Shown one piece after another: positions 1-64,000 of a stretch of 64,000 nt of DNA. The DNA is taken from contig JAFYDQ010000117.1 of assembly GCA_017544705.1 (NCBI GenBank), forward strand, positions 14,006-78,005, given 5' to 3'. The notes under the pieces are model-generated. The model searched no databases and was not told the origin of the DNA. It saw only the letters and a program-made list of their open reading frames with translations. This DNA is from Lachnospiraceae bacterium. Its GTDB lineage: Bacteria; Bacillota; Clostridia; Lachnospirales; Lachnospiraceae. The position numbers and the translations under genes are program-made. Every line of letters starts with the position of its first letter. The stretch's first letter is position 1.

Positions 1-14
1 TTCGCAACGCGACC

Positions 15-43
15 TTGTAGTTTCCGGCTGGTTTTAGTATAAT
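15..43 (+). promoter_or_regulatory. Candidate sigma-A promoter for the htrA-like gene
   Basis: TTGTAG (15-20), 17-nt spacer, TATAAT (38-43), about 30 nt upstream of the ATG at 73. Confidence 0.45.
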
Positions 44-72
44 AGGAAAACAGTGGCGAAGGAGATTTCTTC

Positions 73-1443
73 ATGGCAGAACAAAAGCAGGAAACCGTTC
101 GGAACACAGTAGCCAAAGAGAACGAGCGATCCGTGGCAAGCGGAGAGCAGAAGTTTGATTTTATCACGGAAACGATCAAGAAAAAGCCGGTGAATAAAAA
201 GCGGGTATTCTTGAAGTTTGTGTCAACGATCCTGTGGGCCGTCCTTTTTGGTGTCGTTGCCTGCTTAACCTATATTTTGCTGTATCCGAAACTGGAAGAG
301 CACTTCCGTCCGTCCGCGGCAGATGTTACCGCTTCCGCATCCGATGAAGAAAACGGAGAGGAGACGATTACCACCGAAGAAGTGGATGTTACCCCTGCGA
401 CCGAAGAGAAAACGCATGAAGTTGTCACGCAGGTGGTCCAGAAGGTGGAAAAAGTTGAGAAAAATCTCGACGTCAGTGACTATAAACAATTGTACACGCA
501 GATCTCCCGCGTCGCATTTGAAGCCCGCAAATCGCTGGTGACCGTTACCGGCATTTATCCGGATACGGACTGGTTCCAGAATCCGTACGAACAAAACCGT
601 GCCACTTCAGGACTTCTGGTAGCGGATAACGGCAAGGAGTTGTTGATCATTGCGCAAACGCAAGCGATCAGGAACGCGGAATCGGTTACGGTTACTTTTA
701 TTGACGGAACAGAGCACAAGGCATCCGTCAAAAAGACAGATCATAATACCGGACTAACGGTAGTCGGTGTCGATATTGATTCCTTAAGTGAAGAGACAAA
801 AGAAAAAATAGCCATGGCCAAGCTTGGGAGTTCCCGGATTTCTTCTCTTGTCGGAAGCCCGATCATCGCACTGGGCAATCCGATCGGCATTTCCGGTTCC
901 ATGGCCAGCGGTCAGATTACCAGCAACAGTTTTGTAAAAACACTGACGGACAGCAGCGCGCAGTTCCTGACGACGGACATTTACGGAAGTGATACTGCGA
1001 GCGGTGTTCTGGTCAATCTGGACGGAGAAGTGCTGGGGATCATTTATCAGGACGACAGTGTCGGTGACGCACCGAATCTGATCAAGGCATACGGAATTTC
1101 AGACCTGCGGGGCAAGATCGAAAAACTTTCCAACGGACAGGATTTAGCATATCTTGGGATCTACGGAACGGACGTGACGGAAACTGCAGCCAGGGAACTG
1201 GGCCTTCCTTACGGGGCTTATGTCAAAGAGGTCGTGATCGATTCGCCGGCCATGGAGGCAGGGATCCAGAACGGAGATGTGATCGTAAAGATCGGCACGA
1301 CGGAGATCAATTCCTTCGAAGCATTTAAGGACGCCATGCTGAAATGCCAGCCGGGTGATCTGATGATGGTTACCGTACTCAGACAGGCCAGATTTGAATA
1401 CGCCGAGGTATCCTATGAGATCACGCTCGGAACATTGGAGTAG
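73..1443 (+). CDS. Membrane-anchored HtrA/DegP-like trypsin-fold plus PDZ protein; catalytic triad appears degenerate
   Basis: 456-aa ORF. It has an N-terminal TM helix (FLKFVSTILWAVLFGVVACLTYILLY), a trypsin-fold core (ATSGLLVADNGKELLII; TDIYGSDTASGVLVNLDGEVLGI) and a C-terminal PDZ domain (GAYVKEVVIDSPAMEAGIQNGDVIVKIG). AAGGAG lies 8 nt upstream of the ATG. Confidence 0.8.
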   Translation: MAEQKQETVRNTVAKENERSVASGEQKFDFITETIKKKPVNKKRVFLKFVSTILWAVLFGVVACLTYILLYPKLEEHFRPSAADVTASASDEENGEETITTEEVDVTPATEEKTHEVVTQVVQKVEKVEKNLDVSDYKQLYTQISRVAFEARKSLVTVTGIYPDTDWFQNPYEQNRATSGLLVADNGKELLIIAQTQAIRNAESVTVTFIDGTEHKASVKKTDHNTGLTVVGVDIDSLSEETKEKIAMAKLGSSRISSLVGSPIIALGNPIGISGSMASGQITSNSFVKTLTDSSAQFLTTDIYGSDTASGVLVNLDGEVLGIIYQDDSVGDAPNLIKAYGISDLRGKIEKLSNGQDLAYLGIYGTDVTETAARELGLPYGAYVKEVVIDSPAMEAGIQNGDVIVKIGTTEINSFEAFKDAMLKCQPGDLMMVTVLRQARFEYAEVSYEITLGTLE

Positions 1444-1446
1444 GAT

Positions 1447-2388
1447 ATGAAATACATTGAAAGCATCCATGAGGGAGAAAACATTTCGGATGTTTATCTG
1501 GTCAAACAGAAGACATCGGCGGTGACCAAAAACGGGAAACCGTATGAGAATATGATCCTGCAGGATAAAACCGGCACGATCGATGCCAAGATCTGGGAAC
1601 CCAATTCCGCCGGGATCGAAGATTTTAATGCATTGGATTATGTACAGATTACCGGGAACGTGACTTCCTTTAACGGCGCGCTTCAGGTTAGCGTGCAGCG
1701 GGCCAGAAAGTGCAGGGAAGGGGAATATGACCCTGCGGACTATCTGCCGGTATCGTCCAAAAACATTGATGATATGTTTGCGCAGATCACGCAATACATT
1801 TCCGGAATCACGTCGCCGTATTTAAAACAGTTGCTTGAAGCGTTTTTTGTGAACGACGCGGATTTCATTAAGGCGTTCAAAACGAGTTCGGCGGCAAAAT
1901 CGGTACATCACAGTTTTGTCGGCGGCCTTTTGGAGCACACGCTTTCCGTTACGAATCTTTGTAATTATCTTGCGGAAGCTTATCCCATGATCAATAAGGA
2001 TCTGCTGCTCAGTGTCGCGATATTGCACGATATCGGGAAGACGCGGGAATTGTCCGATTTTCCGGAAAATGATTATACGGATGACGGGCAGCTGCTTGGG
2101 CATATCGTGATCGGATATGAAATGGTTTCGGCAAAGATCGCACAGATCCCGGGTTTTCCGGATAAGCTTGCCGGAGAAATCAAACACTGTATTCTGGCAC
2201 ATCACGGGGAACTTGATTACGGGTCGCCTAAAAAACCGGCGATCATTGAGGCCGTTGCACTGCACCATGCAGATAATACGGATGCAAAGCTGGAGATCAT
2301 GTCAGAATTACTGGCTTCCCAAACGGGCACGGACTGGCTGGGATATAACAGGCTGATCGATTCCAATGTGCGCAGAACGAGCGAATAA
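1447..2388 (+). CDS. yhaM: 3'-5' exoribonuclease YhaM (OB-fold plus HD domain)
   Basis: 313 aa with an N-terminal OB-fold. HD-domain motifs are HHSFVGGLLEHT, ILHDIGK and HHGELDYGSPK. The ATG is 3 nt after the upstream stop. Confidence 0.85.
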   Translation: MKYIESIHEGENISDVYLVKQKTSAVTKNGKPYENMILQDKTGTIDAKIWEPNSAGIEDFNALDYVQITGNVTSFNGALQVSVQRARKCREGEYDPADYLPVSSKNIDDMFAQITQYISGITSPYLKQLLEAFFVNDADFIKAFKTSSAAKSVHHSFVGGLLEHTLSVTNLCNYLAEAYPMINKDLLLSVAILHDIGKTRELSDFPENDYTDDGQLLGHIVIGYEMVSAKIAQIPGFPDKLAGEIKHCILAHHGELDYGSPKKPAIIEAVALHHADNTDAKLEIMSELLASQTGTDWLGYNRLIDSNVRRTSE

Positions 2389-2392
2389 TCAG

Positions 2393-3835
2393 ATGGATTA
2401 CCGGAAAAACCAACAGGTAACTGTGAAAATTGAAGATATCGGAATAAACGGAGAGGGTATCGGCCGCATCAGCGGCTATACCCTTTTTGTGAAAGATGCG
2501 ATTGTCGGTGACCTTGTGGAGGCATCTCTTACCAAAGTCAAGAAAACGTATGCCTACGCAAGGCTGGTCCGTGTGATCGAACCGTCAAAAGACCGGATCA
2601 CGCCGCCTTGTAAGATCTACAGGCAGTGCGGCGGATGCCAGATCCAGGCATTATCTTACGCGGCACAACTTGCTTTTAAACAGCAGAAGGTCATGAATGA
2701 CCTGATCCGGATCGGCGGGATCTCCAAAGAGGAGTTGAAAGAGATCATGGAGCCGATCGTCGGGATGTCTGATGCGGATCAATCCGGTGACGCCGGCTTC
2801 CGTTACCGGAACAAGGCCCAGTATCCCATCGGCAGGAACAGGGACGGAAAATTGATCGCAGGATTTTATGCAGGGCGTACGCACGCGATCATGGAGACGG
2901 ATGACTGCCTGCTGGGACCGGGCGAAAACGGAGAGATCTTAAAGAGCGTTCTTACGCACATGGAGCGTTATCAGATCATGCCGTATGACGAAGAGAGCGG
3001 AACGGGGCTTGTGCGGCATGTCATGATCCGGAAGGGTTTTGCAAGCGGACAGATCATGGTCTGTCTCGTGATCAACGGACGATCCCTGCCGGAATCAGAG
3101 ATATTAGTGGAAAACCTGAAAGAGATTGACGGGGTCTGCAGTATTTACCTGAACGTACAGCAGGAGAAGACCAATGTCATTCTGGGAGAGGAGAATATCC
3201 TGCTCTGGGGCAGTGCGTGGATCGAGGACATGATCCATATCTGTGATGTAAATAATGGCTTTGCACCGACCCGGGAAGCACTGACCTATGCGATCTCGCC
3301 ATTATCGTTCTATCAGGTTAACCCGAAACAGACAGAGCGGATGTACTCGCAGGCTCTGCAATATGCTGACCTGAAGGGAACGGAGACCGTATGGGATCTG
3401 TATTGCGGGATCGGTACGATTTCTCTCTTCATGGCAAAACGCGCAAGATCTGTCATGGGCGTTGAGGTTGTGGAACAGGCCGTAGAGGATGCACGGGAAA
3501 ACGCTGCAAGAAACTGCATTGAAAATGCCGCCTTTCTGACCGGAAAAGCTGAAGAGATCCTGCCGGCGTATTACGCAGAACCAGCCGGGGAATTTACGCA
3601 TCCCGATGTGATCGTCGTTGATCCGCCCCGCAAGGGCTGCGACAGTAAGTGTCTGGAAACGATGGCGCACATGAAACCTTCGAAGATCATCTACGTCAGC
3701 TGCGATCCTGCCACCCTTGCACGGGATGTGAAATACCTGTCCGAAAACGGCTACCGCCTAACAAAGGCACGGGCTTTTGATAACTTCCCCCAGACCGTGC
3801 ATGTGGAAACCGTCTGCCTTCTGACAAAAAAGTGA
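2393..3835 (+). CDS. rlmD: 23S rRNA (uracil-C5)-methyltransferase, RlmD/RumA family
   Basis: TRAM domain at the N-terminus, Fe-S Cys cluster (CKIYRQCGGCQIQ) and SAM-methyltransferase motifs (DLYCGIGTISL, VVDPPRKG). The ORF opens at 2366, but the ATG at 2393 (MDYRKNQ) avoids a 23-nt overlap with yhaM. The start is uncertain. Confidence 0.85.
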   Translation: MDYRKNQQVTVKIEDIGINGEGIGRISGYTLFVKDAIVGDLVEASLTKVKKTYAYARLVRVIEPSKDRITPPCKIYRQCGGCQIQALSYAAQLAFKQQKVMNDLIRIGGISKEELKEIMEPIVGMSDADQSGDAGFRYRNKAQYPIGRNRDGKLIAGFYAGRTHAIMETDDCLLGPGENGEILKSVLTHMERYQIMPYDEESGTGLVRHVMIRKGFASGQIMVCLVINGRSLPESEILVENLKEIDGVCSIYLNVQQEKTNVILGEENILLWGSAWIEDMIHICDVNNGFAPTREALTYAISPLSFYQVNPKQTERMYSQALQYADLKGTETVWDLYCGIGTISLFMAKRARSVMGVEVVEQAVEDARENAARNCIENAAFLTGKAEEILPAYYAEPAGEFTHPDVIVVDPPRKGCDSKCLETMAHMKPSKIIYVSCDPATLARDVKYLSENGYRLTKARAFDNFPQTVHVETVCLLTKK

Positions 3836-3850
3836 GCATATTCAGGATGG

Positions 3851-3879
3851 TTGACGAGGCCGGCGGGTCATGCTATGAT
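3851..3879 (+). promoter_or_regulatory. Candidate sigma-A promoter of the ABC-F leader transcript
   Basis: TTGACG (3851-3856), 17-nt spacer, TATGAT (3874-3879). It lies about 260 nt upstream of the ABC-F start codon. Confidence 0.55.
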
Positions 3880-4072
3880 AAACAAAACTTTTGAAAGGGC
3901 ACACGAAAGTGTGTGGGTGGACAGATGAAGAACAGATAATTTGATTTGGTAAATACAGACGAAATGATATGGCCGCAAGGTCTGTTTGTGTATGCCGAAT
4001 TGGATTATCGTATTTTTTTCTGTCGCTTTTGTGAGAGTTCTTTCGGCATATTGCGTTTTGAGGATACGAATA

Positions 4073-4102
4073 ATCTGCTTCCGGCATGGAGCAGATTTTT
4101 TT
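4073..4102 (+). terminator. Intrinsic terminator inside the ABC-F 5' leader (attenuator)
   Basis: The stem ATCTGCT (4073-4079) pairs with AGCAGAT (4090-4096) across a 10-nt loop, followed by T7 (4096-4102). It ends 37 nt before the ABC-F ATG and lies 240 nt after the rlmD stop. Confidence 0.65.
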
Positions 4103-4138
4103 ATGGCCATACCGGTTATTTTATCGGAGGTGATTTAT

Positions 4139-5707
4139 ATGGCATTGATCAGTGTAAATGATCTGACTTTTACATATGAAGGCAGTGCGGATCCCGTACT
4201 GGAACATGTGACATTTCATATTGATACCGATTGGAAACTCGGTCTGATCGGACGAAACGGAAAGGGAAAGACAACACTCTTAAACCTCTTTATGGGAAAA
4301 TATGACCATACCGGAAGCATTACGGGAATCGGCAGGGTCGATTATTTTCCTTATCCGGTTTCGGAAGAAGATCTTAACAAAACGGCGGATGAACTGATCG
4401 AAAGGTGGAAGCCGCAGGTGGAGTCCTGGCAGGTCATGGTCCAGTTAAACCAGATCAAAATGGATGCCGAATGTCTGTACAGACCGTTTGGGACTTTAAG
4501 CTTCGGGGAACGGACACGCGTCATGCTTGCGGTCTTATTTGCGGCAGAAAACGAATTCCTGTTGATCGATGAGCCGACCAATCATCTGGACGTTCACGCA
4601 AGGACGCTGATCCGGGATTACCTAAGAACCAAAAAGGGATTTGTTCTGGTATCACACGACCGTGACCTGCTGGATGCGGTGTGCGATCATGTGCTGGTCC
4701 TAAACCGGAAGAGCGTTGATGTACAGGCGGGTAATTTTTCCTCCTGGTGGGAAAACAAAGAGCGGGAAGATGCGTTTGCCAAAGCGGAGAATGAGAAACA
4801 CCTAAAAGAGATCGGCAAATTGAAAACGGCCGCGGACAGAACCGGCAGATGGGCGATAAAGAGCGAAAACAGCAAGATCGGCTTTGATCCGGTTAAGGAA
4901 AATGACAGAAGCATTTCCACGAGATCCTTTATCGGCGCCAAGACCAAGAAAATACAGGCACGCGTCAAAGCCTATGAGAAACGGCTGGACCGGGAGATCG
5001 AGGAAAAAGAAGGATTGCTGCAGGATATCGAGCAGGTAACGGATCTGAAACTGAACCCGCTTGCGTTTCATAAAGAAGTGTTGATCCGCGCGCAGGACCT
5101 GATGCTTCAGTATGAAAATGCCGAAGCCCCGCTGTTTGAAGGAATCTGGTTTGAGATCAAAAGAGGCGGCAGATATGTGTTATCCGGCAAAAACGGGTGC
5201 GGAAAGTCGAGCCTGATCACGGCAATCCTGCAAAGGGCTGCGGCTGATCAGGACGGGACAGCAGATTCATCGCTACGCTTATCGGGAACTCTGGATGTCG
5301 CATCGGGCCTGGTGATCTCCTATGTCAGTCAGGATACTTCGTATCTGAGGGGTTCGCTGCATACGTATTGCGAAAAACAGAACCTCGATGAGAGCCTGTT
5401 TCTGGCGCTGCTTCGGCGTCTTGATTTTAACCGGGAACAGTTTGGAAAAGAAATGCAGGATTACTCGGAAGGACAGAAAAAGAAGGTCCTGATCGCGCAC
5501 AGCCTGCTCACGCCGGCCCATCTGTATATCTGGGATGAACCGCTCAACTACATCGATGTGTTTTCCAGAATGCAGATCGAGAAAATGATCCTGTCATTTC
5601 ATCCGACGATGCTGCTTGTGGAGCACGATGTGCGCTTTCAGGAAAAAGTGATTACAGAGCGTATTATTTTAGACGATCATCATAATGTGCACGCTCGCCA
5701 CCGATAA
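4139..5707 (+). CDS. Lsa-family ABC-F ribosomal protection protein (predicted lincosamide/streptogramin A/pleuromutilin-type resistance)
   Basis: Two NBDs and no TM segments. NBD1: GRNGKGKTT, LSFGERTRV, LLIDEPTNHLD. NBD2: GKNGCGKSS, YSEGQKKKV, YIWDEPLNYID. A charged inter-domain linker (ENEKHLKEIGKLKTAADRTGRW...) is present, and similarity to Lsa as I recall its sequence runs end to end. The start is at ATG 4139 (GGAGGTG 7 nt upstream), not at the ORF opening at 3986. Confidence 0.85.
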   Translation: MALISVNDLTFTYEGSADPVLEHVTFHIDTDWKLGLIGRNGKGKTTLLNLFMGKYDHTGSITGIGRVDYFPYPVSEEDLNKTADELIERWKPQVESWQVMVQLNQIKMDAECLYRPFGTLSFGERTRVMLAVLFAAENEFLLIDEPTNHLDVHARTLIRDYLRTKKGFVLVSHDRDLLDAVCDHVLVLNRKSVDVQAGNFSSWWENKEREDAFAKAENEKHLKEIGKLKTAADRTGRWAIKSENSKIGFDPVKENDRSISTRSFIGAKTKKIQARVKAYEKRLDREIEEKEGLLQDIEQVTDLKLNPLAFHKEVLIRAQDLMLQYENAEAPLFEGIWFEIKRGGRYVLSGKNGCGKSSLITAILQRAAADQDGTADSSLRLSGTLDVASGLVISYVSQDTSYLRGSLHTYCEKQNLDESLFLALLRRLDFNREQFGKEMQDYSEGQKKKVLIAHSLLTPAHLYIWDEPLNYIDVFSRMQIEKMILSFHPTMLLVEHDVRFQEKVITERIILDDHHNVHARHR

Positions 5708-6209
5708 ATTTGGGTCTGACACGTGCGGCTGTGATATGTGCCTGTCCGATGGAATGATGTTCCAGACGGACGGGCACTGCGACTCTTTTCAGATGCATGC
5801 CGATGAAGGTATCGCCGATATCGATCCCGGCATCTGCTTTGATCTCTTCGAGGGCGACAGGGTCCGAAAAAGTCTGATAGGCCGTGGTTGCAAAGGAACC
5901 GCCTGCTTTGGGCTGCGGAACGACATTCACGATTTCCTGCCCGGGCACGGCTTCACGCTCGATGATGATCGCGCGGTTTAAGTGTTCACAGCATTGCGCT
6001 GCCAGATACAGGCCGCGCTTTTTCACTTCTTCATAGATGCCGGCGAATACGGCCTGTGCAACTTTCAGATTAGAATTGCTGCCGATCTTATCGCCGCAGA
6101 CTTCCGATGAGGAGCAGCCGACCACCAGGATCTGTCCGCTCTTTAAGCCTGCCTTTTCACATAATTCCGAACAGACTTCGCGAGCCTGCTGTTGGATTTC
6201 TTCATACAT
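5664..6209 (-). CDS. UPF0340 / TIGR01440-family protein (YwlG-like), function unknown
   Basis: 181 aa. The sequence MYEE...GQILVVGCSSSEV.G..IG...AAQCCEHLNRA is characteristic of the family. GGAGG sits inside the 3' end of the upstream ECF gene, with a 1-nt gap between its stop and this ATG. Confidence 0.75.
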   Translation of the reverse strand: MYEEIQQQAREVCSELCEKAGLKSGQILVVGCSSSEVCGDKIGSNSNLKVAQAVFAGIYEEVKKRGLYLAAQCCEHLNRAIIIEREAVPGQEIVNVVPQPKAGGSFATTAYQTFSDPVALEEIKADAGIDIGDTFIGMHLKRVAVPVRLEHHSIGQAHITAARVRPKFIGGERAHYDDRLK

Positions 6210-6210
6210 A

Positions 6211-6759
6211 TCAAACGCCTCCTGTCATGCGGTCAAAAAGCTTTTTGATCCCACATCTGAAACATAAGAGCATACCGAGAATTGCGCCGAGCGCACCCTG
6301 TGCGATCTCGTATGGAAGCTTTACAACGGCGGTTTCCCAGGTACTGTATACAAAGGTCTTTCCAAGCGTATAACCGACGACCATGATGATCGCACCAACA
6401 CTAACGCCGATCCCTGCCGCGATGCGCGGATGGTCTTTAAAGGTCTTATGTGCGATCAGGGAGATCACGACAGCCTGCAAACCGTGCGTTACGAGGGATA
6501 CAAACATCGGAAGAGGATAGAAGAACAGATCTCCAAGAAACGAGCCGATCCCGCCGACCACAAATGCTTCAAAGGGATTGAGCAGGATTGCAGCAAGGCA
6601 GATCACAGCGTCACACAGATAGAGGTGTCCGCCGGGAACAGGAATCCCAAAAGAACTGCATACGATGTTCATTGCCATAAAGAAGGCTGCGATCGTCAGA
6701 CGCACGGTTGCCAGATGAATGGCAGCATTCGGATTTGCGGTACGGTTATTTGCGTTCAT
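6211..6759 (-). CDS. ECF-transporter substrate-specific (S) component, substrate unknown
   Basis: About 182 aa with 5-6 TM helices and the pattern ...IPVPGGHLYLCDAVI...LLNPFEAFVVGGIGSFLGDL typical of ECF S components. I chose ATG 6759 (MNANN) because AAGGAGA lies 7 nt upstream. Confidence 0.7.
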   Translation of the reverse strand: MNANNRTANPNAAIHLATVRLTIAAFFMAMNIVCSSFGIPVPGGHLYLCDAVICLAAILLNPFEAFVVGGIGSFLGDLFFYPLPMFVSLVTHGLQAVVISLIAHKTFKDHPRIAAGIGVSVGAIIMVVGYTLGKTFVYSTWETAVVKLPYEIAQGALGAILGMLLCFRCGIKKLFDRMTGGV

Positions 6760-6850
6760 GGAAAAGTCTCCTTTACTTTTTCTGACAATGAGCATATACT
6801 TGTTTTGGATATATAAAAATGATCAGAACGAAAGTTTTTTATAAGACCAG

Positions 6851-7936
6851 ATGAACTACGCGATCGATCAAAACGCCGGAATTTCGGCATATATGCAATT
6901 ATATAACCAGCTCGTACGTGATATTACCACGGGGATCTATCCGTTCGGAAAGAAACTTCCGTCCAAAAGAACGATTGCCGCGGAAGTTGGTGTCAGCGTG
7001 ATCACGGTGGAGCATACGCTGGCCATGCTCTGCGATGAGGGGTATGTTGAGCCGCGGGAGCGGAGCGGCTATTTTGTGATCTACCGGGAATCGGATTTTC
7101 TGACGGAGCAAAAAGCCATGTCTTCGGTGTCTGTAGTCAGACAGCCGGTACATGTCGACAGTGAATTCCCTTATACGGTCATGGCCAGAACGATCAGAAG
7201 GGTCCTTATGGACTACGGAGACCGGATCCTTGTCAGGTCACCGAATCATGGCTGCAGTGAACTCCGTAACGAAATCAGTGCATATCTGGCACGGAGCCGG
7301 GGAATCCTTGTGGAGCCGTCCCGGGTGATCATCGGCTCGGGAGCCGAATACCTCTACGGCCTGATCGCGCAGCTGATCGGACGCGAACACATTTTTGCGA
7401 TCGAGAACCCGTGCTATGACAAGATCCCGAAAGTATACGAATCCATGGGGATCACCTGTGAAAGGCTCTCGCTTACGGCAGACGGGATCGCAAGGTCTGC
7501 ATTGGAGAAAACCCATGCCACGGTACTGCATGTCACGCCGTTTAACAGTTTTCCGAGCGGGATCTCCGTAAGCATTTCCAAAAAGAAGGAATATCTGCGA
7601 TGGGCCGCATCACGGAATGCGATCCTTGTCGAAGACAATTATGATTCGGAACTGACGGTTTTGAAAAAAGCGGAGGACACCCTGTTTTCCATGGCAGCAG
7701 GCGTCAGGGTGCTCTATATCAATACGTTTTCCAAGACGATAGCGCCGTCCATGAGGATCGGATATCTGCTGCTTCCTAAAGATATGACGGAGCGGTTTAA
7801 TGAACGGCTCGGTTTTTATTCCTGTACGGTGCCGCTGTTTGAGCAATATGTTCTGGCAGAGCTTTTGCACAGCGGTGATTTTGAACGGCACATTAACCGG
7901 GTCCGCAGAAAGAAACGCAGAATGGAACAGACATAA
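6851..7936 (+). CDS. MocR/PdxR-type GntR regulator (wHTH plus fold-type-I aminotransferase-like domain), C-terminally short
   Basis: N-terminal GntR wHTH (LPSKRTIAAEVGVSVITVEHTLAMLCDEGYVEPRERSGYFV). The aminotransferase-like domain carries the PLP-lysine motif NTFSKTIAPSMRIGYLL. The protein ends at HINRVRRKKRR, whereas canonical MocR proteins continue for about 100 aa. Confidence 0.8.
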   Translation: MNYAIDQNAGISAYMQLYNQLVRDITTGIYPFGKKLPSKRTIAAEVGVSVITVEHTLAMLCDEGYVEPRERSGYFVIYRESDFLTEQKAMSSVSVVRQPVHVDSEFPYTVMARTIRRVLMDYGDRILVRSPNHGCSELRNEISAYLARSRGILVEPSRVIIGSGAEYLYGLIAQLIGREHIFAIENPCYDKIPKVYESMGITCERLSLTADGIARSALEKTHATVLHVTPFNSFPSGISVSISKKKEYLRWAASRNAILVEDNYDSELTVLKKAEDTLFSMAAGVRVLYINTFSKTIAPSMRIGYLLLPKDMTERFNERLGFYSCTVPLFEQYVLAELLHSGDFERHINRVRRKKRRMEQT

Positions 7937-7966
7937 AAAAGGAACTGCAACCGCAGTTCCTTTTTT
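7935..7966. terminator. Bidirectional intrinsic terminator between the convergent mocR-like and MCP genes
   Basis: A6 (7935-7940), stem GGAACTGC (7941-7948), loop AACC, stem GCAGTTCC (7953-7960), then T6 (7961-7966). Confidence 0.75.
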
Positions 7967-7991
7967 AATCCGTTTATGATTTTCGTAAAAC

Positions 7992-9746
7992 TTAATCAAC
8001 CTTGAAGAATGCGACATTCTCTTTCAGCTGTGCAGAAATGTTGGTCAGTTCGTCCGCGTCTCTTACAACATCGCTCATGTTGGCAGTCAGCTGTGTGATC
8101 GAAGCACTGGTCTCCTGTGTGGAAGCGGCGTACTCTTCAGAAATGCTGGAGAGCGATTCGACGGAAGCCATGATCTTTTCTTTCCCTTCCGTCATCGATT
8201 CCACGAGCGATGCAATTTCTTTATTGCCGCTTTCCGTTTCGTTCAGTACCTGAAGCATCTTGTCGAAGGAAACACTCATGTTTTCGAGGGCTTCTGCTTC
8301 GCTTGTTGTTGCATCCTTGATACTTCCGGTCAGAGTACGGTTTTCATTCGAATACTGGGTGATGGTGCTGAGCATCTGCGTGATCTCTCCGGCCATCTGA
8401 TTTGATTCTTCAGCAAGTCCTTTAATGTTGTCCGCAACAACCGCAAATCCCTTTCCGGCTTCTCCGGCTCTTGCCGCTTCGATGGAAGCGTTGAGGGCAA
8501 GCAGGTTGGTCTGGCTCGCGATGGAGATGATGCCTTCCGCGGCTTTACTGATCTCTTCAACAACTTCTGCGGTCTTGCTGACGGAATCAGCGACCTGACC
8601 TGCCTTGGCATTGGTCTCCTCATCCGCTTTGCGGATTTCGCCAAGCTGTTTCTGCAGTGCGAGAGAATCCTCATACAGAGCATTGACTTTTTCCAGATTG
8701 CTTTCCGCAACGGAATGTACTTTATCGATACTGTCGCCGATCTCCTGCGTAATGCCGGCCGTAACCTGTACGTCTTCGGCCATGGACATTGCGCCTTGTG
8801 CCAGTTCGCCGACTGCAACGGAAATGTTGCTGGTGTTTTCTTCGGAGTTAGCAATGCTGTCTTTGGCGTTTCCGGCTTTGCTGTTTACGGAGTCGGCACA
8901 GGAAACCACATCAAGCAGGGATCCCTGCAGGTGTTCGCGCATGCTTTCCATGGAGTCTTCCACGTTATGGAATTCCGTAAACATGCTCTCTGTCTCAACA
9001 GCCGTAACAAAATCACCGGTTGCCATGTTGTTAACGGCGCCAACCATATAATTGATGCTAAGGCGCATCTTATGGAGAACAATGACTGCAACAACAAGGA
9101 TCAGGATCGTGATGATCGCAAAGATCACAATGCTGGTGAGGACGCTCTTTTGAATCTGTGCCTGACGGATCGCCTTTTCGTTGACCGCCCACTGCTCTGT
9201 GATATCGGTCATTTCCGAAATGGAATCTCTGGTGGATTCAAAGTTCTGGATAAAGATGGTATAGTCACCGGTACCGTTTTTGACATCATAACAACTTTCC
9301 CACTCATTATAGCCGTTCATAAAGGCGTTATATAACTGATCATAGTTGTCCGTATCGATAACCGTTCCGGTGTAGAGCCCCGGTTCTTTGCTGGCAATAT
9401 CATGCGCTTCGTTGACACGGTCGAGAATCTGCTGCTTGTTGGATTCATAATCATCCAGATACTGGGCAGTCAGCTCGGCCATCATCTCGGGGGGAATATC
9501 ATCCGGAGCGGCCGTTACATCATGATACTGCATTGCGCCGAGCATGGACTGGTAAAAGTCTCTGTCGGCATTGATCAGGTCAGCGCTGATCGTGTAGAGA
9601 TGGTCAAAATAGAGTTCTTCGTCTTCTTTTGTAACCTTCTGCAACTGCATGCCGAAGAAACCGATGCTGATGGCCACCATGGCAACCAGAACGATTCCGG
9701 CACATAACAGAGCGAGTACGATACTGATCTGTGATTTTTTCTTCAT
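7992..9746 (-). CDS. Methyl-accepting chemotaxis protein with an extracytoplasmic sensor domain
   Basis: Two TM helices flank a sensor domain of about 200 aa. The C-terminal MCP signalling domain carries the conserved tip [30 protein letters not shown]. The start is at ATG 9746 (MKKKSQ), because the candidate promoter lies downstream of the ORF-opening ATG at 9827. Confidence 0.85.
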
Positions 9747-9798
9747 AGGCCAAATGTCATCCTTTCGTTGTTGTGACATAGTGAAGGTAAGTGTTTGA

Positions 9799-9827
9799 AT
9801 TATACCATTGAATACGCGGTTTTGCAA
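9799..9827 (-). promoter_or_regulatory. Candidate sigma-A promoter for the MCP gene
   Basis: On the minus strand: TTGCAA (9827-9822), 17-nt spacer, TG-extended TATAAT (9804-9799). Confidence 0.5.
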
Positions 9828-9885
9828 TGATTTTTACGCTTTATTCAAAATCGGATCCGCCGCGTCCGTTCAAATAACAACAGGG

Positions 9886-9914
9886 TTGTCAGTTATGGGT
9901 GAAACGTGTACAAT
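9886..9914 (+). promoter_or_regulatory. Candidate sigma-A promoter for the PRT-like gene
   Basis: TTGTCA (9886-9891), 17-nt spacer, TACAAT (9909-9914). Confidence 0.5.
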
Positions 9915-9950
9915 AAATTCATAAATACTACATACTGCGGAGGGGAAAAT

Positions 9951-10589
9951 ATGCAGGATTATAAGAAGATTGATTATGCCAAGAATAAGGATGTCGTGCT
10001 CCGCTATATTCCGGGGCATTTCGTCACGCCCAATTCCCATGTAAATTACTACATGGATCTGACGGATATGAAATCCAGACAGAGAGAAGCACGGGCGACA
10101 GGGGAAGAACTGGCCGAGATGTACTTAAGTTCGGACATCATTGATACCATTCTCTGCCTGAACAATATGGAGGTGGTCGGTGCGTATCTTGCCAACAAAC
10201 TGACCAAGGCCGGGATCATTTCCGCCAACTCCCATAAGACCATGTATGTGACCAGCCCTGAGTATAATGTCAGCGGTCAGATGATGTTCCGTGACAACAA
10301 CCAGCACATGATCAGAGGAAAGAGAGTATTGATCCTGATCGATACGGCCACGACCGGCGCAACACTGCAGAGCGCCATTCGGTCCGTCGGTTTCTACAAC
10401 GGCACGATCGTCGGGATATCGGCGATCTTTTCCGTAGCAACCGTTGTGAATAACATCCCGATCCGTTCTCTGTATTCAACCAGGGATCTCCCGGATTATG
10501 CCGGCTACAGTTTTGACAGCTGCCCGCTTTGCAAAGCGGGTACGCCGATCGATGCGATCTGTAACGGCTTTGGCTATTCATTATTGTAA
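9951..10589 (+). CDS. Phosphoribosyltransferase-fold protein (PyrE-like), function unknown
   Basis: PRPP-loop-like motif RVLILIDTATTGATL. The C-terminus reads FDSCPLCKAG. The start is at ATG 9951 (GGAGGGG 6 nt upstream) rather than the ORF opening at 9906. Confidence 0.65.
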   Translation: MQDYKKIDYAKNKDVVLRYIPGHFVTPNSHVNYYMDLTDMKSRQREARATGEELAEMYLSSDIIDTILCLNNMEVVGAYLANKLTKAGIISANSHKTMYVTSPEYNVSGQMMFRDNNQHMIRGKRVLILIDTATTGATLQSAIRSVGFYNGTIVGISAIFSVATVVNNIPIRSLYSTRDLPDYAGYSFDSCPLCKAGTPIDAICNGFGYSLL

Positions 10590-10604
10590 TTGTAAAGAGA
10601 AAAG

Positions 10605-10630
10605 AAAAGACGGCGTCTGCCGTCTTTTCT
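10605..10630 (+). terminator. Intrinsic terminator after the PRT-like gene
   Basis: Perfect 10-bp stem AAAAGACGGC / GCCGTCTTTT with loop GTCT. The T-run is partly inside the 3' arm. Confidence 0.65.
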
Positions 10631-10650
10631 GCTTATAAGGACCGGTCTTC

Positions 10651-11181
10651 ATGAGTGGATCAAAAGGGGAAAACATGACGGAATACGAACGGATCAAAGA
10701 TATCGTCAGGGCACTGCGTGCAGAAAACGGATGCCCCTGGGACAGAGAACAGACGCACATGAGCCTGAAACCGGCCTGTATCGAGGAGGCGGCGGAGGTG
10801 ATCTGCGGGATCAATATTCTGGATGAAACAGGCAATCCGGATAACCTGAAAGAAGAACTGGGAGATCTGCTCCTGCAGGTGCTGATGCATGCACAGATCG
10901 CGGAAGAAGAAGGCCTGTTTACGATGGAAGATGTCTGCAAATGCATCGCGGATAAGATGATCCGCAGACATCCGCATGTATTCGGTGACACACAGGTGGA
11001 CGGATCGGCGGAAGTTTTAAAAAACTGGGATAAGATCAAAGAACAGGAGAAGCAGGGAAAAGAATGGATGGACGAGCGGCTGCCCGCCGCGTTTGCGGAG
11101 TCGAAGGAACTGGTTGACCGGGCGGAAGAGAGAAAACGCAAAAAGATGTTGGAAAAGGCAGCACAAAAAGACAGAAAATAA
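10651..11181 (+). CDS. mazG: MazG-family nucleoside triphosphate pyrophosphohydrolase
   Basis: The motifs GCPWDREQTHMSLKPACIEEAAEV and EELGDLLLQV are typical of the MazG domain, followed by a Lys/Glu-rich tail. An alternative start at ATG 10675 (MTEYER) is preceded by AAGGGG. Confidence 0.8.
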   Translation: MSGSKGENMTEYERIKDIVRALRAENGCPWDREQTHMSLKPACIEEAAEVICGINILDETGNPDNLKEELGDLLLQVLMHAQIAEEEGLFTMEDVCKCIADKMIRRHPHVFGDTQVDGSAEVLKNWDKIKEQEKQGKEWMDERLPAAFAESKELVDRAEERKRKKMLEKAAQKDRK

Positions 11182-11210
11182 TTGCTCATTGAGCCAAATT
11201 GTTTTATAAT
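11182..11210 (+). promoter_or_regulatory. Candidate sigma-A promoter for the second MCP gene
   Basis: TTGCTC (11182-11187), 17-nt spacer, TATAAT (11205-11210). Confidence 0.5.
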
Positions 11211-11258
11211 TTCTTTATATTAACTTTTATTAGATAAGGGGAAAGGAGTCTCTCATTT

Positions 11259-12740
11259 ATGAATCAGGAAAAATCCAATGCAGCATATGTGAATAAGACA
11301 GCCATGACTTTATTCACGGCGCTAACAGCCATTATCAGTATCGCCTATATCATCCAATTGGTAAAAGGCGAAGCGGATATGACCAAATTTCTGTCGGTTG
11401 AGATTTTTGACTTAGGACCGATGATCCTTGGCTGGATCCTTTATAAAACAGATCCGGAGACGAAGCTGATCAAGCATGTGATCGGGATCGGATACGGGAT
11501 CTTCTACGCGATCGTATGTTTCGTGACAACGAACACGATCCTGGTTTTCGTTTACGCGATACCGGTATTGCTGCTGACGGCGCTGTTTGACGATATGCGC
11601 CTGTCCCTGATCTCAAGTATCGGCGTTTCCCTGATCGCCGCGATCCATGCGGTCAGGTTTGCATCCCTGCAGAACTGGGAGGGCGGCGCTGTAGCGGATC
11701 TTGAAATCGAAGTGCTGATCATGATCATGGTATCCATCTTCTCCATCGTGGTCAACAGAGTCATCAACAAGATCAATGAAGCCAGAATGAAGGTGATCAA
11801 CGAGACCGGAGAGAAAAATGCGAAAATGCTGGATTCGATCGTCACCGTTTCCGGAAATCTTGTGGAAGATGTCGCGAAGGTTTCCGATCTGATGACAACG
11901 CTTTCCGAGTCGAGCGCAGAAACCCTTTCCGCCATGCAGGAGGTACAGTCCGGCACGACCGATTCCGCGGAATCCGTTCAGAACCAGTTGATCAAGACGG
12001 AAGAGATTCAGGTACAGATCGAAAACGTTACCAGAACATCCGAAGATATCAGCAACAATACGAATGATGCCGTAGAAGCGATCCGTGAGGGCAGAAACAA
12101 CATCGCAACGCTGATCGAGCAATCCAAGATTTCTGAAGAGGCCGGTAATGGTGTCATTCAGGAAGTGGAAGGACTGAAATCTTCGACGGAGCAGATGGAG
12201 ACGATCGTTTCACTGATCCAGAGCGTTGCATCCCAGACCAGCCTGCTTGCATTAAATGCAAGTATTGAAGCTGCAAGAGCCGGAGAAGCGGGACGCGGAT
12301 TTGCGGTTGTTGCAACGGAGATTTCCAATCTGGCCGGGCAGACACAGAATGCGACCGGCAATATCAACGAACTGATCGCCGGTATTTCCAAAGAGATCGG
12401 TGAAGTGGTCAGCGCGATCAATTCCCTTGTGGAGAGCAACAGGATCCAGAACGAATCGGCGCAGGTTACTTCCGAAAGCTTTGATAAGATCGTTGAAAAC
12501 GCAAGCAGGATCAGTGAAAACTCCGGTGAGCTGTCCGGTATTGTCGCCAAACTGGCAAGCGCCAACAATGAGATCGTAGAAAGCATTCAGACGATCTCGG
12601 CGATCACGGAAGAGGTTTCCGCACATTCCACGACCACCTGTTCCACGACGGAAGCAAACCAGCGTACCGTGGAAGAGGTACAGGATATCGTACAGGATAT
12701 GATCAAGGCCGCAGATCAGTTAAAGTCTTTGGAACAGTAA
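11259..12740 (+). CDS. Methyl-accepting chemotaxis protein with a polytopic membrane N-terminus
   Basis: The first 170 aa contain about 5-6 TM helices and no large periplasmic domain. The MCP signalling tip is [37 protein letters not shown] lies upstream of the ATG. Confidence 0.85.
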
Positions 12741-12743
12741 GCC

Positions 12744-13466
12744 TTAAGGCCTTAAGATGACGGACTTGGGACTGAAGAAATACATGGCGCTTTGCAGGGC
12801 ACCAAGCGTGTGCCAGGATTTAACCAGATCATCATAATCGATCGTGGCGATCCTGCCCCAGGTCGAGATTAAGAGACGTACTTTTCCATCGCGTTCATCG
12901 ATGCCGGTAATGGTCACGAAATGGTTTTTCATTTCTTTGCCGGCCGGCTGCGGCGTGGAAGATACGGATGTGAAATCAGAATATAATGTAAGAGGATGAT
13001 GATTACGGGCTGTCAGAAGTGTGACAGCCCCGTTTTCTTTTAAGCCTCTTTTGATAAAACGGAGTCCGCTTTTGTAGGAGCATAAAAAAGTCAGCCGGAA
13101 ACGGGATTTTAATGACAGTCCGCGCTTTTTCGCAAAGCGCAGCATACCGAGGATGAAGCCGATGGAGCTTTGCCCGAAGCTTGGCGGGATGAGTTTACAG
13201 AGCGGAAAATCCTTATTCATATCATAGATCCGCCGAAGGATCGGTGTTTCAAGCGCCTTCATGCTGTGATACATTTCGTTCATGTATTTCATGTAAGTTG
13301 CTTTATCGATCGGAAAGCGATGGGTAAGCATCAGAAAGGAATTCAGCGCGGCAACATGCCCGCAACCGCTGTGCGCCTGCGTGTTCCTGGCAAACCAGGC
13401 CTGGTTGCCGCCATAGTATTCCTTGTGGTTGTCCGGATCTTCGATCAAAAAATCATTCTTGTTCAT
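12744..13466 (-). CDS. Hypothetical protein with a papain/C39-like cysteine-peptidase signature; last gene of the sensor-hydrogenase operon
   Basis: 240 aa. The pattern Q-x4-C-G (NTQAHSGCGHVAALN) plus a downstream His (KNHFVTITGID) resembles the Gln/Cys...His arrangement of papain-fold or C39-like peptidases. The start overlaps the PHP gene by 14 nt. The family assignment is tentative. Confidence 0.6.
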   Translation of the reverse strand: MNKNDFLIEDPDNHKEYYGGNQAWFARNTQAHSGCGHVAALNSFLMLTHRFPIDKATYMKYMNEMYHSMKALETPILRRIYDMNKDFPLCKLIPPSFGQSSIGFILGMLRFAKKRGLSLKSRFRLTFLCSYKSGLRFIKRGLKENGAVTLLTARNHHPLTLYSDFTSVSSTPQPAGKEMKNHFVTITGIDERDGKVRLLISTWGRIATIDYDDLVKSWHTLGALQSAMYFFSPKSVILRP

Positions 13467-14178
13467 ATTTCAGTAATGCATCAAACAGCCCCTTGGCTGA
13501 TCTTTCTTCCACATGGATATAATTTGCAGGTTCATTAAGGGCATCCAGCCGGTGCGCATCGCTGCTTGAGAGGATGTGACAGCGCTTCAGGTACGGATGC
13601 ATCTGTGATAGCTCAGAAAGCTTTTCCGGATGGCGGAGCTCCGCGATCTTAAACTTTGCGTTATCCGGGATCATACCGAGATTGGATAAAAGGCTTGTGG
13701 AACTTTTGTCCAAATGAGCCGGAACCATGATCCCGTGGTATTCTTTTACAAGATCATAAACCTGATCAAAGGAGATCGAGGTCGCGGATATCAGCAATGT
13801 ATCAAAACTGCCGCAAGGACTGTCTTCTTCATCGATCAGGATCTGGTTGCCGAAAAATTGCGGATTGTTTGGAATGGGAAGGATCTTGTCTTCCACGTAA
13901 GCGTCAAATGCAAGCGCGTCCTTAAGCGTGGAAAAATAGCAGAGCACGTGCACTTCTTCAGCCGTTGTGAGTTCCATGCCCGGGATCGCGATCAGAGAAA
14001 ACTGCTCCGCCATTTTCAGAAAAGCAGGGCAGTTCTTTGATGTGTTATGGTCTGTCAGTGCGATCGCATCAAGTCCCAAAAGGGACGCCATTCCCACGAT
14101 GTTACCCGGAGTCATGTCATCGTCACCGCAGGGAGACAGACAGGAATGTATATGCATGTCATAAGAAATCGGGATCAT
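13453..14178 (-). CDS. PHP-domain (polymerase/histidinol-phosphatase-like) metal-dependent phosphoesterase
   Basis: PHP motifs: YDMHIHSCLSPCGDD, ALTDHNT, EVHVLCYF, VPAHLD and SSSDAH. Confidence 0.8.
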   Translation of the reverse strand: MIPISYDMHIHSCLSPCGDDDMTPGNIVGMASLLGLDAIALTDHNTSKNCPAFLKMAEQFSLIAIPGMELTTAEEVHVLCYFSTLKDALAFDAYVEDKILPIPNNPQFFGNQILIDEEDSPCGSFDTLLISATSISFDQVYDLVKEYHGIMVPAHLDKSSTSLLSNLGMIPDNAKFKIAELRHPEKLSELSQMHPYLKRCHILSSSDAHRLDALNEPANYIHVEERSAKGLFDALLKYEQE

Positions 14179-14504
14179 AAGTACGCGTGTGCTTTCAGTG
14201 CCGCATCAAATACGGGAAGGTCGGTTTTGAAAACAGTAATGTTCTGTTCCTTTGCTTTGGACAGGAATGCGTCATCCGCTACAACACCACAGGCAAGCAC
14301 GACACAACCGCATTCTGCCAGGGACGCAACAGCGAGCGTGTTCACATTGTTCATAACGGTCACCCATACGCAACCCTCCGGCGCATGGCCCATTGCGATG
14401 CTAAGCAGATCACAGCAGTAGCAGCCGGTAAGAACGGTATCATGATTGTTGCCATCGTTGAGAAGCGTAAAAATATCCGCATCCATCAATTCTTTGATCG
14501 TCAT
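14175..14504 (-). CDS. DRTGG-domain-like small protein
   Basis: 109 aa. The pattern VWVTVMNNVNTLAVASLAECGCVVLACGVVADDAFLSKAKEQNITVF matches the DRTGG-type fold as I recall it. ATGA-type 4-nt overlaps occur at both ends. Confidence 0.6.
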   Translation of the reverse strand: MTIKELMDADIFTLLNDGNNHDTVLTGCYCCDLLSIAMGHAPEGCVWVTVMNNVNTLAVASLAECGCVVLACGVVADDAFLSKAKEQNITVFKTDLPVFDAALKAHAYL

Positions 14505-15805
14505 AGGCTGTTTTCCTCCTCCAGTTCTTCAAACGCGTCTTCTCCATACAGATAATAGCGTCTCAGTAACTCCGTGCAGCTGTGCACATCGCCCTTTCCC
14601 CGGATATGGTCTTCCGCGAGGGCTTTGCAGGTGGGGGCACCACAGCCGCCGCAATCAAGACCCGGAAGCACGCGCATGATCTTCTCCAGGCGTACCATGT
14701 TATTGATGCTTTCCAGCATACTCGTTCCGAGCATGTAAACCGGCTCATAGGTGATCTCATCCGTCAGTGCAATGTCTGTCTTCTGCGGGAAATCTTCCGG
14801 ATGCGAGAGTGCAACGGGCAGATATTTCTTCAGGTGTTTGAGCTTGGAACTTGCGGCAAACGGATTCTCCACATTCAGCACGCCGCCCACACAACCGCCC
14901 GGACAGGCGTTCAGCTCAACAAAACGGATATCCATCTGGAACTTTTCATCTTCCAGATCTTCCAGTACCCGGACTACATTTTCAATCCCGTCCGCGGCAA
15001 TATAATTATCCAAAAGGATCCCGGCTGCTTCTCCGCCGGTCAGTCCCCAGCCGACGCCGATCTTGCCGGACAGGCAATATTCCATCGGATTGTTTTTTGC
15101 TTCTTTCATGGCAGAAAGCATCAGCGGATAGATCTCCTTGGTGGCAAGGACCACGTCGATGCTGCTGTTTGTAATGCCCAGGGGATCCCTGACGGCCGTG
15201 ACCTTGGAAGGGCACGGCGAAATAAAAGCGATCCCGATCTCTTCCGGTTTCAGGCCGGTTTTTTCCACTGCACGCTGTCTTGCCAGTTCCGCAGCAACTT
15301 CCACCGGCGGTTTGAGCGGCAGGAGATTATCAAGGAGTTCCGGAAAGCGGATCCGGATCAGTCTTGTGACCGTGGGACATGCCGTACTGATCAGGATGCG
15401 GGGTTCTTCATGTTCGGCGATATATTTCCGCGTCTCGGCAGAAACAAGCTCTGCCGCTGCGCCGACTTCGAATACATCATCAAATCCGATCATGGTCAGG
15501 GCGGTCAGGATGATGTTGATGTCATCGAGATGATTGAACTGGCCATAAAGGGAAGGGGGCGGAAGCGCCACTTTATACTTATAGTTTTCAAGCGCATCCA
15601 TATGGTCAAACCGGGCCTGCTTTGCATAGTGCGGACAATGACGGATGCATTCGCCGCAGTCAATGCAGAACTCTTTGATGATGTGCGCTTTTCCGTTCCG
15701 GACACGGATCGCCTGTGTGGGACAGGTTTTGATACAGGTGATGCATCCGCAGCACTTGTCGGTGTCCAGATAAACGGAATGGAAAAACTTTTGATTATCG
15801 GGCAT
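14501..15805 (-). CDS. Sensor-class [FeFe]-hydrogenase homologue (HydS-like, no PAS domain)
   Basis: The N-terminus has two [4Fe-4S] ferredoxin motifs (CCGCITCIKTCP, CIDCGECIRHCP). The H-cluster domain has L1 ISTACPTV, L2 ISPCPSK and L3 ELNACPGGCVGG. An extra C-terminal Cys motif reads CGGCGAPTC-x16-C. Confidence 0.85.
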   Translation of the reverse strand: MPDNQKFFHSVYLDTDKCCGCITCIKTCPTQAIRVRNGKAHIIKEFCIDCGECIRHCPHYAKQARFDHMDALENYKYKVALPPPSLYGQFNHLDDINIILTALTMIGFDDVFEVGAAAELVSAETRKYIAEHEEPRILISTACPTVTRLIRIRFPELLDNLLPLKPPVEVAAELARQRAVEKTGLKPEEIGIAFISPCPSKVTAVRDPLGITNSSIDVVLATKEIYPLMLSAMKEAKNNPMEYCLSGKIGVGWGLTGGEAAGILLDNYIAADGIENVVRVLEDLEDEKFQMDIRFVELNACPGGCVGGVLNVENPFAASSKLKHLKKYLPVALSHPEDFPQKTDIALTDEITYEPVYMLGTSMLESINNMVRLEKIMRVLPGLDCGGCGAPTCKALAEDHIRGKGDVHSCTELLRRYYLYGEDAFEELEEENSL

Positions 15806-15815
15806 AAGCAGTTAC

Positions 15816-16250
15816 CTATGATGAAAAATAAACGGTCATGGTTACGGTGGTTCCGACGCCGACTTCGGATTCGATGTTGAATTCATCGGAGTTGTTGCGC
15901 ATATTCGGCAGTCCCATGCCGGCACCGAATCCTAAGTTGATCACATCGGCCGGTGCCGTGGAGAAACCTTCCTGCATGGCTTCTTCGATGTTCGCGATAC
16001 CGGGGCCTGTATCTTTTAAGCACATGACGATCCGGTCTTCATAGATATCCACGTCGATGGTCCCGCCGTATGCATGGATGATCATGTTGATCTCGCCTTC
16101 ATACATCGCGATCGAAACCTTACGGACGGCCGCCGCATCGACGTTCATCATTTTCAGCTTGTTCTTCACGTCCGAACTGGCTGAACCGGCATGTGTGAAA
16201 TCGTCTTTGGAAACGACATATTGAAAATGGAGACTATCGTTGGAGTTCAC
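15816..16250 (-). CDS. RsbW/SpoIIAB-like anti-sigma-type Ser/Thr protein kinase (stand-alone GHKL ATPase)
   Basis: About 144 aa. Bergerat-fold motifs are the N-box EINMIIHAYGG, G1 DTGPGI and G2 GFGAGMGLP. The ORF opens at GTG 16259, but GTG 16250 sits 8 nt downstream of GGAGG. The start is uncertain by 9 nt. Confidence 0.75.
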   Translation of the reverse strand: MNSNDSLHFQYVVSKDDFTHAGSASSDVKNKLKMMNVDAAAVRKVSIAMYEGEINMIIHAYGGTIDVDIYEDRIVMCLKDTGPGIANIEEAMQEGFSTAPADVINLGFGAGMGLPNMRNNSDEFNIESEVGVGTTVTMTVYFSS

Positions 16251-16596
16251 TTGGCACACCTCCGTTCAGACCGTTATAGAAAAGCAGACCGCAGGTGGTG
16301 AACATGGAGGAGCGGGTCAGTAAAACGCAGATCTCCAGTTCGTTCGCCAGTTCAATGATCTCGGGATCGGGATCTCTTCGCCCGATGAAAACGACACAGG
16401 CCATGCCCATCATATCGGCGGTCCGCAGAACCTGTGCGTTGTAAAGACCGGTGATCAGAATAGACTTGTCATTGGCATAAGCCAGAACATTGCTCATGAT
16501 GTCAGAGCAGAATGCGGAATCGACATCCGTATCAAGGTCAAAATTCTCCGTCAATACGGATGCGTGGAGTAAATCCTTGATTTCCCCCAATTTCAT
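16234..16596 (-). CDS. DRTGG-domain-like small protein; first gene of the sensor operon
   Basis: 120 aa from ATG 16596 (MKLGEIKD), with GGGAGG 7 nt upstream. The sequence ILITGLYNAQVLRTADMMGMACVVFIGRRDPDPEIIELANELEICVLLT fits the DRTGG pattern. Confidence 0.6.
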   Translation of the reverse strand: MKLGEIKDLLHASVLTENFDLDTDVDSAFCSDIMSNVLAYANDKSILITGLYNAQVLRTADMMGMACVVFIGRRDPDPEIIELANELEICVLLTRSSMFTTCGLLFYNGLNGGVPSELQR

Positions 16597-16630
16597 TGTG
16601 ATACCTCCCGAAAAAATCAAATAAATGAAA

Positions 16631-16659
16631 GAAATAAAACCTTGTTAAAAAAGTGTCAA
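16631..16659 (-). promoter_or_regulatory. Weak candidate promoter for the sensor operon
   Basis: On the minus strand: perfect TTGACA (16659-16654), 17-nt spacer, poor -10 TATTTC (16636-16631). Confidence 0.3.
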
Positions 16660-16697
16660 CATGATAAAATCAATACACTACGACCATTATAACATAT

Positions 16698-16706
16698 TGA
16701 TATGAT
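16698..16706 (+). promoter_or_regulatory. Candidate extended -10 promoter for the hydC operon
   Basis: TG-a-TATGAT (16698-16706) lies about 38 nt upstream of GTG 16744. There is no convincing -35. Confidence 0.35.
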
Positions 16707-16743
16707 GATTGTTAGTATTTTAGAAATGCGTTGGAGGTAAAGC

Positions 16744-17235
16744 GTGAAAAACAGTGGAGGCATTCCCTTCAAGGGAACAGAAGAACAAAAACAGCAGCTT
16801 CTCAAGGTGATCAACGATCTGCGTGATACGTCCGGATGTCTGATGCCGATCATGCAGGCGGCGCAGGATATTTACGGATATCTGCCTTATGAAGTGCAAA
16901 AAATCATTTCTGACGAACTGGGCATCCCCGTAGAAAAAGTTTACGGCGTTGCAACATTCTATGCACAGTTCAATTTGAATCCGAAGGGTGAGAACACCGT
17001 TTCGGTATGTCTCGGAACAGCCTGCTATGTTAAGGGCTCCGGTCTTGTATTCGAAGAGATCGAAAAGCAGCTTGGCATCAGCGACGGAGAGTGCACATCC
17101 GACGGTAAGTTTTCGCTGGATACCTGCAGATGCGTCGGTGCCTGCGGTCTTGCTCCGGTCATGCTCGTTAACGAGGATGTTTACGGCAAGGTCACACCCG
17201 ATCAGGTCAAAGGCATTTTGGATAAGTACAAATAA
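16744..17235 (+). CDS. hydC: NuoE-like [2Fe-2S] subunit of a bifurcating-type [FeFe]-hydrogenase (HydC/HndA)
   Basis: GTG start with GGAGG 7 nt upstream. NuoE-type cluster motifs are present: SVCLGTACYVKGSG and CRCVGACGLAPV. Confidence 0.85.
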   Translation: MKNSGGIPFKGTEEQKQQLLKVINDLRDTSGCLMPIMQAAQDIYGYLPYEVQKIISDELGIPVEKVYGVATFYAQFNLNPKGENTVSVCLGTACYVKGSGLVFEEIEKQLGISDGECTSDGKFSLDTCRCVGACGLAPVMLVNEDVYGKVTPDQVKGILDKYK

Positions 17236-17783
17236 TGTTACCTGAAATTTCTCTGAATGTTTTGGATATTGCGCAGAATTCCATCAAGGCCGGTGCGTCG
17301 CTTGTGGAGATCAAAGTGAGTATCATGAGAGAAGAACATCTCCTGACACTTTCAATCGAAGATGATGGGTGCGGCATGGATGCGGAACAGCTGGAACGGG
17401 TGATCGATCCGTTCTTCACATCAAGATCAACAAGAAAGATCGGTTTGGGCGTTCCGTTCTTAAAACAGGCCGCGGAAGCAAGCGGAGGGAACTTCCGGAT
17501 ATCGTCTGAGGTCAACGTGGGGACCTGTGTGTCGGCTACGTTCCATACGGACAACATTGACTGTATGCCACTCGGAGATATCAACAGCACGATTTTTTCT
17601 CTGGTGACGACCAATGAAGAGTTGAATTTCGTGTATACCTACCGGGTTAATGAGAAAGAATTCACGCTGGACACAAGAGAGATCAGAGAAATTCTTGGAG
17701 ATGTTTCTTTTCAGAACGGCGAAGTGTCTTCGTTCCTGAGAGAGTATTTATCAGAGAATCAATTGGAGGTTGAACAACAATGA
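17235..17783 (+). CDS. Stand-alone histidine-kinase-like (GHKL) ATPase embedded in the hydrogenase operon
   Basis: 182 aa. Motifs are the N-box LDIAQNSIKAGA, G1 EDDGCGM and G2 KIGLGVPF. There is no HisKA/DHp domain and no TM helix. TAATG overlaps hydC and ATGA overlaps the next gene. Confidence 0.8.
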   Translation: MLPEISLNVLDIAQNSIKAGASLVEIKVSIMREEHLLTLSIEDDGCGMDAEQLERVIDPFFTSRSTRKIGLGVPFLKQAAEASGGNFRISSEVNVGTCVSATFHTDNIDCMPLGDINSTIFSLVTTNEELNFVYTYRVNEKEFTLDTREIREILGDVSFQNGEVSSFLREYLSENQLEVEQQ

Positions 17784-18151
17784 AATCACTGGAAGAATTA
17801 AAAGCAATCCGCGAGAAGATGCAGGGTCAGGTCGGATTCCGTTCTGAAAACGAAGACGGAACACGTATCGTTGTCGGCATGGCTACCTGTGGGATCGCCA
17901 GCGGCGCAAGACCGGTTTTAAATGAACTGGTAAAGCAGGTAAATGACCGCAAGTTGAGCGATGTGTCTGTTACACAGACCGGATGCATCGGCCTGTGCCA
18001 GTATGAGCCGATCGTTGAGGTGTTTAAGCCCGGCGAAGAGAAAGTCACATATGTCAAGATGACCGCAGACAAGGCAGTTGAGGTTTTGGAAAAACATGTA
18101 CTTGGCGGAACCGTTGTTGAAGATTACACATTGAACAAAATCAAATTATAA
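17780..18151 (+). CDS. Thioredoxin-like [2Fe-2S] ferredoxin subunit (HydD/HndB-like)
   Basis: 123 aa. Cys motifs are GMATCGIASGA and TGCIGLCQYEP. Confidence 0.8.
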   Translation: MKSLEELKAIREKMQGQVGFRSENEDGTRIVVGMATCGIASGARPVLNELVKQVNDRKLSDVSVTQTGCIGLCQYEPIVEVFKPGEEKVTYVKMTADKAVEVLEKHVLGGTVVEDYTLNKIKL

Positions 18152-18168
18152 TTGGAGGTTTGGCTATT

Positions 18169-19959
18169 ATGTATCGTTCTCACGTATTGGTGTGCGGAGG
18201 AACAGGCTGTACTTCATCCGGAAGTCAGGCGATCCTTCAGAACCTTGAGGAAGAATTAAAGAAAAATGGCTTGGAAGACGAAGTGGCCATCGTTAAAACC
18301 GGCTGCCACGGCCTTTGCGCAAAAGGTCCCATCATGGTTGTATACCCTGATGCCGTATTCTATTCGGAGGTAAAACCGGAAGACGTTGCAGAGATCGTTT
18401 CCGAGCATCTGTTAAAAGGTCGTCCGGTAGAACGTCTCATTTATGATGAGAATGCACCGGAAGAAAACAGGGTATCCTTAAATGATACGAATTTCTACAA
18501 GAAACAGACACGTATCGCGCTGCGGAACTGCGGTGTGATCAATCCTGAAAATATCGACGAGTACATCACAACGCGCGGTTATGAAGCGCTCGGCAAAGTG
18601 CTCACGGAAATGACACCGGATGAAGTCATCCAACTGATCTTAGACTCCGGTTTAAGAGGCCGCGGCGGTGCAGGCTTCCCGACCGGATTAAAGTGGAGAT
18701 TTGCTTCAGGCAACCGCGGCAACGTACAGAAGTATGTATGCTGTAACGCCGACGAAGGTGACCCGGGTGCATTCATGGACAGATCCGTCCTGGAAGGTGA
18801 TCCGCATGTGGTACTGGAAGCTATGGCGATCGCCGGCTATGCGATCGGTTCCAACCAGGGTTATATCTATGTTCGCGCCGAGTACCCGATCGCGATCGAG
18901 AGACTGCGCATTGCCATCGGACAGGCAAGAGAATACGGATTACTCGGAAAAGACATTTTCGGTACCGGATTTGATTTTGACATCGATTTAAGACTTGGTG
19001 CAGGTGCTTTCGTATGTGGTGAAGAGACCGCTCTGATGACCTCCATCGAAGGTAACCGCGGTGAGCCGAGACCCCGTCCGCCTTTCCCGGCAGTTAAGGG
19101 CTTATTCGGCAAACCGACCATTCTGAATAACGTTGAGACTTGGGCAAATATCCCGCAGATCATCTTGAACGGTCCCGAATGGTTCTCCGCAGTAGGTACG
19201 GAGAAATCCAAAGGAACAAAAGTATTCGCTCTGGGCGGCAAGATCAACAACACCGGTCTTGTTGAGATCCCGATGGGAACAACCCTTCGCACGGTCATCG
19301 AAGACATCGGCGGCGGCATCCCGGGCGGTAAGAAGTTCAAGGCTGCACAGACGGGCGGACCTTCCGGCGGATGTATTCCTGCGGAACATTTTGACATTGA
19401 GATCGACTACGACAACCTGTTAAGCATCGGTTCCATGATGGGTTCCGGCGGACTGATCGTTATGGATGAAGACAACTGTATGGTAGATATCGCGAAGTTC
19501 TTCCTGCAGTTCACGGTCGATGAATCCTGCGGTAAATGTACGCCTTGCCGTGTCGGCACAAAGAGAATGTTAGAGATCCTTGATAAGATCACGGTAGGAA
19601 AAGGCACAATGGAAGATCTGACAACGCTGGAAGATCTTGCTTACTACATTAAGGAAAGCGCATTGTGCGGACTTGGCCAGACGGCTCCCAACCCGGTTCT
19701 TTCAACGCTCAGATATTTCCGCGATGAATATGAAGCGCACATCAAAGAGAAGAAGTGTCCTGCAGGCGTATGTAAGTCCCTGATCAACTTCTACATTGAT
19801 CCTGACAAGTGTAAGGGATGTACGCTGTGCGCAAGAAACTGCCCTGCGAATGCGATCAAGGGTGAGGTTCGCAATCCTCATGTCATCGACATCGAGAAGT
19901 GCGTGAAGTGCGGAACATGTATGGACAACTGTAAGTTTGGTGCAATTATTAAGAAATAA
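18169..19959 (+). CDS. hydB: NuoF-like NAD(P)H/FMN subunit of a bifurcating-type [FeFe]-hydrogenase (HydB/HndC)
   Basis: N-terminal thioredoxin-like 2Fe-2S domain (VLVCGGTGC...GCHGLC), FMN/NADH site (GLRGRGGAGFPTGLKW), 4Fe-4S motif (ESCGKCTPCR) and two C-terminal ferredoxin motifs. I prefer ATG 18169, 10 nt after GGAGG, over TTG 18160. Confidence 0.9.
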   Translation: MYRSHVLVCGGTGCTSSGSQAILQNLEEELKKNGLEDEVAIVKTGCHGLCAKGPIMVVYPDAVFYSEVKPEDVAEIVSEHLLKGRPVERLIYDENAPEENRVSLNDTNFYKKQTRIALRNCGVINPENIDEYITTRGYEALGKVLTEMTPDEVIQLILDSGLRGRGGAGFPTGLKWRFASGNRGNVQKYVCCNADEGDPGAFMDRSVLEGDPHVVLEAMAIAGYAIGSNQGYIYVRAEYPIAIERLRIAIGQAREYGLLGKDIFGTGFDFDIDLRLGAGAFVCGEETALMTSIEGNRGEPRPRPPFPAVKGLFGKPTILNNVETWANIPQIILNGPEWFSAVGTEKSKGTKVFALGGKINNTGLVEIPMGTTLRTVIEDIGGGIPGGKKFKAAQTGGPSGGCIPAEHFDIEIDYDNLLSIGSMMGSGGLIVMDEDNCMVDIAKFFLQFTVDESCGKCTPCRVGTKRMLEILDKITVGKGTMEDLTTLEDLAYYIKESALCGLGQTAPNPVLSTLRYFRDEYEAHIKEKKCPAGVCKSLINFYIDPDKCKGCTLCARNCPANAIKGEVRNPHVIDIEKCVKCGTCMDNCKFGAIIKK

Positions 19960-19974
19960 CGGGAGGAGACCAAA

Positions 19975-21726
19975 ATGGGAGATATTACTTTAAAAATCAA
20001 TAATGTAGAAGTGTCTGCCCCGGAAGGCTCTACGATCTTGGAAGCGGCCAGACTGGCGCAGATTGAAATCCCTACATTATGTTTTCTGAAAGAGATCAAT
20101 GAAATTGGCGCATGCAGAATGTGCGTTGTGGAAGTGAAGGGTGCAAGATCACTGGTTACGGCCTGTGTATACCCGATCACGGAAGGCATGGAAGTATTTA
20201 CCAACACACCGAAGGTTGTGGCTTCCAGAAAGAAGACGTTAGAGCTGCTTCTGTCCAATCACGAAAAGAAATGCTTATCCTGTGTCCGCAGTGAGAGCTG
20301 CGAACTGCAGAAACTCTGCAAGGACTACGGGATCGAGGATGAGAACAAGTATGACGGCGAAAGACCGCAGTACGAACTCGATACCTCTGCTGCACATATG
20401 GTCAGGGATAACAACAAATGTATCCTTTGCCGCCGCTGTGTGGCTGCCTGTGAAAAGACACAGGGCATCGGCGTGATCGGTGCGAACGAGCGTGGTTTCA
20501 AGACCTACATTGGCTCTGTCTTTGATTTTGACTTAGCAGATACCAGCTGCGTAAGCTGCGGACAGTGTATCGCAGCCTGCCCGACCGGTGCGCTGTATGA
20601 GAAAGACGATACGGATAAAGTATTTGCAGCGATCGCAGATCCCGATAAGTATGTCGTTGTACAGACCGCTCCGGCTGTCAGAGCAGCGATCGCCGAAGAG
20701 TTCGGCAATCCGATCGGAACGAACGGAGAAGGCCAGATGATCGCAGCGCTGCGCCGTCTTGGCTTTGACAAGGTATTTGATACCAACTTCTCTGCCGACT
20801 TAACGATCATGGAAGAAGCAAACGAGCTGATCGAACGTGTACAGAACGGCGGCGTTCTGCCGATGATCACTTCCTGCTCACCCGGCTGGGTTAAATACTG
20901 TGAGCATTACTATCCGGATCTGCTGGATCATCTTTCATCCTGCAAATCCCCGCAGCAGATGTTTGGTGCGATCACCAAGTCTTACTTTGCGGAGAAGGTG
21001 GGCGTTGACAAAGAGAAGATCGTGATGGTTTCCATCATGCCTTGTACGGCGAAGAAGTTTGAGATCGGCCGTGACGACCAGGATGCAAACGGCCTGCCGG
21101 ATGTAGACATCGCACTGACCACCAGAGAACTGGCAAGAATGATCAAGAAGGCGGGCATCCGCTTCAACGATCTTCCGGCGGAAGATTATGATCATCCGCT
21201 CGGCGACCACAGTGGTGCCGGCGTCATCTTCGGTGCGACCGGTGGTGTTATGGAGGCTGCGCTTCGTACAGCTGTTGAGACACTGACAGGGGAAGAACTG
21301 AAGGCTCTGGATTTCCAGGAAGTACGTGGTACCGCAGGTATCAAGGAAGCAACCTATCCGGTAGCAGGCATGGAAGTAAAGGTAGCCGTCGCAAGCGGCC
21401 TGTCCAATGCGAAGGTGCTGCTCGACAAGATCAGAAAGGGCGAAGCGGATTATCAGTTCATCGAGATCATGTGCTGCCCCGGCGGTTGTGTCAACGGTGG
21501 CGGACAGCCTCAGGTTCCGGGTTATGTGCGTAACACGGTTGATGTTCGCGCAAAGAGAGCATCCGTACTGTATGACCTTGATAAGAACGCACCGGTGCGG
21601 AAATCCCATGAGGTTCCCGAGATCAAGAAACTGTATGATGAGTATCTTGGCAAACCGGGCAGTGAAAAGGCACATCACCTCTTACATACAACCTATGTAA
21701 AGAGAGTTGTGAACCGTCTGGATTAA
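19975..21726 (+). CDS. hydA: [FeFe]-hydrogenase catalytic subunit (HydA/HndD, M3-type with a C-terminal small-subunit-like tail)
   Basis: N-terminal 2Fe-2S domain (CRMC), a His-ligated cluster (HEKKCLSCVRSESC) and two 4Fe-4S motifs. H-cluster motifs: L1 TSCSPGW, L2 MPCTAKKFE, L3 EIMCCPGGCVNGGGQP. GGGAGGAG lies upstream of the ATG. Confidence 0.9.
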   Translation: MGDITLKINNVEVSAPEGSTILEAARLAQIEIPTLCFLKEINEIGACRMCVVEVKGARSLVTACVYPITEGMEVFTNTPKVVASRKKTLELLLSNHEKKCLSCVRSESCELQKLCKDYGIEDENKYDGERPQYELDTSAAHMVRDNNKCILCRRCVAACEKTQGIGVIGANERGFKTYIGSVFDFDLADTSCVSCGQCIAACPTGALYEKDDTDKVFAAIADPDKYVVVQTAPAVRAAIAEEFGNPIGTNGEGQMIAALRRLGFDKVFDTNFSADLTIMEEANELIERVQNGGVLPMITSCSPGWVKYCEHYYPDLLDHLSSCKSPQQMFGAITKSYFAEKVGVDKEKIVMVSIMPCTAKKFEIGRDDQDANGLPDVDIALTTRELARMIKKAGIRFNDLPAEDYDHPLGDHSGAGVIFGATGGVMEAALRTAVETLTGEELKALDFQEVRGTAGIKEATYPVAGMEVKVAVASGLSNAKVLLDKIRKGEADYQFIEIMCCPGGCVNGGGQPQVPGYVRNTVDVRAKRASVLYDLDKNAPVRKSHEVPEIKKLYDEYLGKPGSEKAHHLLHTTYVKRVVNRLD

Positions 21727-21756
21727 CCGGAAACAACCTGATAACAGGAAACAGTG

Positions 21757-21788
21757 AAAACCTCCCGCAATATGCGGGAGGTTTTTTT
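21757..21788 (+). terminator. Intrinsic terminator of the hyd operon
   Basis: Perfect 10-bp stem AACCTCCCGC / GCGGGAGGTT with loop AATAT, followed by T7. Confidence 0.85.
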
Positions 21789-21868
21789 CGGGGATTTTTT
21801 TCTTTAATTCGGACGGACGGAGTGATAAAATGGATGGGAAGTGTTTTTAAAAAACAGGGGGGCTTACG

Positions 21869-23344
21869 ATGAGACGTGGGTTTGATAATGAAAAATACCT
21901 GATCACACAGTCAGAACACATCCGGGAGCGGATCTCCAAGTTTGGGGATAAGCTCTATCTTGAGTTTGGCGGAAAACTTTTTGATGATTACCATGCATCC
22001 AGAGTGCTGCCGGGTTTTGAACCGGATGCAAAGCTGCAGATGCTCCTGCAGTTAAAGGATCAGGCAGAGATCGTGATCGTGATCAACGCGGCTGATATTG
22101 AGAAAAACAAGATCAGGGGTGACCTCGGGATCACGTATGATGTTGATGTCAGACGACTGATGAAGGAATTCTCCGACAGGGGCCTGTACGTGGGCAGCGT
22201 GGTCATGACACACTATGCAGGGCAGGGCGCTGCGGATCTGTTCAAGAAACGGCTGGAGAAAAAGGGCATCAAAGTTTATCTCCACTATATGATCGACGGT
22301 TATCCGAACAACATCCCGCTGATCGTCAGCGATAACGGCTTTGGCCGTAACGATTATATCGAAACAAAACGTCCTCTGGTAGTCATTACCGCACCGGGTC
22401 CCGGCAGCGGGAAAATGGCAACCTGCTTATCCCAGCTCTACCATGACAATAAACGCGGTATCAAAGCGGGATATGCGAAATTCGAGACATTTCCGATCTG
22501 GAACATTCCCTTAAAACATCCGATCAATCTGGCTTATGAGGCGGCAACGGCAGATCTGAACGATATCAACATGATCGACCCGTTCCATTTGGAAGCATAT
22601 GGTGAAACAACCGTAAATTATAACCGGGATATCGAGATCTTCCCGGTACTGAGTGCGATCTTTGAAAAGATCTACGGAGAGTGCATCTATAAATCGCCGA
22701 CGGACATGGGCGTTAACATGGCCGGAAACTGCATCATTGATGATGAAGCATGCTGTGAGGCTTCAAAGGCAGAGATTATCCGCCGCTACTATACGACGAT
22801 GAACCGTGTGGTCAATGAAGAGGCAACGGAAAACGAAGCCTACAAGATCGAACTGATCATGAAGCAGGCAAAGATCACGACGGACGACAGGCCGGTCACG
22901 ATCGCGGCCAATGAGCGTGCAGCCAAGCTCGGCGTTCCGACGGCGGCCATTGAACTGGCGGATCATCATATCATCACATCCAAGACAACGGATCTGCTTG
23001 GCGCATCCGCTGCCCTGATCTTAAATGCGATAAAATATCTCGGAAATGTGGATCACGATACCCATCTGATCTCCCCTGCTGCGATCGAACCGATCCAGGA
23101 GCTGAAAGTAAAATATCTTGGCGGAAAGAATCCGAGACTGCATACGGATGAAGTATTGATCGCCTTATCCCTTGCGGCGCTGACCGATGAAAACGCCAGG
23201 GTTTCCATGGAACAGCTGCCAAAATTGCGGGGCTGTCAGGTACACACCTCCGTCATGCTTTCCGAAGTGGACATTAAGACCTTCAAACGTCTGGGCGTTG
23301 ACCTGACCTGCGAACCGGTCAGAAAATTTAAAACTACTTACTAG
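21869..23344 (+). CDS. UPF0371 / DUF1846-family protein
   Basis: 491 aa. The N-terminus (GFDNEKYL..QSEHIRERI..F.DKLYLEFGGKLFDDYHASRVLPGF) is characteristic of the family as I recall it. Confidence 0.7.
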   Translation: MRRGFDNEKYLITQSEHIRERISKFGDKLYLEFGGKLFDDYHASRVLPGFEPDAKLQMLLQLKDQAEIVIVINAADIEKNKIRGDLGITYDVDVRRLMKEFSDRGLYVGSVVMTHYAGQGAADLFKKRLEKKGIKVYLHYMIDGYPNNIPLIVSDNGFGRNDYIETKRPLVVITAPGPGSGKMATCLSQLYHDNKRGIKAGYAKFETFPIWNIPLKHPINLAYEAATADLNDINMIDPFHLEAYGETTVNYNRDIEIFPVLSAIFEKIYGECIYKSPTDMGVNMAGNCIIDDEACCEASKAEIIRRYYTTMNRVVNEEATENEAYKIELIMKQAKITTDDRPVTIAANERAAKLGVPTAAIELADHHIITSKTTDLLGASAALILNAIKYLGNVDHDTHLISPAAIEPIQELKVKYLGGKNPRLHTDEVLIALSLAALTDENARVSMEQLPKLRGCQVHTSVMLSEVDIKTFKRLGVDLTCEPVRKFKTTY

Positions 23345-23352
23345 GAGTCATT

Positions 23353-24270
23353 ATGAATAAACCGACCTTGGTCATCATGGCGGCCGGCATGGGCAGCCGT
23401 TACGGGGGATTAAAGCAGATCGACCCGATCGACAAACAGGGCAACAAGATCATCGATTTCAGCATTTACGATGCGCTTCGCGCCGGGTTTGAAAAGATCA
23501 TATTTGTGATCAAAAAAGAAAACGAAGCCGATTTCAGATCGTGCATCAGCGACAGGATCGGCGACCGGGCTAAGATCTTCTATGCTTATCAGTGCCTCGA
23601 TGCGCTTCCTGCGGGATTTGATGTGCCGGATGGAAGGGTTAAACCGTGGGGAACCGCGCATGCCGTCTTAAGCGCTGCGCCGATGATCGACGGGCCCTTT
23701 GCGGTGATCAACGCGGATGATTTTTACGGAAGGGAAGCATTTGCCTTGATCTATGATTTCCTGACCACGCACGGGGATCATGAAAAGTACAGTTACGCCA
23801 TGGTCGGCTATGCGCTGAACAAGACGCTTACAAAGAACGGAACGGTTTCGCGCGGAATCTGTGAGATTGATGAAAACGGATTCCTGACGGATATCGTCGA
23901 GCGGACGGCGATCATGCAGACGGATGCGGGGATCGTCTATACGGATGAGACCGGAAGAGCCAATCCGCTTCCGGAAGATGCCATCGTGTCCATGAACCTG
24001 TGGGGCTTTACGCACAGCCTTCTTTCCGAGATCAGAACACGTTTTGAGACGTTTCTTCGCGATGAAGTGCCCGCAAACCCGTTGAAAGCCGAGTGCTATC
24101 TGCCGTTTGTCGTGAATGAACTGCTGGCGGAGAACAAGGCAACCGTACAGGTCCTGCAATCGGAGGATCAGTGGTTTGGCGTGACCTATCAGGAAGATAA
24201 GCCGTTTGTTATGGAAAGTGTCGGGGAATTGAAGAAAAAGGGCATTTATCCAGAAACGTTATGGGCGTAG
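23353..24270 (+). CDS. Sugar-phosphate nucleotidyltransferase-fold protein
   Basis: The N-terminal motif VIMAAGMGSRYGGLKQ matches the G-x-G-x-R nucleotide-binding loop of NTP-transferases. AGGAG lies upstream. Confidence 0.65.
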   Translation: MNKPTLVIMAAGMGSRYGGLKQIDPIDKQGNKIIDFSIYDALRAGFEKIIFVIKKENEADFRSCISDRIGDRAKIFYAYQCLDALPAGFDVPDGRVKPWGTAHAVLSAAPMIDGPFAVINADDFYGREAFALIYDFLTTHGDHEKYSYAMVGYALNKTLTKNGTVSRGICEIDENGFLTDIVERTAIMQTDAGIVYTDETGRANPLPEDAIVSMNLWGFTHSLLSEIRTRFETFLRDEVPANPLKAECYLPFVVNELLAENKATVQVLQSEDQWFGVTYQEDKPFVMESVGELKKKGIYPETLWA

Positions 24271-24277
24271 TTTCCGT

Positions 24278-25318
24278 TTAGTGAAAGGCGGATTCGTAAT
24301 CGTAATCGATCGCAAAATCATTCATTTCGAGTAACGTATCATAGTAGTTATCCTGCGTCAGTTCGAATCTTCCGTCGCGCATGCATTCATACATATAATA
24401 ATTGACATTCTGGTCGAAATGAGAGTAATCACGGTAATTGTCCAGATCCGTGATCAGATCATAGTCATTTTGGAAATAGAACAGCCGGACGTTGTCGTGT
24501 GTGAGCAATTGTTTATACACACGCTCGAGCGTACAGATCTCGGCGGTCAGATTTCCGTGTCTGACACAGTCATCCCAATAGTAAATACTGTAAGGGCTTG
24601 CATAGAAATAAAACGTGATATCCGGCCGCGCTTCCAGATAGGGCGTAACGGAGTTTAAAAAGGCATCGGCATAGGCAAAGTATGTGTCGAAGGCCTTTTC
24701 TTCTTCCGGAACAAGAACGCGCTGGGTATTATAGACACCTCTTGCGATATATTTGGAAAAATCATATTCATCTGCCCACACATAGGCGTCATCTGCCGTT
24801 TCCACCGCATTGTTGATCAAAAACTTCGGAATATATTCCAGCACGACGGATTTATTCCACACATAATAGGCATCATCCGGAATGTTCCGGTTGGAGAGAT
24901 AAGAAGGAATGGTTACCGGATAGGTGTCGGGATTGTTGGTTAAGAGATAGTTATCCAGACTGAAGACGATATTCTTCACTTCCGGATGATCACACACCTC
25001 TTTCAGGATCACTTCATAGTCCGAAAAATGCGCGCCCTGTAAGCAGATCTTCACGCAGGATTCCCCAAAGTAACCGTCATCAAACCAGGAGGCCACGAAG
25101 TTTTCACTCATGGACGAACCGATCAGGGCCGTTTCGTAGTGCATTTGTTGCGCAACGCCGATCATCGCGGAGCGCTCATCCGTTTCAACGGCCTGCAGAC
25201 TGCCGACCGGTGCATGGTAGTGCAGAAACGGATCCACGATGATGACCAGGGATGCGATCAGCAGCAGGGAGACAGCGGTATATGCAATTGTGCGGATCGT
25301 AAACTGTTTGGTATTCAT
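24278..25318 (-). CDS. Membrane-anchored hypothetical protein; likely extracytoplasmic partner of the upstream MBOAT (DltD/SGNH-like?)
   Basis: 346 aa with a single N-terminal TM helix (IAYTAVSLLLIASLVIIVDPF). It lies immediately downstream of the MBOAT gene across a 10-nt gap. The motif IGSSMSENF resembles a DltD-type serine motif. The function call is tentative. Confidence 0.55.
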   Translation of the reverse strand: MNTKQFTIRTIAYTAVSLLLIASLVIIVDPFLHYHAPVGSLQAVETDERSAMIGVAQQMHYETALIGSSMSENFVASWFDDGYFGESCVKICLQGAHFSDYEVILKEVCDHPEVKNIVFSLDNYLLTNNPDTYPVTIPSYLSNRNIPDDAYYVWNKSVVLEYIPKFLINNAVETADDAYVWADEYDFSKYIARGVYNTQRVLVPEEEKAFDTYFAYADAFLNSVTPYLEARPDITFYFYASPYSIYYWDDCVRHGNLTAEICTLERVYKQLLTHDNVRLFYFQNDYDLITDLDNYRDYSHFDQNVNYYMYECMRDGRFELTQDNYYDTLLEMNDFAIDYDYESAFH

Positions 25319-25328
25319 TGTTATCCCG

Positions 25329-26777
25329 TCAGAAATTCACATAGATGAATTTGGATATTTCCGATAATGACAAAATTCCCATGACCAAAAGGAAGGTGGT
25401 TGCCGCCGTAAGCTTTTTTGAGGGCGTAAAATGCAGGATGCGTTCATCCGTATTCTTCATCCGGATCGAGGCAAAGACCGCAAAGAACAGCAGCCCCAGA
25501 ACAATGACCATACCTGTGTAATACGTGGAAAGCGTGGTAAAGCGCAGGACAAGCCATTGGAGGATGTTGCATTCCGCCGGGGTCGCGGCTGCGATAAATT
25601 CAATATTGACCGGTACGATCCCGCCCACAAACAGCTCCTTGAAAAAGGCGTGTGCGCTGCCAAGATCCGGTGCCCTGAAATAAACCCAGGCCAGGTTGAC
25701 AAAGGCAAAGGTCAGCAGGAAACGGATCAGTTTCGGCCATTTGACGGAAAGCGGGGCGATCAGTTTACTGATGATGATCCCGATCCCGTGTACCATACCC
25801 CAGATGAGAAAATTAAAAGATGCACCGTGCCACAGACCGCTCAGTATAAAGATCAGGAAGTTGTTCAGATAGGTGCGCAGCTTCCCTTTGCGGTTCCCGC
25901 CAAGCGGGAAATATACATATACACGGAAAAAGCGGGTTAAAGTCATATGCCAGCGCCGCCAGAATTCCGAAACGGAAAGCGAACGGTAGGGTGAATCAAA
26001 GTTCTGCGCCAGGTCCATCCCGAGCATCAGGCAGATCCCGCGTGCCATGTCGCAGTATCCGGAAAAATCAAAATAGATCTGCATGGTATAGGAGAGCATG
26101 ACAAGAAACGCATTGGTCATCCCCAGCACGTCAATGTGCGAAAAGCCCCAATCGGCGTATTTTGCCAGGGAATCGGCAAGCAGGACCTTTTTGGCAAGGC
26201 CGAAGGAAAAGGCCGTGAGTCCGCACGCGATCCGGTCATAATCGGGCTTCTCCTCATGCAGATGTTCCCATTGCGGGATCATTTCGGAAGAAAGGGCAAT
26301 GGGCCCCACCGTGATCTTGGGAAAGAAGGTAATGAACAGGGCATAATCCAAAAAGGAACAATGCACCTCGTCTCTGTAGGTATCGACTAAAAAGGTGATC
26401 TGTGAAAATGTATAGAAACTGATGCCAAGGGGCAGGATGATCGAAAGGGCGGAAAAGTGCGTACCAAAAAGCCGGTTGCTGATATCTTCAAAGAACAGCA
26501 GATATTTGCAATAAAGGAGTGCAAGCAGGTTGCCGACGATCCCGATGACCAGGAACAGTTTTTTCTTCCGGCATAACAGTGAGATCACCCAGTTTCCGAT
26601 CACGCTCAGACAGAGCACGATCAGGGCATAGAGGTTGTGATAGCCATAGAAAAACAGAGAGGCACACAACAAAAAACACTTCGGCAGGAGCGGATAGGGC
26701 GTGCGCTTCAGCAGATGAAAAATGATGACACAAAGTGGCAGATAGATAAGAATAAAGGTATAAGAATTAAAAACCAT
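25329..26777 (-). CDS. MBOAT-family membrane O-acyltransferase (AlgI/DltB/PatA-like)
   Basis: Polytopic membrane protein carrying the MBOAT His motif region (FWRRWHMTLTRFF...GLWHGASFNFLIWG). The start is at ATG 26777 (MVFNSYTF), with AGGGGA 6 nt upstream. Confidence 0.85.
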   Translation of the reverse strand: MVFNSYTFILIYLPLCVIIFHLLKRTPYPLLPKCFLLCASLFFYGYHNLYALIVLCLSVIGNWVISLLCRKKKLFLVIGIVGNLLALLYCKYLLFFEDISNRLFGTHFSALSIILPLGISFYTFSQITFLVDTYRDEVHCSFLDYALFITFFPKITVGPIALSSEMIPQWEHLHEEKPDYDRIACGLTAFSFGLAKKVLLADSLAKYADWGFSHIDVLGMTNAFLVMLSYTMQIYFDFSGYCDMARGICLMLGMDLAQNFDSPYRSLSVSEFWRRWHMTLTRFFRVYVYFPLGGNRKGKLRTYLNNFLIFILSGLWHGASFNFLIWGMVHGIGIIISKLIAPLSVKWPKLIRFLLTFAFVNLAWVYFRAPDLGSAHAFFKELFVGGIVPVNIEFIAAATPAECNILQWLVLRFTTLSTYYTGMVIVLGLLFFAVFASIRMKNTDERILHFTPSKKLTAATTFLLVMGILSLSEISKFIYVNF

Positions 26778-26879
26778 AGGATATCCCCTGATAATCAAAT
26801 GCTTCCCTCGCGTTTATTATAAAGGATTTATAAACAAAAATCTACCGAATTAGTTTATGACAATTTCATACTCTGATTA

Positions 26880-26908
26880 TTGATTTATCGCGAAACTCTT
26901 CATATAAT
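26880..26908 (+). promoter_or_regulatory. Candidate sigma-A promoter for ftsH
   Basis: TTGATT (26880-26885), 17-nt spacer, TATAAT (26903-26908). Confidence 0.55.
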
Positions 26909-26938
26909 TGTGAATGGTAGTGAATAAAGGAGAACATT

Positions 26939-28894
<1,956 letters not shown>

Positions 28895-28911
28895 GATCAA
28901 GATCACAGGAT

Positions 28912-30744
28912 ATGGAACGATTTGATATCGCCGAAGAACTGAAAAAACTGCCGGACAAACCGGGCGTATACATCATGCACGATGAGGATGATCAGATCAT
29001 ATACGTCGGAAAGGCGGTTATCTTAAAGAACCGGGTTCGTTCCTATTTCCGTGAAAGCACCAAAAAAACCGTCAAAATTCAGCAGATGGTGTCTAAGATC
29101 AGGTGGTTTGAATACGTCGTTACCGACTCGGAACTTGAGGCACTGGTATTGGAGAACAACCTGATCAAAGAGCATCAGCCCAAGTACAACACGATGCTGA
29201 AGGATGACAAAACATATCCGTATGTCAAAGTTACGGTTCAGGAAGCATTCCCGAGGATCGTCGTTACGAGACAGGTGAAAAAGGACAACGCACGCTATTT
29301 CGGTCCTTACACGTCTGCCGGATCCGTCAGGGAAGCCGTTGAACTGTTACGTAAAGCATATAAGATCAGGGTCTGCACAAATCTGAAGGCAGGCCCTTGT
29401 CTGTATTATCATATCGGGCAGTGCGAAGCTCCCTGCACCGGAAACGTGACAAAGGAAGCGTACACGGAGAATGTACAAAAAGCGCTGTCTTTCCTTAACG
29501 GTAATTACAAACCCCTGTTGCATCAGCTGGAAGAGGAGATGAACGAAGCCGCCGAACAGATGGAATATGAAAAGGCGGCACAGCTGCGCGATCAATTGCA
29601 ATCCGTGCAGCTGATCACACAGACACAAAAGATCACCGACCTTTCCGGAGACGATAAAGACGTGATCGCAATTGCCGGCGATCATCAATCCGTGATCGTG
29701 CAGGTGTTCTTTATCAGGGACGGGAAGATCCTCGGCAGAGAGCACTATTACATGAAACAGACAGAGGGAGAGGAAACGGAAGAGCTGCTGAGAAGCTTTA
29801 TTACCCAGTACTATGCGTCCAGTCCCAAGATCCCGCATGAGCTGATCTTATCGGCACCCGTGAATGACAGGGAATTGCTTGAAGAATGGCTGAAGAAACT
29901 GCGCGGAGCAAAAGTAAGCATCACCGTTCCCGTAAAAGGCAAAAAGGAAAAACTGGCCGAGCTCGCTGAGAAGAACGCAAGGATCGTATTGCAGCAGGAC
30001 ATCGAAAAGATTGAAAGAGAAAAGAAAAAAAGTGAACTGGCCGTGCGGGAAATCGAGAACCTGTTGGGACTGCAGGATCTTGCAAGAATGGAAGCATACG
30101 ATATTTCCAATATCAGCGGGTTTGATTCGGTCGGCTCCATGGTGGTTTATGAAAACGGCAGGCCGAAAAAGAACGATTACAGGAAGTTTAAGATCAAATC
30201 CGTTGCCGGAGCAAATGATTATGCCAGCATGGAGGAAGTGCTGACAAGGCGTTTTGCGCACGGACTCGCAGAGCGGGAACAGGGAGAGGACGGAAAGTTT
30301 GTCAGATTCCCGGATCTGATCTTAATGGACGGCGGCAAGGGGCAGGTCCACATTGCCGAGAGGGTTCTGGAAAATTTGGGACTTTCCATTCCGGTATGCG
30401 GCATGGTAAAGGATGACCGGCACAGGACGAGAGGACTGTACTATAACGATACGGAGATCGCGATCAGTACGAACACGGAAGGATTTAAACTGATCACCAG
30501 GATCCAGGATGAAGCGCACCGCTTTGCCATCACGTTTCACCGGTCTTTGCGGGGGAAGGGACAGGTGCATTCCGTTCTGGATGACATCCCGCAGATCGGG
30601 CAAAGAAGGCGCAAGGAGATCATGCGGCATTTCAACGGACTGGAGGAACTGAAAGCGGCAAGCGTTGAGGAATTGATGCGCGTCCCGGGGATGAATGCAC
30701 GTTCCGCACAGTGCGTATATGACTTTTTTCATGAGAAAAAGTAG
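28912..30744 (+). CDS. uvrC: Excinuclease ABC subunit C
   Basis: GIY-YIG N-terminus (PGVYIMHDEDDQIIYVGKA), UVR domain (YEKAAQLRDQL), endonuclease V-like domain and C-terminal (HhH)2. Confidence 0.95.
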   Translation: MERFDIAEELKKLPDKPGVYIMHDEDDQIIYVGKAVILKNRVRSYFRESTKKTVKIQQMVSKIRWFEYVVTDSELEALVLENNLIKEHQPKYNTMLKDDKTYPYVKVTVQEAFPRIVVTRQVKKDNARYFGPYTSAGSVREAVELLRKAYKIRVCTNLKAGPCLYYHIGQCEAPCTGNVTKEAYTENVQKALSFLNGNYKPLLHQLEEEMNEAAEQMEYEKAAQLRDQLQSVQLITQTQKITDLSGDDKDVIAIAGDHQSVIVQVFFIRDGKILGREHYYMKQTEGEETEELLRSFITQYYASSPKIPHELILSAPVNDRELLEEWLKKLRGAKVSITVPVKGKKEKLAELAEKNARIVLQQDIEKIEREKKKSELAVREIENLLGLQDLARMEAYDISNISGFDSVGSMVVYENGRPKKNDYRKFKIKSVAGANDYASMEEVLTRRFAHGLAEREQGEDGKFVRFPDLILMDGGKGQVHIAERVLENLGLSIPVCGMVKDDRHRTRGLYYNDTEIAISTNTEGFKLITRIQDEAHRFAITFHRSLRGKGQVHSVLDDIPQIGQRRRKEIMRHFNGLEELKAASVEELMRVPGMNARSAQCVYDFFHEKK

Positions 30745-30803
30745 AATGCAGGCGCTTTATGTGATATAATTTTATGTTAAAGAACGGATGAATGGGGGAT
30801 TAT

Positions 30804-31739
30804 ATGGCAACCGTAGCAGTCAGCACATTGATAGAAAAAATGGAACTGACAAACCTGACACCGGAGATCGATGTCACGAAGATCAAGATCGCTCAGCCGG
30901 ATATCAACAGGCCGGCGCTTCAGCTGGCGGGTTATACCGAGCACTTTGAAAAGAGCCGTGTTGAGATCATCGGGTTTGTTGAATATTCCTATATGGAAAG
31001 CTTAAGCGAAGAGGTCAGAAAGGAACGGTATGATGAGGTGATCTGCGAAGAAGCACCCTGCTTCGTATTCTGCAGAGAGTTAAATCCGGATCCGCTGTTT
31101 CTGGAGATGGCACGAAAAAAGAACGTGCCGGTGCTTTCCACCAAGAAATCCACTTCCGCATTCATGGCCGAGATCATCAGATGGCTGAACGTAAAGCTGG
31201 CTCCGTGTGTTTCCGTTCATGGCGTTTTGGTTGATGTATACGGCGAAGGTGTACTGATCACCGGAGAGAGCGGAATCGGTAAAAGCGAAGCCGCGCTGGA
31301 ACTGGTTAAGAGGGGACACCGCCTGGTAACGGATGATGTTGTGGAGATCGGGAAGGTCAGCGATGATACACTGATCGGCTCCGCACCGGATATCACAAAA
31401 CATCTGATCGAACTCAGGGGTATCGGGATCGTGGACGTAAAGATGCTGTTCGGTGTTTCGTCTGTCCGCGATACGCAGTCGATCGATCTGGTGATCCGCC
31501 TGGAGGAATGGGATAAAGACAAGAATTACGACAGGATCGGGCTGGAAGAAGAATACATCGAGTATTTGGGAAACAAGGTGGTCTGCCACAACATTCCGAT
31601 CAGACCCGGACGGAACCTGGCGATCATCTGTGAGTCTGCCGCAGTCAATTACAGGCAGAAGAAGATGGGTTATAATGCTGCCAAGGAATTATATGCACGT
31701 GTTCAGAATTCTTTAAAGCAGCGTGAGGACGAAGAATAA
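30804..31739 (+). CDS. hprK: HPr kinase/phosphorylase
   Basis: P-loop GESGIGKSE and the signature LIELRGIGIVDV. ATG 30804 has GGGGGA 5 nt upstream. Confidence 0.9.
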   Translation: MATVAVSTLIEKMELTNLTPEIDVTKIKIAQPDINRPALQLAGYTEHFEKSRVEIIGFVEYSYMESLSEEVRKERYDEVICEEAPCFVFCRELNPDPLFLEMARKKNVPVLSTKKSTSAFMAEIIRWLNVKLAPCVSVHGVLVDVYGEGVLITGESGIGKSEAALELVKRGHRLVTDDVVEIGKVSDDTLIGSAPDITKHLIELRGIGIVDVKMLFGVSSVRDTQSIDLVIRLEEWDKDKNYDRIGLEEEYIEYLGNKVVCHNIPIRPGRNLAIICESAAVNYRQKKMGYNAAKELYARVQNSLKQREDEE

Positions 31740-31756
31740 GAGACGGAGAGAAACGG

Positions 31757-32692
31757 ATGAGTAAGTATTGTTTTGGCGTTGATGTGGGAGGAACGACGGT
31801 CAAAATGGGACTGTTCACCCCGGACGGAGATCTTCTGGAAAAGTGGGAAATTCCGACAAGGACCGAAGAGCAGGGCGCACATATCATTGATGACATCGCG
31901 GAAGCGATCGATCGCAAGATCAAGGATGCGCACATTGACAGAGATGATGTGATCGGCGTAGGCGTCGGCGTGCCGGGACCTGTCAATAAGGACGGTATCG
32001 TCTTTCAGGCAGTCAACCTCGGATGGGGGGTTGTCGATCTCAGAAAGGAACTTCACGAAAAGACGGGGTTCCGTGTAAAAGCAGGCAATGATGCCAATGT
32101 TGCGGCGCTCGGAGAGCAGTGGAAGGGCGGCGGAAAAGGCTATGATGACATGGTGCTCGTTACACTCGGTACGGGTGTGGGCGGCGGTATCATCGTAAAC
32201 GGCAAAATGCTTGTCGGCGTCGGCGGTGCAGGCGGAGAGATCGGCCACATCCATTTGGAGGACGAAGAGACAGAACCCTGCGGATGCGGGAATTACGGAT
32301 GCATGGAACAATATGCAAGTGCAACCGGTATTGTACGCCTTGCAAAAAGAAAACTTGCCAAGTCATCCGCGGACAGTGTTTTGAGAAACGGTCCTTTATC
32401 CGCAAAGCATATCTGGGATGCCATTAAGGACGGAGATGCTTTAGCCGTTGAAGTAGCCGAGGAATTCGGTGAATATCTCGGAAAAGGACTTGCGATCATC
32501 GCCGATATCTGCAATCCGAAAATCTTTGTGCTGGGCGGCGGTGTTTCCAAAGCGGGAGATATTCTGATCACTTATGTGCAGAAGTATTATAAAAAATATG
32601 TATTCCATGCAAGCAGGGATGCGATTTTTACGCTTGCGGTCCTTGAAAATGATGCCGGCATTTACGGTGCGGCAAAACTGATCCTGGATTAA
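31757..32692 (+). CDS. glcK: ROK-family glucokinase
   Basis: The motifs GVDVGGTTVKMG, the ROK signature and the zinc motif CGCGNYGCMEQYAS are present. Confidence 0.85.
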   Translation: MSKYCFGVDVGGTTVKMGLFTPDGDLLEKWEIPTRTEEQGAHIIDDIAEAIDRKIKDAHIDRDDVIGVGVGVPGPVNKDGIVFQAVNLGWGVVDLRKELHEKTGFRVKAGNDANVAALGEQWKGGGKGYDDMVLVTLGTGVGGGIIVNGKMLVGVGGAGGEIGHIHLEDEETEPCGCGNYGCMEQYASATGIVRLAKRKLAKSSADSVLRNGPLSAKHIWDAIKDGDALAVEVAEEFGEYLGKGLAIIADICNPKIFVLGGGVSKAGDILITYVQKYYKKYVFHASRDAIFTLAVLENDAGIYGAAKLILD

Positions 32693-32699
32693 AACAGAA

Positions 32700-33623
32700 A
32701 TGAAGGAATCCTTAAGAACCAAAGTCCTTGCGATCATAAGCGAGGATCAGATCCTGTATAACGAACCGATGAGTCTGCACACGACATTCCGCGTGGGCGG
32801 GATGGCGGACACCGTACTGATTCCCGGGAACGAAAAAGAGGCGGTTGCTTTGCTCCGCCTTTTTTCTGATTGCAAAGAACCCTGGTTTGTGCTTGGAAAC
32901 GGCAGCAATCTTCTGGTCAGTGACAAGGGATATCGCGGCACGGTCATCTGGATCGACCATAATTTATCAGAGATCACGATAGACGATGATAAGATCCGCG
33001 CGGATGCCGGCGCTTTGCTTGTTAAGATCGCGAGTCTGGCTGCCGAAGCGTCGCAAAGCGGCATGGAATTCGCTTCCGGGATTCCCGGAACTCTGGGCGG
33101 CGCCATTGCCATGAATGCCGGGGCATACGGCGGGGAAATGAAAGACATTGTTGAATCGGCCCGCATTTTTAACCCGGAAACGAAACAATGCGAGGAGATT
33201 GCCGGGAAGGATCTTTGCTTTTCTTACCGGAACAGCCTGATCAGGCAGAAGGGATACGTTGTCCTCAGCGCGACATTAAAGCTTGCAAAAGGAGATCCGG
33301 TATCGATCCGGTCCCGCATGGCGGAGCTGAAAGAGGCGAGAACGCAGAAACAGCCGCTGGAGTTTCCGAGCGCCGGATCCACCTTCAAGAGACCGGAGGG
33401 TTATTTTGCAGGAAAACTGATCGATGACGCAGGGTTAAGAGGATATCGTGTCGGCGATGCGCAGGTATCGGAGAAACATGCGGGATTTGTGATCAATACG
33501 GGCAGGGCGACGGCGGAGGATGTGATCACGCTGATCCGGAATGTCCGGAAGGAAGTATATGAAAAATCCGGCATCCTTTTGGAGCCGGAAGTATGTATGC
33601 TTGGTGAGGGACTTGAATTATGA
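32700..33623 (+). CDS. murB: UDP-N-acetylenolpyruvoylglucosamine reductase
   Basis: FAD-binding PCMH domain (HTTFRVGG.AD, GNGSNLLV) and the MurB C-terminal domain (PSAGSTFKRP). Confidence 0.9.
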   Translation: MKESLRTKVLAIISEDQILYNEPMSLHTTFRVGGMADTVLIPGNEKEAVALLRLFSDCKEPWFVLGNGSNLLVSDKGYRGTVIWIDHNLSEITIDDDKIRADAGALLVKIASLAAEASQSGMEFASGIPGTLGGAIAMNAGAYGGEMKDIVESARIFNPETKQCEEIAGKDLCFSYRNSLIRQKGYVVLSATLKLAKGDPVSIRSRMAELKEARTQKQPLEFPSAGSTFKRPEGYFAGKLIDDAGLRGYRVGDAQVSEKHAGFVINTGRATAEDVITLIRNVRKEVYEKSGILLEPEVCMLGEGLEL

Positions 33624-34495
33624 GGTTTGTGATCGTTACCGGTATGAGTGGTGCCGGGAAGAGTTCGGCGCTGAAAATGCTGGAAGATGCAGGATATTAT
33701 TGTGTGGATAATCTGCCTGTCCCGCTGATCGAAAAGTTTGCGGAACTGGTCTCCACACCGAATTCCGAGATCGAAAAGGTCGTGATCGGCGTGGATGTCA
33801 GAACGGGACATGCCTTTTCGGAACTGGAACAGGTATTGGATCAGATGACGGTATCCGGTGTTCCGTTTGAAGTGCTCTTTTTCGAGGCTTCGGACGAGAC
33901 GCTGATCAAGCGCTATAAAGAGACCAGGCGGGTTCATCCGCTGGCGGGAACGGACCGTATTGATGCGGGGATTGCCAAAGAGCGGGAAGAACTGGCCGCG
34001 ATCAAGCGCAGGGCAAACTATATTTTAGACACCAGCCAGATGCTGACCAGAGAGCTGAAAGCCGAGATCGACAAGATTTTTGTCAGCAACCGGAATTATA
34101 AGAGCCTGTTTGTAACGATCATTTCCTTCGGGTTTAAGTACGGTATCCCTTCGGATGCAGACCTGGTGTTTGATGTCCGTTTCCTGCCGAATCCCTATTA
34201 CTTTGAGGAATTAAAGAATCTGACCGGAAACGATCAAAAGGTTCAGGACTATGTAATGGGATTTCCCGAGGCAGGACAGTTTCTTGACAAGCTGGAGGAT
34301 ATGCTTTCGTTCCTGCTTCCCAAGTACATTCTGGAAGGAAAGAACCGGCTCGTGGTATCGATCGGATGTACGGGTGGCAAGCACAGGAGCGTCACGCTGG
34401 CCAATGCACTTTACGAACGGATGCGGGACCATGATGATTACGGGTTCAAGATCGAGCACAGGGATATCGAAAAGGATACGCACAGAAAGAAGTAG
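33620..34495 (+). CDS. rapZ: RNase adapter / nucleotide-binding protein RapZ (YvcJ)
   Basis: P-loop VTGMSGAGKS. The conserved C-terminal motif is IGCTGGKHRSV. The start overlaps murB by 4 nt. Confidence 0.9.
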   Translation: MRFVIVTGMSGAGKSSALKMLEDAGYYCVDNLPVPLIEKFAELVSTPNSEIEKVVIGVDVRTGHAFSELEQVLDQMTVSGVPFEVLFFEASDETLIKRYKETRRVHPLAGTDRIDAGIAKEREELAAIKRRANYILDTSQMLTRELKAEIDKIFVSNRNYKSLFVTIISFGFKYGIPSDADLVFDVRFLPNPYYFEELKNLTGNDQKVQDYVMGFPEAGQFLDKLEDMLSFLLPKYILEGKNRLVVSIGCTGGKHRSVTLANALYERMRDHDDYGFKIEHRDIEKDTHRKK

Positions 34496-34500
34496 GGACC

Positions 34501-35334
34501 ATGTCTTTTTCCGGAAAAGTCAAAGAAGAGTTGGTAAACGTGATCAGCCATTCCAGGCACTGTCAGATTGCCGAACTGGCGGCGCTTTTCCTTTTTCTGA
34601 GGGAGCCTTCGCAGGAGGGGATCTCGCTGCGCACGGATAACGAAGCAGTTCTAAGAAAATACTTTACTTTAATTAAAAAAACCTTTAATATAGATAATGC
34701 GCTTTATAAAGAGGAAGAAAAGCAGATACTTTCGGCTGTTTACGGGCCAAGTCTTTTGCAAAAATCCTGTTGCCGCAGAGCCTATTTAAGAGGTGCATTT
34801 CTCGCGGTCGGTTCTGTCAGCGATCCCGAAAAGTCCTATCATCTGGAAATGGTTTGCCAGTCTGAAGAAAGGGCGGATGAGATTCGGGAGTTACTTGCAA
34901 CCTTTGAGATTGCAGCCAAACAGGTAGTCCGTAAAGGCCATTATGTGGTGTATCTGAAGGAAGGGTCGCAGATCGTCGATACCCTCAACGTGATCGGTGC
35001 GCATGTTGCCCTGATGGATTTTGAAAACTCAAGGATCCTGAAGGATATGCGGAATTCGGTTAACAGGCGCGTAAACTGTGAGACCGCAAACATCGGTAAA
35101 ACGGTATCAGCGGCGGTCAGGCAGGCCGGGGATATCGAACTGGTCATGCAAAGCGAACTCTATGAGGAATTACCCGATTCCCTCAAAGCGATCGCACAGG
35201 CGCGGCTAATGAATCCGAATGTTTCTCTCAAGGAACTCGGAGAATTGCTGGATCCGCCGATCGGGAAATCGGGTGTCAATCATCGTCTTCGCAAGCTGAG
35301 CGAAATTGCGGCCGCTTTAAGGGACAAGCAATAG
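34501..35334 (+). CDS. whiA: DNA-binding sporulation/cell-division regulator WhiA
   Basis: The sequence MSFSGKVKEEL...C..AELAAL, a LAGLIDADG-like core and the C-terminal HTH (LKELGELLDPPIGKSGVNHRLRKL) are present. At 277 aa it is somewhat shorter than typical WhiA. Confidence 0.85.
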   Translation: MSFSGKVKEELVNVISHSRHCQIAELAALFLFLREPSQEGISLRTDNEAVLRKYFTLIKKTFNIDNALYKEEEKQILSAVYGPSLLQKSCCRRAYLRGAFLAVGSVSDPEKSYHLEMVCQSEERADEIRELLATFEIAAKQVVRKGHYVVYLKEGSQIVDTLNVIGAHVALMDFENSRILKDMRNSVNRRVNCETANIGKTVSAAVRQAGDIELVMQSELYEELPDSLKAIAQARLMNPNVSLKELGELLDPPIGKSGVNHRLRKLSEIAAALRDKQ

Positions 35335-35346
35335 GAGGAGCATATT

Positions 35347-35601
35347 ATGACGAAGAAGGAAGTGGAGATTCAATTGGAAAACGGACTGGAAGCAAGACCG
35401 ATCGCACTTTTGGTGCAGGTTGCCAGCCAGTATGACAGTTCCATCTATATTGAATCCGAAGGAAAGCGTGTCAATGCAAAGAGCATCATGGGCATGATGA
35501 CGCTGGTTCTTTCCGCAGGGGACCGTATTGTGGTTTCCGCAGACGGAAAGGATGAAGAAGAGGCGTTAAACGGCGTGGAAGCATATCTTTGCGGACGTTG
35601 A
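35347..35601 (+). CDS. crh: Crh-like HPr-family protein (Glu at position 15, Ser46 retained)
   Basis: 84 aa. The sequence NGLEARPIALLVQ...KRVNAKSIMGMMTL aligns along its full length with HPr/Crh. Its position after whiA matches the B. subtilis yvcJ-yvcK-yvcL-crh arrangement. Confidence 0.8.
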   Translation: MTKKEVEIQLENGLEARPIALLVQVASQYDSSIYIESEGKRVNAKSIMGMMTLVLSAGDRIVVSADGKDEEEALNGVEAYLCGR

Positions 35602-35625
35602 GCACGGTTTGCGAGATGTAAGAAT

Positions 35626-36600
35626 ATGCCGGAGAGAAAGAAACCGATCAAACTGTATATGGTACTCCCCTGCTACAATGAGGAGGAAGTATTGCAAAGC
35701 AGCGCCGAAACGGTGCTGCGCCTTTTTGATGATCTGATCAAAAAAGCAGAGATCAAAAAGGGCAGCCGGATCCTGTTTGTGGATGACGGATCAAAGGACG
35801 GGACCTGGGAGATCATTTCCAGGCTCCACGAAAAGGACCGCAGGTTCTGTGGGATCAGACTTTCCAAAAACAAAGGACATCAGATCGCGATCTATGCGGG
35901 AATGAATTATGCCGTTGACCGGGGCTGTGACTGTGTGGTTACGATCGATGCGGATCTGCAGCAGGATATCGAGGCACTCCCTGATTTTCTTCAGAAGTTC
36001 CGCGAGGGCAATGATATTGTTTACGGAATCCGGGACTCCAGGAATACGGATCGCTTTTTTAAGAAAACTTCGGCAACGATTTATTATAAAGCCATGCGTC
36101 TGCTCGGCTGTAACCTGGTAGAGCAGAGTGCGGATTACAGACTTCTGTCGGCACGCGCCGTCAGATCGCTTTCTTCTTATAAGGAAAGTAATCTTTTCAT
36201 ACGCGGCCTAGTTCCGGAAATGGGATATCAGAGTGATGTCGTATATTTCCATGTCAGGGAACGGGAGGCCGGCACATCGAAATACACCCTGAAAAAGATG
36301 CTGACGCTCGCGCTTGACGGGATCACATCTTTCAGCATTACACCGATCAGATGGGTCATTCTTCTGGGACTCATCGTCTTTCTGATCTCGATCGTGATGA
36401 TGGTCATGACATTGATCGATCACATGCGGAACGTAACGGTTCCCGGATGGTCCACGCTCACGATCAGCATCTGGTTTCTCGGAAGCGTGCAGCTTCTTTC
36501 GATCGGGATCATCGGAGAATATGTCGGGCGGACCTATATGGAAGCCAAGAACAGACCCCGCTACTTTATCAGCGATATAACAGGTGAATCGGATGATTGA
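35626..36600 (+). CDS. GT2-family polyprenol-phosphate glycosyltransferase (GtrB/ArnC/CsbB-like)
   Basis: GT-A motifs are VLPCYNEEE, FVDDGSKDGT and TIDADLQQD. Two C-terminal TM helices are typical of polyprenyl-phosphate sugar synthases. Confidence 0.8.
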   Translation: MPERKKPIKLYMVLPCYNEEEVLQSSAETVLRLFDDLIKKAEIKKGSRILFVDDGSKDGTWEIISRLHEKDRRFCGIRLSKNKGHQIAIYAGMNYAVDRGCDCVVTIDADLQQDIEALPDFLQKFREGNDIVYGIRDSRNTDRFFKKTSATIYYKAMRLLGCNLVEQSADYRLLSARAVRSLSSYKESNLFIRGLVPEMGYQSDVVYFHVREREAGTSKYTLKKMLTLALDGITSFSITPIRWVILLGLIVFLISIVMMVMTLIDHMRNVTVPGWSTLTISIWFLGSVQLLSIGIIGEYVGRTYMEAKNRPRYFISDITGESDD

Positions 36601-37471
36601 GTTCCATGCGGATGATTATGGGATGTTTCCTGAGGCCGCAAGGCGGATCATAGCATGTATTGACGGCGGCTGTATCAACGGGATCAGCCTGATGCCAAAC
36701 GCGCCATGCTTTGAAGAGTGCATGGAAATCCTGAAAAACGAATGTCATACAAAGGTCCGGCTATCCGTCCACCTGAATCTTATGACGGAGAGGCCGCTTT
36801 GCGACAGATCCCGCATTCCCGATCTTACGGACGAAGAAGGCTATTTCTGCCTGACTTACGGCAAACTCCTGCTGTCGTCCCTGTTCCCGAAGAAAAGAGC
36901 AAATTATAAAAAGCAGATCAAAGAAGAACTGGCATTGCAGATCGAAAGATGCCTGCCGTATCTGAATGATTCCGAAGGCATCCGTCTGGATTCCCACAGA
37001 CATTTTCACATGGTTCCCGTCGTGTTTGACGCGATCGCGGAACTGGCGGCGGAAAAAGATTACAATCTGTCCTATATCCGGATCATCCGGGAAAGGGCTG
37101 CTCTTTATCACCATCTTTTCAAATTTGAAAGTTTCAGGCCCGTCAATGTGATCAAGGCGGTATTGCTGAACTATCTGGGATTTATCGACAGGAGAAGACA
37201 CCGCAGGCTGTATGATCTTGGGACGGCAGATTTCGGAAGCATCCTGTTTTCGGGGTGCATGACGGAAAGCAACCTTTCCCTGCTGGTTCATAATCACACA
37301 AAATACGCCGGACACTTTCGGGAGGATCTGGAACTGATGTTTCATCCGGGAGCCGTTCTTGAAAAGGAAGACCTGATGCGGATTCATGATGCGGAAGATG
37401 CGGCGTATATGGCAGATCCCATGCGGCTTAAGGAACAGGAAGCCGTCTGTTCCTTCACAGTTTGTTCATAA
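36593..37471 (+). CDS. YdjC/ChbG/HpnK-family carbohydrate deacetylase
   Basis: The N-terminus MIEFHADDYGMF (metal-binding D-D motif) and LDSHRHFHM are typical of the YdjC family. ATG 36593 overlaps the GT2 stop (ATGATTGA). The ORF opens at GTG 36584. Confidence 0.7.
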   Translation: MIEFHADDYGMFPEAARRIIACIDGGCINGISLMPNAPCFEECMEILKNECHTKVRLSVHLNLMTERPLCDRSRIPDLTDEEGYFCLTYGKLLLSSLFPKKRANYKKQIKEELALQIERCLPYLNDSEGIRLDSHRHFHMVPVVFDAIAELAAEKDYNLSYIRIIRERAALYHHLFKFESFRPVNVIKAVLLNYLGFIDRRRHRRLYDLGTADFGSILFSGCMTESNLSLLVHNHTKYAGHFREDLELMFHPGAVLEKEDLMRIHDAEDAAYMADPMRLKEQEAVCSFTVCS

Positions 37472-37580
37472 GATATTCAAAAATCATTTACGCGGGAATC
37501 ATTTTTCTGTCATTTATGAAAACTATACTTCTCACTATCAAGAGAAAGATTTTCTGACAACGAATACTTTTTCATAATAA

Positions 37581-37607
37581 ATGCCAAGTGACCGTGTCAC
37601 TTGGCAT
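37581..37607 (+). terminator. Perfect 12-bp hairpin downstream of the deacetylase gene (possible terminator, no U-tract)
   Basis: ATGCCAAGTGAC, loop CGT, GTCACTTGGCAT. The following sequence is CCTCCCGTTTT rather than an immediate T-run. Confidence 0.35.
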
Positions 37608-37635
37608 CCTCCCGTTTTAGGGGCAAATCTCCTTT

Positions 37636-37664
37636 TTGCAAGCGATCGGTGACTGTGGTATAAT
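37636..37664 (+). promoter_or_regulatory. Candidate sigma-A promoter for the GGDEF-like / heptose gene string
   Basis: TTGCAA (37636-37641), 17-nt spacer, TG-extended TATAAT (37659-37664). Confidence 0.55.
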
Positions 37665-37693
37665 ATAGCGAATAACGATAGATGAGGATTCCC

Positions 37694-38566
37694 ATGAACA
37701 AAAAGGAAACGACCGGCAAGACTTTGCAGGATATCGGTATTTGCATATTATTGGTCGCACTGTTGTTATGTGCGATCCTGTTTACGGCGACCGCAGATCA
37801 TTATCTGGAAAGCCTGCTGATGCTCGTCGGCCTCTTTTTGGCGGTTTTATTTGCGAGTTTCCGTTTAACTGCGGTTGCGATCGTGATCGCGGGATTGCAG
37901 ACGGTTGCTTTTATCGCATATAAAGTGTATGCGATCGTTGCAACCGGGGAGAGTGTTTCCGCACTGTCCTTCTGCTGGATCGCCCTGACGGCTTTAGCGG
38001 TTGTCGGTGCGGTCATGTATGTGAGCGGTCTCAAGAAAATGCAGCTTGAGAATCAGATCCTGAAGCAGCAGGTCGAAGAACTGATCATGATCGACCCGCT
38101 GACAGGTTTCTATAATCTGCGCAGTATGTTCATGGACATCCAGACGCAGATCTCTTACGCAGAGAGAAACGGAAAAGCGATCTCTCTGATGATCATCAAA
38201 TTCCGTTATGTCAAAGAACTGAAAAGCGTTTTAAAACCGGCACAGTATGATGAAGTACGTGTACGGCTCGCAAAACTGGTGGTCGACACCGTCCGTCTGG
38301 AGGACAGGGTATATGTCATTGATGACGAGGGTTCTCTGGGTGTGCTTCTGACCTGTGACAGAGCCGGTGCCAAGATCGTTGAGGGCAGACTGCGCAAGAA
38401 GCTGGATGATGTTGCCGCGTTTGACGGTATCGCACAATCGCCGCTTCGCGTGGAAGTCAAGATCGGCAGTCTGCAGTACAAGAAAGAAGAATTTGAGAGG
38501 GATGCGATCCTTCTGAAAGAAAGAGTGGAAGAAGAGGTAGAATACGACATATGCGATATTTCGTAA
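37694..38566 (+). CDS. Membrane protein with a degenerate GGDEF domain
   Basis: Four TM helices, a coiled-coil linker and a GGDEF fold (DPLTGFYNLRSM...). The signature reads DDEGS and the first metal-binding Asp region reads IKFRYV. ATG 37694 (MNKKE) has GAGGA 7 nt upstream. The ORF opens at 37682. Confidence 0.75.
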   Translation: MNKKETTGKTLQDIGICILLVALLLCAILFTATADHYLESLLMLVGLFLAVLFASFRLTAVAIVIAGLQTVAFIAYKVYAIVATGESVSALSFCWIALTALAVVGAVMYVSGLKKMQLENQILKQQVEELIMIDPLTGFYNLRSMFMDIQTQISYAERNGKAISLMIIKFRYVKELKSVLKPAQYDEVRVRLAKLVVDTVRLEDRVYVIDDEGSLGVLLTCDRAGAKIVEGRLRKKLDDVAAFDGIAQSPLRVEVKIGSLQYKKEEFERDAILLKERVEEEVEYDICDIS

Positions 38567-39510
38567 CAGGCGGAGCCGGCTTTATCGGCTCAAACATGGT
38601 AGACAGATTACTCAGTGAACCGGAAAACGAGGTTGTGGCTTATGATAACTTCTCGACCGGAAGAAGAGAGTTTTTGGAAGAGGCGCTGAAGAATCCGCGC
38701 TTTACTCTGGTCGAAGGCGATACACTTGATGAAGCGGCCATGACAAAGGCCATGGCAGGGGCTGATTTTGTTTTTCATTTTGCCGCCAATGCGGATGTCA
38801 GAATGGGTACGGAACATCCGAAGAAGGATCTGGAGCAGAATACGATCGCGACATACCACGTATTGGAAGCGATGCGTGCAAACGGGATCAGAAGGATCGG
38901 CTTTTCTTCCACGGGATCCGTATACGGTGAGGCGGAAGTGATCCCAACACCGGAAGATGCGCCTTTCCCGGTACAGACATCCCTGTACGGGGCATCCAAG
39001 CTTGCCTGCGAGGGGCTGCTTGCCGCATATGCCGAAGGGTTCGATTATCAGGTCTATATCTTCCGTTTTGTTTCCATTCTGGGAGAGAGATATACGCACG
39101 GTCATGTATTTGATTTTGTGAAGAAGCTGCAGGCGGATCCGACAAAACTCCACATCCTGGGGAACGGGAAGCAGCGCAAGTCCTATCTCTATGTGAAGGA
39201 CTGCATGGAAGCGATCCTGACGGTGATCCGTAACGCGAAGGAAAAAGTTAACATTTATAACCTCGGGACGGATCAATACTGTGAAGTCAATGATTCTGTC
39301 GGCTGGATCTGTAACAAACTGAACGTGAAACCGGAATTCACCTATGCCGGAGGGGAAAGAGGGTGGATCGGCGATAATCCGTTCATTTATCTGGATACGT
39401 CCAAGGTCAGGTCTCTCGGATGGAAGCCTAAGGCGACCATAGAAGAGGGCGTTGTTAAGACCGTAGAGTATCTGCTTGCCAATCCCTGGGTATTTCAGGC
39501 CAGAGACTGA
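38551..39510 (+). CDS. Extended-SDR NAD-dependent sugar-nucleotide epimerase/dehydratase
   Basis: Rossmann motif VTGGAGFIGSN and catalytic residues S...YGASK. The start overlaps the upstream gene by 16 nt. Confidence 0.8.
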   Translation: MRYFVTGGAGFIGSNMVDRLLSEPENEVVAYDNFSTGRREFLEEALKNPRFTLVEGDTLDEAAMTKAMAGADFVFHFAANADVRMGTEHPKKDLEQNTIATYHVLEAMRANGIRRIGFSSTGSVYGEAEVIPTPEDAPFPVQTSLYGASKLACEGLLAAYAEGFDYQVYIFRFVSILGERYTHGHVFDFVKKLQADPTKLHILGNGKQRKSYLYVKDCMEAILTVIRNAKEKVNIYNLGTDQYCEVNDSVGWICNKLNVKPEFTYAGGERGWIGDNPFIYLDTSKVRSLGWKPKATIEEGVVKTVEYLLANPWVFQARD

Positions 39511-39535
39511 TGGCGGGGTTTAGAGGGGTCAGTTC

Positions 39536-40831
39536 ATGATGCGGAATTTAGAAGAGGTACAGGTGGTCGTTCTGATGGGCGGCCTCGGTACCCGGTTAAA
39601 GGAATATACCAAAGATTGTCCAAAGTCCCTTGTGCGGGTGGGTTCTAAGCCTTTTTTTGATTATGAGCTGGAACTGCTGATGCAGTGGGGCTTTCGTCGT
39701 TTTTTGTTCCTGATCGGCTATCAGGCGGACATGATCGAAGAATATTACGGCGACGGATCGGACAGGAACATTTCCATTCAGTACTGTATGGACGGGGAAA
39801 AGCTTCTTGGTACGGGCGGTGCGGTGAGACGTGCCCTGCCGTATCTTGATGAGGACTTTCTGCTCATTTACGGTGATTCCTTTATGGACATCAACTATGA
39901 GGAAAGCGTTTACCGATATTATCAGGGCAAAGAGAACGGCAACCGGGCGCTGATGACCGTACTGAAAAACAACGATTCTTTTGATAAGAGTAATGTGATC
40001 GTTAAGGACGGAAAGATCGTTCTGTATGACAAACACAATACGGTCCCCGAAATGGAGTATATCGATTACGGGGTCTGCATGTACGAACGCTCCCTGTTTG
40101 AAAATTATCCGGAGGATACCGCATTTGACATCGCCACGATCCAGACGGCGCTCAGCAGGGAAGGAAAGCTGACGGCACATGTGGTCACGAAGCGCTTTTA
40201 TGAGATCGGAAGTCCGGAAAGCCTGAAAGAATTTACGGAGTACACGAAGTACCGCTTTACGGAAGCACATCCGGCCATCTTCTTAGACAGGGATGGCGTG
40301 ATCAATGAGATCGTGTACAACGAAGATACGGAATTGATGGATTCCGCCATGAATGTCAGCCAGTTTCACATGTTTCCTTATGTGCCAAAAGCAATCGAGG
40401 CGATGAAGGAAAAAGGCTATTATGTCTTTGTCGTGACCAATCAGCCGGGTGCGGCGAAAGGAAAGACAACGCTGCTGAATCTGTATGATATCAATACACT
40501 GCTTTGCGAAACGACAAATGTTGATGATACGTTCATGTGTATCCATTATCCGCAAATGCAGCCGCTGACAAAGGAACCGTATCTGATCAAAACCTGCGAC
40601 TGCCGAAAGCCCAAGCCCGGACTGCTTAAGCGGGCGGCAGAAAAGTATCATATCGACCTTTCTGCGTCTTTTATGGTTGGGGATTCTTATACGGATGTTC
40701 TTTGCGGACAGGCCATGGGTGTGAAGACGGTTTTGCTTGGCGGAATGCGGTGTGATGTCTGCAACCGCCTGTCCGGTAACAAGCCGGATTATATTTTAGG
40801 AGACCTTTCAGAGGTAATACAAATCATATAA
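39536..40831 (+). CDS. Fusion protein: sugar-1-phosphate nucleotidyltransferase (HddC-like) plus D,D-heptose 1,7-bisphosphate phosphatase (GmhB, HAD family)
   Basis: The N-terminal ~240 aa form an NTP-transferase (VLMGGLGTRL, GTGGAV, YGDSF). The C-terminal ~180 aa carry HAD/GmhB motifs: FLDRDGVINE, VVTNQPG, CDCRKPKPGLL and MVGDSYTD. Confidence 0.8.
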   Translation: MMRNLEEVQVVVLMGGLGTRLKEYTKDCPKSLVRVGSKPFFDYELELLMQWGFRRFLFLIGYQADMIEEYYGDGSDRNISIQYCMDGEKLLGTGGAVRRALPYLDEDFLLIYGDSFMDINYEESVYRYYQGKENGNRALMTVLKNNDSFDKSNVIVKDGKIVLYDKHNTVPEMEYIDYGVCMYERSLFENYPEDTAFDIATIQTALSREGKLTAHVVTKRFYEIGSPESLKEFTEYTKYRFTEAHPAIFLDRDGVINEIVYNEDTELMDSAMNVSQFHMFPYVPKAIEAMKEKGYYVFVVTNQPGAAKGKTTLLNLYDINTLLCETTNVDDTFMCIHYPQMQPLTKEPYLIKTCDCRKPKPGLLKRAAEKYHIDLSASFMVGDSYTDVLCGQAMGVKTVLLGGMRCDVCNRLSGNKPDYILGDLSEVIQII

Positions 40832-40864
40832 TGTTTGTAACGAAGAGAAAAGGAGGTAACAAAC

Positions 40865-41431
40865 ATGAGTATGCACTACATTGAGCAGTACCTGAAAGAG
40901 ACGGTGACAATCGCCGAAACGGTCTCGAAGGAAGAGATCGAAAAAGGGATCGTGATCTTAAAGCAGGTACGGGATCAGGGAGGACGCCTGTTTATTCTGG
41001 GCGTAGGCGGCAGCGCAGCCAATGCCTCTCATGCGGTTAATGATTTCCGTAAGATCGGCGGGATCGAGACTTACGCACCGACCGATAACGTTTCGGAACT
41101 GACCGCCAGGACCAATGATGAAGGGTGGGAAACCACATTTTCCGAATGGCTGAAGACATCCAAACTGCAGGAAAAGGATGCGGTGATGGTGTTCTCCGTC
41201 GGCGGCGGAAGTGCAAATACATCCTTAAACATTGTGAACGCACTGAAGCTTGCCAAAGAAAGGGGCGCAAAAGTGATCTCCGTTGTATCCAGAAGCGGAG
41301 GCTATTCCAAAGAAGTCAGCGATGCCTGCGTTTTGGTCCCTGTCGTGGCGGATGAGCGGATCACGCCGCATGCGGAAGGCTGGCAGGGTGTCATCTGGCA
41401 CCTGATGGTAAATGCAATCAATGAATCATAG
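40865..41431 (+). CDS. gmhA: Phosphoheptose (sedoheptulose-7-phosphate) isomerase, SIS domain
   Basis: 188 aa. The SIS motifs are RLFILGVGGSAANASHAVNDF and VFSVGGGS. AAAGGAGG lies upstream. Confidence 0.8.
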   Translation: MSMHYIEQYLKETVTIAETVSKEEIEKGIVILKQVRDQGGRLFILGVGGSAANASHAVNDFRKIGGIETYAPTDNVSELTARTNDEGWETTFSEWLKTSKLQEKDAVMVFSVGGGSANTSLNIVNALKLAKERGAKVISVVSRSGGYSKEVSDACVLVPVVADERITPHAEGWQGVIWHLMVNAINES

Positions 41432-41460
41432 TAATTGAGGAGAAAAGGAGAATTACTACC

Positions 41461-42180
41461 ATGAGATTTGAAGATCTAACAGTGACGCTTTATGCCGACG
41501 GCGCAGATATCGAGGGCATGAAGGAAGAGTATAAAAAAGGATATGTCAAAGGGTTCACGACCAACCCGACGCTGATGAAGAAAGCCGGCGTGACCGATTA
41601 TGTGACATTTGCAAAGGAAGTTGTCAAAGAGATCCCGGACCTTCCGCTTTCATTTGAAGTGTTCGCGGATGATTTTGACACAATGGAGAAGGAAGCGAAG
41701 GTGATCGCAGCACTTGGGGATAACGTGTATGTGAAGATCCCGATCACCAATTCGAAAGGGGAATCCAGCATTCCGCTGATCAGACGCCTGTCGGCGGCAG
41801 GACTGAAACTGAACGTAACGGCAATTTTGACGCTTGATCAGGTGGAAGCGACCGTGGATGCATTTGCAGACGGAACAAAGAACATCGTTTCTGTTTTTGC
41901 CGGACGGATCATGGATACCGGCGTGGATGCGGTGCCGATCATGAAAAAGGCGACGGAGATGTGCAGAAAGAAATCGGGAACCTTGTCTTTATGGGCAAGC
42001 TGCCGGGAAGTCTACAATATCATCCAGGCCGATCAATGCGGAACGGACATCATCACGGTCACGAACAATCTGCTGGCAAAACTCCCGAACCTCGGAAAGG
42101 ATCTTGCCCAGCTTTCCTTAGAAACGGTGCAGATGTTTTCCAATGATTCGAAGGCGCTCGGATTCTCGATTTTGGCGTGA
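41461..42180 (+). CDS. Transaldolase / fructose-6-phosphate-aldolase-family protein
   Basis: 239 aa. The motifs GFTTNPTLM and the Schiff-base lysine context NVYVKIPIT are typical of the small transaldolase family. Confidence 0.75.
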   Translation: MRFEDLTVTLYADGADIEGMKEEYKKGYVKGFTTNPTLMKKAGVTDYVTFAKEVVKEIPDLPLSFEVFADDFDTMEKEAKVIAALGDNVYVKIPITNSKGESSIPLIRRLSAAGLKLNVTAILTLDQVEATVDAFADGTKNIVSVFAGRIMDTGVDAVPIMKKATEMCRKKSGTLSLWASCREVYNIIQADQCGTDIITVTNNLLAKLPNLGKDLAQLSLETVQMFSNDSKALGFSILA

Positions 42181-42223
42181 TCAGATTCTTCATATAATTT
42201 AGAAATACTTAATATTTAGGGTG

Positions 42224-42252
42224 TTGACATGAAACTGTAGCGGTGATATTTT
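42224..42252 (+). promoter_or_regulatory. Sigma-A promoter of the hrcA-grpE-dnaK-dnaJ operon
   Basis: TTGACA (42224-42229), 17-nt spacer, TG-extended TATTTT (42247-42252). It lies immediately upstream of CIRCE. Confidence 0.6.
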
Positions 42253-42266
42253 AGTTACAGGCAATG

Positions 42267-42293
42267 TTAGCACTCTTTTTTGTTGAGTGCTAA
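42267..42293 (+). promoter_or_regulatory. CIRCE operator (HrcA binding site)
   Basis: Perfect match to the consensus TTAGCACTC-N9-GAGTGCTAA: TTAGCACTC ttttttgtt GAGTGCTAA. Confidence 0.95.
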
Positions 42294-42320
42294 CAACCAA
42301 AAGGAAGGGGGCGTGAACTT

Positions 42321-43349
42321 TTGGAACTGGATGAAAGAAAACGGACAATTCTGTTCGCGATCATCAAAACGTATCTGGAAACCGGCGAGCCGGTAGGGTC
42401 CAGAACGATCTCGAAGTTCACAGACCTGAACTTAAGTTCCGCGACGATCCGCAATGAGATGTCGGACCTTGAAGAAATGGGATATATCATCCAGCCGCAC
42501 ACGAGTGCCGGCAGGATTCCCAGCGATAAGGGATACCGGTTCTACGTGGATCAGCTGATGGCTGACAAGGAAAAAGAAGTCAATGAGATGAAAGAGATCC
42601 TCATCGAAAAAGCCGACAAAATGGAGCAGATGCTCAAAACGGCTGCCAGGTCGCTTGCGGTCAACACCAATTATGCGACCATGATCTCCGCGCCGCAGAT
42701 CCACCGCAACAAACTGAAATTCATTCAGTTAAGCCGGATGGAACAGAATAAGATCGTTGCCGTCATCGTTGTGGAAGGAAACATCATCAAGAACGAGATC
42801 ATAGACATGGATGGCGAATTGAGCGATGAAACGCTTCTGAAGCTGAACATCCTGCTCAACACCAATCTAAACGGCCTGTCCATTGATGAGATCAATCTGG
42901 CGATCATCTCGCATATGAAAGAACAGGCAGGAATCCACTCGGATCTGGTCAATAATGTGATCGATGCCGTGGCGGATGCGATCCGGGCGGATGAGGACCT
43001 GGAGATCTACACGAGCGGTGCAAACAACATCTTTAAGTATCCGGAGCTGTCCGATCATGAGAAGGCCAGCGAGATCATCTCCGCTTTCGAGGAAAAGAAA
43101 CAGCTGACGGAGATCGTACAGGAAACCCTGTCAAGAGGCGAACCGCAGGGAATTCAGGTTTATATCGGCGAAGAGACACCCATGCAGAGCATGAAGGACT
43201 GCAGTATCGTGACGGCAACATACGAACTGGAAGAAGGCATGCAGGGAACCATCGGAATCATCGGACCCAAGCGAATGGATTATGACAAGGTTTTAAGCAC
43301 GCTGAAGTCGTTAAAGTATCAATTGGATTCCATATATAAGAAGGAGTAG
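42321..43349 (+). CDS. hrcA: Heat-inducible transcription repressor HrcA
   Basis: TTG start. The sequence ELDERKRTILFAIIKTYLETGEPVGSRTI is the typical HrcA wHTH. Confidence 0.9.
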   Translation: MELDERKRTILFAIIKTYLETGEPVGSRTISKFTDLNLSSATIRNEMSDLEEMGYIIQPHTSAGRIPSDKGYRFYVDQLMADKEKEVNEMKEILIEKADKMEQMLKTAARSLAVNTNYATMISAPQIHRNKLKFIQLSRMEQNKIVAVIVVEGNIIKNEIIDMDGELSDETLLKLNILLNTNLNGLSIDEINLAIISHMKEQAGIHSDLVNNVIDAVADAIRADEDLEIYTSGANNIFKYPELSDHEKASEIISAFEEKKQLTEIVQETLSRGEPQGIQVYIGEETPMQSMKDCSIVTATYELEEGMQGTIGIIGPKRMDYDKVLSTLKSLKYQLDSIYKKE

Positions 43350-43360
43350 GAAACCGGAAC

Positions 43361-43963
43361 ATGGAAGAAAAGGAATTTCAGGAAGGGTTAGAGGCTGAGG
43401 AAATCAATCCGGATGAGGCGGCGGCAGAAACCGAAGAGGCTGAGGAAACCGCTACCGGAGAGGATTCGGAACAGAACTCAAAAGAAGAGCCCGTAAAGGA
43501 AAAAAAGAAAAAGAAAGAAAAGAAGGATAAAAAAGACGAGCAGATCGCGGAATTGCAGGACAGGGTGAAACGCCAGCTTGCAGAGTTTGAAAACTTCCGC
43601 AACCGCACCGAGAAGGAAAAATCATCCATGTATGAGATGGGTGTGAAATCCGTGATCGAGAAAATCCTGCCGGTCATTGACAATTTCGAAAGAGGCCTGG
43701 CATCCATTCCCGAAGAGGAACAGGATTCGGCAGTTGCCACCGGCATGCAGATGATCTACAAGCAGCTGATGACGGAGCTTGAAAACATCGGGATCAAACC
43801 GATCGAAGCCGTCGGTACGGAATTTGATCCGAATTTTCATAATGCGGTCATGCAGACGGAAAGCGATGAATACGATTCCGGCATTGTCGCACAGGAATTA
43901 CAAAAAGGATATACATACCATGACACCGTCGTGCGGCACAGTATGGTAAGCGTTGTACAATAG
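43361..43963 (+). CDS. grpE: Nucleotide exchange factor GrpE
   Basis: The acidic/lysine-rich N-terminus is followed by RQLAEFENFRNRTEKE and the conserved C-terminal beta-domain. Confidence 0.9.
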   Translation: MEEKEFQEGLEAEEINPDEAAAETEEAEETATGEDSEQNSKEEPVKEKKKKKEKKDKKDEQIAELQDRVKRQLAEFENFRNRTEKEKSSMYEMGVKSVIEKILPVIDNFERGLASIPEEEQDSAVATGMQMIYKQLMTELENIGIKPIEAVGTEFDPNFHNAVMQTESDEYDSGIVAQELQKGYTYHDTVVRHSMVSVVQ

Positions 43964-45886
<1,923 letters not shown>

Positions 45887-45895
45887 TGATCGAAG

Positions 45896-47050
45896 ATGGC
45901 TGAATCAAAAAGAGATTATTACGAGGTGCTTGGCGTTGATAAGAACGCCGATGAAGCAACCATCAAAAAAGCATATCGAAATCTTGCGAAGAAGTATCAC
46001 CCGGATATGAATCCGGGTGATGCTGAAGCGGAGAAGAAATTCAAGGAAGCCTCAGAGGCCTATGCCGTTCTTTCGGATCCCGACAAAAAGCGCCAGTATG
46101 ACCAGTTTGGGCATGCGGCGTTCGAAAACGGCGGACCCGGGGGCGGATTTGATTTTTCCGGAATGGATTTCACGGATCTGTTCGGCGATCTGTTCGGCGA
46201 TTTCTTTGGCGGCGGAAGAAGCCGTTCGCGGTCCAATAACGGGCCGATGAAAGGTGCGAATATCCGCACGAGTGTCAGGATCAGTTTCGAGGAAGCGGTT
46301 TTCGGCGTTGATAAGGAGATCGAACTCACCTTAAAGGATCCCTGCCCGACCTGTAAAGGCAGCGGGGCAAAGCCCGGTACGACACCGGAAACCTGCTCCA
46401 AATGCGGCGGTAAAGGGCAGGTCGTTTATACACAGCAGTCACTCTTTGGCATGATCCGGAACGTCCAGACCTGTCCGGAGTGTCAGGGAAGCGGAAAAAC
46501 GGTCAAAGAAAAGTGTCCCGACTGTCACGGTGCGGGTTATATTTCCAGCCGCAAGAAGATCCAGGTATCGATCCCGGCAGGCATCGACGAAGGACAGTGC
46601 GTCAGGATCAGGGATAAAGGAGAACCAGGCACAAACGGCGGTCCCAGAGGCGATCTTTTAGTCGAAGTGATCGTAAACAGACATCCGATCTTCCAGAGAC
46701 AGGACCGGAACATCTTTTCCACGGCACCGATCAGTTATGCAGTGGCTGCGCTTGGCGGAGACGTGGTTCTGGACACGGTTGACGGGAAGGTTATTTACGA
46801 GGTGAAAGCCGGAACCCAGACGGATACCAGAGTCAGGCTGAAAGGCAAAGGCGTGCCGTCGCTGCGAAATAAAGACGTTCGGGGCGATCATTACGTTACG
46901 CTGATCGTGCAGACACCGGAGCATTTAAACGGAGAAGCCAAAGAACTATTACGGAAATTTGATGAGCTGACAGGCAACTCGTTGCATGCATCGGATGCCT
47001 ACACGGAGAAGAAATCGGACGATAAAAAGAAGAAAGGCCTGTTTAAGTAG
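45896..47050 (+). CDS. dnaJ: Co-chaperone DnaJ
   Basis: J-domain (YHPD), G/F-rich region and four CxxCxGxG zinc-finger repeats. Confidence 0.95.
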
Positions 47051-47096
47051 CAGGGGCATAATGTTCTTGATTTATACGGGTAAATCAACTATAATA

Positions 47097-47131
47097 CAGG
47101 GGGCTTGCAAAAGCACCCTGTTTTATTTTTT
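47097..47131 (+). terminator. Intrinsic terminator of the dnaK operon
   Basis: Stem CAGGGGGC / GCACCCTG (7 of 8 bp) with an 8-nt loop, followed by TTTTATTTTTT. Confidence 0.65.
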
Positions 47132-47155
47132 CGTATGATCAGTAGGAGCAGATTT

Positions 47156-48292
47156 ATGAGATTTCGTTATATAAAGGGCAGGAAATTGCTCGCCGCCATC
47201 GGGATATTATGTGTATTTGCCCTAACGGCCTGCGGGAACGAGAATACTGCCGATAACCCTGTGACCGTTGAGGATGCGCATCCGACGGAGGCGGTTGTTA
47301 CACCGGAGCCGACGGAGGCGATCACGGAAGAGGTTGATCCCAATGCCTTAGAGCCGGGTCAGATGCGCAGTTACTTAAGCGGTCTGCCGGTCGATGAGAA
47401 GATCGGAAACAGAAGACCGATCGCGATCATGCTGAACAACCTGGAAGCAGCGCAGCCGATGAGCGGCATCAGTTATGCGGATGTTGTATACGAGTACGTT
47501 GTGGAAGGCGCGATCACGCGACTGATGGGCCTGTTTGAAAATTACGACGATCTGGACAAGATCGGATCCGTCAGAAGCTGCAGGGAATACTTCGTCTATA
47601 CGGCTTTGGAATTTGACGCGATCTATATGCATTTCGGCCAGGCTGCTTATGCGGTGGAATTACTCGGCCAGGACTATGTCGACAATCTGAACGGTCTGGG
47701 AGAAGCGGGCGACACCTGTTTCTACAGAACCTCCGACAGACAGGCGCCGCACAATGTTTATACCAGCGCCAAGGGTATCGAAGCCGGCATCAAGAAACTG
47801 GGTTACAGGGAAGATCACTATGACGGATACAAGGGAAAATTCAAATTCTGTGATCTGAACAAAGTGATCACCAATGACGGCGGCATCGATGCAAAGCACA
47901 TCGAGCCCAAGTACAGGATCAACAAGCCGTGGTTCGATTATAACGAAGCAACCGGCAAGTATGACAGATATCAGTATGACGGTCCGCAGATCGATGACCT
48001 GACCGGAGAACAGATTTCCTTCGATAATGTGATCATCCAGTACAACAAGTGGATCCAGCTGGATGAAAAGGATTATCTGGCGTTTGACTGTCATTCCGGC
48101 GGACTTATCCAATACTTTACAAAAGGCAAGATGGTTGTCGGGATGTGGCAGCGCGATATCAATGAAGAGAACTTCGACTTAAGCGCGATCCGTTACTATG
48201 ACATGGACGGTAATGAGATTGAGATCAACAACGGTAAGACATTTATCTGTGTGGTACAGGATACGGAAATGGACAACGTAGTGATCGAATAA
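47156..48292 (+). CDS. DUF3048-family lipoprotein (YerB-like)
   Basis: Signal peptide with lipobox (LAAIGILCVFALTAC) and DUF3048-like core (RRPIAIMLNN...GISYADVVYEYVVEGAITRLMGLF). I chose ATG 47156 (AGGAGC upstream) because the earlier TTG at 47105 lies inside the terminator. Confidence 0.75.
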   Translation: MRFRYIKGRKLLAAIGILCVFALTACGNENTADNPVTVEDAHPTEAVVTPEPTEAITEEVDPNALEPGQMRSYLSGLPVDEKIGNRRPIAIMLNNLEAAQPMSGISYADVVYEYVVEGAITRLMGLFENYDDLDKIGSVRSCREYFVYTALEFDAIYMHFGQAAYAVELLGQDYVDNLNGLGEAGDTCFYRTSDRQAPHNVYTSAKGIEAGIKKLGYREDHYDGYKGKFKFCDLNKVITNDGGIDAKHIEPKYRINKPWFDYNEATGKYDRYQYDGPQIDDLTGEQISFDNVIIQYNKWIQLDEKDYLAFDCHSGGLIQYFTKGKMVVGMWQRDINEENFDLSAIRYYDMDGNEIEINNGKTFICVVQDTEMDNVVIE

Positions 48293-48300
48293 GAACAATA

Positions 48301-48337
48301 AATCCCGATTCTTTAAGAATCGGGATTATTTTATTTT
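48301..48337 (+). terminator. Intrinsic terminator
   Basis: Perfect 11-bp stem AATCCCGATTC / GAATCGGGATT with loop TTTAA, followed by ATTTTATTTT. Confidence 0.7.
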
Positions 48338-48347
48338 ACGGGAGATT

Positions 48348-49421
48348 ATGATGAAAAAAACAGCATTGATCATGGCAGGCGGAAGAGGAGAACGGTTCTG
48401 GCCAAAGAGCCGGAAAATGCTCCCCAAACAGTTCCTTTCCTTAACGGATGACGGGAAGACGATGATCCAGTTAACGGTAGAGCGGATCCTGCCGCTCGTC
48501 GATGTGAGCGATATCTATATCGCGACCAACAAGGATTACCTTCCGTTGGTAAAAGAACAGCTTCCGGATGTCCCGGAGGAAAATATCCTGTGCGAGCCGG
48601 TCGGCAGAAACACCGCGCCGTGTATTGCGCTTGGAGCTGCGCTGATCTCGATGAAGTATGATGATGCGCTTATGATGGTACTGCCGAGCGATCATCTGAT
48701 CCGCTACAACAGTATGTACCAGTCCACCCTGCGGGATGCCTGCGAGGTGGCCGAGCAGGGGGATAACCTGGTCACGGTCGGGATCACACCGGACCATGCG
48801 GAGACCGGTTACGGTTATATCAAGTTTTCCAATGAAAAGACGGTGGGACGTGCTTTTGCCGTGGAACAGTTTGTGGAAAAACCGTCTCTGGAAGTGGCCA
48901 AGGAGTACCTGGCCGCGGATGATTATCTTTGGAATTCCGGGATGTTTTTGTGGAAGATCTCTTCGGTCATGAAACGCTTCACGGAGCTGATGCCGGAAGT
49001 CCATGCAGGGGTCATGGAAATCCGCGACGCATACAAAAACGGAAACGGCGAAGAAGCGCTGCAGCGGATCTTCCCGACGTTTCCTTCCATTTCCATTGAC
49101 TATGGCGTCATGGAAAAATCACAGAATATCTTCACGATCCCGGGAGCCTTCGGCTGGGATGATGTCGGCAGCTGGCTGGCCGTCGAGCGGATCAAGAAAT
49201 CCAATGAGTCGGGAAATATCGTGAACGGGAACGTGATCACGATCAATACCAAAAACTGTATCATCCAGGCAGAGGGAAAACTGATCGCAACGGTTGGTCT
49301 TAAGGATCTGATCATTGTGGACACGGAAGATGCGACACTGATCTGCGACAAAGAAACCACAGCGGACATCAAGAAGGTTCTGGAAAACTTAAGGATCTGC
49401 AACAGAAACGAATACCTGTAG
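48348..49421 (+). CDS. Mannose-1-phosphate guanylyltransferase (nucleotidyltransferase domain only)
   Basis: The motifs IMAGGRGERFWPKSR and LPSDH are typical of the ManC/CpsB N-terminal domain. There is no C-terminal cupin isomerase domain. Confidence 0.75.
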   Translation: MMKKTALIMAGGRGERFWPKSRKMLPKQFLSLTDDGKTMIQLTVERILPLVDVSDIYIATNKDYLPLVKEQLPDVPEENILCEPVGRNTAPCIALGAALISMKYDDALMMVLPSDHLIRYNSMYQSTLRDACEVAEQGDNLVTVGITPDHAETGYGYIKFSNEKTVGRAFAVEQFVEKPSLEVAKEYLAADDYLWNSGMFLWKISSVMKRFTELMPEVHAGVMEIRDAYKNGNGEEALQRIFPTFPSISIDYGVMEKSQNIFTIPGAFGWDDVGSWLAVERIKKSNESGNIVNGNVITINTKNCIIQAEGKLIATVGLKDLIIVDTEDATLICDKETTADIKKVLENLRICNRNEYL

Positions 49422-49426
49422 GGAAT

Positions 49427-50383
49427 ATGCGATACTACAAATATACGATCAAAACAACAACAGAAGCCGAAGACATCCTGATCAGTGCCCTGTATGACAT
49501 CGGGATCGAAGGAGCCGAGATCGAAGACAGGATCCCTTTGAGCGAAGCAGAAAAGGCGGGTATGTTCGTGGATATCATGCCGGAGACTGCAGCGGATGAC
49601 GGCGTGGCATATGTACGCTTTTATCTGGAGGAATCGGAAGACCAGGATGCATGGCTTGCGCGCGTACGGGAAGAATTAAAGGACCTGTCGTCCTTCATGG
49701 ACGCCGGAGAACTTACGATCACGACGGACCAGACAGAGGATGCCGACTTTTTAAATAACTGGAAACAGTATTTTCATCAGTTTTATATCGACGATATTTT
49801 GGTCGTACCTTCTTGGGAAACCGTAAAGGAAGACGATGCGGACAAAATGATCATACACATCGATCCGGGAACGGCTTTCGGAACCGGCATGCACGAGACA
49901 ACGCAGTTGTGCATAAGAGCCCTGCGGGAGCATGTAACGGAGCAAACCGCCCTGCTGGATGTCGGAACGGGAAGTGGCATTCTGGCGATCATGGCATATA
50001 AGTTCGGTGCGGCTTCCGCGATTGGCACCGATCTGGATATCTGTGCGATCGATGCGGTTAAGGACAATATGGAAGCAAACGGCCTGACGGATAGGAAATT
50101 TAAGCTTCTGATCGGGAATATCATCGACGACCCTGCCATACAGGAAGGAGTCGGATACGGCAGGTATGATATCGTAACGGCCAATATCCTTGCCGAGGTG
50201 CTGATCCCTTTAACGCCGGTCGTTATGCGGTGCTTAAAGCCTGGCGGGATCTATATCACTTCCGGCATTATTGACGATAAAGAAGAAGCAGTGAAAAAGG
50301 CTGTAGAAGAGGCCGGCTTTGAGATCCTTTCGATCAGGCATCAGGGGGAATGGGTCGGTATCACAGCCGGAAAACCGGTGTAA
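49427..50383 (+). CDS. prmA: Ribosomal protein L11 methyltransferase
   Basis: PGTAFGTGMHETT and the SAM motif LDVGTGSGILAI are present. Its position downstream of dnaJ matches B. subtilis. Confidence 0.9.
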   Translation: MRYYKYTIKTTTEAEDILISALYDIGIEGAEIEDRIPLSEAEKAGMFVDIMPETAADDGVAYVRFYLEESEDQDAWLARVREELKDLSSFMDAGELTITTDQTEDADFLNNWKQYFHQFYIDDILVVPSWETVKEDDADKMIIHIDPGTAFGTGMHETTQLCIRALREHVTEQTALLDVGTGSGILAIMAYKFGAASAIGTDLDICAIDAVKDNMEANGLTDRKFKLLIGNIIDDPAIQEGVGYGRYDIVTANILAEVLIPLTPVVMRCLKPGGIYITSGIIDDKEEAVKKAVEEAGFEILSIRHQGEWVGITAGKPV

Positions 50384-50386
50384 ACA

Positions 50387-51133
50387 ATGTTTCAGTTTTT
50401 TACCGAAAGCGGACAGATCAGAGACGGTCACGCATACATTACGGGCAGTGACGTAAATCACATCAGAAATGTTCTTCGCCTCAAAGCGGGTGATCGCCTG
50501 CAGGTCATACAGGAAGATGACCCGCATCTTTATCTTTGCAGGATCCTGCAAACGGAGGGAGATACGGTTCAATGCGCCGTGGAGGAGGTTCTGCCTCAGG
50601 AAACGGAGCTTCCGGTAAAAGTCATTCTTATCCAGGCGCTTCCCAAGGGAGACAAAATGGAATGGATCCTGCAAAAATGCGTGGAGCTCGGTGTGCAGGA
50701 AGTCATACCGGTCGCAACGAAGAACGCGGTGGTAAAGCTTGACCCCAAAAAGGCGGCAAACAAAGTAGGCCGCTGGAATGAGATCGCGAAAGCTGCGGCA
50801 AAACAGGCAAAACGCGGAATGATCCCGCTCGTGCATCCGGTCGCATCGTTTGCGGAGGCGATTTCCATGATGCAGAACATGGATCAGGCGCTGATCGCTT
50901 ATGAGCATGCGGACATGAACCGGATGGACGAAACGCGGAAAATACTCACATCGATCAGGGAAGGACAGACGGTCGGCATCTTCATCGGACCGGAAGGCGG
51001 ATTTACACCGGAAGAGGTGGAACTTGCCATGCAGTCGGGGATCAGGCCCGTTACGCTGGGCAGACGGATCCTTCGGACCGAGACGGCCGGAATGACGATC
51101 CTTTCATGGCTGGTCTATGTTTTGGAGAAATGA
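50387..51133 (+). CDS. rsmE: 16S rRNA (uracil1498-N3)-methyltransferase
   Basis: PUA-like N-terminus and a SPOUT domain (IGPEGGFTPEEV, LGRRILRTETA). Confidence 0.9.
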   Translation: MFQFFTESGQIRDGHAYITGSDVNHIRNVLRLKAGDRLQVIQEDDPHLYLCRILQTEGDTVQCAVEEVLPQETELPVKVILIQALPKGDKMEWILQKCVELGVQEVIPVATKNAVVKLDPKKAANKVGRWNEIAKAAAKQAKRGMIPLVHPVASFAEAISMMQNMDQALIAYEHADMNRMDETRKILTSIREGQTVGIFIGPEGGFTPEEVELAMQSGIRPVTLGRRILRTETAGMTILSWLVYVLEK

Positions 51134-51134
51134 T

Positions 51135-52316
51135 ATGCAGGTATATTTAGACAATTCGGCAACAACCCGTCCCTTTGATGACGTACGGGAAATGATGCGG
51201 GAGATAGAGGCTGAAAATTACGGTAATCCGTCCAGCTTGCACATGATGGGTGTGCGCTCGGAGCAGGAACTGCGTCATGCCAGGGAGATCCTGGCGGGAT
51301 TGCTCAAGGTAAAAGAAAAGGAAATCTGCTTTACGTCCGGCGGAACGGAATCAGATAATCTGGCCCTGATCGGCTGTGCCAGAGCAAACAAAAGAAGCGG
51401 ACAGCACCTGATCACAACGAAGATCGAACATCCGGCGGTTCTTGAGACGATGAAATTTCTGGAAACGGAAGGGTATGAAGTGACGTATCTGGATGTGGAT
51501 GCGAACGGATGCGTGCAGACGGATACCCTGCAAAACGCTTTAAGGAAAGATACGATCCTGGTTTCTGTCATGCACGTGAACAACGAGATCGGATCCCTGC
51601 AGCAGATCCGGGAGCTGTCGGCTGCCGCAAAAGCCTTCAATCCCGCGATCCTGTTTCATGTCGATGCCGTACAGTCATTTGGCAAATACAGGATATACCC
51701 CAAGCGGTGGGGCATTGATCTGCTTTCCGTAAGCGCGCATAAGATCCACGGGCCCAAGGGGACCGGGTTTTTATATGCAGACGAAAAAGTCAAAATGCAG
51801 CCGGTCCTGTTTGGCGGCGGACAACAGGGCGGGCGCAGGTCCGGGACGGAAAACGTTCCTGCCATAGCGGGTATGGCACGGGCTGCCGAAGAGATCTATG
51901 AAGACTTTGAAAACAAGATCGAAAGACTCTATACGCTGAAGACAGGCTTTATCGAAGAACTGGAAAGGCTGGATCAGGTCCGGGTCAATGCGATCCCTGT
52001 AGGAGATGAGGAATTATCCGTGCGCGTTAAGAAAAGCGCACCGCATATCGTCAGCGCATCGGTAGGCGGGATCCGTGCGGAAGTCCTGCTGCATGCTCTG
52101 GAGGAGAAAGGGATCTATGTCTCATCCGGCTCCGCCTGTGCCAGCAACAAACCGGCACTTTCCAAAACCTTAATGGCGATCGGGGTGGAAAGAACGCTTT
52201 TGGACTCCACGATCCGTTTCAGCTTCAGTATGGAGACGACCAAAGAGGAATTGGATTATACCATAGAGGCGCTGCGGGAACTGCTGCCCGCGTTGCGAAG
52301 ATATACAAGACATTAG
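51135..52316 (+). CDS. Cysteine desulfurase (NifS/NifZ/IscS-like) partnered with thiI
   Basis: Class-V aminotransferase features: YLDNSATT, the PLP lysine in SAHKIHGPKG and the active-site region SSGSACAS. ATG 51135 follows the rsmE stop directly. Confidence 0.85.
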   Translation: MQVYLDNSATTRPFDDVREMMREIEAENYGNPSSLHMMGVRSEQELRHAREILAGLLKVKEKEICFTSGGTESDNLALIGCARANKRSGQHLITTKIEHPAVLETMKFLETEGYEVTYLDVDANGCVQTDTLQNALRKDTILVSVMHVNNEIGSLQQIRELSAAAKAFNPAILFHVDAVQSFGKYRIYPKRWGIDLLSVSAHKIHGPKGTGFLYADEKVKMQPVLFGGGQQGGRRSGTENVPAIAGMARAAEEIYEDFENKIERLYTLKTGFIEELERLDQVRVNAIPVGDEELSVRVKKSAPHIVSASVGGIRAEVLLHALEEKGIYVSSGSACASNKPALSKTLMAIGVERTLLDSTIRFSFSMETTKEELDYTIEALRELLPALRRYTRH

Positions 52317-52328
52317 TACGGAGGAAGT

Positions 52329-53510
52329 ATGCAGTACGCATCATTTTTGATCAAATATACGGAGATCGCGATCAAAGGAAAAAACAGATATCTCTTTGAG
52401 GATGCTTTGGTCGCAAGGATCAGAGGGGCGCTTAAAAAGGTGGACGGCACCTTTATCGTGAGCAAAAATCAGGGCCGGATCTATGTGGACACCGAGGGCG
52501 CGTATGATTTTGACGAAACGGTGGAAGCGCTGAAGTGCGTATTCGGGATCAGCGGCATCTGTCCGGTCGTTCGCACGGAGGATGAAGGCTTTGAGAAACT
52601 CAAAGAGGACGTGATCCGCTATATCGAAAATGTTTATCCTGAAGCGGATCAGACCTTTAAGGTACATGCAAGACGCGCCAGAAAGAATTACCCGATGGAG
52701 TCCATGGAACTGAACCGCGAGCTCGGCGGCGCCATATTGGACCGCTTTCCGAATATGAAGGTGGACGTGCATGATCCGCAGATCCTGCTTACGGTTGAGA
52801 TCAGGGAGCATATCTACATTTATTCCAAGGTGATCCCGGGACCCGGCGGAATGCCTGTCGGAACCAACGGAAAAGCCATGCTGCTGCTTTCGGGCGGGAT
52901 CGATTCCCCGGTTGCCGGATACATGATCAGCAAGCGCGGCGTCAAGATCGATGCGGTATATTTCCATGCACCGCCCTATACCTCGGAGCGTGCAAAGCAG
53001 AAGGTGGTCGATCTGGCAGGAAAGATCGCAAAATATGCGGGGACGATCTATCTGCATGTGATCAATTTTACGGATATCCAGCTCTATATATACGAAAAAT
53101 GCCCGCATGATGAACTGACGATCATCATGCGCAGATATATGATGAAGATCGCGGAACAGATCGCCAAAGAGACGGAATGTCTGGGGCTGATCACCGGGGA
53201 ATCCATCGGACAGGTGGCAAGCCAGACCATGCAGTCTCTTTCGGTGACCAATGAAGTATGCACGCTGCCCGTTTACCGGCCGCTGATCGGATTTGACAAG
53301 CAGGAGATCGTCACAATCTCGGAGCAGATCGATACCTATGAGACCTCGATCCTTCCCTTTGAGGACTGCTGCACGATCTTTGTTGCCAAGCATCCGGTGA
53401 CCAAACCGAATCTGAAAGTCATCAAACGGCACGAACGCAATCTGGAAGAAAAGATTGACGAGTTATTTGAAAAAGCGATCGAAACCAAAGAACTGATCAT
53501 CGTGGAGTAG
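52329..53510 (+). CDS. thiI: tRNA 4-thiouridine synthase ThiI
   Basis: Ferredoxin-like and THUMP N-terminus, followed by the PP-loop LLLSGGIDSPVA. Confidence 0.9.
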   Translation: MQYASFLIKYTEIAIKGKNRYLFEDALVARIRGALKKVDGTFIVSKNQGRIYVDTEGAYDFDETVEALKCVFGISGICPVVRTEDEGFEKLKEDVIRYIENVYPEADQTFKVHARRARKNYPMESMELNRELGGAILDRFPNMKVDVHDPQILLTVEIREHIYIYSKVIPGPGGMPVGTNGKAMLLLSGGIDSPVAGYMISKRGVKIDAVYFHAPPYTSERAKQKVVDLAGKIAKYAGTIYLHVINFTDIQLYIYEKCPHDELTIIMRRYMMKIAEQIAKETECLGLITGESIGQVASQTMQSLSVTNEVCTLPVYRPLIGFDKQEIVTISEQIDTYETSILPFEDCCTIFVAKHPVTKPNLKVIKRHERNLEEKIDELFEKAIETKELIIVE

Positions 53511-53525
53511 CCTGCAGGGATTCTC

Positions 53526-55202
53526 ATGGAACAGACCCGGAAAAAGAAAACCGAATATTGCCTGCTGTTTCTGACAGGGTGCCTGATGGGGGCGCTCTGC
53601 TTTATTGCGGTTTACGGAGTGAAGATCCTGGATGTCCGCTATGATGCCTGGCTGATGAACGGGGATCTGGATCTGATGCAGCACTATATCGGATGGGGCC
53701 ATTACAGGAACAGCCCCTGGACAGTTCCCATCGGGCTGATCGCGACGCTGTCCAAGCCTTATTCCATGTCGGTGATCTACACGGACTCGATCCCGCTTGT
53801 TGCCGTACTCTGTAAATTCCTTTCTCCTGTTTTGCCGGAAACCTTCCAGTATTTCGGCCTTTACGGATTATTCAGCTTTGCACTGCAGGGCGGGTGTGCG
53901 ATGCTCCTTGTCCACCGCCTGGTCAGACAAAGGTGGTTTGCGGTTCTGGCATCCTTTTTCTTTATCCTGAGCTTTCCGATCCTGCAAAGGATGTATTATC
54001 ATACGGCTCTGGCATCCCATTGGCTGATCCTGCTGGCGCTGATCCTGTGGCTCTATCAGGAACCGGAGACCGGGATCAGAAAACGGCTCCTTCAGTGGGG
54101 CGGACTCGGCTTCCTGTGTGTGGCGATTCATTCCTATTTTCTGCCGATGGCGGGCGGGATCCTGCTGTTTGCGGTGATCGAACAGATCATTGTCGGCAAA
54201 AAAACGACCGGAAAGACGGGAAGGGCAGTTTTGACCGGTGCAGCCGAAATAGCGGCTTTTTGTATTGCGGCGATCCTGAATTTATGGCTGCTTGGTGCAT
54301 TCTACGGAGGTGCATCCGCGATCGGCGGCGGGATCGGTACCTTTGAAAGCAATCTGAATACGTTTTACAATCCGCTCGGACACGGGTTTGGCGGGTTTTC
54401 GTTCCCGCTTTATTATGATTTTCAATACGAAGGATTCGGGTATCTGGGACTCGGGATGCTGATGCTTATCGTTGCGATTTTGATCGGCATGGCCGGCATT
54501 CTTGTGATCGGACGCAGAGAATGGAAGTGGCGCGGCTACCTGAAGGTGCATCACAGGCAGTTCCTGCTGCTCTTTCTGTTCCTCCTGTTTATCCTTCTGG
54601 CAGCAGGCCCGATCTATACGTGGAACGATCATAAGATCCTCTCATTGCCCCTGCCGGGTGCGATCGGGAAACTGGCGGATATTTTCCGGTCAAACGGCCG
54701 GATGATCTGGGTATCCGTTTATGTACTGATGCTGGCGGTATTTGTGTGCATGGATCGCTGTATGCGGCGTCCCCTGCAGGTGATTGCCCTGATTCTGGCA
54801 CTTTTGATCCAGTTAGTCGATCTGTCCGGAGAGATCAGGGGAAAACAGGCCTATTTTAACGTAAAACAGGAATATGCGGACAGCTGGGAGGATGCGACCT
54901 TGCGGCAGATCATCGCGGGAAAAAGTGAGTTCATTCTGATGGATTCCACAACGCTTGTGATGATGCACAGTGCTTATCATGCATTCAAGCATCACATGAG
55001 TATCAACCGGTTTTATTATGCGAGAAATATCGATGCGCAGGTGGATGCGCAGGTGGAAAAATACAGGCGGGAATTGCTTGACGGGAATGCCAGGGAAACG
55101 GCAGTTTATCTGTTTTTAAAAGAAGATTTCACGCCCGGGGCATATCCCGACCTGGTCTGCTATGAGGTCGGAGAACATATTGTGGGAGTGAAGAGAAAAT
55201 AG
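53526..55202 (+). CDS. Large polytopic membrane protein, DUF6311-like (possible GT-C-type glycosyltransferase)
   Basis: 558 aa with about 11 TM helices. The N-terminal loop motif is DLDLMQHYIGWGHYRNSPWTVPIG...IYTDSIPLVAVLCKFLSP..PETFQYFG. A soluble domain of about 130 aa sits at the C-terminus. The family name comes from memory. Confidence 0.6.
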   Translation: MEQTRKKKTEYCLLFLTGCLMGALCFIAVYGVKILDVRYDAWLMNGDLDLMQHYIGWGHYRNSPWTVPIGLIATLSKPYSMSVIYTDSIPLVAVLCKFLSPVLPETFQYFGLYGLFSFALQGGCAMLLVHRLVRQRWFAVLASFFFILSFPILQRMYYHTALASHWLILLALILWLYQEPETGIRKRLLQWGGLGFLCVAIHSYFLPMAGGILLFAVIEQIIVGKKTTGKTGRAVLTGAAEIAAFCIAAILNLWLLGAFYGGASAIGGGIGTFESNLNTFYNPLGHGFGGFSFPLYYDFQYEGFGYLGLGMLMLIVAILIGMAGILVIGRREWKWRGYLKVHHRQFLLLFLFLLFILLAAGPIYTWNDHKILSLPLPGAIGKLADIFRSNGRMIWVSVYVLMLAVFVCMDRCMRRPLQVIALILALLIQLVDLSGEIRGKQAYFNVKQEYADSWEDATLRQIIAGKSEFILMDSTTLVMMHSAYHAFKHHMSINRFYYARNIDAQVDAQVEKYRRELLDGNARETAVYLFLKEDFTPGAYPDLVCYEVGEHIVGVKRK

Positions 55203-55205
55203 CGC

Positions 55206-55234
55206 ATAAAAAAAGGACATTTGCATGCCCTTTT
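55206..55234 (-). terminator. Intrinsic terminator of the mini-HPr gene (partly bidirectional)
   Basis: On the minus strand: AAGGGCAT, loop GCAA, ATGTCCTT (8 bp including one G-U), followed by T7. On the plus strand the stem has one mismatch and only T4 follows. Confidence 0.5.
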
Positions 55235-55258
55235 GGTTGCCCTACGGCCAAATACAGA

Positions 55259-55489
55259 TTATAACATGTATGGCTTGATAACAGCCAAAACGTCATCTGC
55301 ATTGTCTTCTGCATGAATATTTAAGTCGATCGGTTTGGAAAGATCAAGACTGAAAATACCCATGATTGATTTGGCATCAATTACATATCTGCCGGAAACC
55401 AGGTCAAAATCATTGTCAAATTTCGTGATGTCATTAACAAAAGATTTAACCTTATCGATGGAATTTAATGAAATCTGAACTGTTTTCAT
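55259..55489 (-). CDS. Short HPr-family-like protein lacking the His15 site (Ser46-type motif retained)
   Basis: 76 aa. The sequence GRYVIDAKSIMGIFSLDLSKPIDLNIHAED aligns with the HPr region ...VNLKSIMGVMSLGI.... The His15 region GIHARPA is replaced by SIDKVKS. AAAGGAGG lies upstream. Confidence 0.65.
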   Translation of the reverse strand: MKTVQISLNSIDKVKSFVNDITKFDNDFDLVSGRYVIDAKSIMGIFSLDLSKPIDLNIHAEDNADDVLAVIKPYML

Positions 55490-55527
55490 TTTCTGTCCTC
55501 CTTTACATAATATTTCTTACAATCCCT

Positions 55528-55556
55528 ATCATAATTCCGGCAAAATAAAAAGTCAA
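55528..55556 (-). promoter_or_regulatory. Candidate sigma-A promoter for the mini-HPr gene
   Basis: On the minus strand: TTGACT (55556-55551), 17-nt spacer, TATGAT (55533-55528). Confidence 0.5.
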
Positions 55557-55590
55557 TACAGAAAACATCACAAAAAATAAGGAGAAATCA

Positions 55591-56943
55591 ATGAAAAAAG
55601 CGGCTTTTCACAACTTGGGCTGCAAGGTCAATTCCTATGAGATGGAATATATGCAACAGGAATTTGCAAAAAAGGGGTACGAAATTGTGCCATTTGCCGA
55701 AAAAGCGGATATTTATGTGATCAACACCTGTACGGTTACCAATATTGCGGACAGAAAGAGCCGCCAGATGCTGCATCAGGCAAAGAAACGAAACCCGGAC
55801 GCGCTGGTGGTTGCCACGGGATGCTATGTGAATACGGATACGGAAGGAGCCGCCGCCGATCCCATGATCGATCTGCTGATCGGCAACAACCGGAAAGGGG
55901 AGATCGTTTCCCTTGTGGAGGAGGCACTTCTATCGCGCGAGAGAAAGCTTTCCTGCGTGCCGGATCTGTCGCGGGAAACCGTTTATGAAGAGTTCATGCT
56001 TGCAGGAACCAAAGAGCATACAAGGGTATCCGTTAAGATCCAGGACGGGTGCGATCAGTTTTGCAGTTATTGCATCATCCCGTTTGCCAGAGGAAGGGCC
56101 AGAAGCAGAAAAAAAGAGGCAGTACTCTCAGAGATCGGTGCACTCTGTCAACAGGGCTATAAAGAAGTGGTGCTTACCGGGATCCATTTAAGCTCTTACG
56201 GGCTTGATCTGGCCGGACACAGATACAATGAAGTATCAGACGGGGGATCGTATACCAACGAAGCGCTGCTTTCTCTGATCCGGGAGATCGATGAACATAC
56301 GCCGATCAGCCGGATCCGGCTGGGGTCGCTGGAACCGCAGATCATTACGAGAGATTTTCTGGAAGGACTGCAGGGCGTCGGATCCTTTTGCGAACACTTC
56401 CACCTGTCGCTGCAGAGCGGATCGGACAGTGTGCTCAAAAGGATGAACCGGCACTATACGAGTGCGGAATATCTTAAAAAAGTGAACCTGATCCGCGAAT
56501 ACTATCCGATGGCAGCGATCACCACGGATGTGATCGTGGGATTCCCGGGAGAAACGGAGGAAGAGTTCAGGGAGACGGAGGCTTTTCTGGATGCGGTTGA
56601 TTTTTACGAGGTACACGTATTCAAATACAGCAGGAGAAAAGGAACAACAGCGGACCGTATGAGTGGGCAATTGACCGATGCGGTCAAAAGCGAGCGTTCC
56701 AAGATCCTGATCGCGGAAAGCAGGAAACGGCAGCAGTCTTTCATGCAAAAGCTGATCGGGGAAACGGTCGTTGTGCTGACGGAGGAAACGATCCGGGTAA
56801 ACGGACGGGATTATATGACCGGTTTTACGAAGAATTATGTACGTTGTGCACTGGCGGGCAGGTTGCCCGACGGAGAAATCGTAAGCGGCGTTGTCAAGGG
56901 GGTCTTAACGGACGAAATCCTTGAAGTTTCGGGGGATTCGTAG
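55591..56943 (+). CDS. mtaB: tRNA (t6A37) methylthiotransferase MtaB (radical SAM, YqeV-like)
   Basis: UPF0004 N-terminal domain (NLGCKVNSYE...NTCTVT), radical-SAM motif CDQFCSYC and a C-terminal TRAM domain. The prmA-rsmE-mtaB order matches B. subtilis yqeT-yqeU-yqeV. Confidence 0.85.
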   Translation: MKKAAFHNLGCKVNSYEMEYMQQEFAKKGYEIVPFAEKADIYVINTCTVTNIADRKSRQMLHQAKKRNPDALVVATGCYVNTDTEGAAADPMIDLLIGNNRKGEIVSLVEEALLSRERKLSCVPDLSRETVYEEFMLAGTKEHTRVSVKIQDGCDQFCSYCIIPFARGRARSRKKEAVLSEIGALCQQGYKEVVLTGIHLSSYGLDLAGHRYNEVSDGGSYTNEALLSLIREIDEHTPISRIRLGSLEPQIITRDFLEGLQGVGSFCEHFHLSLQSGSDSVLKRMNRHYTSAEYLKKVNLIREYYPMAAITTDVIVGFPGETEEEFRETEAFLDAVDFYEVHVFKYSRRKGTTADRMSGQLTDAVKSERSKILIAESRKRQQSFMQKLIGETVVVLTEETIRVNGRDYMTGFTKNYVRCALAGRLPDGEIVSGVVKGVLTDEILEVSGDS

Positions 56944-57022
56944 TATATTTATAAAAGGTATGTGCACGGATTAGGGGCACATAAAATGAAGTTCGCAAGA
57001 TGGGCGATAAGGAGGGTTTATC

Positions 57023-57286
57023 ATGCAGGATATGGGCAATACTCAATATTTTCAGGTGCAGGCCGAACCGGAAACCGGCGTCAGGGTTGTACTGTCGACC
57101 GTATATGAGGCACTGACGGAAAAGGGCTATAATCCGGTCAATCAGATCGTAGGTTATATCATGTCTGGTGATCCCACATATATCACCAGCCATAACAATG
57201 CCAGAAGCCTGATCATGAAAGTGGAGAGAGACGAGCTGGTCGAAGAATTGCTGACACAGTATATCAAGCACAACGGGTGGAAATAA
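57023..57286 (+). CDS. ireB: IreB-family regulatory phosphoprotein (UPF0297/YrzL)
   Basis: The sequence [38 protein letters not shown] is nearly diagnostic of the family. Confidence 0.9.
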
Positions 57287-57712
57287 ATGCGGATCATGGG
57301 ATTGGACTACGGGTCGAAAACGATCGGCGTTGCGATCTCCGACCCGTTGCTGATCACGGCCCAGGGGATTGAGATCATCAGACGTGATTCGGAGAATAAG
57401 ATCCGCAAGTCACTTGCCAGGATCGAGGAACTGATCGCGGAATACGAGGTTGCAAAGATTATCCTCGGCTATCCGAAAAACATGGATGATTCCATCGGCG
57501 AGCGCGCCGAAAAGACGGAGGCGTTCAAGGAACGGCTGGAGCGCAGGACCGGTCTGGAAGTGATTTTGCGCGATGAGCGGCTGACAACGGTCGCGGCCAA
57601 CGAGATCATGATCGAGAGCGGGATCCGCAGGGAAAATCGCAGCAAATATGTAGATGAGATCGCAGCAATGCTGATCTTACAGGAATATCTGGATGAGATC
57701 GCAAATGGATAA
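57287..57712 (+). CDS. ruvX: Holliday-junction-resolvase-like pre-16S rRNA nuclease RuvX (YqgF)
   Basis: The N-terminus reads [19 protein letters not shown], and DERLTT is present. Confidence 0.9.
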
Positions 57713-57968
57713 AATTGCTTTTTCTTATGAAGACGGCGCGGGGACCGTCGAATTTTATATTGTGGACCAAACAAGGATCAGCGGTGTCAATTATCTGCTG
57801 GTCGCGGATTCCCTGGATGAGGACGGGACGGCTCTGATCCTCGAGGATAAGGCACCAGAGGAATCGGCGGAAAGTCTTTATGAGGTCGTGGAGGATGAAG
57901 AAAAGCTTGCCGCGATCGCAAAGGTCTTTGAAGAATCAATAGGGGATATCACATTTACGGAGGATTGA
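57693..57968 (+). CDS. DUF1292-family protein (YrzB-like)
   Basis: Small acidic protein ([20 protein letters not shown]...) in the yrzB position after ruvX. An alternative start exists at ATG 57705. Confidence 0.75.
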
Positions 57969-57969
57969 T

Positions 57970-59640
57970 TTGGATACGAATCAAAAGAATCGCAGCCTGC
58001 AGATCATTCCGCTCGGCGGTTTAGAGCAGATCGGAATGAACATCACGGCGTTTGCATATGGGGATTCCATTGTGGTCGTGGATTGCGGGATGGCTTTTCC
58101 GGAAGATGATATGCTGGGGATCGATCTGGTCATCCCGGATATCACATATCTTCTGGATCATGCGGACAAAGTGAAGGGCTTTGTCATTACACACGGACAC
58201 GAGGATCATATCGGCGCACTGCCGTATGTTCTGAAGGAACTGAATGTTCCGGTATATGCAACAAGACTTACGATCGCCGTGATCGAAGGAAAACTGAAGG
58301 AACATAACCTTTTGGATACAACCGAAAGGCATGTGGTCAATTACGGCGATGAGATCTCTTTCGGCGAGCTGAAGGTGGAATTCATCAAGACCAATCACAG
58401 TATTGCCGATGCCAGTGCGCTGGCGATCAAATCACCGGTGGGGACGGTAGTACATACCGGCGATTTTAAAGTGGATTATACGCCGGTTTCGGGAAACCCC
58501 ATCGATCTTCCGCGCCTTGCACAGCTTGGACAGGAGGGCGTGCTGGCCCTGATGTGTGATTCCACAAATGCGGAACGCCCCGGTTTTACCAATTCGGAGC
58601 GCACGGTCGGTACGACGATCGATTCGATCTTTGCGGATCACAGACATTGCAGGATCCTGGTATCCACGTTTGCGTCCAATGTGGACAGGGTACAGCAGAT
58701 CGTGGACAGTGCCTGCAAATACGGAAGAAAAGTTGTCATTGAAGGCCGCAGTATGGTCAATATCATACAGACGGCATCGGAACTGGGCTATATCCAGATC
58801 CCGGATAATACACTGATCGATGTGGAAGAACTGAGCAACTATCCGGACGAGAAAACCGTCATCATCACGACCGGTTCCCAGGGAGAGTCCATGGCGGCGC
58901 TTTCCAGGATCGCAACCAATATCCATAAAAAGGTTACGATCAAACCGGGCGATCTGGTCATCTTCAGTTCCAATCCGATCCCCGGTAATGAGAAAGCCGT
59001 ATCCAGAGTGATCAACGAACTCTGTCAGAAGGGTGCGGACGTGATCTTTCAGGATGCACACGTTTCCGGGCACGCCTGCCAGGAAGAGATCAAGCTGATC
59101 TACACCCTGGTGAAGCCCAAATACGCGATCCCCGTACACGGCGAATACAGGCATCTGAAAGCGCAGGCGGATATCGCGCATTTAATGGGGATCCCGTCAG
59201 AGAACATCAAGATCCTCTCTTCCGGCGAAGTCCTGACGCTGAACGAACGGGAGTGCAAGGTTACGGAAACGGTTAAGACGGGAGCGGTCTTTGTGGACGG
59301 GCTCGGGATCGGAGATGTCGGAAATGTGGTTATGAGAGACCGCCAGATCCTGTCACAGGACGGCATGATCCTGATCCTGCTGACACTGCAGAAGGGCACC
59401 AACATCTGTCTGGGCGGGCCGGATATCATTACCCGCGGATTTGTGTATGTCAAGGAATCCGATGAACTGATGGATGAAATGCAGGGGATCCTGGAAGAAA
59501 CCGTCGAGAATCTGCAGGATAAGAATGTTACCGATTGGGGTAAGATGAAGAACGCCATGAAGGATGCCTTGAGCGGTTATGTATGGAAGAAGATGAAGCG
59601 TAAGCCGATGATTCTTCCTGTTATTACGGAAGTGGAATGA
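57970..59640 (+). CDS. rnj: Ribonuclease J
   Basis: TTG start. Metallo-beta-lactamase motif ITHGHEDHIG, the beta-CASP domain, HVSGHA and the C-terminal domain are present, at the typical length of 556 aa. Confidence 0.9.
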   Translation: MDTNQKNRSLQIIPLGGLEQIGMNITAFAYGDSIVVVDCGMAFPEDDMLGIDLVIPDITYLLDHADKVKGFVITHGHEDHIGALPYVLKELNVPVYATRLTIAVIEGKLKEHNLLDTTERHVVNYGDEISFGELKVEFIKTNHSIADASALAIKSPVGTVVHTGDFKVDYTPVSGNPIDLPRLAQLGQEGVLALMCDSTNAERPGFTNSERTVGTTIDSIFADHRHCRILVSTFASNVDRVQQIVDSACKYGRKVVIEGRSMVNIIQTASELGYIQIPDNTLIDVEELSNYPDEKTVIITTGSQGESMAALSRIATNIHKKVTIKPGDLVIFSSNPIPGNEKAVSRVINELCQKGADVIFQDAHVSGHACQEEIKLIYTLVKPKYAIPVHGEYRHLKAQADIAHLMGIPSENIKILSSGEVLTLNERECKVTETVKTGAVFVDGLGIGDVGNVVMRDRQILSQDGMILILLTLQKGTNICLGGPDIITRGFVYVKESDELMDEMQGILEETVENLQDKNVTDWGKMKNAMKDALSGYVWKKMKRKPMILPVITEVE

Positions 59641-59951
59641 TGATCGATATCATGGACAGGCTGCGCGAGTGCAGCGAGTATAAAAACTATCTGGAACAGA
59701 AGAAACGGATCATGCAGTTTCCGGATTTAAAGGGAAAGATCTACAGGATCCGGGAGATTTACGCGCAGATCCAGGATGTGACGGATCCTGCGGAGGAAGA
59801 AAACCTGCGATCGGAATATGAACAGTTATGTGATGATGTCCGGATCCGGGATTTTATGCAGGCCGAACTGGATTACTGCAGAATGTTCCAGGAACTTGAA
59901 GCGATCATGGCAAAAGAACTGGATCTGGATGAAACGGGAGGACCGTGTTAA
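59637..59951 (+). CDS. Small helical protein, YlbF/YmcA (DUF964)-like
   Basis: 104 aa. The pattern SEYKNYLEQKKRIMQFPDLKGKIYRIRE resembles YlbF/YmcA N-terminal helices. There is no C-terminal Cys cluster. The assignment is tentative. Confidence 0.45.
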   Translation: MMIDIMDRLRECSEYKNYLEQKKRIMQFPDLKGKIYRIREIYAQIQDVTDPAEEENLRSEYEQLCDDVRIRDFMQAELDYCRMFQELEAIMAKELDLDETGGPC

Positions 59952-60364
59952 TGAAAATACAGCAATTTGCATATTCCTTTTTGGGAACGGTCATACGTGT
60001 CGTTATTCTGATCATTCTGGCGATCGTGCTCTTCAGGCTGGGCGGAAAGGCATACGAATTCGGTTTCCGGATCTTTACGGAAGAGCCTATGAGCGAGCCT
60101 CCCGGACGAGACATTCAGGTAACGGTGTCTAAGAGTGACGGGATCAAAGAAGTGGCGGAGATGCTTGAAGATAAAGGGTTGATCCGGGATGCTTTTTTGT
60201 TCCGCATTCAGGAAAAAGTATCTCTTTATGACGGTGATATTCATCCCGGGATTTTTACGCTCAATACATCCATGACGGCGGAGGAGATGTTCGGTGTGCT
60301 GCTGAAGACGGATGAGAATGAGGAAGAGTCGGAAGAGGGATCGGAAGAAGGGACGGCCAATTGA
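59951..60364 (+). CDS. MltG/YceG-like N-terminal fragment protein (TM helix plus LysM-like domain only)
   Basis: 137 aa. It has a TM helix (VIRVVILIILAIVLF) and the YceG N-terminal lobe (IQVTVSKSDGIKEVAEMLEDKGLIRDAFLFRI...IHPGIFTLNTSMTAEEM), then ends in an acidic tail. The catalytic lobe is absent. ATG 59951 forms a TAATG overlap. Confidence 0.7.
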   Translation: MKIQQFAYSFLGTVIRVVILIILAIVLFRLGGKAYEFGFRIFTEEPMSEPPGRDIQVTVSKSDGIKEVAEMLEDKGLIRDAFLFRIQEKVSLYDGDIHPGIFTLNTSMTAEEMFGVLLKTDENEEESEEGSEEGTAN

Positions 60365-61017
60365 TTTCTCCTGACAGGATCGAAGCTTATATAGATTCGC
60401 TTAATACCGGGAACACCCCCTTTCTTGACCGGCTGGAAGAAAAGGCGCTTTTAGAAAACATACCGATCATCAAGCGGCCCACACAAAACCTTCTGCGTTT
60501 TCTGCTCACGCTTCACAAGCCGCAGCGGATCCTGGAAGTCGGCACGGCGGTCGGCTTTTCTGCCATTCTGATGGCGACGTACGGACCGGCGGATTGCAAA
60601 ATCACGACGATCGAGAAGTATGAAAAACGGTTCGCGATCGCGGAGCAAAATTTCACCGATTCGGGATACGCGGGGCAGATCCGGTTTTTAAAAGGAGAGG
60701 CAGAAGAGATCCTGCAGGATCTTGCGGATGCCGGCGAACAGTTTGACCTGATCTTTATGGATGCAGCCAAGGGCCAGTACCTGCATTTTTATGAAGCGAT
60801 ACGTGAGATGATGCCTGCGGGCAGTCTTCTCATTTCCGATAATGTTTTGCAGGACGGGGATGTTGTGGAATCCCGTTTTGCGGTTACAAGATGGAACAGG
60901 ACCATCCATTCCAGGATGCGGGAATACTTATATACATTGACGCATACGGACGAACTCATTACGGATGTGCTCCCGGTCGGAGACGGCGTTGCATTAAGTA
61001 TCAGAAAACAGGATTGA
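60361..61017 (+). CDS. trmR: Class I SAM-dependent O-methyltransferase, TrmR/YrrM-like (tRNA 5-hydroxyuridine methyltransferase)
   Basis: TTG start. The motifs ILEVGTAVGFSAILMA and IFMDAAKGQY are present. Its position before a U32 peptidase gene matches yrrM-yrrN-yrrO. Confidence 0.75.
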   Translation: MISPDRIEAYIDSLNTGNTPFLDRLEEKALLENIPIIKRPTQNLLRFLLTLHKPQRILEVGTAVGFSAILMATYGPADCKITTIEKYEKRFAIAEQNFTDSGYAGQIRFLKGEAEEILQDLADAGEQFDLIFMDAAKGQYLHFYEAIREMMPAGSLLISDNVLQDGDVVESRFAVTRWNRTIHSRMREYLYTLTHTDELITDVLPVGDGVALSIRKQD

Positions 61018-61018
61018 T

Positions 61019-62272
61019 ATGCCAAAAAGAAACAGGCCGGAACTGCTGATTCCGGCAAGCAGTCTGGAAGTATTGAAAACCGCGGTCATTTTCGGAGCGG
61101 ACGCGGTATATATCGGCGGAGAGGCATACGGCCTGCGCGCCAAGGCAAAAAACTTTGACGAATCCGAAATGCGTCAGGGTATCGGTTTTGCACACGAACA
61201 CGGCGCCAAGGTCTATGTGACGGCCAATATTCTTGCTCACAACCGGGATCTTTCCGGAGCAAGGGAATATTTTGCAAGACTACGGGAAATGGAACCGGAT
61301 GCACTGATCATCTCGGATCCGGGAATGTTCACGCTGGCAAAAGAAATCTGCCCCGGGATCGATATCCATATCAGCACACAGGCGAACAACACGAATTACC
61401 TGACCTATGACTTCTGGTGGAAAATGGGTGCGAAGCGTGTTGTGTCCGCAAGGGAACTTTCGCTGGAAGAGATCCGGGAGATCAGGGAACATATCCCTCC
61501 GGAAATGGAGATCGAGAGTTTTGTGCACGGCGCCATGTGTATCTCCTATTCCGGAAGATGCCTGCTTTCTTCTTTTCTGGCAGGACGCGATGCAAATCAG
61601 GGAGAGTGCACACATCCGTGCAGATGGAAATATGCCGTCGTGGAAGAGACACGCCCCGGGGAATACATGCCCGTTTATGAAAACGAACGCGGGACATATA
61701 TCTTTAATTCCAAAGATCTGTGCATGATCGAACATATTCCGGAGCTTATTGAGGCCGGCATTGACAGTTTTAAGATAGAAGGCCGCATGAAAACGGCACT
61801 GTATGTGGCAAGCGTTGCAAGGACTTACCGCAAGGCGATCGATGCATACCTGGAGTCGGAGGAAGTCTACAGGGCACATATGCCGTGGTACCTTGAAGAG
61901 ATCGCCAAATGTACTTACCGCCGCTTTACGACCGGTTTTTATTTCGGAAAACCGAATGAAGAGGCACAGATCTACGACAATAACACCTACGAAAAGGGAT
62001 CCGTATATCTGGGTATCGTCGAAGATGTAGATGCATCGGGTGTCATCCGCATCGAACAAAAGAACAAATTCCTGGTCGGGGATACGATCGAGATCATGAA
62101 ACCCGACGGACGAAATATCGCGGCAACCGTCAGAAAGATTACGGACGAAGCGGGAGAAGAAATGGACGGTGCGCCGCATCCGAAACAGATTTTATTTGTG
62201 ACGCTGGAATCGGAGTCGCCCTGCGAGCCGTTTGATCTGCTCAGAGTCAATGCAGTAGAGGAAAAATCATGA
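61019..62272 (+). CDS. Peptidase U32-family protein (TrhP/YrrO-like, tRNA U34 hydroxylation)
   Basis: PELLIPASSLEVLKTAVIFGADAVYIGG and the U32 core (E..VHGAMCISYSGRCLLS) are present. The function is inferred from the family and from synteny with trmR. Confidence 0.8.
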   Translation: MPKRNRPELLIPASSLEVLKTAVIFGADAVYIGGEAYGLRAKAKNFDESEMRQGIGFAHEHGAKVYVTANILAHNRDLSGAREYFARLREMEPDALIISDPGMFTLAKEICPGIDIHISTQANNTNYLTYDFWWKMGAKRVVSARELSLEEIREIREHIPPEMEIESFVHGAMCISYSGRCLLSSFLAGRDANQGECTHPCRWKYAVVEETRPGEYMPVYENERGTYIFNSKDLCMIEHIPELIEAGIDSFKIEGRMKTALYVASVARTYRKAIDAYLESEEVYRAHMPWYLEEIAKCTYRRFTTGFYFGKPNEEAQIYDNNTYEKGSVYLGIVEDVDASGVIRIEQKNKFLVGDTIEIMKPDGRNIAATVRKITDEAGEEMDGAPHPKQILFVTLESESPCEPFDLLRVNAVEEKS

Positions 62273-63207
62273 AATTACTTTCAGTTGTTGTTCCATGTTA
62301 TAACGAGGAAGAAGCACTTCCGCTCTTTTACGGGGAACTGGTGAAGACGAAGGAAACTTTTCGTGCAAGATTTCCGGATGTCTCCATGGAAATCTGGTTC
62401 ATTGATGACGGGTCAAAAGATCAGACCCTGCAGGTGATCAGGGATCTTCGTAAAAAGGACGAGACGATCCATTATGTTTCGTTTTCCAGAAATTTCGGAA
62501 AAGAAGCAGGGATCTATGCGGGGCTCTCGCATGCAAAAGGCGATCATGTCGTGATCATGGATGCCGATCTGCAGGATCCCCCTGCACTCCTTCCGGAAAT
62601 GTATGCAGCGGTAACGGAAGAGGGATATGACTCTGCAGCAACCCGGAGGGTGACCAGAAAGGGCGAGCCGCCGATCCGATCGTTGTTTGCAAGGATGTTC
62701 TACCGCCTGATCAATAAAATGTCAAAAACAGAGATCGTGGACGGTGCAAGGGACTACCGGATCATGAGCAGGAGAATGGTGGATGCGATCGTGGAGATGA
62801 GCGAGTACAACCGCTTCACGAAAGGCATCTACGGCTGGATCGGTTTTGAGACCAAGTGGATCGCTTACGAAAACATCGAGAGAGTTGCGGGCGAGACAAA
62901 ATGGTCATTTTGGAAACTGCTGCTGTATTCGATCGAGGGCATCACCGCATTTTCAACCGCACCCCTGCGCCTGGCTAGCCTTGTGGGCTTTATTTTTACG
63001 GTGCTTGCGTTTGTGATGATCGTATTTATCGTGGTACGCAAACTGGTACTCGGCGATCCGACGCCCGGCTGGCCGTCCATGGCATGCATCATCGTCTTTA
63101 TCGGCGGCGTACAGCTGTTTTGCATCGGGATCCTCGGCGAATATCTGTCCAAGACCTACTTAGAGACCAAAAAGAGACCAATTTATATCACAAAGGAAGA
63201 GGAATAG
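62269..63207 (+). CDS. GT2-family polyprenol-phosphate glycosyltransferase (GtrB/CsbB-like)
   Basis: VVPCYNEEE, FIDDGSKDQT and MDADLQDPP are present, with two C-terminal TM helices. The start overlaps the U32 gene by 4 nt. Confidence 0.85.
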   Translation: MKLLSVVVPCYNEEEALPLFYGELVKTKETFRARFPDVSMEIWFIDDGSKDQTLQVIRDLRKKDETIHYVSFSRNFGKEAGIYAGLSHAKGDHVVIMDADLQDPPALLPEMYAAVTEEGYDSAATRRVTRKGEPPIRSLFARMFYRLINKMSKTEIVDGARDYRIMSRRMVDAIVEMSEYNRFTKGIYGWIGFETKWIAYENIERVAGETKWSFWKLLLYSIEGITAFSTAPLRLASLVGFIFTVLAFVMIVFIVVRKLVLGDPTPGWPSMACIIVFIGGVQLFCIGILGEYLSKTYLETKKRPIYITKEEE

Positions 63208-63208
63208 C

Positions 63209-64000
63209 ATGAAACTGATCATACAGATTCCCTGTCTGAACGAAGCAGAAACGCTGGAGATCGCGCTGAACGATCTGCCGAAACATATAGACGGCATCGA
63301 CGAGATCGAATATCTGATCATCAATGACGGCAGCACCGACAATACCGTCGAAGTTGCCAAAAAATGGGGTGTCAATTATGTGGTAAGCTTTACGAGGAAC
63401 AAAGGACTTGCCAAAGGTTTTATGGCCGGGATCGATGCCTGCTTAAGAAACGGTGCCGATATCATCGTGAATACGGATGCGGATAATCAGTATTGCGGTG
63501 AGGATATCGAAAAACTGGTCCGTCCGATCTTAAACGGGGAATCCGATATCGTGATCGGAGAACGTCCGATCGATGATACGGAGCATTTTTCACCGCTTAA
63601 GAAAAAACTGCAGCATTTTGGCAGCTTTGTTGTGAGAAAAGCGAGCAAAACGGATATTCCGGATGCGCCGAGCGGCTTTCGTGCATTCAGCAGGGAAGCG
63701 GCGCTGCATCTGAATGTCATGAACAATTATACCTATACCCTGGAGACGATCGTACAGGCGGGGCGCACCAGCATGGCGATCGATTCCGTGCCGATCAGGA
63801 CCAACGGGGAACTGCGTAAATCCAGGCTGTTCCACAGTATGTTCGGTTACGTAAAACGTTCCATGTTAACGATCATCAGGGCATTCTTAATGTACAGACC
63901 GCTGACATTTTTCAGTATTCTCGGTCTGATCCCGTTCATTGCGGGTCTGATCCTGGGCGTACGTTTTCTGGTATACCTGTTTACCGGCTCAGGGAGCGGG
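63209..64000 (+). CDS. GT2-family glycosyltransferase, 3'-truncated by the window end
   Basis: This ORF is not in the supplied track. My translation from ATG 63209 has no stop through 64000 (264 codons): MKLIIQIPCLNEAETLE...INDGSTDNT...NTDADNQY... with a TM segment near the end. Confidence 0.8.
   Translation, partial: MKLIIQIPCLNEAETLEIALNDLPKHIDGIDEIEYLIINDGSTDNTVEVAKKWGVNYVVSFTRNKGLAKGFMAGIDACLRNGADIIVNTDADNQYCGEDIEKLVRPILNGESDIVIGERPIDDTEHFSPLKKKLQHFGSFVVRKASKTDIPDAPSGFRAFSREAALHLNVMNNYTYTLETIVQAGRTSMAIDSVPIRTNGELRKSRLFHSMFGYVKRSMLTIIRAFLMYRPLTFFSILGLIPFIAGLILGVRFLVYLFTGSGSG

Follow-up and report, generated by a model that had tools for sequence, protein, structure and literature searches.

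Organization of the locus

The window, the whole 64,000-nucleotide stretch of DNA that was analysed, contains six real minus-strand ORFs (g1 to g6), all of which were recovered where they had originally been placed. g1 (16234..16596) encodes a 120-aa DRTGG protein (DRTGG-A) and lies directly upstream of the kinase gene g2 (15816..16250), which it overlaps by 17 nt if g2 starts at GTG 16250. The longest g2 ORF begins at 16259; the alternative GTG, which gives a SpoIIAB/RsbW-class GHKL ATPase or serine kinase of 144 aa, has GGAGG 9 nt upstream. After a gap of 10 nt comes g3 (14501..15805), encoding HydS, a 434-aa putative sensory [FeFe]-hydrogenase of group D (M2e). It is followed by genes for a second DRTGG protein (DRTGG-B, g4, 14175..14504, 109 aa), a PHP-family metal-dependent phosphoesterase (g5, 13453..14178, 241 aa) and a putative cysteine hydrolase of predicted papain fold (g6, 12744..13466, 240 aa), with overlaps of 4 nt (g3/g4), 4 nt (g4/g5) and 14 nt (g5/g6).

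On the plus strand, profile matches identified a divergent operon, hydC-GHKL2-fdx-hydB-hydA. It comprises hydC (16744..17235), encoding a NuoE-like [2Fe-2S] subunit (2Fe-2S_thioredx, 2.4e-50), the gene for GHKL2 (17235..17783), an orphan histidine-kinase-type ATP-binding domain (HATPase_c, 2.2e-16) with a conserved C-terminal extension, a gene for a small thioredoxin-like [2Fe-2S] ferredoxin resembling HydD (17780..18151; weak 2Fe-2S_thioredx match; NCBIfam fdxn_Clost, 3.8e-12), hydB (18160..19959), encoding a NuoF-like flavin subunit (nuoF_fam, 1.9e-151), and hydA (19975..21726), encoding the catalytic [FeFe]-hydrogenase of a bifurcating complex. HydA scored 913.7 bits against NCBIfam FeFe_hydrog_A6 (cut-off 765, exceeded), and its closest solved chain was HydA1 of a HydABC complex (7q4v/8a5e). 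The two operons are separated by a 147-bp AT-rich spacer between g1 and hydC (16597..16743; GC 28.6% versus approximately 49% for the window). The ORFs, their junctions, the spacer and the divergent operon were all as the original prediction described them.

Proteins encoded by the sensor cassette

Assignment of g2 to the SpoIIAB/RsbW class of GHKL proteins was upheld. It matched HATPase_c_2 (E = 4e-11), its best PDB match was SpoIIAB (E = 1e-8) and its best NCBIfam match was also SpoIIAB (61.5 bits, under the cut-off of 135). The ATP-site residues E54, N58, D83, G85, G87 and G110-G116 were invariant in 161 sequences. The PHP assignment of g5 was likewise supported by Pfam (PHP, E = 3e-8), and H9, H11, D43, H44, E69, H77, H155, D207 and H209 were kept at ≥ 97% in 115 sequences. 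Since these metal ligands, like the ATP-site residues of g2, are all retained, both proteins are predicted to be catalytically competent. The nearest solved relatives of g5 are nucleotide-type PHP enzymes (3e0f, 7ug9), in a match that covers only the N-terminal 80 residues.

HydS (g3) contains two Fer4 domains, Fe_hyd_lg_C (5.6e-31) and a C-terminal FeS domain (PF04060); a profile search found no PAS domain. In its STACP motif Ala142 replaces the proton-relay Cys, and further motifs are S196-P-C198, ELNAC301xGGC305 and C385x2Cx4Cx16C410. These agree with the features described for TamHydS (PMC8163306), and g3 is accordingly of the sensory type (group D/M2e). Group D HydS proteins have sensor-like biochemistry; TamHydS itself is a competent if slow catalyst, and its gene was reported beside one annotated as an AraC-type regulator (PMC8163306).

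The g1 protein matched Pfam DRTGG above the Pfam cut-off (E = 4.9e-10), and its AF2 model (pLDDT 88) matched the DRTGG structures 2ioj, 3l2b and 3l31. The g4 protein fell below the cut-off (19.7 < 25.2 bits), but BLASTP (1e-8) clearly shows it to be a g1 paralog. Asp32, Ser35, Thr49 and Gln55 of g1 were kept at ≥ 95% in 145 homologues (Asp32 in 144, Ser35 in all 145), while Asp32, Ser35 and Asn55 of g4 were present in 135/135 sequences (100%). This invariance (≥ 99%) of Asp32 and Ser35 in both DRTGG paralogs is new here. Ser35Ala is tolerated in a third DRTGG paralog, which does not belong to the kinase/phosphatase cassette. The g1 model places Ser35 at the N-terminal end of a short helix, within the segment of lowest confidence; the residue may derive from a 'GAMS' region that DRTGG domains have in general, a stretch over which the 2ioj alignment is ambiguous. 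There was no STAS fold among the top 50 structural matches of the model, and the proposal that DRTGG stands in for a STAS antagonist is weakened by this difference in fold.

The sixth gene had no matches in Pfam, NCBIfam or PDB sequences, and was the one domain call not backed by an HMM family, those for both DRTGG proteins, the GHKL kinase, the sensory [FeFe]-hydrogenase and PHP being sustained. Its homologues form only 23 clusters; Q22, C35 and H182 are invariant. The papain-like fold is visible solely in the predicted structure (AF2, pLDDT 78), which resembles phytochelatin-synthase-like, AvrPphB, staphopain and cathepsin folds (TM 0.45-0.54).

Conservation, gene fusions and replacement of the sensor

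Among 80 related genome loci, g1, g2 and g4 were present in 80/80 and g5 in 77/80. The hydC-GHKL2-fdx-hydB-hydA operon lay within 10 kb of the cassette in 67 loci, and was divergent in 60. Conservation of the gene set next to hydABC held for g1-g5, which were collinear in essentially all of these loci and in hundreds of species, but not for g6 (0/80). This absence rules g6 out as part of the conserved system, and the conserved unit is therefore five genes. g6 adjoins the PHP gene only in two close relatives (L167 and L168), is displaced in L001 and is unlinked in L003; it is a clade-specific tail gene and a lineage-specific passenger.

Gene fusions elsewhere reveal which parts of the cassette act together. 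In 150 kinase representatives there were 46 GHKL-HydS, 29 CBS-GHKL and seven DRTGG-GHKL fusions, with one DRTGG-CBS-GHKL and one GHKL-DRTGG, so that a g1-type DRTGG is joined to the kinase in other lineages. In L165 and L166 a g4-type DRTGG is fused to the C-terminus of HydS (39% identity, E = 3e-17). These natural fusions of DRTGG to kinase, kinase to HydS and HydS to DRTGG are reported here for the first time and, because they link g1 to g2, g2 to g3 and g3 to g4, indicate that g1-g4 form one functional unit. g4 is thus a candidate for a split C-terminal signalling domain of HydS.

Other cassettes keep g1, g4, PHP and GHKL2 and have no HydS, a CBS pair being joined to the kinase instead. Their large subunits lack an H-domain and are either NuoG-like plus molybdopterin or Pyr_redox_2 proteins. 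Such replacement of HydS by a CBS-kinase fusion beside non-hydrogenase NuoEF enzymes is also new. As HydS is missing, and the CBS pair present, where the NuoEF partner is not a hydrogenase, HydS is an exchangeable input; CBS pairs bind adenine nucleotides.

GHKL2 accompanied hydC in every hydC-bearing genome locus (67/67), and adjoins PHP in many HydS-less cassettes and in L165. That it co-travels with the cassette even where both HydS and HydA are absent is a further new observation, and strengthens the link originally suggested between the cassette and the GHKL protein inside hydABC.

The divergent promoter region

Promoter-like sites occur on both strands of the spacer, each identified by consensus match only. 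That for the sensor cassette (16686..16715, minus strand) has CTAACA, an 18-nt spacer and TG-TATAAT (10/12 matches, extended -10), and that for hydC (16642..16670, plus strand) TTGTTA, a 17-nt spacer and TAAAAT (9/12 matches). Overlying the latter is a Rex-like operator, TTGTTAAAAAAGTGTCAA (16642..16659, plus strand), with three mismatches to TTGTTAAN4TTAACAA; a second, weakly matching box, TTGTTAGTATTTTAGAAA (16709..16726, plus strand), also has three mismatches and may function as an operator. The homologue of the first box in L001 has two mismatches, and the Rex-like motif was enriched across 55 divergent spacers. In C. thermocellum, Rex binds the orthologous hyd operon (PMC8457756). These putative operators, newly recognized here by motif, may partly explain the missing DNA-binding output: as the original prediction held for the operon, no sigma factor or DNA-binding gene was conserved in or beside the cassette, either in the 80 genome loci or in metagenome loci.

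A model for the cassette

The reading we favour by a modest measure is that the locus is a group D (M2e) HydS cassette whose five proteins form a signalling complex reporting the H2/redox state to the adjacent electron-bifurcating HydABC. H2 binding at the H-cluster would alter the conformation of HydS, and the change would be relayed via the C-terminal [4Fe-4S] region both to DRTGG-B and to an N-terminally docked kinase. The ATP-dependent kinase and the PHP enzyme would then set the phosphorylation state of a component of the module, the best candidate acceptor being the invariant Ser35 loop of one DRTGG protein. This state might be read post-translationally on the NuoEF-type enzyme, probably via GHKL2, while transcription of both divergent operons could be set separately, in trans, by the NADH sensor Rex. 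The phosphorylation cycle originally envisaged remains plausible. Against the model stand the non-STAS fold of the DRTGG proteins, the adaptor-like traits of DRTGG set out below and the possible 'GAMS' origin of Ser35; in addition, the weak sequence relatives of g5 act on nucleotides and not proteins, each Rex-like box in the window has three mismatches, and a 2026 study of TamHydS found that its C-terminal cluster keeps its redox state under H2.

Alternatively, and with a smaller but real share of the probability, the DRTGG proteins dock, dimerise or bind a ligand, g1 tethering the kinase and g4 the phosphoesterase to the sensor, and are not phosphorylated; the target would be GHKL2, a HydB, HydC or HydD subunit, or HydS itself. 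DRTGG domains elsewhere are dimerisation or regulatory modules, as in CBS-pyrophosphatases, and are related to HPrK and PucR N-domains. Each enzyme gene has its own DRTGG gene ahead of it, fusions place DRTGG at the N-terminus of the kinase and at the C-terminus of HydS or the kinase, its fold is not that of STAS, and GHKL2 travels with the module. Because of the fusions to kinase and HydS, an adaptor or regulatory role fits at least as well as that of phospho-substrate, and the DRTGG proteins may be adaptors. Against this, Ser35 and Asp32 show strict invariance in the two DRTGGs of the cassette, yet the paralog that lies elsewhere has lost Ser35. Moreover, the g1-g2 gene order mirrors spoIIAA-spoIIAB and rsbV-rsbW.

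It is improbable that g2 instead sequesters a sigma or transcription factor encoded elsewhere, as SpoIIAB and RsbW do, and so controls hyd transcription and not enzyme activity. The closest relatives of g2 are anti-sigma factor kinases, deletion of hfsB in the published group C system of Thermoanaerobacterium alters transcript levels, and TamHydS has its AraC-type neighbour; however, neither a sigma factor gene nor one for a DNA-binding protein is conserved with the cassette in the 80 genome loci or the metagenome loci, the module is in every case found with NuoEF-type enzyme operons and GHKL2, and with the Rex-like operators a transcriptional route is already at hand. Least probable of all is that the proteins have an accessory, assembly or repair function at the NuoEF-type complex, or handle a nucleotide ligand; GHKL would then be a chaperone-like switch driven by ATP, PHP a phosphoesterase of nucleotides and HydS a hydrogenase with slow catalysis. 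In favour of this, the module accompanies the enzyme operon regardless of catalytic subunit, and the PHP relatives, nucleotide binding by CBS pairs and the slow catalysis of TamHydS agree with it. Against it, HydS occurs with hydrogenases and is missing with other partners, as an input sensor and not a general assembly factor would be, g2 resembles a kinase and not a chaperone, and solved HydABC structures exist, the purified complexes not being known to have contained cassette proteins.

Comparison with known systems

Returning to the signalling complex, M2e hydrogenases adjoining kinases and bifurcating hydrogenases have been noted in publications since 2010-2012, and as of 2026 the M2e/group D HydS literature showed no partner or signalling mechanism. 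The original prediction was confirmed in part as an observation and supported in part as an interpretation. The cassette is very widespread and not rare, occurring in at least several hundred species, mostly divergent from hydC-GHKL2-fdx-hydB-hydA, and this locus is a typical, ordinary member of a known system. The closest relatives of its kinase are SpoIIAB proteins, including those of solved SpoIIAB-SpoIIAA complexes, and DRTGG-B would occupy the position that belongs to a PAS domain in group C sensors.

Organization of the locus

Six minus-strand ORFs are tightly packed between positions 12744 and 16596. In order of transcription they encode DRTGG-A (16234-16596, 120 aa), a SpoIIAB-class GHKL kinase-type protein (15816-16250, 144 aa), the hydrogenase homologue HydS (14501-15805, 434 aa), DRTGG-B (14175-14504, 109 aa), a PHP phosphoesterase (13453-14178, 241 aa) and a putative papain-fold protein (12744-13466, 240 aa). 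The longest kinase ORF starts at GTG 16259, while an alternative GTG at 16250 has GGAGG 9 nt upstream; when translation begins at GTG 16250, the gene overlaps that of DRTGG-A by 17 nt. The remaining junctions are a 10-nt gap (kinase/HydS) and overlaps of 4 (HydS/DRTGG-B), 4 (DRTGG-B/PHP) and 14 nt (PHP/papain-fold gene), and the coordinates agree with the overlaps of 17, 4, 4 and 14 nt and the single 10-nt gap of the original prediction. HMM searches also support its assignment of the first protein to DRTGG, the second to GHKL, the third to [FeFe]-hydrogenases and the fifth to PHP.

The divergent plus-strand operon encodes hydC, GHKL2 (an orphan HATPase_c protein), a small [2Fe-2S] ferredoxin, hydB and hydA, the domains expected of a hydC-GHKL-fdx-hydB-hydA operon being confirmed by Pfam and NCBIfam. 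HydA exceeds the curated cut-off of the NCBIfam FeFe_hydrogenase model FeFe_hydrog_A6, and among solved structures it is closest to HydA1 of a HydABC complex. At residues ~299-305, HydA (19975-21726) has TSCSPGW in place of the textbook TSCCPxW, as do 51 of 51 module-linked orthologues. Since HydA1 of bifurcating HydABC (7q4v/8a5e) shares this motif, it appears normal for the clade. GHKL2 (17235-17783) has a conserved C-terminal region of ~75 aa without a Pfam match, with D109, P112 and G114 invariant; its counterpart in the A. woodii hydC-hydE-hydD-hydB-hydA1 cluster, judged by gene order, is hydE.

Reading of translations suggests MCP-like ORFs (7992-9827, minus strand; 11259-12740, plus strand) and a MazG-like ORF (10651-11181, plus strand) flanking the cassette. 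The second MCP-like ORF (11259-12740) converges on the papain-fold gene, with 3 nt between the stop codons.

Kinase and phosphoesterase

The kinase-type protein matches HATPase_c_2 (Pfam). Its best NCBIfam model is SpoIIAB (61.5 bits; equivalog cut-off 135) and it scores 28 bits against RsbW (cut-off 145); by these cut-offs it is an equivalog of neither. SpoIIAB (E = 1e-8), and then RsbW, were the best solved relatives in a PDB search. The N, G1 and G2 boxes are present (E54, N58, H62, D83-G-x-G87 and G110-L117), with E54, N58 and H62 aligning with SpoIIAB E46, N50 and H54. Residues E54, E56, N58, D83, G85, G87, G110-G116 and N119 are essentially invariant in 161 sequences.

The fifth protein matches PHP (PF02811) with 34.6 bits against a cut-off of 26.4 (E = 3e-8, Pfam). 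Residues H9, H11, D43, H44, E69, E74, H77, H155, D207 and H209 are conserved in 115 sequences, and all of these but E74 make up the His/Asp/Glu metal-ligand set of PHP enzymes. The alignments show the predicted catalytic sites of both the kinase and the PHP enzyme to be intact. CpsB/YwqE are PHP enzymes with phosphoprotein phosphatase activity. No similarity to CpsB-type models was reported for the window protein, its weak matches being to nucleotide-type PHP enzymes.

DRTGG proteins and a candidate phosphorylation site

DRTGG-A is recognized by Pfam (PF07085, 39.6 bits against a cut-off of 25.2, E = 4.9e-10). DRTGG-B falls below this cut-off (19.7 bits), so its predicted DRTGG identity is not reproduced by Pfam, but it stands through paralogy with DRTGG-A (26% identity over 97 residues, E = 1e-8). 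The predicted model of DRTGG-A (pLDDT 88) best matches the DRTGG structure 2ioj (TM 0.77), and also 3l2b and 3l31, followed by the N-domains of MurE-like ligases, LpxD and HPr kinase (Foldseek). A STAS-like fold was rejected, as there was no STAS structure in the top 50 matches of this model.

Conserved residues in 145 DRTGG-A sequences are D32 (144/145) and S35 (145/145), together with T49 and Q55, while D32, S35 and N55 are each found in 135 of 135 DRTGG-B sequences, which also conserve T49. Ser35 of a DRTGG protein would be the best candidate for the modified component of the module. In the DRTGG-A model it lies at the start of a short helix following strand 27-30, the least confident internal part of the model. 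Around this residue the profile alignment to 2ioj is ambiguous, and Ser35 could in part be a superfamily-wide feature. The main rival explanation is that the DRTGG proteins are adaptors and the kinase substrate lies elsewhere. Set beside this rival is the complete conservation of the serine in both cassette proteins.

In three related loci (L165, 8001-8354; L166, 7019-7372; L169, 4518-4871), a non-hydrogenase operon encodes a third DRTGG paralog, whose gene is flanked by the NuoE-like and the NuoF-like gene. This paralog has Ala at position 35 in seven of eight cluster representatives; therefore, the fold does without the serine. This Ser35Ala clade was rejected as a refutation of the acceptor idea, since the third paralog lies outside the cassette and its members are not orthologues of the cassette proteins.

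HydS as a putative group D sensory hydrogenase

By Pfam, HydS combines two ferredoxin-type clusters with Fe_hyd_lg_C (5.6e-31) and, at its C-terminus, the PF04060 Fe-S motif; no PAS domain was found. Alignment with 12 homologues shows no variation at the H-cluster cysteines (C143, C198, C301 and C305). Equally invariant are Ala142, which replaces the proton-relay cysteine (CpI C299) in the motif STACP, and Ser196 before P197-C198, which replaces Met353. The C-terminal motif Cx2Cx4Cx16C is C385-x2-C388-x4-C393-x16-C410. The group D features defined from TamHydS are loss of the proton-relay cysteine and replacement of Met353 by Ser or Thr (PMC8163306). With 2x[4Fe-4S], the H-domain, Cx2Cx4Cx16C, no PAS and these active-site substitutions, HydS falls in group D (M2e).

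[quoted passage not shown] Within group D, sensor-like biochemistry (high H2 affinity, low turnover and H2-induced structural change) is known for TamHydS only, and a 2026 study of a group D enzyme calls identification of interaction partners the critical next step. Published examples are Cthe_0335, Athe_1292, Csac_1857, TTE0887 and Teth39_1463 (PMC3561251). A literature search on the locus tags of the model organisms yielded no functional data, and we found no literature tying DRTGG or PHP proteins to hydrogenases.

Extra HydS-like paralogs of about 570-590 aa, with 25-31% identity to HydS, flank hydA or the PHP gene in eight related loci (L007, L008, L025, L032, L033, L038, L056 and L065). 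These may represent sensors of group C or hydrogenases of another kind.

Conservation of a five-gene core

In a scan with a HydS alignment, using one genome per species, 580 loci were confirmed among the 600 matches listed. The best 80 (HydS identity 51-63%), from Lachnospiraceae, Oscillospiraceae, Ruminococcaceae, Acutalibacteraceae and others, were surveyed by ORF and BLASTP analysis. The genes for DRTGG-A, kinase, HydS and DRTGG-B are collinear in all 80 and the PHP gene is present in 77, the 4-nt overlaps at HydS/DRTGG-B and DRTGG-B/PHP recurring in many of them. The hydC-GHKL2-fdx-hydB-hydA operon is no more than 10 kb away in 67 of the 80: divergent within 700 bp in 52, divergent at a greater distance in 8, downstream on the same strand in 5 and otherwise arranged in 2. 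Gene order in these loci shows a conserved core of five genes. Thus, the six-gene set predicted to accompany hydABC is upheld for its first five members, but not for the papain-fold gene, which is absent from 80 of 80. Any other conserved gene downstream of PHP was also rejected, as there is none across these loci.

The papain-fold protein has no match in Pfam or NCBIfam, peptidase families included, and its only matches to PDB sequences were to CesT chaperones, at chance level. Its family comprises 23 clusters in Lachnospiraceae assemblies, with Q22, C35 and H182 (a putative Gln/Cys/His catalytic set) invariant. The AlphaFold model (pLDDT 78, pTM 0.81) matches papain-fold cysteine hydrolases, including phytochelatin-synthase-like Alr0975, AvrPphB, staphopain and cathepsins, with a Foldseek probability of ~1 and a TM of only 0.45-0.54. 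A papain-like designation is therefore reasonable at the level of fold, while the proposed C39 relationship found no Pfam or NCBIfam match. In two relatives (79% and 61% identity) the homologue and the PHP gene overlap at the end of the latter, as in the window. In a 59%-identity relative three unrelated genes separate the homologue from the cassette, from which it lies 2.7 kb off and on the other strand, and in 43%-identity relatives it is unlinked to the cassette. Judged by this distribution, it is a clade-specific tail gene and no component of the system.

Fusions link neighbouring proteins

An exhaustive HMMER search with the kinase found 1712 relatives among 50%-identity cluster representatives, and the best 150 were classified with custom HMMs and Pfam spot-checks. 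They comprised stand-alone GHKL proteins (64), GHKL fused to the N-terminus of HydS (46), CBS pair-GHKL (29), DRTGG-GHKL with a DRTGG-A-type domain (7), DRTGG-CBS-GHKL (1) and GHKL-DRTGG (1). Two further representatives complete the 150, each with two GHKL matches on one short protein (106-115 aa). HATPase_c on sensory hydrogenases of Hydrogenedentota was seen earlier in a 2024 paper. In L165 and L166 a 560-aa HydS homologue carries a DRTGG-B-type domain at its C-terminus (39% identity to DRTGG-B of the window, E = 3e-17), which in L165 is over the Pfam threshold (26.6 bits).

The DRTGG-GHKL, GHKL-HydS and HydS-DRTGG fusions therefore link DRTGG-A to the kinase, the kinase to HydS and HydS to DRTGG-B. 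These four proteins would act as one complex, with the kinase predicted at the N-terminal side of HydS and DRTGG-B after its C-terminal [4Fe-4S] region.

Long HydS homologues (514-577 aa) were considered as HydS-DRTGG fusions and rejected, their extension being coiled-coil or low-complexity. In these homologues (P0041, P0042, P0047, P0052, P0057 and P0061) the last part of the C-terminal extension is the cysteine motif CPxxGDCxHCxxICP(Y/F)Y.

Replacement of the sensor

A metagenome scan with CBS-GHKL proteins gave 80 loci. Their usual order is DRTGG-A, CBS-GHKL, DRTGG-B and PHP, followed by GHKL2, hydC, fdx and hydB in variable order. HydS was present in two of the 80 (L085 and L098). Replacement of DRTGG-A by the CBS pair was rejected: DRTGG-A is kept, CBS is added to the kinase and HydS is the missing part. 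Downstream 'hydA-like' genes match HydA solely in its N-terminal Fe-S part, and by Pfam are NuoG-like with molybdopterin domains or Fer2_4 with Pyr_redox_2; NuoF often carries a fused GltD-like module. An exception is L112, with a true HydA upstream. Exceptions aside, the CBS loci have neither HydS nor an H-domain; HydS therefore goes with hydrogenases and the CBS pair substitutes for it at non-hydrogenase NuoEF enzymes. Such a pattern would follow if HydS served as the H2-specific input of a general module of two DRTGG proteins, kinase, PHP and GHKL2.

Two loci (L129 and L135) have a reduced variant, with CBS-GHKL, a single DRTGG protein and no PHP gene, directly followed by hydC-GHKL2-fdx-NuoF (GltD fusion)-formate-dehydrogenase-like genes.

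GHKL2 is found wherever hydC occurs in the best 80 genome loci; two of these (L022 and L056) have a second HydABC copy, which lacks it. In L165, PHP, GHKL2 and fdx directly follow the sensor genes. Across these loci, the distribution shows that GHKL2 travels with the module.

Probable regulation by Rex

The spacer between the cassette and hydC (16597-16743) is 147 bp long, as predicted, and AT-rich (28.6% GC against ~49% for the whole window). Promoter-like sites occur on both strands by consensus matches. Taking the clostridial operator TTGTTAANNNNTTAACAA as reference, two Rex-like boxes (16642-16659 and 16709-16726) have three mismatches each, and these are two of the five such matches in the 64-kb window. 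Over 55 divergent spacers the mean best Rex match has 3.4 mismatches compared with 4.7 for shuffled sequences, and 18 of the 55, including that of the close relative L001, have two or fewer. In C. thermocellum, Rex binds in front of the orthologous hyd operon of five genes, and in C. bescii this operon belongs to the Rex regulon (PMC8457756). There is no rex gene in the window, nor any Rfam match to a structured RNA anywhere in it. Transcription is probably set by Rex acting in trans.

The absence of a sigma factor from the operon held in the wider survey: neither a cognate sigma factor nor a PP2C is encoded in the cassette or conserved nearby in the best 80 genome loci. No cassette ORF has a Pfam STAS match. 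Predicted control by Rex in trans lessens the need for a DNA-binding output inside the cassette, and an unlinked transcription factor as the target of the cassette is a less likely alternative. An accessory role that does not involve signalling is also less likely.

A possible mechanism

In the favoured mechanism, which is somewhat more likely than not, HydS would pass an H2-dependent conformational signal to the kinase and DRTGG-B, kinase and PHP would have opposing activities on a module component, with Ser35 of a DRTGG protein the best candidate, and read-out on the NuoEF enzyme would be post-translational, via GHKL2. A bolder and more tentative reading, which may well prove wrong, unites DRTGG-A, the SpoIIAB-like kinase, DRTGG-B, PHP and GHKL2 in a regulator of a kind not described before, which would act post-translationally on NuoEF enzymes and could exchange its sensor. 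It would run a partner-switch-like phospho-cycle with DRTGG (Ser35) in place of STAS and PHP in place of PP2C, HydS providing H2 input and the CBS pair nucleotide input. As part of the same doubtful reading, the partners under nucleotide input would be formate-dehydrogenase-like or Nfn-like, and the regulated class would be flavin-based electron-bifurcating oxidoreductases.

The original prediction was largely correct in its observations, the sixth gene excepted, and its reading of them finds partial support. As a member of a widespread system, already known but mechanistically unsolved, the locus is ordinary; the window alone has nothing unusual, and the value of the locus lies in the partners and test sites that come from comparative data. 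The route by which [FeFe] sensory hydrogenases relay an H2 signal is an unsolved question. Hundreds of Clostridia from gut, rumen and sediment carry the cassette, next to the enzyme that determines how much H2 fermentation releases. What is new is the comparative sequence evidence, fusions and sensor swaps included. It names as candidate partners the kinase (HydS N-terminal side), DRTGG-B (C-terminal side), PHP and GHKL2, supplies Ser35 as a candidate phospho-site and leads to the prediction that bifurcating enzymes other than hydrogenases are under control of this module too, via CBS input.

Comparison with known systems

The cassette resembles the partner-switching modules SpoIIAA-SpoIIAB-SpoIIE and RsbV-RsbW-RsbU/P in its small GHKL serine-kinase-type protein (closest to SpoIIAB), in the translationally coupled gene for a small alpha/beta protein (DRTGG-A) that precedes it and in the dedicated phosphoesterase encoded nearby. 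However, a PHP enzyme takes the place of the PP2C phosphatase and small proteins of DRTGG fold that of the STAS antagonist, there is no sigma factor, and in other lineages the kinase is fused to its sensor and to a DRTGG protein.

The DRTGG fold of the CBS-DRTGG inserts in family II pyrophosphatases is the best structural match of DRTGG-A, and the combination of CBS and DRTGG is shared with the HydS-less cassettes. In the pyrophosphatases these domains form an insert within a single enzyme, where adenine nucleotides are what they respond to, whereas the cassette DRTGG proteins stand alone and are paired with a kinase and a phosphoesterase.

TamHydS (Thermoanaerobacter mathranii) and other group D/M2e enzymes have a domain architecture identical to that of HydS, without PAS, and share its active-site changes (loss of the proton-relay cysteine, Met353 to Ser). 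Cthe_0335, Athe_1292 and TTE0887 mark further group D (M2e) loci like that of the window. The window cassette is divergent from hydABC, whereas the consecutive locus tags of the thermophile models suggest a single strand, and the papain-fold tail gene is an extra of the window's clade.

Group C (M2f) HydS proteins (TmHydS, R. albus HydS and Thermoanaerobacterium HfsABCD) are likewise sensory [FeFe]-hydrogenases with a C-terminal [4Fe-4S] cluster, and their gene neighbours include kinases, phosphatases and a hydrogenase of bifurcating or fermentative type. Their regulatory role is backed by genetic evidence, and their Ser/Thr kinase and phosphatase genes are of types other than those of the window. 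In group C a PAS domain is fused to HydS, whereas in the window a separate (elsewhere sometimes fused) DRTGG protein follows the C-terminal cluster; the predicted location of DRTGG-B is thus that of PAS in group C sensors.
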